Assembly: GCA_054600435.1 (NCBI GenBank)
Contig: BAAIJX010000004.1
Location: 186,001-250,000, forward strand
Source of the DNA: Neophaeotheca triangularis
Lineage: Eukaryota
Direction: 5' to 3'
DNA: 64,000 bases
How positions within the stretch are numbered: the stretch's first letter is position 1; every line of letters begins with the position of its first letter. This document shows positions 1-64,000 of this stretch, one piece after another. The position numbers were made by a program, and so were the translations under genes. The notes beneath the pieces were generated by a model. The model had not been told where the DNA came from, made no database searches, and saw only the letters and a list, made by a program, of their open reading frames with translations.

Positions 1-1766
1 GTCTGCTCGGTCCCAACGGTTCCGGCAAGACCACCCTCATGCGCGCCATCAACAACGAGCAAGTCGAGGGTTTCCCCAAGCAGAGCGAGGTCAAGACTGT
101 CTACGTCGAGCACGACCTGGACGCCGCCGACACCGAATTCACTGTCCTTGGCTGGACCGTCATGAAGCTGAGGTCTGTCGGCATTGAGCTCCCCGAGAAG
201 GACGTCGAAACCCAGCTTATCGAGTTCGGTTTCGCTCCTGAGCAGCTCAACGGCCCCATCACCGCCCTCTCTGGTGGTTGGAAGATGAAGCTGGCGCTTG
301 CCCGTGCCGTCTTCGAGAAGCCCGATATTCTCCTCCTCGACGAGCCTACCAACCACTTGGATGTGAAGAACGTCAAGTGGCTCGAGGACTACCTTATCAA
401 CTCGCCTTGCACATCCATCATCATCTCCCACGACTCCCGCTTCTTGGACGACGTTATTCAGCACGTTATCCACTACGAGCGCTTCAAGCTGAAGCGTTAC
501 CGTGGTACCCTTTCCGAGTTCGTCAAGCGTGTCCCCTCCGCCAAGTCTTACTACGAGCTCGGTGCCGGCGACATGGAGTTCAAGTTCCCCGAGCCCGGTT
601 TCCTCGAGGGTGTCAAGACAAAGGCCAAGGCCATTGTTCGTGTCTCCAACATGACCTTCCAGTACGAGGGCACCAGCAAGCCGCAAGTCGAGGACATCAC
701 GTTCCAGTGCTCCCTCGGCTCGCGTATTGCCGTCATTGGTCCCAACGGTGCCGGCAAGTCTACGCTCATCAACGTGCTCACTGGTGAGCTGATCCCCACC
801 AAGGGTGACGTCTACCAGCACGAGAACATCCGTATCGCGTACATTAAGCAGCACGCTTTCGCCCACATTGACCACCATTTGGACAAGACTCCTTCCGAGT
901 ACATTCAATGGCGTTTCCAGACTGGTGAGGACCGTGAGACCATGGACCGCGCCAACAAGATCGTTACCGAGGACGACGAGAAGGCCATGGACAAGATCTA
1001 CCGCATCGAAGGCACTCAGCGTCGCGTCATCGGTATCCACTCGCGCAGAAAGTTCAAGAACTCCTACGAGTACGAGTGTTCGTTCGCTCTTGGTGACAAC
1101 GTCGGCATGAAGAACGAGAAGTGGACCCCCATGATGACTGCCGACAACGCCTGGATCCCCCGTTCCGAGATCATCCAGTCGCATCAAAAGATGGTTGCCG
1201 ATGTCGACCAAAAGGAGGCTCTTGCTTCCGGTCAATTCCGTCCCCTGGTCCGCAAGGAGATTGAGCAGCACTGCGCCAACTTCGGCATCGACACCGAGCT
1301 CGTCTCCCACTCCCGTATGCGTGGTCTCTCCGGTGGCCAGCGTGTCAAGGTTGTGCTCGCCGCCTGCTCGTGGCAACGCCCTCACTTGATCGTCCTCGAC
1401 GAGCCTACCAACTACCTCGACCGTGACTCGCTGGGCGCTCTCTCCAAGGCCCTCAAGGCTTTCGAGGGTGGTGTCATCATCATCACGCACAGCGCCGAGT
1501 TCACCAAGGACTTGACCGAGGAAGTGTGGGCCGTCATGGACGGCCGCATGACTCCCTCGGGCCACAACTGGGTCCAAGGTCAGGGTGCCGGTCCCCGTCT
1601 CGCCGCCGGCGAGGACGAGGAGGAGAAGTTCGACGCCATGGGCAACAAGATCGAGAGCACCAAGAAGCAGAAGAAGCTTACGTCGGCCGAGCTGCGCAAA
1701 AAGAAGAAGGACCGCATGGCCAGGCGCAAGCGTGGTGAGGAGGTCTTCTCCGACGAGGACGACTGA
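1..1766 (+). CDS. YEF3: Fungal translation elongation factor 3 (ABC-F type), 5'-truncated by the window edge
   Basis: Walker [10 protein letters not shown] at nt 9-35, LSGGWKMK signature, second ABC domain ([17 protein letters not shown]) with chromodomain-like insert, Lys-rich C-terminal tail; strong codon bias. Confidence 0.97.
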
Positions 1767-2787
1767 GCGTATCGCCCCCACAACACAAAAGTACAATGAT
1801 GGAAGACTGGTCACGAGCGTTCGTAAACGGCATTTTTGGGCATAAGGCGTTTTTTGTGACATTAATCTGATAGCATTTAGATGATTCCCTTATTCTGATG
1901 AGAGGATTCTGCGAGTGGTGGCTTGTTTATCCACACTGCCTTCGACGATGTTCCGCGGGAGAGAGTGGATAGAGATAGATGCAGTCAAGTGCGTGGTTAC
2001 AATACTTGTTACTGTCTGCTAGTCTGCGAGTCTTACGTAGGGTATCGAAAACTTATGTGTTCTTCAAGTGTTTTCCACGAGAGAACTGATGTGGAGCGAA
2101 TAGAGTTCGTTTATCTTGGTTTCCCGGCGCCCGTTGGGATATCTTTTTATTTCGATTGCCCGGTGCAGGTTCCGTACCTGATGGATTCTCAGGCAGAAGC
2201 ATGGCTTAGGGTCAGAGTTTGTGTGTGTTTTATGGGAGGGTAGTACACTACACGAATTACGGACCCGACACTTAAGGGATATTATGTTTATAGAGACTTC
2301 CCTCGATGCGCTATCACGCCTTGCTGTTCAGTGTATGTGCCGACAAGGTTGCCTGGCATGAAACTCTGCATGCTGTTGCTGTCGGCTTGTTTGCTCCAAT
2401 TGCTGAATCCATTCCCAGCTCCGGCCACGAGGAAACAACGAAAGCATTGCAGTTCCTTCTGTCGGAAGAGGATTGTCTTGTCTTGTCGAGAAGCACGTGT
2501 AGTATTCAGCGTGAGGGTGGGTAAGTGATTATCAATCCTTGGTCCACGGCGACTATGACTTTGGTTGGGGCGAATGATCGTTGTAGTTGCCAGCAGGCGG
2601 AGGTAAGTTTACCGTTGTATATCATCGAGCTGTTGGCATACACTCTGGACTAGAGAGAAGCCGACGGGATCAATACCTTCGTCAAGAGCAAGTGGAGATA
2701 CCTAGCGACGGAGATGGTGGAATCATCGCGGCCCTTGGCAAGGTTTTGCATATACATGTTGGTTCCACCATCATCACTGCGAGCTTT

Positions 2788-3944
2788 TTACAACTTCGAA
2801 GCCGCGCCGTCCTTGGACACCTCGACCACCAACTTGCCAAACTGGCTTCCCGACTTCATGTCCTCCCACAACCCATCAATTTCTTTCAAATTCTCCAGAC
2901 CGCCGCCGACGACCCGCGAGATGACGGGGCGCAATTGCATGTCGCGTACAAACTGCACCATCTGCTCAAACTCCCGGCGAGAGCCCATGGTGCTGCCGCG
3001 CAAGTCAATGTTCTTGAGGACGGCGCCCATTTGGAAGGGCATCGTGGGGGAGGTCGTCATGCCGTAAGAGACGATGGTGCCGCCGGCCTAGGGACAAAAT
3101 GCATTAGTAACGACTTTTTAGACACGAATTCATCAGAACACGTCAAGCTCACCCTTAAGATCTTCGACCCTACAGCCACGATATCCCCACCCGCGCCATC
3201 AATAATCGCATCCAGCGACTTCCGCTCCTTCGGCAGCATCTCTACCAACTTCTTCTCCCACCCCTTCTCCTTATAACTCACCCCCCCTTTCGCACCCAAC
3301 TCCCTCGCCTTCCGAATCTTCTCCTCACTCCCACTAGTGACATACACATTACACTGACTGGCACTCGCAAACAACAAAGCCATCAACGCCACACCACCCC
3401 CAATCCCGGTAATCAAGATATTCCTACCAGGAACCGCATTCATACTCTTCGTCATCAACGCCCTCCAGGCCGTCAACCCCGTCAAAGGCAACGCGGCCGC
3501 CTCAACCGACGACAAGTGCTCCGGCGCCTCTTCCAACTCCTGCGCCTCAATGCACACGCTCTCCGCCAACGTCCCCAGCGGATTCATCTTCGTCCCTCCC
3601 AAGATCTTATACCCGGTCGGATCCTCGGGCCCTTCAAGGTCATCTTTCCACCCCGTGCCGGGATTGAGCACGACGCGTTTATGCAACCATTTCCGCGCTT
3701 CGGGCGACGAGCCGGTGGTTATGACGGTTCCGGCGCCGTCGGCGAGTAGCGGGACGCCGAAGGTTGTACCCGGGTAGAGGTGTTGGCGCAGGAAGAGGTC
3801 GCGGTGGTTGAGCGCTGCGGCGGAGATTTTTACCACGACTTCGGTTGGTTTGGGGTCGTGGGCTGGTTGGTCTATCGGGGAGAGGGGGTACCAGACTTGG
3901 CCGGGCTTGCCTTCGACTCGAGAAATGGCGATGGCTTTGGGCAT
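2788..3944 (-). CDS. Zinc-type alcohol dehydrogenase / quinone oxidoreductase (MDR superfamily), 2 exons
   Basis: AAALNHRD, ITGIGGGVA nucleotide-binding motif, C-terminal GSQFGKLVV. Intron 3088-3152 (GTGAGC...TACTAAT...CTAG) joins ...KILR to AGGTIVSYGMT in frame. Confidence 0.92.
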
Positions 3945-3979
3945 TGTATTGGTTTGGAATGATCGGGTGGTAAGGGGGG

Positions 3980-4028
3980 TTGATTGGTTGATTGGTTGAT
4001 TGATTGGTTGATTGATTGATTTGATTGG
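3980..4028. repeat. Imperfect (GATT/GGTT)n microsatellite just upstream of the MDR start codon
   Basis: gttgattggttgattggttgattgattggttgattgattgatttgattgg read directly. Confidence 0.85.
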
Positions 4029-4235
4029 AGAAGGATGAAGGGGGTTTGGAGAAGATGAGGGACAGGTTGGACCTACAACGGAACAGGGAGAGCTTACTAT
4101 ATGATGCTATGCTACCTCATGTAGAGGAGGAGTTGGAGATGTATTACGTCGGTTAAGGTACAAGTAGGACGGGATGCTTCTACCGAGGTCGGGTTGGTAG
4201 TAGTACTTACGGTTGAAGTTCGGTCAAAGGGCTGA

Positions 4236-4251
4236 CTTATCTTATCTTATC
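4236..4251 (-). promoter_or_regulatory. Three overlapping GATAAG (GATA-factor, AreA/Nit2-type) sites in the divergent MDR/Zn2Cys6 promoter
   Basis: cttatcttatcttatc on + strand is 3x GATAAG on the - strand. Function inferred only. Confidence 0.45.
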
Positions 4252-4644
4252 GCTGATCTTGACCTTTCAACCTCCCGTCCCTTTAAACATGTTTTGGGCA
4301 CATGTCGATATATTTCTAATCAATGGGAACAGATGAACTATTGGAAGAGTGCTCAGCTTGGTAGTCGTCCTCGGCGAGTTGCTCTAACGCGATATCCTCG
4401 TCGTAGACCGACCGTACGGTACGGTACAATAAAGTAAAGCGTCAACGGTTACACCAGACGGGACCAGAGCTTTTACCCGGCCCGTCTTGCCCGTTTAGCC
4501 CAAATCTCAACAACCGCCCGGTATCGACCTTTTATATATCATCCTCAGTCGAATCAATCAATCAAATCAAATCATTCGAGACAAGCCACCCGAAGAGGAG
4601 AGGTTCGCTGGCCAATTACTCCACGTCCAGTCAGTCTCAGTCAG

Positions 4645-6651
4645 ATGACCGGAGAGGAACAATCCAAAAGGTCGCGACCGTGCGACGCGTGCAGGCGTAG
4701 AAAAAGCAAATGTGTGACGGAAGAGGGCAGCAACTCTTGCGTCCTTTGCAAGTTTCATGATGCTGCCTGTACCTTTCTACATGCCGCTCAGCCGCGCAAG
4801 CGTCCAACAAGCAGCCCTGCTTTTGCAGAAGACTCGTCCGTGGCCAAGAAGCGACGTGAAGTCCGGAGCAGGCCTGGCCCCGGTCTTGAGATTGAAGAGT
4901 ACGACGATCTTCCCGGCTCCGTACCGACCTTGTTGAAGCGCACCCTGGGTTTGCAGAACCTCCATCATAGCCAGCTGATCGGACCCAATGATGTATTGCA
5001 CACCTACGGTCCGACAGGAACCACAAGCCAAGATGCCTCGGCGCAAGGAGGCGAAGCATCATCGTCCAAAGAGACTGTCCGATTTGTAAACCCATTGTAC
5101 GCTTTTCGCATCACGCCAGACGCCGCAACTGTGAACCTACAGGACGAACGAGCCCTTGTAGATGGAGTCGAAGCCACTGTTCAGGGGCATGGAAGAGCAT
5201 TGATTATGCTCTATTTCCGAATCGTGCACCCCAGCTTTCCCGTCCTGCACAAAGCTGTGTACCTGGAAAAGTACGCTCGCTCGCATCGAGAGTTCTCGCC
5301 GCCATTGCTCGCAGCGGTGTACTTACTTGCTTCTCGATATTGGAATTACTGCGAAGCGCTGTCAGAGCAGCGCAAACCGGACCTATCGGAGCTACAACGG
5401 CTAGCGTGCGCCTCGTTTCAGATGGCCAAGAAACGACCGAAGCTCTCAACTGTACAGGCCTGTTTGCTGTTTGCTCAATTCCACAACGCAGGAGGCCAGA
5501 ATTTCCACAGTAGACTGACTACAGATCTCGTGGATTTGACTTACAGGCTTGGTCTCCACCTAGACGCTTCGGACTGGGACATCCCAAGCTGGGAGATTAG
5601 TCTAAGGCGACGACTGGCATGGGCGGTTTTCATGCAAGATAAATGGATTGCGCTATTGGAGGGCCATCCGTCTCTGCTGACTTACGAAGATTGGGAAGTT
5701 CGAGGCCTCTGCGAAGAAGATTTCCCCGAGAGCGACGAGGACGATACCGAAGGCAGCTCCGAGGTCGAGAAAGGCCGTTTGGTCTTCACCAACATGGCCG
5801 TTTTGGCAGAGATTTTGTCCGAAATGCTCCTGAAGATATTCTCGGCACGTGCACGCCGCACGCTGGATGGCGCTTCCAACCCTTTCGCGGAGCTCCTCGA
5901 GCGGGTCAAGCCTTTGCAGGTTCGTCTGAAGAATTGGTACACCACACTACCGCCCGCCGTGAGGCTGGAATCTGCACCATCCATGAAGCTCTCACCGGTA
6001 GGCTACCTACGCCTGGCTTACCTGGCAGTAGAAGTCTGCCTCCATCGTCAAATTATAAAGGTGTTACCCCCCATGAATCAGGCAATGCCCGCCACGCCCA
6101 TCTACCGTTCGGCTGCTCGAGAACGCCTCGACAACGCAATAGACTTCATCCAACGCCTGCAAGCCCAGCACATCGCAAGTTTCTGGTTCTTCGCTTCCGC
6201 CAGAAGCTGCGCCTTGATCTACTCCTTCGGCCAAAGTCTAGAATCAACTTCCCACAACGACAAAGACCGCCTCTACTTTAGCAAAAAACTTCGCGAATTC
6301 AGATGGGCGCTCAAAGTCAACAGCGAAGCGGGTGCGTCTTTCGCAAAAACCGCTTTGGCGTTGATTGACAATTCCAACAAGGTTCTGGCTTACAATCCTA
6401 CGGCTTTCTCGACTACCACTAGTCCCGCCCAGAACTTTGGCATGAGCTTCTCCACCACCCCATCTGTTGCCAACGATGTCCCCAATATGTCGCAGGGCGG
6501 CGATTCCATGCTGGATCCTAACCTTTTTCAAGTCTCTTTTGACCTCAATACTTCGGAACCGGTGGCGTGGAATGAGGAGTCTGCTGGTGGTTTCATGTCT
6601 TGGTCTAGTTTCGATCCGAGCAGGGTTGGTATGAGCGATGGTATGGGTTGA
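4645..6651 (+). CDS. Zn(II)2Cys6 transcription factor with fungal-specific middle domain, Dal81/TamA-like
   Basis: RPCDACRRRKSKC-x8-CVLCKFHDAACTF binuclear cluster; YFRIVHPSFPVL, RPKLSTVQA, RRRLAWAVFMQDKW motifs; single 668-aa ORF. Confidence 0.9.
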   Translation: MTGEEQSKRSRPCDACRRRKSKCVTEEGSNSCVLCKFHDAACTFLHAAQPRKRPTSSPAFAEDSSVAKKRREVRSRPGPGLEIEEYDDLPGSVPTLLKRTLGLQNLHHSQLIGPNDVLHTYGPTGTTSQDASAQGGEASSSKETVRFVNPLYAFRITPDAATVNLQDERALVDGVEATVQGHGRALIMLYFRIVHPSFPVLHKAVYLEKYARSHREFSPPLLAAVYLLASRYWNYCEALSEQRKPDLSELQRLACASFQMAKKRPKLSTVQACLLFAQFHNAGGQNFHSRLTTDLVDLTYRLGLHLDASDWDIPSWEISLRRRLAWAVFMQDKWIALLEGHPSLLTYEDWEVRGLCEEDFPESDEDDTEGSSEVEKGRLVFTNMAVLAEILSEMLLKIFSARARRTLDGASNPFAELLERVKPLQVRLKNWYTTLPPAVRLESAPSMKLSPVGYLRLAYLAVEVCLHRQIIKVLPPMNQAMPATPIYRSAARERLDNAIDFIQRLQAQHIASFWFFASARSCALIYSFGQSLESTSHNDKDRLYFSKKLREFRWALKVNSEAGASFAKTALALIDNSNKVLAYNPTAFSTTTSPAQNFGMSFSTTPSVANDVPNMSQGGDSMLDPNLFQVSFDLNTSEPVAWNEESAGGFMSWSSFDPSRVGMSDGMG

Positions 6652-6783
6652 GTGCCGACAAGTGTCTCCATCCTCCGGTTCAGTCCGAAGATGATCACGG
6701 CCAAGAACAGTCCTGTCCTACGGCATACTACCGTGCTCCTCAGTCTTGGCACGTGCGACGTGACCACTCAACGGGACATTCAG

Positions 6784-7590
6784 CTACGTTGCTACAGACT
6801 TTACCGCTGCTTGTCCTGGTCTGAGCTCTTCTTCCGCCAATCTGCTCTTCGCCAACTTTCGGTGAACATAGTCGCCCGCCGGAACTGGCTCATATCCTGC
6901 CTTTCTCATCTGGAGATATGCAGGTGGGGAGGGGTTCCACCATGGCATCATAATTGACTACTCCGAAGAAGAAGGGAACCGAGTATACCGCTCCTCTACA
7001 GTGATGTTTTCAAAACCCTATGAACGGTCGAGATATAGACATCATTCGACCATCGCGCCAGCATGTCGCTTATGTTCACGACGAAGGTACCCGGTATCGG
7101 TGGAGCTTCTATCCATTCGCCTTCCATATTCAGGATCTGGAGGGCCGGCTGTGTCCCCCAGCAAAGGATCGTAAAGCCCTCGATTTCGGTATGTGCGCCG
7201 ATTCTAAGGGCGTCCGGTTGTGACGCATTCTGGGCCGGCTACTCCAGGAGCCGCAACATGGCACCAGGATACGTGACAATTGCGTCAAAGTGGTTCTCTG
7301 GCAGGCCCAGCACTTTTGCCATGAGCCTCACTATTCGTCGGGCTAGGGACAGCAACTCGCCGCAATACTGCGCGACGCCATGCTTGAAGCCTACTTGTGA
7401 TGGCCATACGTTAGGCTCGACCATGGGATCGCTTTTCTGGACTTGGTAATGAGGGATGTCAGGCAAGCATTCTCTGCGATCAATCAACGGGACCATTACT
7501 CACTCTCCGCCGGCGTGTCGGGATTTCTCTCCGGGTCAAGTGAGGGTTCATAGCCGCAATTGAAGGCCTCATTGAGATCGGGCTTCCTCT
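6784..7590 (-). pseudogene. 2-oxoglutarate/Fe(II) dioxygenase (IPNS-like family) pseudogene, 5' end missing
   Basis: Minus strand reads KPDLNEAFNCGYE-[intron]-PNVWP...MLRLLE*PAQ...IGAHTEIEGFTIL...PPIPGTFVVNISDMLARWSND..STVHRV, then frameshifts near PFFFG and before YEPVPAGDY. In-frame TAG at 7239-7241; HxD iron ligand reads HTE. Confidence 0.85.
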
Positions 7591-7641
7591 TTCGTCGGTG
7601 TGGAACAATATGGATGGTCACTGATGGTTACCCTTTTCAAA

Positions 7642-8396
7642 GGCACGAATCTGTCCGCAAACGTGATAAGTGCTTCGTAAGTTCATCCGCTCTTGAAAGC
7701 CGATTCTGGGATTGGGCTGATTTATTCTAGCAACGATCTGGTAAATCTATGGCCGAAGTACACGTCCATTCGACGTGGTGTCGTACTCATCACAGTCACT
7801 GCAGGTTGGATCATGGCGCCTGAGAAGATGGTACATTCAGCGACAGTCTAATCACCTTTATGAACGGCCTCGCAATCTTCCTGGCGCCCATTGCCGCCCT
7901 ACTAGCCTGTGACTACTGGGTGGTCAAAAAGCGCAACATCGACGTTCCCAGCCTGTATCGCCGACACGCGCGATACAGGTACAACAAAGTCGGCAAATGG
8001 AGGGCTGTAGTCGCTTTCGTGGTGTCTGTCACGCCTAGTGTTCCAGGCCTGGCAAAGGCAGTCTCTTCGAGTGCCGAGATTAACGACGGCATCAGTCATC
8101 TGTAAGATTCCGCCACTTTGATTCCATTTCTACGCCCGCTGACTTTCCGATAGACACGGCATGAACTATTTGTGGGGGTTTTCTCCGCATTCTTCCTTTA
8201 CTGGCTGCTTTCATATTTCTTCCCGGCGAAGGAGGCACTTCTCGAGGCGAGCATTCACGACGACCCCGAAGTTATCGAAGGTGTGCAGTACGCCAATGAT
8301 GGCATTAAGCTAGAGCCCGTTGGAGGCGAGTCGTCTGGAATGACGTCTAGCCAGACTGAGAAGAAGACTGCTGAGGCGCATGTTGGAGGGAGCTGA
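7642..8396 (+). pseudogene. NCS1-family (uracil/allantoin, Fur4/Dal4-like) permease pseudogene, C-terminal part only
   Basis: GTNLSANVISAS-[intron ~7677-7730]-NDLVNLWPKYTSIRRG, frameshift ~7845, FMNGLAIFLAPIAALLACDYWVVKK, intron ~8102-8153, second frameshift at the G-run ~8175. No N-terminal coding region found. Confidence 0.85.
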
Positions 8397-8585
8397 TCAT
8401 GTATGTAACCTGAGGACGTGGCGGTATAGATATATAAGTAGGAGACTTTATGATGATTACCTAGCCGTGCTGGATGAGACGGCAGAGATGGGTACGGTAG
8501 CATGTATAAAGAAAGGTACGCTGTGAGTTTGTCCTGAGTTTATCCTCCGCAATTGCGACACCATCAAATGTCGATCCCAACGTCA

Positions 8586-8619
8586 CCAGCGTGCGTACCC
8601 GCCAGCGTGCGTACCCGCC
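8586..8619. repeat. Perfect 16-bp tandem duplication (CCAGCGTGCGTACCCG x2) upstream of the MRJP gene
   Basis: Read directly. Confidence 0.8.
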
Positions 8620-8743
8620 CCCAAAGCCGGGAGGAGTGACATGTCATGGCCGTCAAGATATATATATTGCTGTGATTCCGGTAGGAAGCTGCTTTAATTG
8701 AGGTCTTTCGCCTTCCTCGTCACTGTCATTAGCCCTCAGCAGG

Positions 8744-10157
8744 ATGCTACCTAAAACAATCACAGCTCTGCTGCTGGCACAAGGAGTATCATCGCAGGTA
8801 ACCTTTCAGAACAACTCTGGGACAAGGCTTCGGGTCGACAATGGTACTTATGGCCCGGAGATTGAAGAGGTTCATTACTGTAAGCACGCCGCAATCCCTT
8901 TTCATAGCTCGAGGAACACGGCTTAACACGTTGTGAAGATTACGACCAGTGGCCTATAGGCATTGCAGTCGCAAGCGACTCCCGTATATTCACAACCTAC
9001 ACTCGAGGCTCATACGACTATACCCTTGGCGTCGTGGTCAATGAAACAGCGGAAATGCCCTATCCCAATGCTGGGCTGAATCTTCCTCCCAGCCAGCTCA
9101 ACACGAGCTACAACGGCATACCCTTCGGCTCGGCGAACGCTTCAGGCCTCATCTCTGTGCAAGCCGTGTACATTACTCCAGAGCAAAAGAATGGCAGCAG
9201 GCCGGAGACACTCTGGGCCATCGACACAGGCCGACCCACGATCCACAACAGCCAAGGGGAGCCTTCGATGCCATATGCTCAACCAGGCGGCCCGAAACTG
9301 ATCGCCATCTCTCTCGCGAACAATTCCATTTACGAGACTTTTGTTTTCCCTAGCGACGTCCACTTCCCAGACTCCTACCTCAACGACTTGCGCTTCGATC
9401 TACGCGCCAATGTCAGCGGTACCAGCGGCAAAGGGATTGCGTATCTAGTCGACAGCAGCAATGAAGGCCGCCCAGGCTTCATCATGGTCGATCTCGGCAC
9501 CGGCGAGTCGTGGCGACGACTCACGCAGGACCGCTCGGTGCTGCGCGGCTTCAACGACGTCCCCTCCTACCAAGGCCAACCATTCTACTTTCGTCAGAGA
9601 GGTTCGCCGGTCGGATGGCAGCTGGAAGGACTAGACGGGATACAGCTGACGCCCGACGGCGAGCGCTTGTTCTACTCGCCTCTGTCGACGAATTACTTGT
9701 ACTCCATCCCCACCGCTAACCTGCGGGAGCGAGATTCCAATCCCCTGGCCGAGCTCCATGCCCATTCGAACGTCTCCTCGCACGGGCAGCGAGGCGGCGA
9801 TGCTAATGGTTTTGAGGGCGACTCCGATGGTAGAATCTACCAGCTCATGCCGGAGCACAATGCCATCTACTATTTTGACCAGAATGATGGTCAGACCCAC
9901 GGCTTTCTTAGGGATCCACGGATCATCTGGCCGGACGGCGCTAGTGTCGGCAACGATGGCTATATCTACATGAATGTAAGTTTGATTCTGACGGTCTTGT
10001 GTGTTGGTTTTGGACATGTTGCTGATGCCTTTGATAGATCAATCAGCTGCCTTATCAGCCGGATTGGAACAATGGGGTGGATACTCGAGAGTATCCGGGC
10101 GCTGTGTTGAGAGCCAAACTACCCGAGGGTGCTTCAAAGATAGTGACGCTGGGTTGA
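8744..10157 (+). CDS. Secreted major royal jelly protein / yellow family protein, 3 exons
   Basis: Signal-like N-terminus MLPKTITALLLAQGVSSQ; YDQWPIGIAV, ISVQAVY, LWAIDTGRP, YLNDLRFD, DGIQL, RIIWPD motifs; introns ~8880-8938 and ~9976-10037. Confidence 0.9.
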
Positions 10158-10721
10158 GGATTGATCTTTGTCCATGTCGCTTACTGCCACCTATGCCGAT
10201 GTTGGAGAGGGCAGGGTAGGGATGGTTTTGTGTGTGAAGAGCAACTCGGCCAATGAATGATCAATGCATGCGCCTCGGACCCGTCTGTATCATCATCATC
10301 AATTGTCTTGACACGATCGAATCATCGAATATCCTGTAAGACAAACAGGTAAATGTTTATGAAGTGTTGTTTGGCCCACGAAACGCCAGCAGAATTGCCG
10401 GACCATTCCATTTGTCTGACTAAAGTGATGAAACTTTGAAGCTCCCGGTATCCGCCCAAACTCTGCAACCCGCCGCGCTATCACTCTGATGGCGCGCGCC
10501 GACGGGCGGCGTAGGGACACTTTCGACACGACAACAACATGGGCGGGATAAGGTAGACGAAGTGCCCGGTACTGCACTGCAATGGCGGGGTCAGCTTTCA
10601 ACAGGATAGTCATTCTCGGTGTGGTATAAGTACATCCATCACCGTTTCTCTTCATCCATAAGCCATTCATCCCATCGATCGTTCGCTTCCGACATCACCA
10701 ACGATTTCATACAACAACACC

Positions 10722-12836
10722 ATGCAGCTCTCTTCAGCAAGACCATACCCCTTCAAATTCCGCCCCGAAACCACAGCGTTGGTGATTATCGACATGCAAC
10801 GAGATTTCCTGGATATCGGCGGATTCGGCCAAGTACAGTGCGGCAACGACGAGGTATTCAACCGCGTCAGAGAGGTTGTCCCTACCACGCAAAAGGCATT
10901 GGCAGCCGCCCGACAGCTTGGATTACAGGTCATTCATACCCGCGAGGGCCACAAGCCAGACTTGTCCGATCTTCCTCCATCAAAGCGGCTTCGACAGATC
11001 TCCGCCCCTTCCGGGAATCATACCGTGGGTATCGGCGACCAGGGCCCGATGGGACGGCTACTGACCCAAGGGGAATACGGACACGACATCATCGACGAAC
11101 TCAAGCCTCGCCCCGGAGAGCAGGTCATCGATAAGCCTGGAAAAGGCTCCTTCTGGGACACCATCTTCCACCGCTGTTTGATGGCGCGTGGGATCACTCA
11201 TCTGCTGTTTGCTGGTGTGACAACAGAATGCTGCGTAAACTCCACTGCTCGCGAGGCCGCTGATCGTGGGCTTGAGAGTTGCATACTGAGCGATTGTACT
11301 TCTGGCTTTGACGCATCGTTTGTGACTAAAGCGCTGGATATGCTTTGCTCTTACGATGGGCTTTTTGGCTATGTTGGTTCGTCGAAGGAGCTGCTACGAT
11401 ATGTGGTCGAGCAGACACCCCCCATCACGCCCCCTGCGTTTGATCGCGATGTCTCGATTGCTGCGCTGAGGCAGCAGTACCGGAGTCGGCGGGCGCAGCC
11501 GACCATAGTTGTTGAAGATGTGATGGGGCGTATCGAGGCGTATCAATCAATAGATCCAGCAGTGTTTACTCACCTTGAGCCACGGGATCAGGTCTTGCGG
11601 ACGGCCAGGGAGCTCGAAACTCGCTATGAGGATCAGCCTTTACCACTACTCTATGGGGTTCCCTTTGCAGTCAAGGATAATATTGACGTGGCTAACGTTC
11701 CGACAACCGCTGGCTCTTCGGCGTACACTTACACTCCGACCTCCACTTCCCCTGTAGTTACCGCTATTATAGAGGCAGGCGGCATCTTTGTGGGAAAGAC
11801 CAATCTTGATCAATTGGCCACTGGCCTCTCGGGGTGTCGTTCCCCGTATGGAACCCCTAGGAGCGTCTATGGCCGGGACAGGGTATCTGGAGGCTCTTCG
11901 TCCGGCAGTGCAGTAGCGGTAGCCGCAAAGCTCGTTTCTTTTGCCTTGGGCACAGATACTGCTGGCTCTGGTCGCGTACCGGCTGCTTTCAACGGCATCG
12001 TCGGCTTCAAACCGACCAAGGGAACATTCTCAGCCAAAGGCCTTGTTCCAGCTTGTGCGAGTCTAGACACCATCACTATTCTCGCCAGCACTGTTAATGA
12101 GGCCAGAGAAATATGGCTCGCAGCAGACACCGGCCCCGACCCTTCAGATCCCCATTCCAAACCACAGTCCACACTTCCACTTCGACACATCGACTTTCGC
12201 GGCCCGCGCAACGGCGGCTTCATCTTCGGCATCCCACCTGCGTCCGCTTTGGCCGACCTGACACCAACCTACCAAACCCAGTTCTCCTCCGCAATCACCC
12301 GCCTGCAGAAAGCCGGGGGCACAGCCAAAGAAATCGACTGGGAACCCTTCAGCGGCGCCAACGACCTCTTGTACGAAGGCAGCCTCATGCACGAGCGCAT
12401 AGCATGCCTGGGCCCAGACTTCCTCTCCAAGAACCTAGAGACTTTCGAGCCCGCAATACGGGAACTCTACGCGAAAGCCCTGGCGCGACCTACCAAACCC
12501 TGGGAGGTCTTTAAAGATCTTCACCTCCAAGCGCGGTATTCTCGTGACGCTGCTACGTTGTTTGATCAGGAGATAGATGTGCTTTTGGTGCCCACGGTGG
12601 TATGTCATCCGACTGTTGCGGAGATGGAGAAGGACCCCTTGGCGTTGAATGCGAGGTTAGGACTTTTTACGCATTTTGGTAATGTGCTGGATCTTTGTGG
12701 GATTGCTGTGAATGCTGGATGGTATGAGGAGAGCGATGGGAAGTTGCCGTTTGGGGTCACTATTGTCGGGGGCAGTGGCATGGATGGTAGGGCTTTTGAC
12801 ATCGCCCGGGAGTTTGAGAGGGTTGAAGATGCTTAG
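10722..12836 (+). CDS. Fusion protein: isochorismatase-family cysteine hydrolase (triuret/biuret-hydrolase-like) + amidase-signature allophanate-hydrolase-like domain
   Basis: N-domain IIDMQRDF / HTREGHKPDL / IDKPGKG / GVTTECC (Asp-Lys-Cys triad); TPPITPP linker; C-domain AVKDNID, GKTNLDQLATGL, GGSSSGS, GTDTAGSGRVPAAFN (Lys-Ser-Ser triad). Intronless, 704 aa. Confidence 0.9.
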   Translation: MQLSSARPYPFKFRPETTALVIIDMQRDFLDIGGFGQVQCGNDEVFNRVREVVPTTQKALAAARQLGLQVIHTREGHKPDLSDLPPSKRLRQISAPSGNHTVGIGDQGPMGRLLTQGEYGHDIIDELKPRPGEQVIDKPGKGSFWDTIFHRCLMARGITHLLFAGVTTECCVNSTAREAADRGLESCILSDCTSGFDASFVTKALDMLCSYDGLFGYVGSSKELLRYVVEQTPPITPPAFDRDVSIAALRQQYRSRRAQPTIVVEDVMGRIEAYQSIDPAVFTHLEPRDQVLRTARELETRYEDQPLPLLYGVPFAVKDNIDVANVPTTAGSSAYTYTPTSTSPVVTAIIEAGGIFVGKTNLDQLATGLSGCRSPYGTPRSVYGRDRVSGGSSSGSAVAVAAKLVSFALGTDTAGSGRVPAAFNGIVGFKPTKGTFSAKGLVPACASLDTITILASTVNEAREIWLAADTGPDPSDPHSKPQSTLPLRHIDFRGPRNGGFIFGIPPASALADLTPTYQTQFSSAITRLQKAGGTAKEIDWEPFSGANDLLYEGSLMHERIACLGPDFLSKNLETFEPAIRELYAKALARPTKPWEVFKDLHLQARYSRDAATLFDQEIDVLLVPTVVCHPTVAEMEKDPLALNARLGLFTHFGNVLDLCGIAVNAGWYEESDGKLPFGVTIVGGSGMDGRAFDIAREFERVEDA

Positions 12837-13157
12837 ACTTGGTTTTGTAAGGAAAGGAAAACTTCAGGCGATCACATTCACCTGTGTTCTGCTTATGGCA
12901 AATCAATTTTTGTCAATGCTGCTCAGACAGCTTCAGTGTCTTTCCTTTGACCATGGTCCTTGAACGCGTTGAGCCGGACCGTAAAGATCTGGGAAATTGT
13001 AGATGAAATGATAAATCATCTCGGCGTCGAGGCGTGTTCAGCGGCTAGATGACTCGGACAGGCACATCTTGCAGCTGTTTGTTCATAGCAGCGCCGACGT
13101 TGTCTCCCAGGAAGAAAGTAGAGCAACATCCGCCGCGAGCGCAAAAGTAAGAATCCC

Positions 13158-14943
13158 TTAGGAAAGCTCCACCAACAACGCCTCCGTCGCCAACAACTCA
13201 AAACTCGCCCTTCCGTTCCTGACGTCCACACTCTCCAGCTCCGGGCTCCCCAACATCTCACAACTCCCGTCTTCAAACCACTGACCCCCGATCGTTGGAA
13301 TCTGACCTTCATCCTGCCTCGCCTCGGCCGAAACCGCAGTCAGCCGCTTCGCACTCACACAGCCCGGTGTCAAGCCCTCGAGAGTGAAAGTCTGCGACGA
13401 CCTGGTGCCGTTGGCGTAGTAGTCGGAGTTGTAGAGCAGCACTTTCTTCGCCTGGCCCTTGCTGTAAAAGACGTAGCCGGCGTATGGCCCAGATGCGTCA
13501 TCGAGAGCTGCCATGGTGTCGCTGCCGGCCAGTGCCATTTGCCCAAAATATGCGCCGTAGTAGGGTGCTCCCATGTTGTAACGGCCCCACCAGCAGTATT
13601 GGCCTGGTGGCTAGCTGTCAGCGAGAAATTCGGAGTCGATACTGGGATTCCTGGGTTATGCTCACAGTTGCCAATCGTGCCTTGATGGTAGTAAAGCGCT
13701 TGCGTGCCCATCATCAGCCACTGGAGCGAGTGATCCATGACCCACAGTGCCGCCCCGAACGTCGGGCTAATGCCGCCACCGCCTTGAGTCGCTGCATAAG
13801 CGTCAGTACTACGATCGGTCAAGCCCTCCAGGGACGTTTCTCGTGCTCTCACCAGAGTTTGTCTCGCCCACAATATGTGGTTTCCCCACCGCATTTGCCG
13901 CCTCGATCTCCGGACGGAAAGGAGCAATCTGCTCGGCGATGTGGCTGTGGTTCATCAGCTCCACGAGATTGTAAGGACCATACTGCGGGTAGTTGTGTGA
14001 CGAGAAGTCTCGGATGTATTTTAGGGTGCCGTTGCCCTCTGTGAGTGGTGCTAGCTCTTCAATAGCCATGGGTTCCGGATCAAAGTAGACGCCGGCCGAG
14101 ATCAGGTTCTTCGCGGGCATATTTGCCGCTATGGCTTTCTGCCAAGCGATCTCGCTGGCGTAGTTTGCTTGTGCTGTCCAGGAACGGTTGTTGGCGATGG
14201 GGTCGTCGTCCTCGAAAACTGCGAAGGGTCAGCTTGCAGTTGTAAAGGGGTCAACGCTGGGAGGAGGGACGTACAGTTTGGCTCGTTGCCTAGTTCGATT
14301 GCTTCCAGGTTTGAGACGGTAGAGACCGCATATTCTGCTGCTTGTATCGTGTTGTTCAAGTTTGCCAGACGTCGGTTTAGTCCTGCGAAGGCTTTTATCA
14401 GCACGCTACTCAGTCTGTCATTGACCTTGAAACGAACCGATGTGGATTTGCCCCTGGTACTCGTTTACCAAATCAAAGTACGAAGGCCTGAACGTCAAGG
14501 TCATGGGAGCATCGTCTGGATCATCGACAGAGTAAGTGACTGCTTCTGACGAAGACGGATCGTAGGTCGCCCGGTCCCTGAAACTTGATCAGCAAAAGCC
14601 AGTGGAAGTGTACCTTGTGTGAGGAATCCCACTGTGTCGTCCCTCCAACTCTCATCGGCGGCCATTGACCTGTCAAATCTTTGAGGTTCGCCAGGCATTG
14701 CTGCGTCGATGGGACGTCGTTGAAGTACTCGGGAACAGTGAAAAATTCCAGTCTGGTGGCTATCATCAGTACGCCTGGTGGAATTTCGAATGGAAGCACC
14801 ATTTCAACCTACGATACCGTGATCGGGTTCTGCTCAGTGAGCTGCCGGGCATCGTCTGGTGGGCATTGGGGAACATGGAACAGAACACCATTGGCTGATG
14901 CGGCATAGTAGCCAAGAAGGAGACTCTCGCGGTGAAATTTCAT
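13158..14943 (-). CDS. Glycoside hydrolase family 79 (beta-glucuronidase-like), about 7 exons
   Basis: Spliced product MKFHRESLLLG...RVGGTTQDRATY...ELGNEPN...SSHNYPQ...VGETNSATQGGG...FGAALWVMD...HQGTIGNC...APYYGAYF; all introns found with GT-AG ends. Confidence 0.88.
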
Positions 14944-15531
14944 GGTATCGAAGTTAAGGACTTGCTTTATGTTCAGAAACCATCCATTGGATTCCGCTGC
15001 TTTTTACCGGCAAGAGTCTGGCTCAGTGCGCAGTATAAACTGCCCGGACTAAGTGTAATCAATTGCCGCCCTGAAGTCAACACCCACATCCCGAGCTTGT
15101 GCTTGACTTGGTCGGAAGGTTGTTATACCGTAGAAATAACGCCCCATGCAGTATGTTCGCTCGATACGTCGTGGTGCAGTGCATCCCGTTGGAGGGACGT
15201 TGGCTGCATGCATCGCCGCGCTGATCCTGATTACTTGATTTCTCCGCGCGCCCCACATCAACACCCCGAGAGCTGCTATGTCCACCCAAGAGCTGCTGTG
15301 TCAAGAATAATCCGGTAAAAATGGACGGAATAGTTCTCAAGCGTTGTACCGTCATACGTACCAATAATGCTTCTGGAATCTCTGGTCTTTCAATCGGCCT
15401 CTCAACCATGAGGTCAGGTTTGAATCCAAGACTACAATCAACCATGTAAACAGTCTCCCGAACGGCATGAGGAATCTCATTGTTGGTCTACATCCAAGAC
15501 GATAGAAGGTTCTTAGCCTTCTTCGAAACCC

Positions 15532-18096
15532 TCAGCCATCAGTGAACGTCAGGTCTACCTGGTCAGTCTCCCCATGATCAACCTTCTCCTGGCAAGGTAA
15601 CTGAGAATACACCCTCACAACCTTGTCCAAATGTAGCTTCACAGCCTTTACTCCAGCCGCTCCGCTTTCCCAACTGACGTGGGCCACGTTGTTGGCACCC
15701 AGAGCCACCTTGGCCTCAATCTCCTCGCTCAGTCTCAAGCGAGGTTTGAATAGAATCTCAGTAGCGCCGGGAGCGGTGGGAGTCACCCCAGCGATTTCCG
15801 TGTAAAATTCGTAGATTGGCACGGAGCCCCAGGCATGACAATCCGAACGCTGTCGGACATCATCTTCTTCCCACGTTGACAGGTTCCGATCGATCATGTT
15901 TCGCCAGGGCTGGATCATCAACTCCCAGCACGACTCATACATTTCGTCTCCAGCGGCAGCTAAAGCGCGGAAAGTGTAGAAGCGTATCATGTACGAGCAT
16001 TTTGAGAAGCGTTCATTTGCCATTGAGTCTCGCAACAGCCTCTGCGATTCTTCCGGTTGTGCCGCGCCGGAGAGCACAGCCCAGACCTGGCAATGCTCCG
16101 AGTAGGCTTGATCGTCGGCGGTTTCAATAATGGAATCGGTGAAGAAGGAACCGTCGTAGCAATGTTTGCGAATTGCTCCGATCAAAGATTCCGCCCTTTC
16201 TTCGTACTCCGTCGAATGACTTGGTCGGCCAACATGCCACAAGAGCTGCGCAGCCTGTTTGAGAACGTAGGCGTAGAGCATGCTGAAGTAGGTGTGCAAG
16301 CCATTGTTCCTTCCTGATAAGGGTACCCCTTTGTCGGGAAATTCTTCAGTTGCTCCCCATGTTGTTACCCAGTCGACAAATTGCCATACGTCTTCAGGGA
16401 GGCCACTGACGAGGCCGCGATCATCTATATGAGCATCGAAGAACTCTAGTATCCCATCGATGCGTGGAAGAAATGACTTGGTGAAGCGAGTGTCGCCAAA
16501 ATAGAGGTAGTGGTCGCATACTTGCAGGACCCAGTACAGCGAGAAGCCTGCTATCAATTGCGGCACATGGGACGGGTACCGGGACTGGGTCAGACCTTCG
16601 AACGTGGTCGAGGAGGCAAAGTTGATCAAGGTCTGTCTCATCAAACGGTCGTCGCCAGACAAGAGATAGTGGAAAAGGCCTACCGAGCGGCTGTCCATCG
16701 AGTATCTATAAGTTGTCAGCATGATAGTATGTCAAGTTTTGAGTGGAAAGGCTCACTGTAGCTGCTCGTAGAAAGGACAATCGCTATAAGCGTCGTGCAT
16801 GCAATTTCGCAAGGTCCTCACCGAGACTTCCCAAATCTTCTCGGCGCCAGGGGCTTTCCACATCGCTTTCACATGGAGAGGGTAGTTGGTCTGAGAGGCT
16901 TCCATTCCTAGCAATTCGACAGGAGCAGACCCAACTTCAATGTCGATCTTCATCACCCGGAAGGTGCGGAACCAGAAAGGTTCATATGCTGCATTTTCTC
17001 CGGCGGAAAGCTCGATGATAGCTTGGTCATAAGGTCCAATTATGTGCCCACTAGCGTCGAGTCGATCGCCTTTGGATCGAAAAAAAGGGTAGGAACGCGG
17101 CTCATGCTCATAACCCTCAGTATACATGACCTTCAATCTGACTTGCGCAGGGCCTTCGGCTCGAAAGTCCCACCTGGTGAAAGCTGTGCTGTGGGTGTCG
17201 GCTTGCAGTTCCAACGAGTGCAATGTGCCTGCCGCGAGCCGCAAAGGTCCTTCGCCTGAGAACACGCGGGTCCAGTCACTCTCCAAGTGAAGACTGCGGA
17301 CCGAGCGCACAGTATTCACGACCAGCTTCGTTTCCTCGGGCATTGGGATGATCCTCGGCCGCAAACGCCATGGTAGCAAGTCGCCGTTTTTGGTGTTGAA
17401 ATTGTAAGGCTCAAGCACTTTGACCATATTGCGTTCGATGCGAGGAGCTACTCGCTCGCTGATCTGGAAGAGACGGTCAGCATGGAACTGAAAACATTGC
17501 GTGGAAGTTACGCATATCACTCACATGAAGGAAGCCATCATCGATCAACCCAACCGGGTACAACGTGCTGTCATCTGTCTCGGCCGTCCATCCCTCCGAA
17601 GTAGAGCTCAAATCCACCGTTTGCTCGCCATCAAACACACTGCCACAAACCGTCAACCCGGGATACAGTGTTCTCTCAAACGGCATGGCCGCTCGATTCT
17701 GCGCAAAATAGCGGAGAACGGCGAAATGTATGACATTCTGTCCCTGGCGGAGAAACGGCGCAATATCCAGGGCGTCGTAGTACCATATCGCTGGGCTGCC
17801 CCTCGCTGGTCCAATGGCCACACGGACGCCGTTAACAAATAGTTTGTAGCGGGTGTCTGCTGAGAAGTGCAACAAGGCAGTGGAGGGACGAGAAGGCAGG
17901 TCAAATGTACGCTTGAAATGAACGATGCGGCCAGCAGTGTTTCGGTTTGATGAGTCTTGCCATCTTGGTACCCAGACCCATTGCTTGTTCAATTGATTGA
18001 TGGCCTAGTCGAGCGTATGGTCAGACGACGTTCCGTTGAGTTTAGGTGGGACATGCATACTTCTTGGGTCTCATGGGATGCTTTAGTGGCGGCCAT
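15532..18096 (-). CDS. Alpha-L-rhamnosidase (GH78), 4 exons
   Basis: SADTRYKLFVNG, YEPFWFRTFR, DAYSDCPFYEQLQYSMD, WEEDDVRQRSDCHAWGS; introns 18005-18060, 17464-17524, 16706-16756; no signal peptide apparent. Confidence 0.9.
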
Positions 18097-18677
18097 GGTT
18101 GATTCTGTTTCTCTGGCTTGACCAAGGCAGAATTATGCTCAGGGAGCTGGCGATAAGGCTTTCAGACGAACCTTCCAAGTACAGGTTTCCTCATTTCTGC
18201 GCAGTGCAACAAACACGCCAATAGCCTGAACGCACAACACACACTGGTCTCGGGCTGATGATGAACCGAATGACCATCAAACTTGATAGCCGATGCTCCA
18301 AGGCAAAGGCCGACGACTGGAAGAAGACAGGCTCTCCAATGATTATACTCACTGCTGGCCAAAGAGGAAGTCGAAGGTTGTCGGGCGATGTGGAGGAGAT
18401 GAAGTGATCGCCCAGTTACTCCTCACGCTTCCCCGCAGGATGTGATGCACCCCATGCATGGCATAGCTCGAAGCCAAGATTGCCCAAGGATATCGTCTGC
18501 TAGACGGATTAAGAGTGCGGGAGGATGCTCTGGCGCGATCTCAAACGTAGTTCCACCCGTTCTTTTTTAGCTTTAGTGTTTCGATCCTCGCGAATGCATT
18601 TTTAATTTCCCCTCAGTCCCTTCCGATTCCACACCAATCATCAGCTGGGCTTCTAGACAAGACCTGTACCCACAACG

Positions 18678-21332
18678 ATGGCAAGCGCTCCACAAAACGA
18701 TTCGAGCGAGCCTCGCGGCGAGAACGTTGACACTGAACCCGACCACGACGCTTCAAAACCAACGAGTCTTCACGTGGAGAGCAAGGATGGAGCACATGAG
18801 GCGCAAGAGTACACGCAAATGCGCACTGCCGCAGATGACCTTTCCGTCTTCCAAGCAGTGAAGCGATACAGACTCGTTTGCAGCATCGGGATGGCCGCTG
18901 CTTTCAGTTCATCGTTGGATGGCTACCGTGAGTCGCACGTTCCATTCAGTTGATCGTGCGCGGCTGATTAAGGGCCCTATGGAACAGAGATAACTCTCAA
19001 TGGCGGTATTATATCGAACGAAGGATTTATCAGACAGTTTTCGCCGTCTGGAGCTGAGATTCTTGATGGGCAGTGGGTGAGCGCCTGGGGGGGAATGCAG
19101 AGCGTAGGCCAATTCGTCGGGCAAGTGGTAAGTCTTCTCGGCTCAGCTGCGTCGTTCATGTGTTGCACCTCCCAGGGTCACACCAATCCAGAGGCTGTCT
19201 TCATGGCCCCTTGGCGCAATGTCGACTCACGGAAGATCTTCGAACCGCCGGGAGAAGGCGAGCAAACTTCGCACCTTCTGAAAGAGCCGTTGGACAGGTG
19301 ATTTGTGTTCTCGGCTGTTGCAAAACGGAGGTACTAGGCCTTTCGAGTCTTCCAAGCCTTGCAATGCTTTGAAATTGCCTCCGGCTGACGCACGAAACAA
19401 TCTCATGTCCTCTCGCTCCATAGACTGCCGTCCCAGAGTCTTTGGAACACCCCACGGTCTGGCGTGAAGGCTCTCAGGTTCCTGGTGCGTGGGTAGAGAT
19501 AGTAGCGCGCTGACGACCGTCTCACTCAGTGCATCCAGTACATCACCGAACGCTTCGGCCGAAAGCTAGCGCTCTACGTGATGTGGCTCATGTTGTTTGC
19601 CGTGAGTGCGGCCGTGCATCCTAGTCAGTCTAGCAGCACTAACAAGTAAACAGAACACCCTGGCCGAATCTCTCGCCACTTCCTGGGAGCATTGGCTGGC
19701 AGCAAAGTTATTTGCCGGGCTAGGTGTCGGAATGCTACAAGCCACGTTAGTATGCATCGTACTTCTCACTCTCCAAGTTGCTGACAGCTGCTGTGTAGCT
19801 TACCAGTATACCTCGGTGAAGTGTCGCCGACCCAGTTGAGGGGCTTCTTGATCAATGCGTACAGCTTGTAAGTTCAGAAACGTTCGCCTGAGGCAACGAG
19901 TGTTGAGCTACTCACCAGGAGACTGACATCTACATGCCTAGCTGGTTCGTCGTCGGACAACTCTTCGGGGCCGTCGCGTTGGAACAAATGAGCATGAATA
20001 GACCGCTCGCTTTCCGGCCGATCATCCTGACTCAATGGGCCATGATGGGTCTTATGCTGATCATCCTCATTCTGCTGCCCGAGAGTCCCTGGTGGCTAGT
20101 CAGTCAAGGAAGGGTCGAAAAGGCGGCCAAGGTTCTAAATATGTTCTATGGGCATGTCGATGGTTATAACGTACATGAGCAGCTTGTTAGTGGTTCCCAG
20201 CGATTTGCTTTGGTCTGGAAGGTTGCATATGTTGGCGATGCTAACGAAGTCCACAGAATGCTATGCAGAACACCGTCGAGCATGAGCGACATACAGCTCA
20301 ACGGGATAACCAGGAGGGATACTGGGCAGTGTTCCAGGGCCGAAATCTTCTTCGATTCTTCATAGCCAGCTGGCCGAAAGTAACGCAGCAATTCGTCGGG
20401 CTGACAGTGTAATCTATGCTCACATGTATCGTCCAAAACCAGTGCTAACGCATATTTAGATTCAATACTTTTTCGACTTACTGGAAGTAGCCGTCCATTT
20501 TTGCGTTGCGATTTTTACCTTACTGACAGCTGTATCCAGTCTTTCAGAACGCTGGTTTCGACAATCCTTTCCTGGTCACTGTCATTCTCACCTGTGAGTG
20601 CTGAGTATTCGTCACCCTGGCATTTGAAGTACTGACAGCTTGCTAGGCTGTCAGATCGCTGCGATGGTCGCGGTGTCCTTGACGACCGATCGCTTTGGTC
20701 GCCGGCCGCTCTCGGTGTATCCTTACGCCGTGACCTCGCTGTCCGTCCTCTGCCTCGGCATCGTAGGGACCTTTGACTACAGCCTCCCAAGCCTGAGCTC
20801 GCTCCTCGTAAGTCGCTCCAATCGTGCCGGGGGCACGACGACGGGAGCTAGCGCAATTGGCTACGCTTACGCGGCAGAGGTGCCGCAGCAAAGAATCCGA
20901 GCACAGACAGCGGCATGGGCACTTGCGTTTTCCAATCTTGTTGCAATAGTCTTCCAATTCGTTACGCCTTTGATGATCAACGGGTCCGGTAGCTGGGGCG
21001 GCTGGGGTCCACAGACCGGATTCTTGTAAGTTACTGTCACCCTAGGGCTATAAGCAGAGGTGCATTTGCTAAGCTTCATCTATCCAGCTTCGCTGGGACC
21101 GGCTCTATTGCGACCTTGGTTGCGTTCTTCATCCTTCCAGAACTTGCTCGCCGCACTCCCGGAGAGATCGATGAAATGTGAGTCCAGCCTCGTTACTACC
21201 AATTCTCGCATAAGAGGCCGACTGACAAGTTGTCGTGACAGGTTTGAGAAAAGGGTGCCTCTCCGTAAGTTTAAGCAGTATGTCACCGAGGTGGAGGTGG
21301 ATACCGAGGAAAGGAATGAGAAGAGGGTATGA
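18678..21332 (+). pseudogene. MFS sugar porter (alpha-glucoside/maltose permease-like), multi-exon, probably decaying
   Basis: LDGY, ERFGRK, EVSPTQLRG, PESPWW, QQFVG, DRFGRR, PELARR motifs. Lesions: GG instead of GT donor at 20483, intron donor at 20808 with no acceptor and loss of part of a TM helix, 402-nt intron 19128-19529. Confidence 0.7.
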
Positions 21333-21778
21333 GACGAATTTATTGTTTGCGGCACCAGTTGTATTTACATACTTGAATGTTTCTCCATGTTAATGTTAAT
21401 GGAGATGGGGATGATGTTGGCTTTGGCAGCTTTGAGCGAGAACAGCGGGACGTCCCATTACTAGCGGCGGCTACGTCCGCTGCTAGCTTCATGAAGCTCG
21501 GATTTTAGACGGAATTCATCCGAAGAGCACCACCACCTTCAATCGCATCATCCAACATTTACTTTCACTCACAACACCTCATCCGCTGGCAAACAACGTC
21601 GACCGGACACCGATAGCGACACACGTTTTGGCACTTTTGCTCGACTCAATGCAAGCTCTTCGTCATCAGAGCTTGCTTCACACGACACTCCACATGCCGG
21701 ATCCTTGAACACAATCAACCCCTCCATACCACCCCTCCACGCGCCCATACACGCGCCGATAGCAACAGGAAGCCCGCC

Positions 21779-24700
21779 ATGGAGCGGCAACGGAAGCGTA
21801 TGTCTATACCGCTAGGCAGCAGCAGCGTGAGAAGTCTCCAACTAATATCGTAAACATAGGCGAGTTGAAAGACCTCAACGCGCGAGCTTGGAATGGAGAG
21901 AAAGGTAGACGCACATCTACATGATAGTAGGTGGGTATGTACTGATAAGATTTTTCAGATGTCTTTACTGTCGCGGGGTCCCTTGACTCCAACATGAAGA
22001 AGAATACGGCCTTCATCAAACGCCTCCGGACTGCCATCAACCCCGCCGGGACCGTCGCTTTTCTTCAGGAAATTCGTACCCTCTCGCTACACAAATACCT
22101 CGAGGAGATTATATCAGCTTGCTTTGAAGGGCTTTGCAAGCTCAAGGTTGCTGGGGATATCGCTGCCGGAGTGGAAGTCGTTAGCGCGCTACACCAACGT
22201 TTTGGTCCCGGCGATTTCACGAGTTATCTTGGATGGTTGATTGGACGTGGACTCTCTACGCCTGACAAATCTCAGCTCAAAGCTTTGGCCCAGGACGTCC
22301 GGGAGCGAGAGGAGAAAGAGCGAGTTGCTAGGCAGAGGACTTTGTTGAGAGTGGCGACAGAACTTTGGCTCGTGGGCGTTCTCAAGAGCTTGGACGACGT
22401 TGCGCGGCCTGAAGAGGCGGGCAAACAGGGCAAGAATACGGATTTTGCGCCAAAAGTTAGGGAGCATGTCTCAGGGACCGCCGATGCTGAGCCTTTTCCA
22501 CTTGAGGTGCTCAAGGACATGCTGAGTCACGATCGTGAGCATGTCAATTTGCCATTAGTAGTTCTCTTTGTCAGAACGTTTGCTTGGGATGTGCTTGGGT
22601 CGCGCAGCAATAAAGCTGAAGGTCGGAAGAATGTAGCCGAGGACGGAGCCACCACAACAACCAACGGGAACCGGGAATCTGCGACATCAACGGAGGACGA
22701 GGAGAACGCCGTCAAGGACCCCCCGTTGATTTCGCCGGAGCTGCAGCAACGTTTCAAGAATATTCTGCTGCGGTACTTTGAAGACGTCAAAGTACACCTT
22801 CTTCGCGACCAGAAAAGCTTGTCCGCACAGGGTCGTCGCAACGCGGAAGCCTATGTCAAATCTGGAGAAGTTTTCGAGGATCGCCAATCGAACCACGAAA
22901 AGGCGCAAAAGTCGCAAGAGAAGTTGGTGTCAAGTGCACAGACTCTGGCTGAAGTGCTTGGTGCAGAGATGCCAGAGCTGTCTACGAATGATAGCACTTC
23001 CTCCGGATTCGAAGGCGGCATTGGTCTAGTCAAAACTGGCGAGTATCTGCGCGGCCAAAGCGAAGGCGCGGGTATCTGGGAGGATGAAGAAGAGCGTCGC
23101 TTCTACGAGAACTTGATTGACCTGAAGGACCGCGTGCCCGGCATTCTATTGGAAGAGGGCAAAAAGAAGAAAGGCGACGACGAGCAGGTCGGCAAGAAGC
23201 TTGACGGCGAGAAGGAAGAGGAAGTCAAGCCAAGCGAAGCAGACCATAGCTCCACGTCGATCGCGAATAAGACCGTTGGTGCTCAGGTTGATGCTCTTCT
23301 TGCTCGGTTACCAGAGCTGGTCACACGCGATCAGGTCGATCAGTTTAGCATCGACTTCTGCTTCCTTAACTCGAAGGCTTCACGGAACCGCTTGGTAAAA
23401 GCCATCCAGGAGATCCCCAAAGGCCGAACTGACTTGCTCCCACTTTATGCCCGTCTCATCGCCACACTGGGCAAGCATCTCACTGATGTGCCGCAAGCCA
23501 TCATCGGCTATCTGGACGACGAATTTCGAAGCCTTCAGCGACGCAAGAGCAAAGAGTTCTTGGGTCAAGTGCGCATGGTCAATATCCGCTACATTGCCGA
23601 ACTTACCAAGTTTGGCGTCGTTCCCGAGCATGTTATCTTCCACTGCCTCAAAGTCAGCTTGGACGAGTTCTCGCGCATGAACATCGAGATCATAGCAAGT
23701 CTTCTCGAGAATTGTGGGCGTTATTTGTTGCGTAACCCTGACACCTCGCCCCGCATGAACTCCTTTTTGGAAACATTGCAGCGCAAAAAGGGTGCTCAGC
23801 ATTTGGGACAACAAGAGAGGATGTTGATTGAGAATGCCATGTACTACGTCAACCCACCCGAGCGCGCTGCTATCCAGCAAAAGGAACGCACACCACTCGA
23901 TTCATACGTTCGCAAACTCGTCTACCTCGACCTGAACAAAAAGTCTTTGGAGAAGGTGATCAAGCAGATTCGCAAGCTGCACTGGGAGGAAGACGACGTG
24001 GTGGAAATGCTCCGCAAGATCTTCGTCAAACCTGGCAAAATCAAGTTCAGCAACGTCCATCTGCTAGCGGTCATGCTGGGCGCTTTACACCGTTTCCACA
24101 TGGACTTCACTATTTCTGTTATGGATGAATTGCTGGATCGTATCACCGTTGGGCTGGAGACAAACGATTTCAAGTACAATCAGCGTCGTATCGCAGAAGT
24201 CAAATATCTCGGCGAGCTGTACATCTACCGCATGGTCGATTCGACTCTCATATTCGATACCTTGTGGAAGCTACTGAACTACCTACATGAAGGTGGCTTT
24301 GCTCAGCCTGGGAGAATCTGCCCCGCTGATCTTCCCGACGACTACTTCCGAGTCCGCCTTGTCTGCGCCCTGCTCGAGACCTGCGGCATGTACTTTGAGA
24401 AGGGCCTCGTGAAGAATAAACTCGACTTCTTCCTGACATTCTTTCAACTCTACATGAATATCAAAGACCCGCTACCCATGGACATCGAATTCGTCGTACA
24501 GGACACCTTCAGCTTGCTTAGACCGCAATGGAAACTTGTGCTCAACGACGTGGACGAGGCTGGCAGACTCTTTGCCGAGGCAGTCAAGCAAAACTACCAA
24601 AACGAGCTCGCCAACAAGGGTGCAGAGGCGGAGGAGGTCGATGAGCGTGACGCTGCCGAAGGGGAGGCCTCTGCCACTCCGGCAAATGGCGACGATGACG

Positions 24701-26147
24701 CTGCTGCCGGGGAAGGAGATGGTATTAAATCTGACCAAGACGAAGACGCCGAGCCCACTAGCCCCAAGCCCGCAGACTCGGACGACGAGGAAGAGCACAT
24801 TGTCGTTACAAGACCGGAAGACCAGCGTGACCCCGAGGCCGAAGCAGAGTTCGACCGTGAGCTTGCCAAGATGATGTCTGAGAGCGTCGAGTCGAGAAAG
24901 TTTGACCGCAAAACAATGTTCGATGTCCCGCTTCCCATGCGTAGGACCGCACAGCGCGACGCTTCGAATGACGATAGTAGGACCAATAGCCCTAAGCCTG
25001 GCGATGATCAAGGTCCTGCTACTCAGAATGGGCCTGGCTCAGGAACAATGAAGTTTGCGTTGCTAAGCAAGAAGGGAAATCGGCAACAGGTAAGTTCGCA
25101 GCACGTTTCCTTCTGCTAACTTCCCTTCCACACCACCTTGATACTCGACTACTTATGCTCGGAAACCGCTGACCACACCCCGATACAGACAAAGTCCATC
25201 GACCTACCCTCCGATTCTCACTTCGCCGTCTCTATGCGCTCCCAACAAGCAGCCGAACGTGCCGAACAGCAACGCATCAAGAGCTTAGTGCTAAACTACG
25301 ACATGGCATCCGCCGCTGCGGACGAAGCCAACAATAACGGCAACAATGGCATGGGATCAACTTACGGCAACGGAGGTACACCATCCCATCATCTCCCTGA
25401 TTTTCACTACGCCAGCCTCCCCTCACGTCACAACCGTTATTCCAATCGCAACCCCAGCGGCAACGGCACAAAACAGCAGCAGCCTGTGCTCGTAGGTGCG
25501 GGCTCACTCAACCGAGCCTTGCCTCATCAGCACCAGCACAACGCTCTTCAACAGCAAGCGACTGCAACTGGCACTGCCGCCACGCCACCTCACTCCTCCC
25601 AACCCACCAGCCTCGACAGCTTTGTCAAGTCTCAACACCGACAAAGTGGCAAACGCCTCACGCAATCCCAGCGCCATCAGCAGCAGCAGCAGCAAGGGCG
25701 TCAGCGTGTGCTCGTGCGCTCAGATTCTTTCCTACCACCCCCATCATCTAAATCAACCAATGCGCCGCCTTCAACAAATGGCGCAGCTGACCCCTCATCT
25801 TTACCCATCACCACCCCTGCGCCTACTCCTAGCGGTCGCACTGCGAGTGTGACGGCGCAATCTGATGGTAACACTTGTTCTTCGCGCAAACAGTTTTGAT
25901 TAAGCACCTGCAACAAACAAACGACGAACTATCATGCTGATTCAATGTCTTTCCCTCTCTGCAAAGGTCTCGCCGATGGTTACAATAATGCGCCTCTGCA
26001 CAATGGGCAGGGCGGTAAGGTCGACAAGGCGGGGGGTTCTAGAAAGATGCAGAGGGGCCGGAAGCTGCAGTTGGGAGATATTGATTGGTGAGTTTTGCTA
26101 CTGTCTCTGACTGCGTGTGGATGCTGATGTTTTCTCCCAGGACGTGA
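21779..26147 (+). CDS. UPF2: Nonsense-mediated decay factor UPF2/NMD2 (three MIF4G domains + C-terminal UPF1-binding region)
   Basis: Exons 21779-21797, 21860-21904, 21959-25089, 25189-(25375 or 25867), 25967-26087, 26141-26147. LDSNMKKNTAFIK, IWEDEEERRFYE, LLENCGRYL, DDYFRVRL motifs; C-terminal RKLQLGDIDW. Confidence 0.93.
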
Positions 26148-27210
26148 GGGCCCCGTCACACATACACTGGGTTTCTCGGTGTTGCTTGTTCCCGACCCAC
26201 GCACGATACGTATCTCACGAGAGGATGCCTCGGATCGAAATCTCATACAGCGAGCGAGCGATGATGTGGATATGACTTGAGCCCTTTCTCGGCTGCCACT
26301 CTGGGGTACGATGTCAAGATGAACAGCGGGTGGTCAATAGCACCCTGCCAGCCCCAGTCATCGACCACAGGGATGTGGCATAACAAGTGCCAGGGTCACA
26401 GAGGTCGGTACGACCACTAAAGTGCCAGAGAGATGAGATCAGGGCAGGGTAAGAAAGGAGGAATGGGGCAAGCAGGATCATCACACGTCACGAAGCTCGA
26501 CGATCGCGTACACGGGATTTTCATCCCTGACCGACTGTTTTGCTTGGTACCTGGCAGTTCCGGTGGCTGACACTCCGCCTGAGGAGCGTTTGCGCTTTCG
26601 TGCTTAACCGAGGCTGCTGGTAGATAGCTGGTGTATCTTGCTGCGAAAGACTGCGTGTCCGACCTTCTGCTTCGGAAATAGGGTATTCCCTGCTCTTGTG
26701 GTTGGAACGCGCTGCGGGACGTTGGTAATGCCATATCGGTAAGATAGGGCACCGTACGAGCCACCGCCAAGGACTGAACAGTGCCTACTTCCAAAATTAA
26801 GATGGGTGACTGGGTTTTCTGTAACCCGCACCCGATGGATGAGCAGTACTAGCACACTGCCCCAAACTTGGGCCTTGACATACCCTTAACATTCATTTCA
26901 AACCATGCATCCTATGCTCTCGGCCGAACTACTCACTTCAAGCCTACTAAACGAGCAAAATACACGCTCTCCGCCCTAAATCGCCCTAGCGCCAACTCCT
27001 GCAAGGGAGCCTGTCGGGCAAATGACCACATCCCCTCCAGCATGTGTAGGGAGGTGGACGTGAGGGACAAAGGTCTTTTGACGGTCTCGAAGACCGGGTT
27101 GCCTCTCAGGAACGAGAAGTAAAGTCTAGACGCCAAAGGCACAACACCACGTCCAATGGACAAAGTCTTCACTACTGGGTCTACAACACATCCCACGCCC
27201 CGGCTCAACT

Positions 27211-30200
27211 TCACTCCCCCCTCCTCCCCCTCCCCCTCTCTCTTCTAAAACAACCAAACTCCCCCCCAGTCCCCAATCTCAACCTCTTCAGGACCCCCCT
27301 CATCTCCGGCAACTCAGCCTGCAATTTTCCCCGCGCCTCGTTATCCGTCCTTTCATCCAAAGCCACATAAATTGAACTCTGGACCTCGGAAGCCTTGTCG
27401 GTAGTGTAATTATTTAAAGTTTGGGCCAGAAATTCGACGTCGAGAGTTGCTTGCATGAGGGCGAGGAGGGTGTAGTGGGGGCGCGATTTGAAAGCGCTGA
27501 GGTGGGAGTGGGAAAGGTGGGTTAGGAGGTGGGAGAGGAGGTGAGGTAGTAGGGTGGAGGACGGGGTGGGAGTTGAGGGGGTTGAGGGGTTGTTGGGGGT
27601 GTTCGGGGAGGTCGTGGTGCTGACTTCGGTGTGCACGAGCACGAGAGTGAGGAGGGCGTCGTAGACGTAGGGGCGAGCGTCTGTTGGGCGGCCGGTGGGG
27701 GTGTTGGTGCTCGTGGGTTCCCAGTCTGGTGAGAGGACGCCGGTGGTGATGGTTTGGGTTAGTTGGCTTTCAACGGGTGCCGTGTAGGCTGTGAAGAGGC
27801 GTGTGTCGATTTGCGAGAGCACGTCGCGGATTGTGCCGCTCTCGTCCGAGAGCTTGACGCTCATGGCTGTTTCGGCTTGCGATATGAGTTGCGGGATGAT
27901 GCCTGCGCGAAGGTGCGAGAGGTTGGAGAGGGTTGTTAGGAGGCGGATGTTCTTGAAGGCAGAGTGGTTAGTGGCGCGCTGTGTTGGGTGGCAAGGGACA
28001 GATGAATTTACCCTGTTTGAAACATCCAAACCACCACTCTCACCCGCGCCTTGCCCAAAGGCCGCATCCAAGGGCATCCCAAACCTATCCGGGTCAGTGT
28101 CCCCTTCCTCTTCATCTCGTCTCCCCTTCTCCGCATTCTCAACCATTCCGCTGAGCACCTTATACAGACTCGTAACAAAACACCCCCTAACCGTCTGCAG
28201 CAACTTCGCACTCGGCGGCACGACAACCTCCCCTCTCCCACCAACCCCTTCCACAAAAGCAATCTTCTGCACATTCCCCAAAACCCGCTCCTCAAAGGCC
28301 ATGAAGCACGCCGGCATCATTGTAACATCCCGGCGATCGGGCTGCCGTTTCCAATCCTCGAGATACTTGATTCGCTCGGCATCGGTGTTCCAGGCCTCGC
28401 ATACGGCGCGGATGCAGCGTTCGCGGACGACGTTCAAGAGATGACGGAGGGGTTCGGCGGATCTTTGGGGGAAGAGGCGGGCGGTGAGGTTGGCGATTTC
28501 GGTGAGAGCGCTTCCCACTAGGGTAAGGATGCGGGCTAGGTGGTAGGAGCCGCTGAGTGTGTTACCGTTCGGGGGCCAGAAAGCATATTTTCCCCAGCTC
28601 TGCTCGCTGCGGATAGGCGGCGGAACGGTTGCAGGGTCGAAGCTGAAGTTGCGGGGCGTGTTGGATGAGCTGGGCGTGATGGGTGTTGGCGGGATTGGTG
28701 AGTAGAGCTCGCTTAAGTCTTCGACCGGGAGGTCGGAGAAGAAGGCCGTGACACTGTCGCGGATTTGATCGAGCAGCTCGAGAGTGCCGTCTTGTAGCTT
28801 TTGAACGTAGTCAGGGTCTAGTTCGAGATGTTCGAGGCCGGCCGCGAAGACTGCTGTAGGAAACGTCTTTTGCGCTTTGCTTTCGATGAAAGATTGGGAT
28901 ATCTCCTGGAACTCCATGACTTCTCCGAGGAGACCATTTTGGGTCGACAGCAAGGCAGTCATGGAATAGTGCACCTTCTCCCAAAATGCGATGATATCCG
29001 GTCGATCGAGGTCTTTGTGGGATTCTCGGCCAGTGTGAAGTGGGCTTTGCTTAGCGGGGGCTCCCAAATATTTCGCCAGCGCCTTTGCGTTGACGTTCTG
29101 GTTCGCAGCCAGTTTCCTCCGTTGTATTTCAATCTCTATCCGGGCACGCTCAAACATCCTGGCGATCCTGTCTTTGAGGTAGAGATACCTGCTGTTGAGG
29201 TATTCCCAGATGGGATTCTCATCCACACCCAACTGCAGCAACACACCAATCAAATCCATGTGCAAGTCTTTGTCAGCCTCCTGAGCCATGGACTTGTTGT
29301 TTCTTCCGTGACTCGACTTTAATCTCTTCCAGACATCACGTTTGAAACCTTCGATGAGCTCGGTTACGCTATACCACATTCTCGCGGCCACAACAATCTG
29401 CTGTACGTCGGAATCGCACAGTTGCACATCGTTTTCTTTCGCAATCTGCGCAATTCTCCTCCCTTCCGCCGCGTGTTTCTTCGCAGCAGTGTATCCTTCA
29501 ATGACAGAATCGTAGTCTGTCTTTTTGATGCCCTCACCGATCGTCCCAGGCAGCTCAAAAATGTCCTTGTGCTGCTCCAAGTTCCGCACAACCGCTTTCA
29601 ACGTCTCCTCCTTCTCCCTACCCCCAATAGCCGGTCCCCAAATCTCTTCAGCCTTGACAGCAATCTCCACCAACGGCGCCTTAATCCCAGCAACCCCATA
29701 CTCACTCTCCTTAGTCAGCGCATTTTTCCTTTTGTCCTCCTGCACTACCTTACCCGCAGCAAAGCCACCGCTCGCATTCCTAAAATGACTCTGGCGTCTA
29801 CTATGTGGCCGGGCTTTCAGCTTCTCCGGCACTTCCTCCTGCCCTTGCGTCCGCATCTCGGTGTATACATTATCAATAACCGCCTTCGCTCTAACAAAAC
29901 GCTCGAAATTGCTCTCAACCAGCACTTTCAAACTCGCGCTCTTTTCCTCGATAGACTTGCTCAGAAACTCGAGACCTTTGACCAAATCCTGCACGCTGTC
30001 TTCGCGGTGCACTTCCGATAGGTACAGAGCGGGGCTGAAAGAGGTCGAAGAGAGTAGAAAGCGATTACGGAGCTGGACGTCTTCTTCTACAGGGATGCCG
30101 CGTTTTTTGAGCTCGGCGACGACGCTGGGGGTGCTGCCAAGAGCGTCGGGTTCGTCTTTCTGGACCATGCTTGCGGCGCCGGTGGAAGTTTTTTGCGTCG

Positions 30201-30432
30201 CGGAGAGGCTGGAGCGGTGCGAGGCATGGCGGTCGAGGTTGCGGTATTTGTTGTTGTTGGTGGAGGTGGTGCTTTGCCGGGATTTGTGGCTTTTGGTGGG
30301 GACCAGTTGGTTTTCCTCGTCGGATGCGTCCGGGGAAAAGTCGTCATCGTCTTCGTTATCCTTGTGTGGCCATTCTGTTGGGTAGAGGGAGGTGATGCCG
30401 TAGTGATTCAGGAGACGCGATTCGAGGGCCAT
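27211..30432 (-). CDS. SEC5: Exocyst complex component Sec5
   Basis: FLLSSTSFSPALYL, LKVLVESNFERFVRAK, LMQATLDVEFLAQTL motifs; in-frame 60-nt intron 27952-28011 (GTAAAT...CACTAAC...AAG); start taken at MALESRLLNHY. Confidence 0.92.
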   Translation of the reverse strand: MALESRLLNHYGITSLYPTEWPHKDNEDDDDFSPDASDEENQLVPTKSHKSRQSTTSTNNNKYRNLDRHASHRSSLSATQKTSTGAASMVQKDEPDALGSTPSVVAELKKRGIPVEEDVQLRNRFLLSSTSFSPALYLSEVHREDSVQDLVKGLEFLSKSIEEKSASLKVLVESNFERFVRAKAVIDNVYTEMRTQGQEEVPEKLKARPHSRRQSHFRNASGGFAAGKVVQEDKRKNALTKESEYGVAGIKAPLVEIAVKAEEIWGPAIGGREKEETLKAVVRNLEQHKDIFELPGTIGEGIKKTDYDSVIEGYTAAKKHAAEGRRIAQIAKENDVQLCDSDVQQIVVAARMWYSVTELIEGFKRDVWKRLKSSHGRNNKSMAQEADKDLHMDLIGVLLQLGVDENPIWEYLNSRYLYLKDRIARMFERARIEIEIQRRKLAANQNVNAKALAKYLGAPAKQSPLHTGRESHKDLDRPDIIAFWEKVHYSMTALLSTQNGLLGEVMEFQEISQSFIESKAQKTFPTAVFAAGLEHLELDPDYVQKLQDGTLELLDQIRDSVTAFFSDLPVEDLSELYSPIPPTPITPSSSNTPRNFSFDPATVPPPIRSEQSWGKYAFWPPNGNTLSGSYHLARILTLVGSALTEIANLTARLFPQRSAEPLRHLLNVVRERCIRAVCEAWNTDAERIKYLEDWKRQPDRRDVTMMPACFMAFEERVLGNVQKIAFVEGVGGRGEVVVPPSAKLLQTVRGCFVTSLYKVLSGMVENAEKGRRDEEEGDTDPDRFGMPLDAAFGQGAGESGGLDVSNRVNSSVPCHPTQRATNHSAFKNIRLLTTLSNLSHLRAGIIPQLISQAETAMSVKLSDESGTIRDVLSQIDTRLFTAYTAPVESQLTQTITTGVLSPDWEPTSTNTPTGRPTDARPYVYDALLTLVLVHTEVSTTTSPNTPNNPSTPSTPTPSSTLLPHLLSHLLTHLSHSHLSAFKSRPHYTLLALMQATLDVEFLAQTLNNYTTDKASEVQSSIYVALDERTDNEARGKLQAELPEMRGVLKRLRLGTGGEFGCFRRERGRGRRGE

Positions 30433-30893
30433 GATGGTGTAGCAGAGTTGTAGCGCAGTGGTGAAAGTGGGGGAATGTGGTTCATATGTCAAGGTCAGTG
30501 GCAGGTACTTGGAAGCGCGTAATCTCACTGGTATAGCCGCATTAGGAAGGTATGTCGCGTCGACAGTAAACTGGAGGTACTGTATCTAGTAGAGACGTCG
30601 TCCAATGCCACGCGACATCGGATGAACGGAAGCCGAGATTGGTCCGAGAGCCCTATCGGGAGTCGGGAGGCAGCATGTGATAGACAAGCGGAAGCGGAAG
30701 CTCGAGCTTTGCAGAGGCAGACTTCAGCTTCCAAGGTTGCTGGACAAAACACTCGACTTTACCCCCGGCCAACCCACAGCATTACACTGCCTTCCCACCA
30801 CTCCTCTCCCAATCGCAATACTCACAACTAGTAAGAGCTGGTCGGGCGAATTGATTAAGCATCAGTCAATTGTTGCGTTAATTTCTACTCAAA

Positions 30894-32258
30894 ATGCTGG
30901 CTTGCCGCTCCCTGGCAGCGGTGCCAGCGAGATGCACGCCTCGAGTTGGCGGGTTTGCTGGTATTGCGCGTCAAACTAGGACTTTCGCACAAGTACGCAT
31001 ATGGACGAACCAATGCTGGCAGGACCATGACAGCTAACCCATATACTACACACAGTCGCAAGTCACCCGCGCACCGTCTGAGGATGATAAGGTCGCAAAG
31101 TTCAAGGGCCAGAAGCACAGCGACGTACGATATCACTCCACCGCGCGCACGGCACTGGGAAAGAGCATCAGAATTGCTGATACTATGTACAGGGCAAATA
31201 CCTTGTGTCTCTGATAGAAGGTGACGGCATTGGCCCGGAAATCTCGCAGTCCGTCAAGGACATCTTCTCTGCCGCCAACGCACCCATCAAGTGGGAGTCG
31301 GTCGACGTGACCCCCTCGCTCAACGCCGATGGCAAGACCGTCATCCCCGACTCCGCCATCCAGTCCATCACCAACAACTACGTCGCGCTCAAAGGGCCGC
31401 TCGCAACCCCCGTTGGCAAGGGCCACGTCTCCCTCAACCTCACCCTCCGCAGGACTTTCAACCTTTTCGCCAACGTGCGACCATGCAAGAGCATCCAGGG
31501 CTACAAGACCCCCTACGACAACGTCGACACCGTGTTGATCCGTGAGAACACCGAGGGTGAATACAGTGGTATCGAGCACGTCGTGGTTGACGGCGTGGTG
31601 CAGTCCATCAAGCTCATCACCAAGGAAGCCTCTGAGCGCGTCCTCCGGTTCGCTTTCCAATACGCGGAAGAGGTCGGAAAGCGCAAGGTCCGCGCCGTTC
31701 ACAAGGCCACCATTATGAAGATGAGTGACGGTCTCTTCCTCAACCTGGCCCGGGACATCTCCAAGGAATACCCAAACATCGAATTTGACGCCGAGCTCCT
31801 CGACAACTCCTGCCTGAAGATTGTCACCGACCCCACCCCTTACAACGACAAGGTCCTCGTCATGCCCAACTTGTACGGTGACATCTTGTCCGACATGTGC
31901 GCCGGTTTGATTGGCGGTCTGGGTCTCACGCCCAGCGGTAACATTGGCGACGAGTGCAGTATTTTCGAAGCTGTTCACGGTTCCGCTCCGGACATCGCTG
32001 GCCAGGGGCTGGCCAACCCGACCGCTCTGCTGCTGAGTTCGATTATGATGTTGCAGCACATGGGCCTGCACGAGCATGCCATGAAGATTCAAGATGCGAT
32101 CTTTAAGACTCTGGCGCAGGGCAAGGTACGAAACAGCTCTCAGTGTTCGAAATTACTGTAAGAAGCATGCTAACGTATACTTACAGACCATCACCGGTGA
32201 CTTGGGTGGTACCGCCAAGACCCACGAGTACGCCGATGCCGTTATCAAGAACTTGTAG
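30894..32258 (+). CDS. IDH2: Mitochondrial NAD-dependent isocitrate dehydrogenase, catalytic subunit 2, 4 exons
   Basis: Arg-rich presequence, [32 protein letters not shown] (Asp residues typical of the catalytic subunit), [13 protein letters not shown], terminal TITGDLGG exon. Confidence 0.95.
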
Positions 32259-32589
32259 ATAGGTGCTGCATAGAATGGGGTGTTTTTGGTCCGTTTTCTG
32301 ATCTCCCATGGTCTCCTCTGTTTTGCGACTCACTCGAATCATGGGCGTCGTTAGACGCGGGTCTGTAACATATGCAGTTTGAAGGAATACTTCACAAGTG
32401 TCCAGACCGAAATTCGCAAGGTTGGAGTGCCTGAGCCGTTTGCTCCGTCTTCCAGTGCATTCGGCGCACAGTTTTGTACTTCCTACGTGCGCAGCGCCGT
32501 CTTTGTATTATTTAGGTGACTTTGTGAGACCGGAACCTCTAGTTCCTGCTATTTTAGCCTCTCGGCCACAATTGTACCTTCACACCTTT

Positions 32590-33190
32590 TAGCAACTAGT
32601 ATGATAAATACGGACTCCCTACGGCTAGTGGCAAGTGATAGCTAAGACAAGAGAAACTGTTCTATGCTATAGACAGTCCCACTCAAACTACTAGTAATTA
32701 CTATGAGTACTCCTAGCGTTAGCTACTACTCTTAGGTTCAATAAGGGACAGGTCTCTTCCTTAACCATGCGTTTCAACCCTACGAAGGACAGTAGCTTGA
32801 TGCAAGCTCGTGTGAATAATAGCACATACTTGTGGGATTTTAACAACACTATGTAAGCACTTTCTTGTGGTTCCCTCTTCCCATCTGTACCTCCATGTTC
32901 GACAAGCTTAAATTCTACATGTGTAAGCTTAAGGTTAACTAGAGCTTGAGAAACCCGCTAGCCGTAATTGGAAGCGAGCATATACCGACGTCATGCCTCG
33001 AAGTTTGTAAGGTCCGCCCGGGCTCCTTAGGTAGGTTTGCCCTGTCGCATCCCATTTTCCGCCTGAAAGTTGAGATACCCAACATAATTCCCCTTAGTCG
33101 TGGTACATCGCCAATATGGATCTTATAATCTCATACTAAGAGGCCAACTAATAGTCTGCACATTCGTTACGGCATATCTTTAAATCCCCC
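32590..33190. other. AT/TpA-rich intergenic tract, possible RIP-mutated repeat relic
   Basis: Dense TA/TAG dinucleotides (e.g. actactagtaattactatgagtactcctagcgttagctactactcttagg) unlike the flanks; no recognisable transposon ORF. Confidence 0.4.
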
Positions 33191-33255
33191 ATATTAGTCT
33201 CCAAACCCACCACCACCCTCCCACTGGACCCCAAAACCCCAACATATCCACAACA

Positions 33256-34206
33256 ATGCGCCTCTTCCTCCTCCCAATAAGCACCCGCCATACCCTCCTC
33301 TACTGCGAACGCCTTCCAGCCGTCCTACCCAACCCCAACTCCCCCTCCACCGCCCCCAAACCCCCCCTCACCGACCGCATCACCTCCAAAGCCGCGACAA
33401 CCTGGTCCGACTGGGAACGCCGCGACCGTGGCTGGCAAAAAGCCGTCACAAACTACGGCAACCAGCTATTCAAACGCATCCCCTACCAAGAATGGGGCTT
33501 AAAGACCCTTCCGCCTTTAACAAAAGCTAGACGCGAAGCCCTAAGCCACGGCGAGGGTGAAAGCGGCTTGGCACTGCAAGTGCACTACCCGCGGCGGTTC
33601 TTGCGCGTAGAGGGGAAAGGTGAAGAAGGCGTGCGCTCGCTACTGAGACGACTGGCGACGGAGCGGCAGGCTTTGAGCATGAAGAGGATGTGGCAGGCTG
33701 TGGCGCTTATGCCTGCGACGCTGCCCGTTGCCGTGCTGCCGGTTATCCCGAATTTGCCGTTTTTTTATTTGGTTTTCAGGGCTTGGTCGCATTATCGCGC
33801 GCTTTACGGGGGGAGGTTTTTGGATTTGGCGTTGGAGGCTGGGAGAGTGAGGTTGGTGCCGAGTGAGAGTATGGATGAGATTTATAGTATGGGGTTGACT
33901 GACAAGGAGAGGAAAGGAGTTGCTGGGGCTCTGGGAGAGGAGGAAATGGATAAGGTTGCTGGTGGGGTTTGGGAGGGTTTGAGGGAGGGGGAGGATCGAT
34001 TGTTGGTTAGACGTTGGAATGGAAAGTTGATTGCCGAGTCTTTTGGGTTGCCGGAGATGGAAGTTGAAATCGAGAGGGCGGTCGAGCAGGTTGAGAGGGA
34101 AATTGAGGCTGGGAAGGGGAAAGAGGGGGAGGGGGCGTCTCGTGAGAAAGGTGCGGTCGTTGAGCAGCAAGAGCTTGGAAGGGATAAAGAACGAAAAGAT
34201 AGATGA
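33256..34206 (+). CDS. Mitochondrial K+/H+ exchange-related protein (YDL183C-like)
   Basis: MRLFLLPISTRHTLLYC start, RIPYQEWGLK, PVIPNLPFFYLVFRAWSHYRA motif. Confidence 0.8.
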   Translation: MRLFLLPISTRHTLLYCERLPAVLPNPNSPSTAPKPPLTDRITSKAATTWSDWERRDRGWQKAVTNYGNQLFKRIPYQEWGLKTLPPLTKARREALSHGEGESGLALQVHYPRRFLRVEGKGEEGVRSLLRRLATERQALSMKRMWQAVALMPATLPVAVLPVIPNLPFFYLVFRAWSHYRALYGGRFLDLALEAGRVRLVPSESMDEIYSMGLTDKERKGVAGALGEEEMDKVAGGVWEGLREGEDRLLVRRWNGKLIAESFGLPEMEVEIERAVEQVEREIEAGKGKEGEGASREKGAVVEQQELGRDKERKDR

Positions 34207-34325
34207 TGAGAAGCGTCTCGGGCGCTTGGAAAGAGCTCCGATTCATGACGGCTGGAACACTACATTCTGTACGTATAGAACTTGATACCCAAAACTCACG
34301 CTCATCCCCACCAAACCTCTCCCTC

Positions 34326-35171
34326 TCACCTAGCAAGAAAGCCCCCTTCCACTGGCAAAGTCGTCCCAGTAATCCACCCACTCTCTCCACTCGCCAGAAA
34401 AACACACGCCCTCGCCAAATCCCTCGGCAAGCCCAGACCTCGCAACGGATGCTTCTCGGCCAACCCCTCCCTCACATTCTCCTGCCCAAACAACGGCGCC
34501 GTCATACTCGAAGCCGTATAACCAGGCGCCACGGCGTTGACCCTAACCCCAATGGGCGCGCAATCCAACGCCGCCGCACGTGTCAAATTCACCACCGCGC
34601 CCTTGGAAGTGCAGTAAGAGGAGTTGTTGACGGCGGCGACGAGACCAAGGATGGAAGTGGTGTTGATGATGCTGCCGCGCTCGCCTTCATCCGCCGGGTC
34701 GAGCTCGCCGCTGTCCAGCGCGTCGACGTGATAAGGTCGGAACGGCTGGGTCTTCATCTGCAGCGCCGCGTACTTGCAACCCAGCCACACGGCTTTGGCA
34801 TTGACATCCATGGTTTTATCGTAAGTGCTGTCCGGTGTGTCCCAAATCGGCCGTGGATCTTTCGCTTCAATGCCAACGCCGGCATTGTTCACCATGATAT
34901 CTAGCCGGCCATAGCGCGCGACGGTTTCCGTCACAATGTCTTGGATTTGGGAGGGTTGGGAGAGGTCGGCTTCGAGAAAGGAGGCGCGGCCTTTGCGGCT
35001 GAGGAGCTCGTGGGTCGGGATCTCGGCTTCGGTGGGGTTGCGCGAGCGGGGGTCGCGGTCGACGCAGGCGACGGTGCAGCCTTCGGCGGCGAAGTGACGG
35101 GCGATGCTGCGGCCTATGCCGGAGGAGGCGCCGGTGACGATGGCAATTTTGTCGAGGAGGCGTTTGGGCAT
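34326..35171 (-). CDS. Classical short-chain dehydrogenase/reductase
   Basis: TGASSGIG, NNAG, YCTSK catalytic motif, RVNAVAPG. Confidence 0.93.
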   Translation of the reverse strand: MPKRLLDKIAIVTGASSGIGRSIARHFAAEGCTVACVDRDPRSRNPTEAEIPTHELLSRKGRASFLEADLSQPSQIQDIVTETVARYGRLDIMVNNAGVGIEAKDPRPIWDTPDSTYDKTMDVNAKAVWLGCKYAALQMKTQPFRPYHVDALDSGELDPADEGERGSIINTTSILGLVAAVNNSSYCTSKGAVVNLTRAAALDCAPIGVRVNAVAPGYTASSMTAPLFGQENVREGLAEKHPLRGLGLPRDLARACVFLASGESGWITGTTLPVEGGFLAR

Positions 35172-35861
35172 AATGGAAAGGTGTGGATTTGAAGGGGAGG
35201 GGGTGGAGGATGCAGGGGAGGAGAGGAAGGGTTGGAAATACTTTCCTGGAGTATCACGGAAGAAGATAAGGTTGAAAGGAACCTGGGAAAAGGGTCGTGA
35301 GACCTACCTATTTGGTGGAGGCTGGACAGGATAGAGGTAGGTATTGACGTTTTGGTTGCGCTGCTACTTGGGTAGGTTGCATGGCTTCTGCCCTAAAAAC
35401 GTGTGCATAACAAAGCAGCAGCATAAAGTAGTAAGGTAAGGGAAGGTAAGTAGTCGTCGAGTCGAGCTTGACGGGCTCGTATCGAGACGGTTACCCCTCG
35501 CGGCTGAGGGCTGGTGGAATAATGTGGGGTTCTGTGGAGAGTGTCAGGAAAGTCGAGCGACTGGGGGAGATGGAGAAGGCAAGCTTGCCGATGGTTTGTT
35601 GATACTTTGTTGAAATGGTAAAACACGCATGAGATTGGGTTTGGGTATCGTAAACACGTCTCGTGGAACGAGTATATTCTGGTCATCGAAAAGGTCAGCT
35701 TAGTAGCTTTGCCGGTCGGTTTGCAATGGGGGGGCCATACCTTCCTCTTCCTCTCCATTTCTTCGAAAACAGTTTGCTTGAGCATTGCTCATGCAGTAGT
35801 ACTCTTATCTTCCGCGATCCGTACTGGAGTTTGGCTTGTTAGACTCGACCGACCGACGGGC

Positions 35862-37275
35862 TCAATCCTGGACCTTACGTTGAAGCCATCTGTAGAAGCT
35901 CTCAAACTCGGTGTGGTAGTCCTTCCCCTTCAACCAACGGCACTCGACTTTGTTGCGCTCGCAGGTGACTCTGACCGCAAAAGTAACTGGCGGGGCATCT
36001 TTCTTATTGGCTGCCTTCTCCTCTTCTTTGGGTTCCGTGCTCGCACCATCAGGCTTGTCGTTCGCTTTAGCAAGCTCTTCGGCCTCAGCCCGACGCTTTC
36101 TCTTGTTTCTGGCCTTTCTGCCCCAGCTGTTGCCGTGGCTGAGCAGAAGACCAGTCGAGGTAACCGAGTTCCACTCCCAGACCGCACCAGAGACTTCAGC
36201 GACCTTGATCTCTGTGCACAGGATCTTCTCCAAAGCGCGGATACTCTTGCCGTCGGCCCAGAGAGTGTGCGCAGTGTGCGCAGGCTGAGTGGTCCTCGGC
36301 AATTCCTCCTCCCTCACCACCAAGTCCTTCGGCCTAAAATCCCCAAAGCTCCACCCAACGCCCCACCTCTGAGTCCTTTTCCCGGGCTGAAACATGGCGA
36401 CGGCGAAGTTGGGGATGCCAGCGGCCTTGATGGCGTCCACCAAGTCCAGTACCGACTTGTACTTACCCATAAACAGCGTGTACCACTTCACCTTGGTCTT
36501 CAAGACTTTACTCTCCTCCAACATGCGCAGCCCAAAGCCCAAATCGCCGCCTTTGGCAATCATCTCGTTGTCGGAACCCGTGCAGATGGTTGAGGCCGGC
36601 ATGACCTTGTTCTTGTAGCCTGCTTCCATGTCTGCGCGGTCGACGAAGAAGGGAGGGTTGAACAGAACGATATCCAGCTGTTCGACACCGAGCTTGTCGA
36701 GCGGGATGATCTTGTCGTCGGTGTTGGTGAGGGTGACGGTGATACTGTCTTCCAGCTTGTTGAGCGCGACGTTCTTGCGAGCGTGCTCCAGAGACTTGGC
36801 ATCGATGTCCGTGGCATACATGTGCCAGGCGGGCCTTGAGCCGCACGCGAGCAGTGGCAAGATCGCCGAGGCACCGGTGCCGATGTCCAGACCTACGACC
36901 TTGCGAGTGCGGTCGGCGACGTCTTTATAATCGTCGCGGGTCGTGTCGAGTAGCTCCTGAGCCCAGTGGACGTAGTTCCAGCGGGAGGGCACGGGAGGGC
37001 AGAGGCGGTCGTCAGGAAACTCGGCCGTGATGTCGAAATCGTACTTGAGGAGAGTCTTTGTGATTTGCCTTGTTTTAGGTAGGTTAGTGGTGAAGGTTGT
37101 ATTAGCTTATGAAGCTGGCAGCTCACTTGTTCGCCTCTGGGTCCTGAAAGTCGATCTTGTTGGTGTCTTCGTCCCAGAAATCGGCGAACTCTGGGTCGAA
37201 GTCGGCCAAGTCTGCGAAAACAATCTCCTTATGGTAGTAGGGTGTCGTTTTCGTCCCATCTCTGGAGGTAGCCAT
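35862..37275 (-). CDS. METTL16/RlmF-family m6A RNA methyltransferase, 2 exons
   Basis: IDFQDP, DDRLCPPVPSRWNY, LDIGTGASAI, NPPF catalytic motif, WYTLFMGK, TQRWGVGWSF; intron 37069-37126. Confidence 0.9.
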
Positions 37276-40008
37276 GTTGTGTCGGTTGTTGTGGTTGTTG
37301 TTGTGGTAGTGGTTGTTGTTGTCAGTGGTGAAGGTTGAAGGTGTCGAGAGTGAGATGTTTATTAAAGGTCCAAGTGAACTTTGGCTGTTGATACCTACAA
37401 GCTGTAGCCGTCAGCACGGCCGTGAGTAGATCTCGTCATAGAAAGTGAACTTTTCCTCACTTCGGTGGAAGAGCCCCTTACCCCTGAGCCCGCCCCTGAG
37501 CCCGGAATGGTACTGAGTAAACTCCATGTTGAAAGATACACGAGTTTACTGTAATGGTACGACACATTTATAAAAGCTCATCTCTCGCCCCAAGTAGGGA
37601 GGCTCACCGTTGTCGGCCTGTTAGAGACGATCAGCACTACCGTGCTAGGACATGGAACTGCCTTCAATCAAGGGTATCCGCCGACGCATCGACGAGACCC
37701 ATACGGGTAGGGCCGCTCGAGGCTTACTTTGAACTCATGGCTCGAGATACGCCTGTTGCGAAGGGGCCAAGTGTTCCCATTCTATCCGCACAGTGCGATC
37801 TGGCCTAGTTCATGGCACATATAAGGAGATGCTCAACCAATGGGGCGATGTTGCAGGCTCTTGGGCGTAGACAGGTTACGAACAGCTACAGGGGATCTCG
37901 ATCGGGCCAGCACTACCTCTGACCGACGGCACACGTTGACTGCTGTCGAAGATGGCTTGTGAAAGGAGGTAGGGAGGCCTTGATCCCCGGACACTAGATG
38001 CTGTCCTCTGCCCAACTTTTGACAAGTGCAATTCTTACCGTCTTACCTTCTGCCTATGGCGCTTACCTGAACTGGAATCAAGACACAACACTCGGTTGGC
38101 GGGCTACCTGTTCGCCGCACTAAGCTCGCCGACGGCTCCTTGATCGTCACAGCGAGGCTCAACTGCGAGCCATGGAGCGAAGCTGTCAGCAACGGCGCTT
38201 CAGCTTCGCCTTAGATACGCTAGTTCGAGCTGCCGAAGGATTTCTAGGAGGAAGAGTTCTGACAAGTCTAGCTAAACTACTAACGAGGTGGCTCACTCAC
38301 CAAGGTAAATACAACAGTGATTGTGACGAGCAGCGCGATGACTCATTCAGCAGCGTGACGGAGCAAATGCTCCTGGGCAACAAGCGTGACTGTCTAGAGA
38401 AGCGTGCTCTTTTGTGAGTCGTGAAGCTCAACAACGACCGGCTGATCACAAAGCCCCGAAGAGTTTTTAAACAATACGCGCGTGGCAGCTGTCACAGCCA
38501 TGACTGTGTCGTTGGTTGAATGTCATTCAATAGAATAAGCAAGGCTCGTGGACGTCCCGTGAAACCGTTGGAACACCTTGGTGAATTGGTGTGCGATTAA
38601 GACCAAGGCCGTCGGGGCAGAGTGGCGCAATTTACTTGATTTGACTGGGACAAGTAGGTGTTTAGCTCCGTTAATGTACGACTGGTCATCCTCACCTGGT
38701 CAGAATAGTCGCGCAAGGTATCAGCAAGATAGAATACCTTGATCCCAGCTTTGGCAACGAGATTGCTCAACAATGCTGGCAACCATACATGGACGTGCCA
38801 GATCATCAGCCAACGATGCAATCGGGTACCCCTGCCTAGAAAGGTCGTTTCAAACATGCGGGCAAGAGGGCTTCAGTCCAGATCAGGCGTACGTAGGCGA
38901 AGACTCGATAGCGTTATAGACGACAGCGTTACCTGGGTCGTGAAGTCCAGAGAGATTATGGGGATTTTGCGCATGCTTTATCTGCCGGAAAGTGTCAAGT
39001 CGTCGCTTCTCCGCTCGCAATATTTGTCTAAGCTGGTACATCTTGCCGCTCTCCAGAGATTTTGCTGATACGCTGCTAGACCCCAAATCACTTGGAACAA
39101 CATGGAAGACTATCCCATCCGCACGAGGCCTATGCAAGTCCTCAACCTGGGCGTTTGCCGCACTGGAACATCGTGTAAGTAGTGGAGCTCATGTGTTGCC
39201 AGGGATCAGTCTGACGCCAATGGGACAGCTCTACGAGAGGCCCTGGACCAGTTAGGGTACAGCAACGTATACCATATCGACTATGTCTTCTAGCAAAAGC
39301 CTTCCGACAACGCCTTGCGGCTTCGGGCATGCGGTGCACGGGGCGTCTAGTTGAAGAGAATGACACAGAAATCGAGCTCGCAGTTGTTCGGGATCAGAGG
39401 GTGGTAACGAGAGAGACGTTCGAAATTTGGTCCTTTTTAGCTGGCCAGCTTTGTGTCTTGTCTTTCCGTAGTATTTAACAGGTCTTTGCTTCTTGCTAAA
39501 TCTTTCATTGTATTAGACGGGCATCGAGATTGACTGGTGGCAACAGCGCTTCTCTGGCTTCATACTGTCTTGCTATTCAAATAGCTGGATGTGGCGTTTG
39601 CTGTGTTCGTAGTGCCTCTATTCGTTCTGTGCCGGGATGTCCAGTGCCGGAATGTCTGTTTGAGCATGTGAAAGCATGAGACTATGCTAGAGTAATGTGC
39701 AATTATGATCATGGGGCGATTTGCAGATGATGCGGGTGCATCTCAAGATGATGTATTTCTCAAAGATTACTAGCTAAGCGCGGAGCTAAGCGCGGAGGCA
39801 TACCTTCCTAAAGGGGATGCGTGCCCCGCTTTACCCAACCACGTCTCTTTGGACAGCGCCGTATTCACTTCAACACCAAACCTCCGAGACTTTGAGTCAC
39901 ACTGCCACCTGATCTTTGCTTTTTGGTCAAGCACATAAGCCGTTGAAGGCTATGCCCTGAGCATCTACCCAATCGGCGTCAGGCGGTTTACTCCAAGACA
40001 CCACAAAC

Positions 40009-40553
40009 ATGGCGGATAGACTCACCCAACTGCAAGACGCCACCGATGAAGTATAATGGCTCCTTTAAATACCATATAGTACTATGCTGACGTAGCAAAG
40101 CTCCTGACCCAGTTCTATGCCACCCTCGCCTACATCCAAACCCGCCACCCCTACGGTATCATTCCCGGCCAGCCATCACAGGCCCCAGCATCCGCGCCAG
40201 CCCAGCCAGCTCTGACGAACGGCGACAATACTCAGAACCAAACTCACTCGCAACAGCAACCCGCGAACGAAGCGGAAGCACCAGGCACCCCTCCACCAGA
40301 GCAGCCGGAAGTGTTCGCGAGCGCTTTAAGGGAGTTGGCACAGGACTTGATCTTGAAAGAGCAGCAGATGGAGATTTTGATCAACTCTCTGCCGGGTCTA
40401 GGGAATAGTGAGGCGGCTCAAGAGGCCAGGATGCGGGAATTAGAGCAGGAGTTGAGGGAGGTGGAGAAGGAGAGGGCGGAGGCGGAGGTGGAGAAAGAGA
40501 GGATGCTTGCTGTGCTTGGGGAGGCGATTGGGCAGATCAAGAGGATCCCTTGA
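40009..40553 (+). CDS. MED21: Mediator subunit Med21 (Srb7), 2 exons
   Basis: MADRLTQLQD start, intron 40051-40100, ELAQDLILKEQQMEILINSLPG, C-terminal coiled coil. Confidence 0.92.
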
Positions 40554-40825
40554 GGAGCGGCAACGGCTGGTCACATGATGGCGTTTAGTGAAGGTACAGG
40601 AGGTGAAGTGGTGGGTGTTATGTGTTTTTGAGCGTAGGCGTACTGGCGTACCTTACCCTCCGCTTCAAGAAAGTGATGCTTTGCTTGAGCTGTATGTGCG
40701 TGTCTCAGATCTTCACTTCACTTTCAAATACTTTAATTGCTAACATTTGCAAATTGCAGTAACGTCACCCACTACTATTCACCCACTACCTTCTCCCTGA
40801 CCAACATAGAAGCTTCACAACTGCT

Positions 40826-42145
40826 ATGGAGCACGCAAGTTGGACAGCATCCCTCCCATTCCGCAGTCCGACGAGGCGCCACGTTGGTGCAATCAATTTC
40901 GAGCCCCCAGCAACCACAGTTTCAGCAACCACAGTTCCAGCGGCACCACCACCACGGATCGTCAGTTTGCCGCCAGAGCAATCGACTGAGCACCGCAACA
41001 AGAACAGTGACACCTCACAAGTTGGTGCAAACGCCGCCGGCGACAATTTACCCACCCTAAGAACGCCCCCAAACCAGCAAAGTGTGGAATCAAGCACCAC
41101 CCTACTTCACCCACAAAGTCGAAGCTGCGTGATCTCGGCTAACGACCTCTCCAACCTTCAGCTCGCCTCGCCACTCATTATTCAGCGTGACGACGTCTTC
41201 TCTCCGATGCCGACCGAGGCTATGGACACCTCTAAACAAGCCGATACGCCAGGCACAGATTCTCCACCGCGCAGCATTACCCATGTCAAGGACATCGACT
41301 TCTCGCCTCGAGCCAGCAGCACTCCTGGTGAAGAGGCAAGGGGAAGCAGCATCAAACACATCAAAGACATCGACTTCTCTCCAACTACAAACTCGCCAGA
41401 CCCTAGCACTACAACACTTGTAAAGTTGTCACCAGACCAGCCCTACACCCCAACCCACCCGCTTAAGCGCCTTCAATCCCTCCAAAGCCGCTGCGGAGTC
41501 ACGCTCCCCAACACAACTAGTCCACCTCTGAGCAGCAATCTCCGCGTCCCCAAAATCCCCACCCACGCAGCATCCAGAACAGCAGAAAGTTCCGACTCCG
41601 ATTCCGATATCCTCCACATCAAAACTCCACCGAACCCCAACCCCAAGAACGGCAAACCCCGCGCTGTCACCCTACCATTCCTCACCGACCCCAGCACCCA
41701 CAACACCCCGTCGAACCTTGCCCTCGCACCCTGCTCACACGAATCCCGGGTCCGCATAACCCGCACGTTCAGCGCCTGGGACCTCGCCAGCCACCAAGGA
41801 CCTGGTTCGGGAAGAACGCAGTTCCACTACCGCACAGGCGCACGTGAGCGACTGCTGGGGATCTGCGTCAAAGCTCCGCGAAATAAAAGAGAGAAGTGCG
41901 CGAAATTGAAAGCGGCGCCTTCAACGGTTTTGTGTGAGAGGCATGAGGTTTATTTCGGTAGTGAGTACACGCGACCCCTTGGTGAGATGTTGAGGGAGGT
42001 TTTGAGGGCTGGAGTTGGGGGTGAGGGTGGTGGGCTTGAGGGGGTTGAGAGTCGTGAGGGGCTTGGGGGCGATGGTGGTGGACGCCTTGTTGGAGATATG
42101 GATGACGAGCGCAGGGCGTTGATGCGGAGTGGGATGCGTGGTTGA
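40826..42145 (+). CDS. Hypothetical Ser/Thr/Pro-rich protein with internal duplication
   Basis: 439-aa ORF; repeated I(T/K)H(V/I)KDIDFSP; small Cys/His-containing C-terminal region; no recognisable family. Confidence 0.55.
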   Translation: MEHASWTASLPFRSPTRRHVGAINFEPPATTVSATTVPAAPPPRIVSLPPEQSTEHRNKNSDTSQVGANAAGDNLPTLRTPPNQQSVESSTTLLHPQSRSCVISANDLSNLQLASPLIIQRDDVFSPMPTEAMDTSKQADTPGTDSPPRSITHVKDIDFSPRASSTPGEEARGSSIKHIKDIDFSPTTNSPDPSTTTLVKLSPDQPYTPTHPLKRLQSLQSRCGVTLPNTTSPPLSSNLRVPKIPTHAASRTAESSDSDSDILHIKTPPNPNPKNGKPRAVTLPFLTDPSTHNTPSNLALAPCSHESRVRITRTFSAWDLASHQGPGSGRTQFHYRTGARERLLGICVKAPRNKREKCAKLKAAPSTVLCERHEVYFGSEYTRPLGEMLREVLRAGVGGEGGGLEGVESREGLGGDGGGRLVGDMDDERRALMRSGMRG

Positions 42146-42540
42146 AAGAACCGACGGATCAGGGAAGCGATTCCAGCAAGAATTCGCGTATTCTAAGCTG
42201 AATCTGTGGCCGGAGACGGTGAATGCAATGACGGAGAGGAAGAAAAACAGATTCGGTGCGATCTAATGGGTGGATTGGCTTCAAAGCCTTGTCGAGATCA
42301 AGCGTCTTAGTATATTCGTATTTACGTTTGAAGTTCCTCGCTTACTGCTTCCAGCGCAACGTCCGTCTGGGGCGTACCGCACTCTCCAGCCTCACCCCAA
42401 CGCCTAAAAGTCATGCCGCAAAGTTGCAAATGTGGTGAAACTCCACCGCCATCCCTGTCGCAACGTCGGCATGAGAGCCTTCACAACAGCGTAGTGCGGT
42501 TCCATGGCGCAAAATAATTTATCCAAAAATCTCAATATCT

Positions 42541-43608
42541 TCATGCCCCCTTAACCTTCTCAGTCAGCTCTGGCACCTTCTCAAACAAATCTCCCACCAA
42601 ACCCACATCCGCGACCTGGAAGATAGGCGCATCAGCGTCCTTGTTGATGCAAGCAATAACCTTGCTATCCTTCATGCCCGCTAGATGCTGAATCGCACCA
42701 CTAATACCCGCGCACAAGTAAAGCTGAGGCGCGACATTCTTCCCCGTCTGTCCAACCTGCAGCGAGTTGTCCGCAAACCCACTGTCCACGGCAGCACGAC
42801 TGGCGCCAATAGCCGCTCCCAGTGCGTCCGCAAGCGGGGGTATCAACCGGTCAAACTCCTCCTTGCTCTTCAGCCCGCGCCCACCGGACACAACCTTCGC
42901 GGCCGTCGCCAAGTCCGGCCGCGACGATGTCGCCAAATCTTCCGAAATCCACTCCGTCGGGCACTCGGCCTTGGGGTCCACGCCCTCCTCGACGCTCGCG
43001 GAACCGCCCTCTGCTTCCCCGCTTGCGAAAGCCGTGCCCCGCACCGTCACAATCTTCGGCTCGTCTGCGCTCTGCACCGTCAGGATCGCATTACCCGCGT
43101 AAATCGGGCGGACAAAAGTGTCCGCGCCCTCGATATCCGTGATGTCGGAGATTTGCTGCACGTCCATGAGCGCGGCAACGCGGGGCAGCATGTTCTTGCC
43201 GAAAGCCGAGTGGCCGCCTACAACGTGGGTGAAACCGTTTTTCTTGATGTTCTCCACGAGTAGCGGTGCGTAATTCTCAGGCAGTCCTTTGTCGTAAGCG
43301 GCGTTGTCGACGTAGATGACTTTCTCGAGACCTTGAACCTTGGCTGCTTGTTCGGCAACGGCTTTGGTGCCGCTGCCGGCTACGAAACCCGTTATGCTGC
43401 CGCCGAGTTTTTGGGCGGCGCTGACGGCCGCGAGCGAGGACATGTTGAGTTTGCCTTCTCTTTGTTCCAGAAGCGCGAGGGTCGAGAGAAGACGGGAGTA
43501 GGCGGCATTTCGATCGATTGAGGGGAGAGGGGAGGTTTGGGTCTTAGTCTGGCGGAGGCAGGTGTTGGCGCTCCGGAGGAGTCCATTACGGAGGAGGGAG
43601 GCGACCAT
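42541..43608 (-). CDS. ETFA: Electron transfer flavoprotein alpha subunit, mitochondrial
   Basis: FVRPIYAGNA, VVSGGRGLK, GASRAAVDSG, QVGQTGK, GISGAIQHLAGMKDSK. Confidence 0.96.
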   Translation of the reverse strand: MVASLLRNGLLRSANTCLRQTKTQTSPLPSIDRNAAYSRLLSTLALLEQREGKLNMSSLAAVSAAQKLGGSITGFVAGSGTKAVAEQAAKVQGLEKVIYVDNAAYDKGLPENYAPLLVENIKKNGFTHVVGGHSAFGKNMLPRVAALMDVQQISDITDIEGADTFVRPIYAGNAILTVQSADEPKIVTVRGTAFASGEAEGGSASVEEGVDPKAECPTEWISEDLATSSRPDLATAAKVVSGGRGLKSKEEFDRLIPPLADALGAAIGASRAAVDSGFADNSLQVGQTGKNVAPQLYLCAGISGAIQHLAGMKDSKVIACINKDADAPIFQVADVGLVGDLFEKVPELTEKVKGA

Positions 43609-43999
43609 GGTGGCGATACTTGGGGGGGTGAGAGGTCGTGGAGGAGGAGGAAGTGGTGTGCATGTATCGCGAAGCTGCCGTGATGTCGATGCTAAGCACC
43701 GAGGTTAAGCGGTACTACGCGATTGGCTCGGCTTTGCAGCACGCTAGTCGACGGCTGGATTCTGTCGGTTCATTCACTCGCACTAGCATCACTAGCGCAC
43801 CCTCTCATGGCGAAGAGCAGACAATGGCTGTGTAAACATTTGTATGAAGAACGTAGTAGGTCAAGCAGCTGTAGTTACGCACCAACAGGGGGCAGGCGCC
43901 CACTGTGTGCCTCCAATGGCCGGAACTTTTACTTCTCGCTCGTCTTCAAAGTCAACCATGCTCAAGCAGCACTGCTCAAACCCAGATTCCACCTCGCCT

Positions 44000-46900
44000 C
44001 TACTGGAAGATCATCTTCAATTCCTCACGCTTCCTTTCATTCTGCGCAAACTTCGACCGCCTCTCCATACTCATCGAGCCAATCTCCTTCTTCTTCTTCT
44101 GCAGCCTCAGCACTCCCTCCTCCACACTATCCTCCATGACATAACGCTTAATAACCACCGGCCGCTGCTGGCCAATGCGGTGCACGCGCTGGAAAGCTTG
44201 CTCCTCGGCACCGGGATTGTATTGAGGCTCGAGCATGTAAACTTTGTTCGCGGCTTCGAGGTTCAGACCCTGACCACCGGCTTTGATGGAGATGAGGAAG
44301 ATGCGCTTGCTGGGATCTTTGTTGAAACTAGCGACTTCCTCGCCGCGCTGTGTGGAGGACATCTTACCGTCGATGCGGCAGTACTGGATGCCTTCGAGCT
44401 TGAGCGCGTAGGCGACGAGATCGAGCATCTGCACCCAGCCCGAGAAGACGACCGAACGGATGGGAGCTTCGCCTTTCGGCAGCGCGGCAGACTCCTTGGC
44501 CGAGGCTTTGAGGTCTTTGATGAGCTGTTTGACTTTGCTGTGTGGACCGCTGTAGCTCTCGGGCGTCCATTTGATGTTCTTTTGTTTGAACTCCTCGGCA
44601 CGCTCGCGTTCGAGACGGGTACGCTTGAAACCTGAGGCGCACAGCTCCACCATACCGCAAAGACCGTAGGCGTTGCAGAATGGGCACTTGGCATAACCGT
44701 CCAGCGAGGCTTTGGTGGCCGCGGTGTAGTCTTTGGTGCAGTCGGGGCAAAGAAGGTCGACGCAGTTGGTGATAAAACCGACGGTAACGTCGCTGTCATC
44801 ATTGTCGTCGAGCTCCTCGGGCTCCTCGATGGTGCGGTTGCAAATTCTGCACCCGTTCTCCCCAGACTCCTCCATAGTAGCAAAGTGTTCGTAAGCAGCC
44901 CTCTCGCTGACGGTCTGCTGCCCGTCGGGCTGCTCATCTCCGAGATCAATGTCGACATCATCGTTGCCATCCTCCAAAGCCTGCATCTCCTTCTCCCCCA
45001 TCATCTCTCTACCATGATCGCATATCATGCGAAGCTGAAGAATGATCGTGAACATGTTCAAGAACTGCTTGCCGCCCACCTTCTGGCCATCCAAAATGGG
45101 ACGCAATTTGCTAGTCGTCTTGTCGAGTACCTTGCTGTAGAGTTGCCGCTCTTCGTCAGTGAAGGGGAGTCTGACGATTTCTTCGACGCAATCGGGCAAA
45201 GGTTGCTCCATCTTGTCCTTTGTACGTCGTAGCGTGATGGACTCGACCAGAAGCTGCAGGTTCTGGTAAGCCTTCTGCTCGCCAGCCTTGAGCTTGTTGT
45301 CGATGTAGGTTGTCCAGTTCCTCTGCTCATCGAATGGCTGAACACGAAGAAATCTTATCAAGGTGCCAAGATCTTCTAGCTTGTTCTGCGTAGGCGTACC
45401 CGTCACGGCCCAACGTCGCTGAGTAGAAAGTGCACAGCAGCTTTTGGCGAGAGCAGTTGTCGGATTACGGATCTCGTGAGCTTCATCCAGCACAACTCGG
45501 AACCACTCGACAGAGCCGAGTGTGTTGGATTCCTCACCCGAACGCCACTCTAACGAGACGAGGTTGTACGAAGTGATGACGACGTCAAACTTTCGCACCG
45601 AGTGAGGGTCCCTGTCTCGGCTGTTGCCGCGGTAGTCGAGGACTTTGAGTTTGCCACCGGTGTAGCGGTGAATCTGGTCTTTCCATACTTCGATGAGGGA
45701 GACTGGGCAGACTACCAGGGTTGCTCGGGTGGTGCACACTGTCTGCGCCATCATTGGAGAGGCTTTGCGGGTGCTGAATTTGACGGCATCGTCGAGAGAG
45801 TGGCACACTAGAGAGATGATACTCAAAGTCTTGCCCATGCCCATCTGATCGGCGAGGAGCCCACCGCGTGTTGCGGAGGGCTTGACGGGGATCTCCTGAG
45901 CGGTTATGGCGTTGATGTAGACATCCCCATGAGCCTTGTGGACGGGCTTCCACAGTGAGAAGTCAGAGAGACCATCAGCTCGCTTGAATGATTCGTGGCT
46001 TTGCTCGTGTTTAGTCATGTAGAAGAGTGCCTGCTTTTGGTGAGGAAAGAGCTTGCCGACTATCATGGGAGACGCATCAATCTCAGGCAGTGTCTCGTAC
46101 TGATCGAGGTTCTGGAAGATCGTATTCACATCGTGTTGCATCTGTTCTGCAGTGCGAGTGGTGTCTTGCGCTCGGGAAGTCGACGAAACAGAAGCAGAAG
46201 ACGGCATTGTAGCTTTGCGGGTGAACTGGGCGTCCCGTGGCCACTGCGGGTTGAGATACTCCATCGGCCCGAGGCTATAGCGTGGATCGATCAACACGAG
46301 CCCGAGCTCTTTCAGCCGTTTCCCGATGTTGGGTGCTCGGTCGCGCGGAGCGTCTAGCACTAGATGGAGTACCATCCTCTCACTCGTCGCCTGGCCGACG
46401 GCTTGGCCTGGCTTTCTCGGCCGGGCTGGAAGGAAAGTTTTGTAGTTGAATTGCATGATGTGCTGTCCTAGGAGCATCGGCAAGAAGGCCTGAACGTGGT
46501 GAAGCATGATTCTCGCAAATCTTTCCTTCATGCGATCAAGGACGTAGACGGTCTTGCCACCCGGGCTTTTCTTGTCGTGGAAGAGAGTGACCTGGGTGGG
46601 TTTCCAGTAGGCTTCCTTGCTTTTGTTGTCGGACTGCGCGGAGACGGAGGGGAGCTTGTGCGCGTTGGTCTGAAGCTCTACCATGCCCAGCACCACACGG
46701 GAGCTGCCTTGATTGGCCTTATTGTGGGTAATGGCAGCGTCGTCGAGGGCTACCGATCTGTTGTTGTCTCCAGTCAGGTCAACGACATCTGCAGCCTTGC
46801 TTTTCTGCTTCTTGACTTCCTGACTCAGTATGCCGCTGTTAGCAGCGCCACTGAACTTGGATTTTGGCTTCTGTTGCTCTTCAGCACCATCGACGTCGTC

Positions 46901-47773
46901 AATATTACGCTTCTTAATGGGGGCATCACTGCGAGCAGTGAGACCGTTCATGGTCTCGATCATACTACCCATTCCGGAAGATTGGGCCTCTGTGCCTTGT
47001 TGTTCGTCTTGAACGGGTGATGAAGTCGAAGGCTTTGAGGCGCCCTTTGGGTTGAGTAGTTTACTGGCGTCGAATGTAGGCTTGTGGGATGGAGTGCCGT
47101 GCATGTTGCTGTCCTTTTGGCCCTCGGCCGTGGGAGTGTCAGACATTGTACCGTCTGCTCGCTGTGACGAAGGTGTTGTTTTGCGTGTCTGCTTCGGACC
47201 TAGTTCTGTCAGTCTAAGAGCGAGAAAGGTATACACTAGCGCATACCCACGGACCGCCTTGCAGGCACTGAAGCAGCGGATCCAACGGTGGCTAATGTCA
47301 ATGATGGATTCGCATCAGTGAACGGGACATGTGAGCCGGACGAACAGCTGCTGGCGTAATAACCCCGCAAGACCGCTGTTTCTGGGGCGTGTTTGGCCCT
47401 CTTTGGCGAGTGATCAGGAGACAGTGCTAGCGGTAGTTGCGGTAGTAAAGCCTAGATGAACAGTACAGCCGTGCTTGATAGCCAAGTCCTGATGCTTTGA
47501 GCTTGAAAGCAAGATCGAAGGATTAGAGGAACGTAGTGGCCGTGGCCAGTATTAAAAGAAGCCGGGTAGCACTCGGAAGGTTGTCTCAAGCATGCCACCA
47601 GAAAACGTTGATGGGTAGAGGCCGAAAATCAGGAGAAAAGAGCGGGAGCGGATCAAGCTGGTGAGACACGCTCAAGACTTACCATAGTTGGGCGTCGGCT
47701 TCCTTTTCCCACCGGAAGCCTCCTTCTTCTGCTTCGCATATGCTCGAGGATCGAGCAGCATGGCTGGATTCAT
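44000..47773 (-). CDS. SNF2-family ATPase, RAD5/RAD16/HLTF-like, with RING-type insert
   Basis: GGLLADQMGMGKT, LDEAHEIRN, TGTPTQN, RING-like Cys cluster, AGGQGLNL, QRVHRIGQ. Proposed exon 1 47683-47773 (MNPAMLLDPRAYAKQ...) spliced via intron 47200-47682, phase 1. Confidence 0.88.
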
Positions 47774-48399
47774 TGTGTCGCGAAAAGCGTTGCGCGGCCA
47801 AAAGGCTACAGCGGGACAATGAATCACTCAAAACACACCCTGAGGCTCTCTTCCTTCACTTATTGGTTTACTCAATTGCAAGGTGTAATAGTGGCCTGCG
47901 GACTGTAAGTTCCGGTGGCGAAGACTAAACGACCGTCATCAAACGCCCAGAATACGCCGTGAATCCACAAACCGCCTAACGAAGGCTGATATATGCCGAT
48001 ACGAGCGGCAGCTGGCGTGAGAATCGAAGTGAAACAGACGGGATGCTGAGTAAAGTACCTGGTATTCTTCAGATAGACAAAGGGTGACGTTCAGGAGGGA
48101 GTGCCCTAGTGTCTCCCAAAAGGGCTTAGCTTGAGTTTTGGCCTCAGGCTCACAATCTTGCCAAGAAAGCGCGAGGGCAGCTTCGCGAGTCGCGCTGTCT
48201 GTTCGGACTTCACGACTTCAACATTGCAATGCGCCCATACCAATTCCATAGTACAATTACTTTGCGCCAACACGACTAACTGACTTGTCGCAAAGTATCG
48301 CTTCGACTCAACATCAAATACAACGCGCAGACCGTGCAATCCACCACAGCTTGCGCAAATCCCCGAATCCTACCGACCTGAAACATCGAACGCGCCAAT

Positions 48400-50548
48400 A
48401 TGGAGAGCGGATTCGCCAATGAGGATGCGCAAGCACCTACAAATGTCTCAGACGACCTCATAAATGCCGAAGCCGAAGCGCAGGAAGAGCAGCGAAAACA
48501 GGGGGAAGAGGAGCAGGGCGAAGCTGGGGACACGACAATGGGAGAAGATGCGCCGGTGGAGGATGGAACTGGTCAACAACAGGACATCAAAGCAGACACA
48601 GATAACGCTGCAGCACCTGCGTCAGACAACCCATTAGATGCTCCGGAGGGACCCCGACCAGAAAAGGCGGAGGAGGGGGAAGATGAAGAGATGCTGGATA
48701 CTGGTGGAGAGGCTCAGGAAACTAAGGAACCTACACCAGCTCCCAACCCTGATGTGGCTGCCGCGCCTGCACCAGAAGTCTCCAAGGCGGTTGTAGAGCA
48801 GTCTGCGCGTTCCCACCTGATCGAGCAAAAACACGCCATCATCCTCCCCTCCTACAGCGCTTGGTTTGACATGCACCACATCCACAACCTCGAAAAGAAA
48901 GCTCTGCCTGAGTACTTCAACAGCCGCAATCGCAGCAAAACACCCGCCGTCTACAAAGACTACCGCGACTTCATGGTGAACGCCTACAGACTGAATCCTG
49001 CGGAATACCTCACCGTTACGGCGTGCAGGAGAAACTTGGCTGGTGATGTTTGCGCGATCATGAGGGTGCATGCCTTCCTCGAGCAATGGGGTCTCATCAA
49101 CTACCAGGTATGATACACTTTCAATTCAGGCGGCAATTGCAAGCTAACTTTACGATCAGATTGACCCCGACACCCGCCCTTCCAACATTGGTCCTCCGTT
49201 CACTGGCCATTTCAGAATCACAGCAGACACTCCCCGTGGACTGCAACCCCATCAACCTGCGCCGAATAGCACCATCACAGCCGGTAAACAGCACACTGGC
49301 ACCGACCGCATAGCCTCCGCCGGCAAGGCCGATCTCAATCTCGAAGTACGACGGAACATCTACGACGACAAGGGCAAGGATATCACTCCAGCGGCGGAAG
49401 CGAATGGCGAAGCCACCAAATCCCTCGAGGAGAGTCTGAAGCAGCCTGGGAAGCAATACTTCTGTTACTCGTGCGGCAAAGACTGCACTCGTGTCCGTTA
49501 CCACAACTCGAAAAACCCAGCACCGAGCGCCGCTACCCCGAAACCGAGCAAAGACCAGCGATACGATTTGTGCCCGCTGTGCTTCCAAGAAGGCCGCTTT
49601 CCCGCTTCGACAAGCTCAGGCGACTACACCAAGCTCGAGAACGAAAATTACCGCAGCGCAGGCGACAAAGAGCATCCCTGGTCTGACTCTGAGCTTCTGC
49701 TACTCCTTGAAGGTTTGGAAATGTTCGACGATAACTGGGAATCCGTCGCAGACCACGTAGGTTCCCGCACAAGAGAAGAGTGCGTTCTCAAGTTCTTGCA
49801 ACTCGAAATCGAAGACAAATACCTCGAAGACTCCCCCTCAGCCAACGGCGCCACCACCAATGACACTTCTTACCTCTCCAACGGCCGCCTCCCCTTCAGC
49901 CAGTTCGACAATCCCGTCATGAGCGTCATGGGCTTCCTCGCCGGCCTCGCCGACCCCGCCACCACCGCCGCAGCAGCCGGAAGAAGCGTAGCAGAAATGC
50001 GCAAGACCCTCAAATCCCGTATCGAGGGCGAAGCCACCCCCGGCGCTGAGAAAGAAAAAGAAAAGGAAACCAAGCAAGAGCGCCCCGATGAGGCCATGCA
50101 GGATGTAGACGACACCACCTCGCTAGCCAACCGCTCTCCCCCGCCGCCTTCCACTTCCCACGACCTCCCCACCACCGCTCTCTCGCTCACCGCCGCCCGC
50201 TCCGCTGCCCTAGCTTCCCACACCGAGCGTCAGCTTTCTGCCCAAGTCTCCGCGGCCGTGAACATGCAACTTCAGAAGCTCGAGCTGAAAATGCAGCAGT
50301 TCGGGGAGATGGAAGCGCTGCTGCAGGCCGAAAGGAGGGAAGTCGAGAGGAGTCGGAAGGCTTTGTTCTTGGAGCGGTTGGAGTTTAGGAAGAGGGTAAG
50401 GGAGGTGGAGGGAAGGTTGAGTGGCATGAGTCTTGGTGCTGGTGGGGAGGGGGCTGAGAGGGAGAGGGCGAGCATGGTTTCCGCTGAGGCCAAGGGTGAG
50501 GTTGCGCCTGTTGGTGAGAGTGAAGGCGCCGTTAGGCATGAGATATGA
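48400..50548 (+). CDS. SWI/SNF-RSC chromatin remodelling subunit (Swi3/Rsc8/Ssr family; SWIRM, ZZ, SANT), 2 exons
   Basis: [39 protein letters not shown], intron 49108-49159, [27 protein letters not shown]-terminal coiled coil. Confidence 0.94.
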
Positions 50549-51443
50549 GTTTTGTTCGTGGGAACGCATGGGCGTATGGAGGTTTTTGGGTGGGTAATTG
50601 CTGCAGAGGTTCGCAACGATGTTGTTCAAGGGAGGTAAACTAGTTTTCCTGCGCTATAGCTGCTAGAAATGTAACATCATTCAGGCTGTCGGCCCCCGCT
50701 TTTTGTTTGACCTTAGGTGAGTAGAAAATCTTGGGCAATCTCACTCCGCGGCGCTTTCCAGGTAGGCACGACGGCTTGAAAGCCACCCGAGTTCTCGCTC
50801 TCATGTCGTGGAGGAGCGGCGAGCTATTCAAAGCGAGTACGGTTGGAACCAAGCATGCCAGCTTGAAGTGCATACTGATGTTTTGATAGTGCACGATACA
50901 GCCACACAGCAGAGCGAATACTATAAAGCGAGGCTCAAGCTTCGTGTACTCTGTGGCCGATCCCAGCCCAGCATGTATGCGCTTAGAGAAATACTTTTCC
51001 GAAGCAGTGAGTCGTGTGCAGTATCTCTAGCGCCATTGCTCTGGAAGCAAAAGAACTAGACTAGAAGAAAACAAGAACGTAAAACCGGATGTCTTCTACG
51101 GCTCGGAAACGCTTAACTCCAATGCTCTTTACCAAGATGATCCCTCCCGCGAATAACCAGCATAGAATTCGAACCCGGTCCATCAGAGTGCCGCGAACGT
51201 GGGTTGCCAACCGTTCGAAGAGACTGATGGTGTGCCCCTGGCCGCGTCAAACGATCGGCTCATGTCAAAAGCGGGTGCAGGCAAAGCCTCAGAGCGAGGC
51301 TTTTTCAGGGGAAATACCGCCGCAAAGCTCGTGATTGGTTAGATAGGCGCACAGCACGCTGCGCAACGCAGGCGCTCAAGCCGTTGTGAAAGATGCACGT
51401 AGTAGATCTATCTACCAAGCTAAGTCACTCGACTGTACAGATC

Positions 51444-53018
51444 TTATCGTTCTTTGACTCTTGAGTCTTGAGCGTTCTGCCTTTGTAGTCGAGTCTCTGT
51501 AACTGTGTCTTTCACCGCGTGGATAACGAAAAAAGCACCACCATGAAAAAACGCTGGGGTAGGTACCTTATCCCTGAAAGCAGTATTCCCGGTACTCAAC
51601 GCCGATCTTCCCGCATTCTCCCTCGAGCAGACTCCCATGAATAAAGCAAACCTGGGCATCGCTGAATGCAGTATTCTTAGTGCCCAGGGCCAATGACTTT
51701 GCACTGTCCATTTGCCAGGAAAAAGGAAATTGGAACTCTCTTCGAATGCCGCGTACCCAGTGCCCGACGCCAATCTCTCCGCATTTTCATCTTTCACACT
51801 CCAATCTGTTTTCGTCGTAGACTCGTAGTTGTCTGGCGCCACACCTTTGGCCATGTCGACCAAGTAGCAGTCACGTAGCGTCTCGCGTGCCTTTTTGGCT
51901 TGAGCCTGCGATCCGTACTCTTCGCGAAGGAGCCATCCGCCGGAGGTCATGTCGATGGGGAACTCTTTGTTCTCGGTCGCAATCTTGGCTCTGGCCTCGA
52001 CGTTGGGGATGGAGAAGTTGGCGACGTTGTAGTAGAGGTTGTAACCCACTGCGAACTGCTTTTGCAGCCTGTTCTCAGTGCTCCTCAAGCGCTTTGCATC
52101 CGTGAGCCCACCGCGCACAAAAAGCATGATTTTGGCCATGGTCTTGCGACGCCAGCCTCCCAGAAGAGCGCGCACGATGGATGCGGGCCTCAAAAAGTGT
52201 TGTGGCATCCAGATCAGGTTCTCGAGGATGGTGTATGGAACGCCGGGGGGAGACTGCACGAGGGAGGACACGGTAGTCTCCATAGAGCCACCGTAAACCT
52301 TAGCCTTGTTTTTTCCAGCTCTCACGGCCGCTTTCGCAGCTGCTACGGCTTGTTTCTCCGCTACAGTGATGGACATGCCGTGCTTCCACATCGAGAGCCT
52401 CTTCGCGCCATCTTCCTCATCCAGGGGGGTTACAGAAGTTGACGGGTCACCGGGTTGGTCGCTCGTGCCGCTGGGGAACGGGGAAGAAGCAGCGGGAGCG
52501 TTAGCTGTTGGGCGCGTGGAGGTGGAGCTGGGGTGGGCAGATATGGTCGGTGGGGTTGCTTCAACAGTAGTTGCGATGTTTCCCGAAATGGAGGATGAGA
52601 AGTCCGAGAGTCCCATGTTGAGCTCTTGAAAGGTAGCGTGCGGCGTTCTGAGAGCCTTCTCAACCTCATGATGGATGTCGAGACCGTTGATCATGTTGGA
52701 GTTGTACAGACAAATGTCATCCGGAATAGGGGCTTCGCAGCTTCCATGAGGGTTCTCCACATGCGCAGGATCTTGTAGCCCAAAGCTTGGCGGCAATAGG
52801 CCGTTTGAGAAGACTGCCTCAATTCTGATCGCGTGAAGAAGATCATCGTCCACAGGAGCTGTGGGGACGGGGAGTAGAACGTTGTAGAATGCATTTTCGG
52901 GGTCGTTCAGCGAAAGGTGATATGCCTAGAATTGTTTGTTCAGTATCATGAACGTGTGTCTTGCATGGTATCCTTAGCTCACCTCGTCGGGTGCGTCTAC
53001 CATGCTAACGTCTCCCAT
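51444..53018 (-). CDS. Uncharacterised family member A (paralog of 60319 and 63065 genes), C-terminus apparently replaced
   Basis: Exon 1 52983-53018 (MGDVSMVDAPDE), intron 52926-52982. Shares MW...EKQA...YGG, GGWRR, TENRLQKQF, WLLREEY, RDCYLVDMAKGV with the 60319 protein; similarity stops at ~51824. Confidence 0.7.
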
Positions 53019-56000
53019 AGTTGCGACTAAGTGGCCGCCTTGACGAATGCACTTGCCCAGAGGAGCAGGTAATGTTGTGCAATTGTTGAGAGGTACCTTA
53101 TTTAGTGTGAGACGCGGTGCGGGTATGTACCACGTTGTGTTGGTGGATTGAAAGGTCTGGTCGGCGAGGTCTTGGTAGTTTTGTAAAGGTGAAGTTGAAT
53201 TCGAGGGGCTGGGCTTCCTAAGGTCTTCGCTTCAAAAACAGTCCACGTGACAAACGCGACATTCCGCCGATAGCTTCGTAGCAAAAGTAGCGGTGAGCAA
53301 CAGAACTGCCCAACAGTCATCTTTGCAAGAACGTCCACCGCAACACAGTGTACTCGAGCTTTCAACGCTTCCCCCGCCGTACACACGTTATAACAGCGCG
53401 GGAGCTGTGCTGTGAGCCTGCAAGATGTCGAGGGCCTTCGGCTCAAAGCTTTGAGGACTATATTATAGCGGATGACAACGTATGTATACCGGACCAGCAT
53501 GGAAGGGACCAACAGTCAATGGTCTAGCGGTACGCAAGGTTGACTAGCAAGCTCGCTGCTAGGTTGCCAGGACAGAAGAGCCGGGTTCACGTTCTAGATA
53601 TGTTCATAGCCAGAGCGCGATAGCACTCAGATGAATTGAATTAGTTTGTCATAATAGTCAAAGGGCTGGACAAGGCGCAAGACAACCGCTCAGCAGGAAA
53701 TGCAAAGACCCAGGACAAACCGGCTTTGTCGCGGATAACCCAAGAAGAAACATAAGCATGACGGACTCAATACTGAGCGGTTTGCTGTCGACGATTCGCT
53801 GATAATCACGCAATCACGCCGTTGCACCAGCTGCACTTTGGGGTGTTGTAGTGTCGCCGGCCAGAACCACTGGATTGATACCGGGGCATAAAGAAGTCTG
53901 CTTAGTCTTTCAGCCGAATACTCGACCAAATCCGTTACTCATGATATTGTCCCCGTTGCGAGAGTTGATAATCATGTGCCGTTGCTCTGCGCAAGGGGCC
54001 GCTCACGGATGGCGTCTAAGGCACAGCAGAATGCTCGACGCTCTACTCTAGTCGAGAATTAAGTGGAAATCAATTTGCAGCGGAGGAAAAGGTGTGTGCC
54101 GCGCTGTGTGCCGCGCTCGGCAAATGTCTAGCGCAATTGATTCATCTCTATACAAATTTCCTATACGAGGGCAATGCAGTAGTCTTCCAGGCCACCTACT
54201 AATGCTCGACGCATTTGGAACGAGGTGTTGTTAAACCAAGCTTTTCCGGAAGCGGAAGTACATCACGGCATGTGGAGACGGCTTTCGACGGGGCATTGCT
54301 TCTACATTCCGATTCGTTGTGTGGAGACGGCTTTCAACCTCACCCCAATTCGGCTCTCCTATCATCATCTAGATTTTCTTTCTCCTCCTTCACAAAAAGA
54401 TAGCTGAGCGATCACAATTCGCCTCTTGGTAGCGACAGTGTGTTTTCGGGTATGCATGCTGGACAGACGGGCGCGTTACACTCAAAACTTAACCTGTCTT
54501 AAACCACGATCACCTCGAACGCTCAAGCGACATTACTCTATATTCCTGGATGCAAATGTGTGGCAGTCTGCAGGACCGTACGCTGACTTGGCTCTATTCA
54601 ACTTAATGTGCATTGCGTCGCCTGCTAGCACTGACATCTTGTGAGGCTTTAGGGACTAAGACTGTTCTTGTGAACTTTTGCAACAGCAAAATACAGTAAC
54701 GTTGTGCGTGCTATAGCGCCGACAATGAAGTCGCACGCCTTTCAAAGCTCTATCGCGTTTTATTGATCCCAACGGTCCCGCTTTTGCCTTTATATCCAAT
54801 ACTTCAATCTGTAAACCGACCGAGATCTTTGCCCCCTACGGCAAAAGAGGGGACTGTCTTGGGAAGCCTCACACTGGGCAAGCGAAGGTAGAAGATTCCT
54901 GCTTCCATGCCGACTCAGAGCTGCCACGGTCCCATAAAGACGAATCGTTCCAGACCCAACGAGTACCGGTCAAGCAGTACGACCCAGTGGTTGGCGCGAA
55001 AGCCCAATACGGTCGCCTGACTGCACCACGACTGTGGCGTGCCACTTGGTCTGTCGAGTCTATCGAACGCCCTTGCTTCTCAGTGGAGTGGTCTGTGTCG
55101 TGCGCTGAGAGTGTTTCTTTGGCTTTGCATGGTAGGTCACTCGGCTGCGTCGCGCCGTGAGCGGCCATCCAGGTCTGGCAGAGGCTTCGTCTGCAGGTGT
55201 CTGTACTGTTCTTTGAAGCGCCAACATGCCGGATAAAGTGTAAGACTTGGTCGACAACTGCAGTAGGGCTTGCGGTTTCGTTGATTCTTCGGATGTGCTG
55301 CATACTGAGTGTACTTCGAACTCTGGGCTGGTATCTCCATACACGGGTGTCACTTTGGCATTTGAGAAGTCCCTTTGAGCAGAGGTTCTGACATAATGAC
55401 CTGTAATACGGAACCTGTTGAATCTTTGTTGTGGCTGCGAATGGTCGAGTAATCATCTTTGTTCTTTGTGAGCTTTGTTGAAAAACCGCTTCCGTTTCAT
55501 CTACATTCCTCGAAATCAGACAAAGACTTTGTACCGATAGACTAATCTGCATCAAGTATTCGTTTACTTGGTAAAATTAGATCATTAGGAACCCATAGAT
55601 GGGTTATTGTTCCTCAACTCTATTAGATGTCCCAGTCTCACCTTTGCTAAAGTATGATCACATATCCTCAACTGCTGCTCCTAAAAGCCGTTGCATGTAC
55701 CTAAACCCAATTGTATACCTAGGAGAATGATCGCGAATCTCATACAGCGTATGCCCATAATGTGTATGCGTCGACCGTAAATGTGATGACAAGACGGTCT
55801 TCTCGCCAAACAGATCAGATTTACCACACACAGAGACACTCAGCGTGCTGCATCTCTGGAGGCTATTAAAATAAAAGGTAAAGATTCACGTCAGAAAAGA
55901 TTGTGCGATGGGCTTTGAAGGCGTTATTGGCCGCTTTGCTCCAAGTTTCAGCAGGGTCCTAGAGGCGTGTCCAAGTAATGTGTCTCGGGCGCGTTATTGC

Positions 56001-56198
56001 AATACTCTTGGGATTTTAAGCAGATGACAATGTTTGAGACAGTATGGCGCGTGTACTTCTCCTTCGGGTATACAAGACTACGAGCACAGTGCGCCTAGCC
56101 AATCGATAGTAGCTCTTTGTCTCTTCTCTCTGGCGCCGTTCTATAGAAGATCCTCTTTTGCATCTCACGGAACTTTAGCCACCCCTGGCGCCGTTCAA

Positions 56199-56460
56199 AT
56201 GTCTGCCACTACGACGACTGTTGCAGTTGTTACTAGCGCGTCACCACACGTTGCGACTATTGGTGCTGCTACTCAAGGGGAAACGGCTCAGTCTCTGCCA
56301 TCCCCCCTGCCCTTTTTCCTACGCCCGCAGCCCGACTATCGCTTGGATAAGCTGGCATCGTCAACAGAATCAACAACACCTCTCTCGTCATAGGCAAGAA
56401 CCAGACCGGGGGAACGGCACTCTAGGGCTTTCGCTTGTCGGCCAAGTTCCCGCGGAGGCG
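56199..56460 (+). pseudogene. Fragmentary pseudogene of the same family (member B, closest to the 57623 copy)
   Basis: Reads SLG*AGIVNRINNTSLVIGKNQTGGTAL/GLSLVGQVPAE versus ALGQGGWFTARVNNSASATSANQTGRGALYGQSIRGQVPGE in the 57623 ORF; stop at 56348-56350 plus a 1-nt deletion. Confidence 0.6.
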
Positions 56461-56575
56461 CTCTAGAACACCCTCGTCGTCGCCAGGCGTCGATGCAGAA
56501 AGGATTATCTGTGTGGGTTTTGAGGGTTGTGTGGAGAAATGCATTCGGTGCCAAACGGCGTACTTGCAAATTGTC

Positions 56576-56631
56576 GGCCATTAAGGGCTTTGGGCCATTA
56601 AGGGCTTTGGGCCATTATGGGCTTTGGGCCA
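56576..56631. repeat. 17-bp tandem repeat (GGCCATTAAGGGCTTTG) x about 3.3
   Basis: Read directly; third unit has one substitution. Confidence 0.9.
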
Positions 56632-57622
56632 CTGCGAGCTTTGGTAGATCTTCACACAAACGAATTGTCCTGTGGGTCTCTGGGACTTACTTGCCCCTAT
56701 ATGTATTCCGTGGTATTGTGATCGTACTTCCTACCCATTCAAAGCACATGCTATCGCAGATTTCAATCACTCCACGGGGTGATAGATCGTCCTCCCGCAG
56801 CGTGCCATTGACAATGATCGCCGTCTATCGATCGCTTCGATATCAACGTTCAAAGCGCGTGCACCCGAAGAACAAGGGCTATCTAAGCTCTAGCAAGCAG
56901 CGTAAGCAAGCAGTCGAGCGTCCAAAATCGCATATGTATATCTATATCCTGCCTCTCCCGTGAAGAGTCACAGCAAGGTGTTTCCTGTGCAACCATCATA
57001 CCCAAGGCACATTTTCTGTGTATGCCTCAGGGTCTTGCGGGCAGCCCTTGCTCGGTATATCCACTTAACAATCTTGCTATAATACTTTCAAGACCCCATA
57101 AAGCCCTCGAGTGCTATCAAAGTCGGGACTGTGTGCCTGGTTGGCCTAGGGAACGTTTGGTCACATGGAACAGCGGAGCTGCATAAACCCGTTTGTTCTT
57201 CGGCTAAAGCTTCAAAACTTACACCACAACATCCTCGAAACGTCAACGCATAACCGACCTTACACCAGGAATCTTCCTGATAGCTTTGCTTGGTAGGGAT
57301 ATTTGCAATAGCACCATTCTCCGAGGACCTTTGCGTGCTTGTTAGGACAGCCAACCGATCTCGAAGGCTTCTGACCGTCTCCTGACTGAAGGTGAGACAT
57401 TCCTCGACACCCCGTGGCTAACTTTGACGCTGACAATCTGCAGAGGGAAATCTTCACCAACTTCAACAACAGCAGGACATCATGTCGTCTTTTGAAAGAG
57501 ATCCACTGGAAGACGAAGCGTACCAGCTCTTTGGGGTAAGACATAGCGCGTCTCCGTGTCATGTTGCGCGCTGACTGTATTATCGTATAAAGGATCTTGA
57601 ATGGTGCAATCGCTCATTCGAT

Positions 57623-59137
57623 GTGGTCGATGCCACCATTCCGGGCGAGACCAAGGACTTGGAGACAGAAGCGTTCCTCTCAGCTGCCAAATATACGGGG
57701 GGAAAGCGTATGTACTCTTGTCACGCAGAAAGACCCATTAAAGAGTCGACTGACCCCGTTACAGAAACCCTTCCTTTCGGGTCTGCAGCCACGCAATCCA
57801 ACACAACTCCAGACACCCTCCACGTCCGACCACAGGAGACTATGCCACCTTCGTATTTGTTGTTAGGCGCGAACGGCCTGATCGACGAGGAACTATGGGA
57901 CAATCTTCGCAACCTCGATGACGAAGAGCCCGGCGTTCAGGGTACATCGTCGCAAGGGCTCAAAAGGAAGCGAAAAGATGATGAGTTCTTGGACGCCAGA
58001 CACCTGAAGGGCGCGGTGCAAGACTACGTGGAAGGTGATGCGGGCGCACAGTACACATTGATCGACACCAGCCAGAGCAGCAACAATAACTATTTCCCAA
58101 GCACGTTGTCCAGTTCAAACACCTCCAACATCAGGTGTCCTGATTTGAGACTCGCAACCACAACTTCAAGTGCAACCAGCACGTCCGCAATGAGCCATAA
58201 CGCCCCGCATCACGCCTCAACAACTGCCACAAACCGTGATTCGCACTCTACCGCACTGGCCGCCCCTACAAGCACCACGAATCAGTCAGCGCACCACCCT
58301 GCTGTTCCTACGCCCGTTTATACTGCAGGCCATCAAGCAGCATTCGCTCAAATGACCACGGGTCTTTGGGTACTTGTTCCGCCTTCAGCCCCCCGACGTG
58401 CTCTTGGTCAAGGGGGTTGGTTTACGGCTAGGGTGAACAACTCAGCTAGTGCAACTAGCGCGAATCAAACTGGTAGAGGAGCCCTCTATGGACAGTCCAT
58501 TCGTGGCCAGGTTCCAGGAGAGGTTTTCATTCCCCCTACCTGGACCATCAGTATGATGGAGCTGTGTCGCTTCCTGAAGCACAAACTTCTCTGCCCAGAG
58601 GCCTCAGAGCGCGCAGCGCGCAACGGATGGAAGACAATGGACATCGCTATGGCACAGGAGCTCGGGTTCGGCAATTATACCAAGGCGAATGTACTCAAGA
58701 CTTCTCAACCGTCAACGTACTCAGCAACAATTTGCAAAGGCTGCCAACCTTTTGGGCCGCATCACCGCGGGCTCTGCGTTCAACCTTAAGGCGCTTACTA
58801 CTCTGGGCCCACAGAATGACTTGACATCCTCCTCGTGGCGCCACCGTAAGAACGTCCTCCTTCCACGAGGCACGCCGCAAATCCCCCTGCAGCACATGAA
58901 GCTGTCAGACATCTACGCGAGTGTTCCACCAGCAGCTTGGCCAACGGGCACTGATCGTCTCCTGCTGACCCATACGAGTACGCCCAAAGCCAGCCACATC
59001 TAGACCTCGACACCTCCCACCTAGACTGGATCGTCCAGGTTCGCGGCTTTACGATACCACAGCTCCCTCCAAGCGGGAAGAACCGAGATGAGGACGACTT
59101 GGAGCAGTTCCGCAACAGCGCGCCCAAACCGACTTAA
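57623..59137 (+). pseudogene. Uncharacterised family member C with two frameshifts
   Basis: IPPTWTISMMELCRFLKH...RNGWKTMDIA, shift at ~58700 into NRQRTQQQF...WPTGTDRLLLT, shift at ~58972 into YEYAQSQPHLDLDT...KPT* (stop 59135-59137). Confidence 0.65.
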
Positions 59138-60318
59138 GGCTCCACGTTGCATGCGTCCGAACGTATCGGAGCCCTCTGAGGGGCGACTCTCAGGAATGAC
59201 TCGCTCTCTGATCTGGTTACTGCAGAGATTTTGCTAGCTCAAGGAATAAGATTATGACCTAGTCAGTGATTACGGTTTGGGGTCATGATCTGAAGCGATA
59301 TTCTTGCAATTTAAGATCTAGAGGCCAGTCGCCGAGAAAGGTGCTTCTTTTTCTCGCAGCTTGATACTCCAGGGTGGCGACGAAGGCGGTCTAGGCTTAT
59401 CATTCTTGTGGTAACATCGCTCCGTTTTCTGTTGATCCGTTTTCTGTTGCTTTTAGCGGTTAGGCTGTGGCCTCAGTGCGCCTTTGGGGGCTATTGATCC
59501 TTACTTGACGAGTCGACATCAGACCTGCTCTGTTGCAGCAATGAAACTGCTTTCTCATCCTTATACATAGCGTTAGTGGACTTTTCCAGAATCTTCGTTT
59601 GTCCCTCCAATAGCAAGTGTTTCGTCCTACACCCTATACATAGTATCCCAATGACAAGGAGCACAAAAGCTTAAGCAATCACACTTTCTGCTTTGAAATG
59701 GGCAGCCTATACATTGAACAATCTTTTGATTCTATATTTTTCGTGCGCGGCCTATGCAACGTATATAACACTCGTGCTATCGCCACTTCAAAAGCCCTCA
59801 CATCCTTATGTCTTGATAATAGCTCTACCTGACCAGTATACTCAAAGATCGTTCTCTATTGTGATCTATCTCAAGAACGCCTAGGTCCGAATCTACCCTC
59901 GATCTTTTTGGCGCAGGGTAAGCGTGACAGAGCTGCAGAGCTGCGAAGTTTTGGCCCGTCACGTGTGAAAGTGGAGCTGCATGACCCCTTTTTCCGCGCG
60001 TTGGTTGCGAATCCATACCACCGTCATCAAACCTAGCTCTCCCAACCAGGCCAACAACCTCAAGGCCGTGTTCAACAACCTCTCGTTATCTTCTAGTACC
60101 ATCCCTGAGCACTACTGTCAACGAAGACCTACGTTCTGTGGAGTCAGGTCAGGCTAGTCCGCACCCCTCGACGCGCTCGAGGAATCGAGAGCTAGGCACT
60201 TTCAAAGTGAAACCTCGCTTTCCATAACACAACCTCCACCTCCCATCTTTTCATTTGAAAACAAAGACATCGCTCTCAACGGCTACGCAACCAAGCGGCA
60301 GTTGGAACCTCCAAGGTA

Positions 60319-61971
60319 ATGACGAAGTCGAGTGTTTCTTCCTTGTCACCCCCTGACGTCCTGAATTCTAGTACAAGGATACTACTAACGTCCGCGGACG
60401 AACACGACGACGCGGCGTTCTTCGGCGACATTCAAGCGATGGACTGGGAGGGAGAGCAAGGTTCCTTCTTCGAAGAATCTGGCAGGCGCATGGAGGATAG
60501 TCTCGCTGTCGAGCAACGGAAGAAGAAGCAGAACGGAAACATTGGACACCAGCACGGGGAGGAGTATCTCATAGCCCAGCCCATGATGGAGGCCGCCTCC
60601 CCTGGAATCGATCACCCTGTTCAACGCAGCTTTTCCGGCTCGACCTCATATAACACAGCGCAACGGCCTGCAATTGCTTCATGGGTTGCGGCGCTCGAGG
60701 CTGTGCAGGCTTTGACTGCGCCCGCTACAACCCCAGCGCACCGACCTACAATTGCTTCGTGGGTTGCAGCGCTGGAAGCCGTACAAGCCATGACTCGGCC
60801 CGTTACCATTACAGCACCGGCACGACTGCCTACAACTGCTTCTTGGGTTTCAGCCCTCGAAGCTGTGCAGGCGATGACCCGACCCGCTGGCACCTCGAAT
60901 ATAACAGACTCCGACACACCCGCTTCGCTCCCTCTTGACTCGGATTCCGTCGTTGTGGACTCAGGCATTCCCCAGGCGATGAAAGACATGATGTCGGTGC
61001 TCCTCGTCGCCCCCACCAACAGCTCGAATCCCAACACTGTTCCTCAATCGACCCGACATTCGATCGAAACTTCGTCGTTTTGCTCAGAAGCTCCAACAGT
61101 CACGCCCGTGATGGTCACAAAATCTGCCCCTGAAAACGATGGTAGCCTTCCGATGTGGTCGAAAGCCGAGCCGCTTTCTGCTTCAGAGAAGCAGGCCGCC
61201 AGGGCTCTTCAAGTAGCTATCGCAAGCGGCGCCGACATTCGAAAAGCTTACGGTGCAGCAATGGCCGATGTCGTCTCCGCATTTGTCAAGATACCCGCCG
61301 GCGTGCACCTCACGGCCGAAGAGATCCTGATACATCTTCCAAACCACCTCCAGATCCCAGCCGTCGTAACCCGTCTACTCAATGGTGGCTGGCGTCGCAG
61401 TTCAATGGGCAAGAAGATTCTCTCCGCTCGCGGACTTCTCGTGGACGATACGGCTTTGCTCAACACCGAAAGCCGTCTCCAATCCCAATTCGAGACTGGG
61501 TGGAACACCTACTACGGTGTTTCCAACTACAGCAGTGCGAACGTCGAAGCTTTTAACGCTGCCATCCTGCCCACCGACACCACACCTGACGAATGGCACC
61601 TTCGCGAGGAGTATTCACTGGACTCCGCTAGAGTCGCAAAAGCGCATTGCAGGTTCCGCGATTGCTACCTCGTGGATCTCGCCGAGGGTGTCGCTCTCGC
61701 AGACTTTGCCCAGGGCGACCAGGCAGGCGTTCTTACGGAGTGCATCAAGGAGGCCTTGTTTTTCGACTCTGGGCTCAAGCTCTCCGATGTCCCTGCCATG
61801 ATCAGAGATTTGGGGCTCACCATGCCAGCGTACGACGCAAGCACAGTCAACCCGGATAGGGCGCCGGTAGCGGATGCTGTGTCAATCGCTCGCCCACCCA
61901 AGGCCCCTAAGCCAGCTCGTCTAGCCGGTCCGGGCAGCCTCAAGACGGGCAAGCACCGGGTCAAGAAATAG
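60319..61971 (+). CDS. Uncharacterised family member D (apparently intact), with a 3x internal peptide repeat
   Basis: 550-aa ORF; acidic/disordered N-half, full C-terminal domain ending GDQAGVLTECI...; start codon uncertain. Confidence 0.75.
   Translation: MTKSSVSSLSPPDVLNSSTRILLTSADEHDDAAFFGDIQAMDWEGEQGSFFEESGRRMEDSLAVEQRKKKQNGNIGHQHGEEYLIAQPMMEAASPGIDHPVQRSFSGSTSYNTAQRPAIASWVAALEAVQALTAPATTPAHRPTIASWVAALEAVQAMTRPVTITAPARLPTTASWVSALEAVQAMTRPAGTSNITDSDTPASLPLDSDSVVVDSGIPQAMKDMMSVLLVAPTNSSNPNTVPQSTRHSIETSSFCSEAPTVTPVMVTKSAPENDGSLPMWSKAEPLSASEKQAARALQVAIASGADIRKAYGAAMADVVSAFVKIPAGVHLTAEEILIHLPNHLQIPAVVTRLLNGGWRRSSMGKKILSARGLLVDDTALLNTESRLQSQFETGWNTYYGVSNYSSANVEAFNAAILPTDTTPDEWHLREEYSLDSARVAKAHCRFRDCYLVDLAEGVALADFAQGDQAGVLTECIKEALFFDSGLKLSDVPAMIRDLGLTMPAYDASTVNPDRAPVADAVSIARPPKAPKPARLAGPGSLKTGKHRVKK
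60664..60885 (+). repeat. Coding tandem repeat, 3 units (78 and 84 nt spacing), PxxASWVxALEAVQAxT
   Basis: Visible in both DNA and translation; units differ mostly at third codon positions. Confidence 0.9.
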
Positions 61972-63064
61972 AGTTGCGGAGCTGTACTAGTCGATTTCAA
62001 GTCCTAGTAACAGCGCGGATCGAGACAAAGAAAGTGTCAAAGGATTAGACTGGGCCTCCAAAGAGACGGACAAAGGCTTTCAACCTGGCTTCGCGGTCTG
62101 GCCGACGCCTAGCTTTGTCGAAGTCGGAAGGGCTTTGGTTCTCGGGAGGCGGACGATTGAATGATAGTGAACAATGCCCACGCACGCTGCCGCTTTTCAG
62201 ATCTTGGTATCCACATAAATTCCACTCCTAGTGCATTTGCAAGCCTCCATAGAGCTAGCCCCCTCGTAGGGCAGTTCCATTAGCACGTTGCGTAGCAAAC
62301 ACGTACTTACAACGTGCGCTTTCGCGTTTGTACTCTGTAGACCGTCCCTCTATGCAAAGATCGTATTGGCATGCGGGTGGTCTTTGCATGCAATCACCCC
62401 TTTTAGCCATTTGATTGATCCCGGGCCTTTAGAAAGGAATGAGTGGGCTTGCAAAAGCAAACGGGACGTTGCTTTGGACCGCGTGAGCGTATATAGTAGA
62501 GAACCGCCATCTTTTGAGCAAATACGTCCAGCACTGTAGATCCATCGTTTCGTGTTCGTCGATTACGCCCGCTCGTGATATATCATTCAATGGCAAATGG
62601 GAATTCGTGTCTATCCCAGTATACCGGGCGAATGACGCCCGTTAATTATAGCCCGTTTACCTCCATAATGTGACTTCCATCCGATAGATCTAGGGGTTGA
62701 GGCAATACCGAGCCTGCGTACTCAGGAGAACCATTGTCACGTGACTGAGCGAAGCTTCATGGATCTTTCACTCATGCAGCTCCCTCGAGCCCGTTTCACC
62801 AAGTCCGCAACACCATCTTTGAACATCGACGCCCTTCTTTTGGAACAATTCTTGCAACAATAACATCTTGGAGCGCTCTTTTCTGGAATAACAAGCCGGA
62901 TATACTTCGTCCATCGTACTTCCTCCTGCAAGTTCAACGCGTCCAGACACGCGAAGCTGCTAAGGTGAGCTCAACCGTAAGACCACACCCCTTGGACATT
63001 TCTGACTTCTTCAGAGCGGTAGTGAACTTCAGCCGCCACAGCACCTACAAGAAGAGTCGGAAGC

Positions 63065-64000
63065 ATGGCGTACCCCAACGACAACTCTTCCCAGGTAGGC
63101 ACCCCAGACAGTCACAATACCGCACCCGTGCGACCCGCGTTGACCTTTTGTTAGATTACTAGCGCGGTTCCTCGAAAGAGGAGCGCCTCTTCTGTGCCGA
63201 CGTCTTCGAGGTCCAGAAAAACCATAAAGTTGAACGTCGACAACAACGATCGTGAGTATCCAATACCTCTGAATCGTACGACTCCACGCAGGTGCTGACT
63301 TCACATCAACAGCTACTGGCCGGCAAGGCGGTCTCGGAGTTCAAGCAGCCACAGAGGAGCTCAGCATCGCCTCCACTTCGTTTTCTTCTTTGGCCGCTAT
63401 GCAAAACAGCTTCGTCCCCATATACGGACCAAGTCACCAGCTTCCACTCGGTCATGACTTCGAGCATGCCAGCGGTTATTCTCCAATTGATCAGGGCGCT
63501 TTCTTGAAAGACCAAGAGCTTGATAACTTCTTCGGCGCAATGAACCACAACTTTCAAGAACTTCAAGAGCAGAGCCACGCGCATGTGGGTGACGAGACCG
63601 AAGGCTCTTCGTACTTCCCCCAACACTCCCCCGCAATTGGTGCTGGCTTCGAATTCGGACTCCTCGAAAACCTTCCTGCCGGCGCAGGGATTCCCGATAC
63701 GGGAAGGGTCAGCGTGATGGGTCCACCAGCTCCTCCGGCGCCCGCTGCCAGGGTTGCAGTCTTCTTGCGCAAGACGCGTCAAAAGACCCAGCCAGCAGCA
63801 TCCGCCAGATCGACTGCGACTCAACCCGCGACGGTCAACCCAGTCGGAGTCGCGACCCCATCTCCGGCTAACAACGGCCATCTCGAACTTTGGGACATCA
63901 ACAAGCCCACCACGCGCACGGAGAAGCAAGCCGCAAAAGCTCGTGCAGGAGCCGTTGCCAATGGTAAAAACCCCAACGATGCCTACGGCGGGGTTACACA
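63065..64000 (+). CDS. Uncharacterised family member E, runs off the window (absent from the ORF track)
   Basis: Exons 63065-63094, 63155-63251, 63313->64000 splice in frame; ends NNGHLELWDINKPTTRTEKQAAKARAGAVANGKNPNDAYGG, aligning with NDGSLPMWSKAEPLSASEKQAARALQVAIASGADIRKAYGA of member D. Confidence 0.78.

What the first reader, a model, noticed from the sequence alone, without database searches (positions are those of the whole stretch)
4645..12836. Candidate fungal ureide/N-heterocycle catabolic cluster, partly dismantled
Seen: Dal81/TamA-like regulator, 2OG-Fe(II) oxygenase, NCS1 permease and a cysteine-hydrolase::amidase fusion within 8 kb. Known: NCS1 proteins import nucleobases/allantoin, and yeast Dal81 is needed for allophanate-induced genes. 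Inference: an ancestral uptake, oxidation and ring-fragment hydrolysis pathway for an unknown nitrogenous substrate. Import and oxidation steps are lost here while the regulator and final hydrolase are kept.
Basis: partly seen in the sequence, partly recalled or inferred. Interest (0 to 1): 0.72.

Follow-up and report, generated by a model that had tools for sequence, protein, structure and literature searches.

The report
Fungal ureide cluster, front half deleted
Many fungi keep four genes together that probably import a nucleobase-like compound, oxidise it and strip its nitrogen with an untested triuret-hydrolase-like/allophanate-hydrolase fusion enzyme, and this fungus has lost the import and oxidation genes in one deletion while keeping the fusion and its regulator.

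Summary
Confirmed. The window holds an intact TamA/Dal81-paralog regulator, 3' remnants of a 2OG-Fe(II) oxygenase and an NCS1 permease, an unrelated MRJP gene, and an intact 704-aa cysteine-hydrolase::allophanate-hydrolase fusion. The cluster is real: another fungus (L003) has all four genes intact, with NCS1 and oxygenase head-to-head, and 10 named genomes from three classes have the fusion next to the oxygenase and/or regulator. One deletion (about 2 kb, by L003) removed both 5' ends and their shared promoter; contigs from two other runs span the junction. The remnants carry at least 7 lesions; regulator and fusion carry none. The hydrolase domain forms a fungal clade beside triuret hydrolase TrtA, not BiuH, but has Tyr at TrtA's substrate-binding Q202, so it is not filed as TrtA. 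The amidase keeps AtzF's triad and Tyr/Arg pair. Bacterial relatives of the oxygenase sit beside nucleoside-type BMP transporters. Best model: import, oxidation to a biuret/triuret-type ureide, cleavage to allophanate, then ammonia; substrate untested. I did not find the cluster in ten literature searches, but three key papers were unavailable. The scan earlier noted bacterial TrtA modules, not this fungal cluster.

The parts
4645..6651 (+). Zn2Cys6/Fungal_trans transcription factor, cluster-linked TamA/Dal81 paralog, intact, 668 aa
   Evidence: Pfam; groups with cluster-linked TFs (99 support) apart from G000 C36 copy and the OTam-annotated protein; 15 of 20 codons differing in strain X2 are synonymous
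6784..7605 (-). 3' remnant (about codons 105-350) of a DIOX_N/2OG-Fe(II) oxygenase; pseudogene: TAG 7239-7241, frameshifts near 7590, 7008, 6985, 6900, HTD->HTE
   Evidence: 72% to Zasmidium cellare PRZ48_002933, 79% to P0191; nested among cluster-linked oxygenases (100 support) on a branch three times its sister's (0.32 vs 0.11)
7590..7643 (.). Deletion junction joining oxygenase codon ~105 to NCS1 just before the GTN-x-S-A-N-V segment; the corresponding points are 1,968 bp apart in L003, including a 605-bp divergent promoter
   Evidence: spanned by an X3 contig (7040-8074, 0 differences, depth 2, other study) and an X2 contig (7174-7773, 21 differences, 3 gaps)
7644..8396 (+). 3' remnant of an NCS1 permease with introns 7677-7730 and 8102-8153; at least two frameshifts; pseudogene
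   Evidence: 55-64% to the L003 NCS1 against 45% for the next best G000 paralog
8744..10157 (+). MRJP/yellow-family secreted-type protein, intact, 430 aa, introns 8880-8938 and 9976-10037; passenger, not found in the L003/L004 clusters
   Evidence: PF03022 2.8e-18; spliced frame open; no match in L003/L004
10722..11411 (+). N-terminal domain of the fusion: isochorismatase-like cysteine hydrolase related to TrtA; triad D24/K138/C171; Tyr211 at TrtA Q202
   Evidence: best PDB hit TrtA 6XIX 1.8e-62; residue table; tree; model pLDDT 89, TM 0.87 to TrtA
11430..12836 (+). C-terminal domain of the fusion: AtzF-type allophanate hydrolase amidase domain (K318, S392, S416, Y551, R559); no AH_C domain
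   Evidence: 4CP8 1.5e-90, 4GYR 1.9e-90 against GatA 5e-39; only AtzF-like amidase found in G000 (next best 109 bits); PF21986 not found in G000

Best explanation
This is a partly deleted copy of an old fungal nitrogen-scavenging cluster. In the intact form an NCS1 permease imports a nucleobase- or ureide-like compound (most likely a purine oxidation product), a 2OG-Fe(II) oxygenase oxidises it to a biuret/triuret-type acyl-urea, the TrtA-related cysteine domain cleaves that to allophanate (either twice at the terminal amide, or once at the inner carbonyl giving allophanate plus urea), and the fused AtzF domain releases ammonia and CO2. A TamA/Dal81 paralog probably induces the genes. In this lineage one deletion removed the shared promoter and both 5' ends of the head-to-head NCS1/oxygenase pair; fusion and regulator stayed under selection, so the fusion's substrate can also reach the cell without the oxygenase. 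Shown: gene identities, clustering, the deletion, intact catalytic residues, selection. Inferred: order of steps, allophanate as intermediate, regulation. Open: the substrate.
For: Intact four-gene cluster TF(+) NCS1(-) oxygenase(+) fusion(+) in L003/L004. Consecutive tags or accessions in 10 named genomes, e.g. Dothistroma EME48023/24/25 and Meristemomyces LTR85_007919/20/21. AtzF triad and Tyr/Arg pair in 118-119 of 119 homologs. Ureide-binding residues F29, E72, K132, T158, E160 of TrtA (PMC7948467) kept. Fused domains form one clade (SH-aLRT 94) beside TrtA (89), apart from BiuH (quick tree). In yeast-lineage copies (Limtongia, Dipodascopsis, Sugiyamaella and unnamed kin) the amidase has lost its triad while the cysteine domain is kept, which fits lineages where Dur1,2 supplies allophanate hydrolase (7 of 7 Saccharomycetes in Table 2 of PMC3073912; these genera were not among them). 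Closest bacterial oxygenases lie beside BMP/PnrA nucleoside-type binding proteins: 13 of 20 fetched regions; 14 of 19 closest against 0 of 22 more distant loci. At least 7 lesions in about 1.4 kb of remnants against none in 4.1 kb of TF plus fusion; the fusion departs at 2 of 199 conserved columns (median of homologs 1). Dal81 is required for allophanate/oxalurate induction in yeast (PMC4589623, passages).
Against: No activity, expression or growth data. Q202, which binds triuret/biuret and whose Q->E change costs TrtA over 95% of activity, is Tyr here and in 83 of 119 homologs (Gln in 32), with clade-specific Q39, C40, C170, D212, so the substrate may not be triuret or biuret. NCS1 membership is seen directly in only two lineages (window; L003/L004, near-identical to each other). 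Linkage is not universal: C. kikuchii's listed TF (000922200) is far from its fusion (000036000), Scytalidium g4793 and g9279 are apart, and Phlyctema and Meredithblackwellia have fusion and listed oxygenase on different contigs. None of 20 bacterial oxygenase regions holds TrtA/BiuH/AtzF, and only 1 of 80 prokaryotic TrtA-type loci holds such an oxygenase, a distant one at 34%. The TF departs at 12 of 189 conserved columns (median 2; 11% of homologs have as many), so selection on it may be weaker. Dal81 itself acts broadly and through Dal82 (PMC4589623), so its yeast role does not transfer directly to this paralog.
Confidence: 0.6

Rival explanations
1. Fusion plus TF are a stand-alone module for environmental or non-enzymatically formed triuret/biuret (a TrtA/BiuH generalist feeding AtzF). 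NCS1 and the oxygenase are a loosely attached module for a different nucleobase reaction such as N-demethylation or hydroxylation, sharing only nitrogen regulation.
For: Fusion and TF stayed intact after the other two were lost. Fusion-TF links (22) outnumber fusion-oxygenase links (10) in the lists. G000 has a second, unrelated head-to-head NCS1/oxygenase pair with a TF and no hydrolase on C34. Bacterial oxygenase relatives occur without any ureide hydrolase. A biuret/triuret generalist exists in Rhodococcus (PMC7948467).
Against: Oxygenase and fusion are directly adjacent in 8 named genomes from Dothideomycetes and Sordariomycetes and in L003, and share contig lengths in a deep-branching pair (P0384/P0152) and in a pair with a dead amidase (P0380/P0175), which is long-lived linkage for unrelated reactions. 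The lists are cut at 120 and cannot be compared as rates.
Confidence: 0.22
2. A guanidine-type route: the oxygenase releases guanidine or guanylurea, and the cysteine domain (with its extra acidic D212) acts as a guanylurea hydrolase or carboxyguanidine deiminase together with a urea/guanidine carboxylase encoded elsewhere.
For: G000 has a urea-carboxylase-like gene (C96, 1220 bits, under the cut-off of 1304) and three DUF1989 loci, and the fusion is its only AtzF-like enzyme. GuuH derives from this family (PMC12623156, passage). Some 2OG enzymes release guanidine (PMC11018352, passages); the best PDB hit of the oxygenase is labelled ethylene/succinate-forming enzyme (9OVH).
Against: The C96 carboxylase lies divergent to a LamB/YcsF gene, the layout I recall for the Aspergillus lamA-lamB lactam locus. 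Carboxylase and stand-alone amidase do not co-occur well: M. graminicola has the amidase only, three Aspergillus species the carboxylase only (PMC3073912 Table 2). No carboxylase is in the L003 cluster. The true EFE structures match far more weakly (1e-13). NCS1 and BMP neighbours point to nucleobases.
Confidence: 0.08
3. A pyrimidine (Rut-like) route: the oxygenase opens or oxidises uracil/thymine and the cysteine domain works like RutB.
For: Fungal NCS1 proteins include uracil carriers (recalled); thymine dioxygenase is in the same fold family (4e-33); a RutR-like regulator lies in 2 of 20 bacterial oxygenase regions.
Against: RutB is much more distant (1e-24, 29% identity) than TrtA/BiuH. 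RutB chemistry yields carbamate and would not need allophanate hydrolase (recalled).
Confidence: 0.07
4. Chance neighbourhood, or an assembly artefact at the junction.
For: All four families are common in fungal genomes; contig-length matching is indirect.
Against: co-location; junction spanned in X2 and X3.
Confidence: 0.02

Closest known systems
Bacterial triuret pathway TrtA-(TrtB)-BiuH-AtzF of Herbaspirillum sp. BH-1 and Rhizobium (PMC7948467; PDB 6XIX/6XJE)
   Same: Cysteine hydrolase with the Asp-Lys-Cys triad, TrtA-type F35, N41, E160, aromatic 187; coupled to AtzF; about 52% identity to TrtA-type and 45% to BiuH-type proteins
   Different: One cysteine domain instead of two enzymes; fused to AtzF; no BiuH found in G000; Q202 is Tyr; BiuH-type Ser at 134; clade-specific Q39-C40, C170, D212; preceded by a 2OG oxygenase and an NCS1 permease
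Allophanate hydrolase AtzF / Granulibacter AH / amidase domain of Dur1,2 (PDB 4CP8, 4GYR, 4ISS); 'stand-alone amidase' of Dothideomycetes in PMC3073912
   Same: Amidase-signature domain with the triad and the Tyr/Arg pair at the aligned places
   Different: No C-terminal AH_C domain; N-terminal cysteine hydrolase instead of a urea carboxylase partner. Whether the proteins in PMC3073912 are this fusion was not checked by sequence; the three parts read do not mention a second domain
Saccharomyces DAL/DUR regulon under Dal81/Dal82 (PMC4589623) and A. nidulans TamA (PMC10169451, passage)
   Same: Same TF family; NCS1 uptake plus breakdown through allophanate
   Different: TF is a cluster-linked paralog (39% to G000's OTam-like copy); no allantoinase/allantoicase-type genes in the cluster; oxidative rather than purely hydrolytic entry
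DIOX_N/2OG-Fe(II) oxygenases (thymine 7-hydroxylase 5C3P, TropC, PA4191-like 6JYV, plant 2-ODD-C23)
   Same: Fold family and HxD...H iron motif in intact orthologs
   Different: No characterised close relative: best PDB E-values 1e-46 to 1e-33; own HTDIE(C/A)FTIL motif; bacterial kin sit beside BMP transporters

Membership tests
TrtA (triuret hydrolase) | Catalytic triad D24/K129/C162 and V157-T158 | tested here: met
   D24, K138, C171, V166-T167
TrtA (triuret hydrolase) | Second-shell signature F35, N41, E160, Y187, I205, A134 | tested here: inconclusive
   F35, N42, E169 match; F196 and L214 are similar residues; S143 is the BiuH-type residue; one-residue insertion (Q39-C40)
TrtA (triuret hydrolase) | Substrate-binding Gln202 | tested here: not met
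   Tyr211 here and in 83 of 119 homologs, Gln in 32; all 78 TrtA-type prokaryotic hits have Gln-Gly
TrtA (triuret hydrolase) | Triuret -> carboxybiuret + NH3 with strong selectivity | not testable with these tools
   needs enzyme assay
BiuH (biuret hydrolase) | Tyr at 35 and 41, Asp at 160, Thr at 187, Gln at 202 | tested here: not met
   F, N, E, F, Y; NF050097 218 of 370 bits; outside the BiuH clade
AtzF-type allophanate hydrolase | Lys-cisSer-Ser triad | tested here: met
   K318, S392, S416, 119 of 119 homologs; S416 aligns with AtzF S189 if a 20-residue tag offset is assumed for 4CP8 (S189 nucleophile in PMC6219798)
AtzF-type allophanate hydrolase | Tyr/Arg pair that binds allophanate (role recalled, AtzF Y320/R328) | tested here: met
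   Y551 (119 of 119) and R559 (118 of 119) align with the AtzF and Granulibacter residues
AtzF-type allophanate hydrolase | C-terminal AH_C domain; full-length model score | tested here: not met
   AH_C absent from the protein and not found in G000; 464 of 487 bits over model positions 6-446 of 600. The amidase-only AtzF fragment keeps activity (PMC3944691, search listing)
TamA/Dal81 ortholog | Orthology (the genome's member grouping with TamA-annotated proteins) | tested here: not met
   G000 C36 copy groups with the OTam-annotated protein P0351; the window TF groups with cluster-linked copies (FastTree; long branch on C36; no experimentally defined TamA or Dal81 sequence was in the tree)
Conserved metabolic gene cluster | Co-location of orthologs in other genomes | tested here: met
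   NCS1 seen directly in two lineages only
Conserved metabolic gene cluster | Co-regulation by the cluster TF | not testable with these tools
   no RNA holder listed; promoter word test not interpretable
GuuH / carboxyguanidine deiminase | Specificity residues of GuuH | not tested

The most novel reading that the evidence does not exclude
The oxygenase is a dedicated enzyme that makes triuret, biuret or a close acyl-urea from a purine catabolite (urate, allantoin, allantoate or oxonate type), giving the first enzymatic source of compounds thought to arise non-enzymatically; the fungal TrtA offshoot has shifted its cut to the inner carbonyl, so one polypeptide takes triuret to allophanate plus urea and on to ammonia without BiuH. 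Fungi would then have a second, oxidative ureide pathway with its own TamA paralog.
Probability: 0.2. Interest if true: 0.85.

Novelty: new variant of a known kind. Interest (0 to 1): 0.63.

Why it matters
[quoted passage not shown] A conserved oxygenase and permease beside a TrtA-related::AtzF fusion give named candidates for that missing upstream step and a job for the stand-alone allophanate hydrolase of filamentous fungi (PMC3073912). Three purified proteins and a small substrate panel would test it. The window adds a natural experiment: the back half stayed under selection after the front half was deleted. It bears on how plant-associated and soil fungi use purine-derived nitrogen and the biuret/triuret impurities of urea fertiliser.

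Tried and rejected
Relocation of the lost genes: best other G000 matches are paralogs (oxygenase C34 48-50%, NCS1 C69 45%); G000 may be incomplete. Fusion kept as partner of urea carboxylase: weakened by the LamB neighbour and the pattern in PMC3073912. Fold comparison: TM 0.87 to TrtA and 0.84-0.87 to BiuH, no discrimination. ESM Atlas on the L003 oxygenase gave only the generic family. Promoter words shared by three upstream regions: ten 7-mers against 4.3 in a first-order null (1 of 200 resamples reached it), but mostly low-complexity words and no shared 8-mer; not read as a motif; no match to a recalled DAL UIS pattern. No RIP signature by dinucleotide ratios. The junction contains TTCGTCGG, which reads Thr-Asp-Glu in the oxygenase and matches the Phe-Val-Gly codons of L003's NCS1; a microhomology-mediated deletion is possible, but a 15-18 nt excess follows it, so this is only a hint. 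No RNA holder listed. Run X4 matched only short conserved pieces. The careful IHL tree did not finish; the quick tree is reported. Literature searches gave nothing relevant. Papers not held: Robinson 2018 on BiuH, Aukema 2020, the GuuH paper; they or their supplements may already describe the fungal fusion. The TrtA supplement held as text had no match to fung/fusion/eukaryot/dioxygenase. No genome-wide fungal synteny tool was on hand, so NCS1 linkage could not be counted.


Full report
Setting. The window is G000:C4:186001-250000 of a 25.4-Mb fungal assembly; the best named relatives of its genes are Dothideomycetes of the Mycosphaerellales group.

Anatomy. From left to right: a 668-aa Zn2Cys6/Fungal_trans factor (4645-6651,+), a 2OG-Fe(II) oxygenase remnant (about 6784-7605,-), an NCS1 remnant (about 7644-8396,+), an intact MRJP-family gene (8744-10157,+) and a 704-aa isochorismatase-like::amidase fusion (10722-12836,+). 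The oxygenase remnant aligns from about residue 105 to the end of intact relatives (72% to P0136, 79% to P0191) with a TAG at 7239-7241, frameshifts near 7590, 7008, 6985 and 6900, and HTE for HTD. The NCS1 remnant starts at the GTN-x-S-A-N-V segment, keeps two introns and has at least two frameshifts.

The cluster is conserved. A scan of metagenome contigs returned 80 loci; in two near-identical fungal contigs (L003, L004) the fusion is preceded by an intact oxygenase, a divergently transcribed NCS1 and the TF, in the order TF(+) NCS1(-) oxygenase(+) fusion(+); L064 has fusion and TF side by side. The window's order follows from an inversion of the NCS1/oxygenase block plus the MRJP insertion (inference). 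Tags and accessions show adjacency in 10 named genomes: Zasmidium cellare PRZ48_002932 fusion/002933 oxygenase/002935 TF; Meristemomyces frigidus LTR85_007919/20/21; Dothistroma EME48023/24/25; fusion-oxygenase in Oleoguttula (007317/16), Septoria (KAI5357764/63), Teratosphaeria nubilosa (KAF2772235/36), Xylariomycetidae FL2044 (KAH9889733/34) and Cercospora kikuchii (000036000/000036100); fusion-TF in Aureobasidium pullulans (QM012_007614/15) and Venustampulla (BP5553_10690/91). Exact longest-contig lengths link 22 of 119 fusion entries to a TF entry, 10 of 119 to an oxygenase entry, and 7 TF entries to an oxygenase entry; six offset controls gave 0-1. Four further pairs came from later look-ups. 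Against: C. kikuchii's listed TF, Scytalidium's TF, and the listed oxygenases of Phlyctema and Meredithblackwellia are not beside their fusions. NCS1 linkage is seen directly only in the window and in L003/L004; no homolog search was left for it.

One deletion. The oxygenase and NCS1 points that meet at about 7590-7643 are 1,968 bp apart in L003, across a 605-bp divergent promoter. Of four runs laid, X1 may be the source; X3 (another study) spans the junction with 0 differences at depth 2; X2 (another strain) spans it with 21 differences and 3 gaps; X4 does not cover it. Six of the 12 X2 indels shown are 1-bp events in the remnants or junction and none of the 12 lies in a TF, MRJP or fusion coding part (7 more not shown); the X2 contigs over 10546-12012 and 12274-13102 have no gaps. 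No intact ortholog of either gene was found in G000. At least 7 lesions in about 1.4 kb of remnant against none in 4.1 kb of TF plus fusion mean that these two were kept by selection after the deletion. The fusion departs at 2 of 199 conserved columns (median 1 among 119), and 15 of 20 TF codons that differ in X2 are synonymous (22 differences shown; the table was cut). The TF departs at 12 of 189 columns (median 2 among 55), a point against strong constraint.

The fusion. The amidase half is AtzF-like (4CP8 1.5e-90, 4GYR 1.9e-90, GatA 5e-39), with triad and Tyr/Arg pair in 118-119 of 119 homologs, lacks AH_C, and is the only such enzyme found in G000. The N-terminal half is closest to TrtA (6XIX 1.8e-62; BiuH 3e-55 to 2e-49; RutB 1e-24). 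Against the residue list of PMC7948467 (parts 1-4 of 6 read: results and discussion), it has the triad, F29, E72, K132, T158 and the TrtA-type F35, N41 and E160, a BiuH-type Ser at 134, and Tyr at Q202 (Tyr in 83, Gln in 32 of 119). Q39 (112), C40 (114), C170 (119) and D212 (117) mark the fungal group; none of 78 TrtA-type hits in 80 prokaryotic loci has Cys170 or Asp212. In a quick 75-row tree the amidase-fused domains form one clade (SH-aLRT 94) beside TrtA (89) and apart from BiuH. Members occur in Pezizomycotina, in the basidiomycete Meredithblackwellia, and in yeasts (Limtongia, Dipodascopsis, Sugiyamaella), where the amidase has lost its catalytic residues. G000 has urease and no BiuH-type gene by these searches. 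A TrtA-like step alone would give carboxybiuret/biuret, not allophanate, so the domain must act twice, cut at the inner carbonyl, or take another substrate (inference).

Regulator. G000 has two family members. The C36 copy (39% identity) groups with the protein annotated OTam; the window copy groups with TFs linked to the cluster (38 of 122 sequences in a FastTree; C36 is on a long branch). Dal81's role in allophanate/oxalurate induction, through Dal82, is stated in PMC4589623 (passages); TamA-Dal81 homology in PMC10169451 (passage).

Oxygenase. It has no characterised close relative. The remnant nests among cluster-linked orthologs. Searches of 401 + 401 Alphaproteobacteria genomes with the two named bacterial relatives gave 25 and 28 genomes with strong matches. 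Of 20 regions fetched around top matches, 13 hold a BMP/PnrA binding protein and none holds TrtA/BiuH/AtzF. With 1.5-kb flanks, 14 of the 19 closest loci against 0 of 22 distant ones have BMP; this split was drawn after seeing the data and leaves out 15 intermediate loci, five of which, seen in the larger regions, had no BMP; the loci fall in a few related groups. Bacterial biuH/trtA contigs also carry BMP-type nucleoside transporters and at times an NCS1 (PMC12625717, section 8 part 1); here 7 of 80 TrtA-type loci had a BMP match. Two transporter families thus point to a nucleobase- or nucleoside-like substrate.

Mechanism and rivals. Most likely (0.6): import, oxidation to a biuret/triuret-type acyl-urea, cleavage to allophanate, release of ammonia, under a dedicated TamA paralog. 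Rivals: fusion-TF as an independent triuret/biuret module with a loosely attached oxygenase-NCS1 pair (0.22); a guanidine route with the urea-carboxylase-like gene (0.08), weakened by that gene's LamB neighbour and by Table 2 of PMC3073912 (parts 1-3 of 6 and supplement rows read); a Rut-like pyrimidine route (0.07); chance or artefact (0.02).

What is known. [quoted passage not shown] PMC3073912 lists a stand-alone amidase in Dothideomycetes. Ten full-text searches showed no paper on this fusion or cluster; passages of PMC2409186, PMC12623156, PMC6219798 and PMC11018352 did not describe it; PMC3944691 was seen as a listing only. Robinson 2018, Aukema 2020 and the GuuH paper were not held; I recall that the first reports fungal BiuH-like sequences, so the fusion itself may be in print. 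Earlier notes of this scan: none near this place, none with all my words, one unrelated look-alike, and 44 with 'triuret hydrolase', of which the 8 shown are bacterial.

Verdict. Real, conserved and apparently uncharacterised; a new variant of the TrtA/BiuH/AtzF kind with an added oxidative entry step. Substrate unproven. Interest 0.63.

Noticed in passing
window 10571-11983, run X2: One X2 contig skips 1,411 bases covering the fusion's promoter, cysteine domain and amidase triad (depth 64, only 26 letters on the short side), and the intact contig there has depth 66 against about 100-107 beside it. A second haplotype may be losing the fusion too; weak evidence.
   Followed up: no
G000:C34:48835-54366 (L100): A second head-to-head NCS1/2OG-oxygenase pair with an adjacent Zn2Cys6 TF and no hydrolase seen; only 30% and about 48% identical to the L003 cluster genes. 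A recurring three-gene layout.
   Followed up: partly
P0268, P0272 (Aureobasidium subglaciale): Gene models join the cluster TF to a full AH_C domain (PF21986 4e-48), suggesting a separately encoded allophanate hydrolase C-domain beside the cluster in some species; none found in G000.
   Followed up: partly
P0373, P0375, P0376, P0379, P0380, P0385, P0388, P0391; also P0371 (Aspergillus californicus), P0374: Fusions whose amidase half has lost the catalytic triad but is kept at nearly full length; possibly a structural or channelling role.
   Followed up: partly
G000:C96:13225-18700 (L191): The genome's 'urea carboxylase' lies divergent to a LamB/YcsF gene, as I recall for the Aspergillus lam (lactam use) locus; fungal stand-alone urea carboxylases may be lactamases.
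   Followed up: partly
L141:4778-6669: A Stellaceae genome has a 2OG oxygenase divergent to a TrtA-type gene beside a branched-chain-type ABC transporter; 1 of 80 prokaryotic loci.
   Followed up: partly
G000:C16, C9, C32 (L193-L195) and C43, C31: Three DUF1989 loci and two urease alpha matches in this genome.
   Followed up: no
window 51444-52925 and 60259-61971: Two long orphan-looking ORFs share similar segments (e.g. around 'LSASEKQAA'/'ITVAEKQAV' and 'NGGWRR'/'LGGWRR'); the second has short internal repeats. Seen in the ORF list only.
   Followed up: no
window 3974-4029: Short GATT/GGTT tandem repeat upstream of the neighbouring zinc-type dehydrogenase gene.
   Followed up: no

What the first reader, a model, noticed from the sequence alone, without database searches (positions are those of the whole stretch)
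51444..64000. Birth-and-death array of at least five paralogs of an unrecognised protein family
Seen: members at 51444-53018 (-), 56199-56460, 57623-59137, 60319-61971 and 63065->64000 (+). Each has an unrelated disordered N-half. A, C and D share a domain of pattern P-x3-T-x2-E-x5-H...R-x3-GW...NR-x-Q-x-QF...W...L-x-D, C and D add G-x-D-x3-LT, and A, D and E share W...EKQA...G...YG. States range from intact to chimeric, frameshifted and fragmentary, with long spacers and no other recognisable genes. I cannot assign the domain. Inference: high divergence and turnover in a local array is typical of conflict systems (allorecognition, meiotic drive, genome defence) or lineage-specific regulators. 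This is the best candidate for an undescribed system here.
Basis: partly seen in the sequence, partly recalled or inferred. Interest (0 to 1): 0.8.

Follow-up and report, generated by a model that had tools for sequence, protein, structure and literature searches.

The report
Fungal array of undescribed nuclear proteins
A salt-tolerant black fungus keeps five old copies and one relic of an unnamed, probably gene-regulating protein side by side, and a second sample of the same fungus has a different set of copies broken or swapped, so the family is real and changing, but its job is untested.

Summary
The array is real and runs past the window: A (3'-truncated), relic B, C (two frameshifts), D, E and a further intact copy F lie beside RSC8/SWI3. 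All carry a ~230-aa C-terminal all-helical domain (AlphaFold pLDDT 93) with no Pfam family, found as hypothetical proteins across Dothideomycetes; it is not a local orphan. The copies are old: synonymous sites are near saturation, dN 0.45-0.69. A/D/E/F form one clade; C belongs to another subfamily (one-clade tree rejected, p-AU 0.001), yet C, D, E and F share a promoter element 322-360 bp upstream of the start codon. Turnover is ongoing: a second sample lacks both frameshifts of C, has a frameshift in D's basic tail, a diverged haplotype over B and a strongly diverged A-like gene. Nothing points to a transposon or RIP. Best reading (0.45): co-regulated, partly redundant nuclear DNA/chromatin-binding regulators with a helix-turn-helix-like core; DNA binding is inferred, not shown. 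A self/non-self or drive locus stays open (0.22).

The parts
51444..53018 (-). Copy A, clade I; one intron (about 52926-52982); domain ends at HMM position 178 of 238, C-terminal helices lost
   Evidence: (P0005)
53244..53251 (-). GTCACGTG box 232 bp upstream of A; the second half of the shared element is not recognisable
   Evidence: A's upstream region does not beat shuffles against any other copy
56312..56463 (+). Relic B: stop- and frameshift-bearing remnant of a C-type gene (start of the domain)
   Evidence: tblastn E 0.005 in the spacer; weak
57160..57194 (+). Shared promoter element of C (GTCACATG-N6-CGGAGCTGCAT), 322 bp upstream of ATG 57482
57482..59137 (+). Copy C, second (Mycosphaerellales-type) subfamily; intron 57536-57592; broken here by a 7-nt insertion near 58705 and a 4-nt deletion near 58972
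59958..59992 (+). Shared promoter element of D, 360 bp upstream of the ATG
60319..61971 (+). Copy D, intact 550 aa; three 26-28-aa repeats in the N-half (60656-60895); domain residues 275-521; basic tail
62736..62770 (+). Shared promoter element of E, 328 bp upstream of the ATG
63065..64000 (+). Copy E, intact 501 aa, introns 63095-63154 and 63252-63312; continues beyond the window to extended coordinate 64691. A further intact copy F (522 aa) lies wholly outside the window at L005 2862-4545 (extended 65862-67545), with the promoter element at extended 65516-65551
   Evidence: (P0004, P0003)
48382..50548 (+). Flanking RSC8/SWI3-type gene (SANT/Myb, SWIRM-associated); landmark, not a family member

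Best explanation
The array is the local gene cluster of an undescribed Dothideomycete family of nuclear regulators. Each protein has a fast-evolving low-complexity N-half, basic nuclear-import-like patches and a conserved ~230-aa all-helical C-terminal domain whose middle (helix, GW turn, helix, long helix with R/Q/N residues) is arranged like a helix-turn-helix and most likely binds DNA or chromatin. Old whole-gene tandem duplications copied the promoter too, so the copies are switched on together through one E-box-containing element. Because they are partly redundant, or needed only in a rarely used stage, different copies are being lost in different lineages of the species. SHOWN: homology, fold confidence, two subfamilies, purifying selection, shared upstream element, polymorphic lesions. 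INFERRED: nuclear location, DNA binding, co-regulation, redundancy.
Confidence: 0.45

Rival explanations
1. The locus is a conflict locus (self/non-self recognition or meiotic drive) kept diverse by balancing selection, with different haplotypes carrying different, very old family members that act on each other.
For: In X2 the RSC8-side contig is 98.4% identical (55 differences in 3334) yet runs on into unlike sequence at 50679; a contig of about full depth matches A over only 50 nt (51910-51959), and its loose ends, read by hand in A's frame, are open and match A at 6 of 19 residues; one X2 contig replaces 55764-56397 (over B) with 630 other letters; 55220-55581 differs by 36 of 362. Highly divergent adjacent-gene haplotypes mark het-B of Podospora (PMC10890737, abstract seen) and narrow balanced footprints mark Aspergillus het genes (PMC11138114, abstract seen). 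Clusters recur: three neighbouring accessions on one Sporormia contig and a two-subfamily pair in L026.
Against: No HET, NACHT/NB-ARC, kinase, patatin or other Pfam domain in the array's members. Paralog domains are under purifying selection. D differs by only 2.8% between the samples (47 in 1681). Reciprocal loss of old tandem paralogs explains X2 equally: its 50-nt match to A (80% or more) is hardly closer than the A-D match there (77% over 44 nt). Only one other divergent sample was seen, and the position of X2's A-like gene is not known.
Confidence: 0.22
2. The domain is an enzyme or a protein-binding scaffold, not a DNA-binding module; the array's history is as described.
For: The best-conserved polar residues are scattered (E61 98%, R78 98%, T199 92%, D239 90%, R245 70% of 60 rows) and could line a pocket; net charge is not uniformly basic.
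Against: Long disordered acidic N-halves with basic patches are typical of regulators (own knowledge).
Confidence: 0.15
3. A sexual- or stage-specific gene family that is simply decaying in mostly clonal black fungi; the array is neutral erosion of once-needed genes.
For: Broken copies recur: A, B, C here; an in-frame TAA in L026 and an in-frame TAG in L029/L030; P0006 and P0039 leave the family pattern before the domain's end.
Against: D, E and F are intact with saturated synonymous sites and kept promoters; C's two lesions are absent in X2; most complete metagenome copies are open. No stage-specific data.
Confidence: 0.13
4. Remnants of a transposon or other mobile element.
For: Long gene-free spacers and broken copies; variable neighbourhoods among fungi.
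Against: All family hits of four protein queries at E below 0.05 lie in this one array; DNA of 50600-60300 matched only itself in the genome; no long terminal or inverted repeats; no RIP-like dinucleotide shift; spliceosomal introns shared by E and F; no transposase family in Pfam.
Confidence: 0.04

Closest known systems
Uncharacterised Dothideomycete proteins (e.g. EMC96353.1 Baudoinia, GIZ36771.1 Cercospora kikuchii, KAK4554094.1 Recurvomyces, KAF2742316.1/317.1/327.1 Sporormia)
   Same: Same domain over its whole length, 24-32% identity to D for these, same C-terminal position behind a variable N-half; clustered in Sporormia.
   Different: All are annotated hypothetical/uncharacterized; the A/D/E/F clade has no sampled member outside this genome except possibly the fragment P0006 (54%; too short for the tree).
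Tri-helical helix-turn-helix domains (LuxR/NarL type; Myb/SANT)
   Different: No sequence-level match; the core is embedded in a 230-aa fold; scores are too low to assign homology.
Fungal het/vic loci (Podospora het-B; Aspergillus fumigatus het genes)
   Same: Adjacent genes, strongly divergent haplotypes in a low-divergence background (abstracts of PMC10890737 and PMC11138114).
   Different: No HET or NLR-type domain found; balancing selection and cell death untested.
Spore-killer arrays (wtf, Spok; recalled, no call)
   Same: Multi-copy, mix of intact and broken copies, strain-variable.
   Different: Copies here are old, confined to one locus, lack transmembrane or kinase/nuclease domains in Pfam, and show no mobile-element context.

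Membership tests
Any Pfam or NCBIfam family | HMM hit to the domain | tested here: not met
   0 families for 55 of 55 members in Pfam at E 0.01 and 28 of 28 in NCBIfam
HTH (LuxR/NarL, Myb/SANT) | Sequence profile match | tested here: not met
   hhalign probability 4.8% against a Myb/HTH protein
HTH (LuxR/NarL, Myb/SANT) | Three-helix bundle with a recognition helix, by structure | tested here: inconclusive
HTH (LuxR/NarL, Myb/SANT) | Binds DNA | not testable with these tools
   needs an assay
het/vic allorecognition loci | HET, NLR, gasdermin-like, patatin or kinase effector domain | tested here: not met
   no Pfam hit on array members; not all het genes have such domains (own knowledge)
het/vic allorecognition loci | Highly divergent haplotypes against a similar background | tested here: inconclusive
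   seen at A and B in one other sample; allele versus paralog not resolved
het/vic allorecognition loci | Balanced frequencies, trans-species polymorphism, cell death on fusion | not testable with these tools
   two divergent samples only; no phenotype
Meiotic drivers (wtf, Spok) | Dispersed young copies with mobile-element context | tested here: not met
   one locus, saturated dS; genome search is a lower bound
Meiotic drivers (wtf, Spok) | Segregation distortion, poison-antidote action | not testable with these tools
   needs crosses or expression tests
Transposon proteins | Transposase/RT/integrase domain, terminal repeats, dispersed copies | tested here: not met
Mating-type locus genes (MATORF-like) | Linkage to MAT idiomorph, APN2, SLA2, COX13 | tested here: inconclusive
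   none recognised by eye among ORFs of 200 aa or more in the window or among ORFs in the next 18 kb; alpha-box search was blank with a blank control
Birth-and-death multigene cluster | Old paralogs under purifying selection beside pseudogenes, with lineage-specific loss | tested here: met

The most novel reading that the evidence does not exclude
A class-wide fungal domain with its own fold acts as a nuclear self/non-self or drive system with no HET or NLR part: haplotypes of this cluster carry different combinations of very old paralogs, switched on together by one promoter element, and incompatible combinations are resolved by breaking one partner (C here, D's tail in the other sample).
Probability: 0.17. 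Interest if true: 0.85.

Novelty: new variant of a known kind. Interest (0 to 1): 0.55.

Why it matters
Dothideomycetes include many crop pathogens and extremotolerant black fungi, and a conserved, confidently folded 230-aa domain spread over at least three orders still has no family name. If it is a DNA-binding regulator it adds a transcription-factor family that annotation misses. This locus is a ready test bed: natural loss-of-function variants in two samples, a defined promoter element and two subfamilies side by side. If haplotypes prove incompatible it would be a new type of allorecognition or drive gene.

Full report
Observation. The region 51.4-64 kb follows an RSC8/SWI3-type gene in a 25.4-Mb fungal assembly, contig C4. 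Copy F, which lies on the same contig just beyond the window, is labelled Neophaeotheca triangularis by its source. D matches A at 45% over 196 aa and two further places at 44-45%: E, which is complete and ends at extended coordinate 64691, and F at 65862-67545. A family HMM that did not contain C finds C's three reading frames at consecutive positions 15-105, 105-189 and 192-238. A stops at position 178 of 238. B is a weak relic of a C-type gene (E 0.005). So there are five genes and one relic: three intact (D, E, F), one truncated (A), one frameshifted (C). Four protein queries found family hits only in this array; that search is a lower bound.

History. In a 60-row tree (P0006 left out as too short, P0033 counted as two domains) A, D, E and F form one clade (0.999) and C falls among Mycosphaerellales-type proteins. 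On 24 of the 60 rows IQ-TREE gives A/D/E/F 100/99 and rejects one clade with C (p-AU 0.0014). C is 19-24% identical to the others, which are 31-47% identical among themselves. Synonymous sites are near saturation (pS 0.67-0.80) with dN 0.45-0.69: old copies under purifying selection. E and F share intron layout and an N-terminal motif, so duplication was at DNA level. Clustering recurs: three accessions within 11 numbers on one 139-kb Sporormia contig and two subfamilies side by side in 1 of 18 metagenome loci, many of them short. Equal contig lengths suggest that a family member shares a contig with RSC8 in Baudoinia, Recurvomyces, C. kikuchii and a close relative with a 90% identical RSC8; this is inference from lengths, in C. 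kikuchii the two are far apart, and three other pairs were uninformative.

Shared promoter. An element GTCAC(G/A)TG-N6-(C/T)G(G/A)AGCT-x-CAT lies 322, 360, 328 and 345 bp upstream of the start codons of C, D, E and F (C's distance uses ATG 57482). C-D, C-F and D-F upstream alignments at this element beat all 200 shuffles; E-F did so through a second element; D-E was reached by 8 of 200; the pairs with A or B, and C-E, did not stand out. A keeps only the GTCACGTG box. A relaxed pattern has 10 matches in the genome, 4 of them here; the reversed control also has 10, and the pattern was made from these sites. That C shares the element despite its distant protein means either long conservation or capture of a promoter within the array. 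CACGTG is the E-box of bHLH factors such as Cbf1 (recalled).

Turnover within the species. Run X1, perhaps the source, is identical over 46001-64000, so C's lesions are not peculiar to this assembly. X2, a second sample with the same organism label, differs by 1.6% on the RSC8 side, 2.2% in C's 5' part and 2.8% in D. It lacks the 7-nt insertion at 58705 and has the 4 missing bases at 58972-58974, so both of C's known breaks are absent; only 12 of 32 indels and 40 of 692 substitutions were shown, so other lesions are possible. It has one extra base at 61896, which would end D within a few codons and remove its basic tail. Its RSC8-side contig runs into unlike sequence at 50679. One contig matches A over 50 nt only; its loose ends, translated by hand in A's frame, are open and match A at 2 of 10 and 4 of 9 residues, and do not match D, E or F: a family member unlike any in this isolate, closest to A, position unknown. 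X2 has two half-depth contigs over 55.2-56.5 kb, one of which replaces 632 bases over B with 630 others.

Mechanism. The anatomy (acidic Pro/Ser/Thr-rich N-halves, basic patches and tails, a conserved helical domain whose first half is basic with an R/Q/N-rich long helix) fits a nuclear DNA- or chromatin-binding regulator best. Shared promoters and reciprocal damage to different copies fit co-regulated, partly redundant genes (0.45). Against: no profile match and only sub-threshold structural rows for any DNA-binding family, and D's domain is net acidic. The divergent haplotypes keep a recognition or drive locus open (0.22), as such haplotypes mark het-B of Podospora and het genes of Aspergillus (PMC10890737, PMC11138114; abstracts and outlines seen), but no death or receptor domain is present and loss of old paralogs explains the data equally. 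An enzyme or scaffold (0.15) and plain decay of stage-specific genes (0.13) remain. A mobile element is unlikely.

Novelty. Birth-and-death clusters are a known kind, and two unchecked notes of this scan describe similar orphan arrays in other fungi. What is new is the family itself: class-wide, confidently folded, unnamed in the libraries searched and not found in the papers searched (listings only, no supplements), here with natural variants that make it testable. Interest 0.55.

Noticed in passing
L029 3402-3404 (same gene in L030): A single in-frame TAG sits exactly at the family's conserved Trp (78% of 60 rows). The 51% identical P0031 lacks about 18 residues ending at that Trp, as if a gene caller skipped a stop; P0006 leaves the family pattern three residues before it. 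Could be a stop restored by A-to-I editing, a new short intron, or plain G-to-A mutation. Passages of PMC11087585 place the editing function of Ame1 in Sordariomycetes, which argues against editing here; passages of PMC10041177 added nothing.
   Followed up: partly
L026 5840-9819: Tandem pair of two different subfamilies; the first has an in-frame TAA, the second a TCACGTG box about 240 bp before its ORF. A TatD-like gene (recognised by eye) flanks the family gene in both L026 and L029/L030.
   Followed up: partly
window 62471-62511 and L005 2237-2277: Second shared upstream element of E and F (83% over 41 nt, with a TATA-like core), about 600 bp before the start codons.
   Followed up: partly
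window 60656-60895: Three 26-28-aa repeats of an amphipathic-looking motif in D's N-half, 73-76% alike in DNA; possible activation or binding motifs.
   Followed up: no
window 56576-56643: 17-bp minisatellite, about four copies, just behind relic B.
   Followed up: no
window 55220-56505 in run X2: Two contigs at half depth suggest that X2 is heterozygous, hybrid or mixed at this locus.
   Followed up: no
run X5, window 48934-49818: Same organism label but RSC8 is only about 85% identical in the pieces laid: probably another species or a deep lineage.
   Followed up: no
C-terminal tails of D, E, F: Shared basic G-(K/R)-(H/Y) ending preceded by a Lys, lost in A and, by frameshift, in X2's D.
   Followed up: partly
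L036 11256-12233: A tandem Myb/HTH-repeat gene lies next to a family member; no detectable homology to the family.
   Followed up: yes
window 40763-42145 and L005 6548-7462: Two further ORFs (460 and 304 aa) with no Pfam match.
   Followed up: no
L006 790-10000: About 9 kb with only two ORFs of 130 aa or more, neither looking like a gene, after the mitochondrial-carrier-like gene downstream of the array.
   Followed up: no
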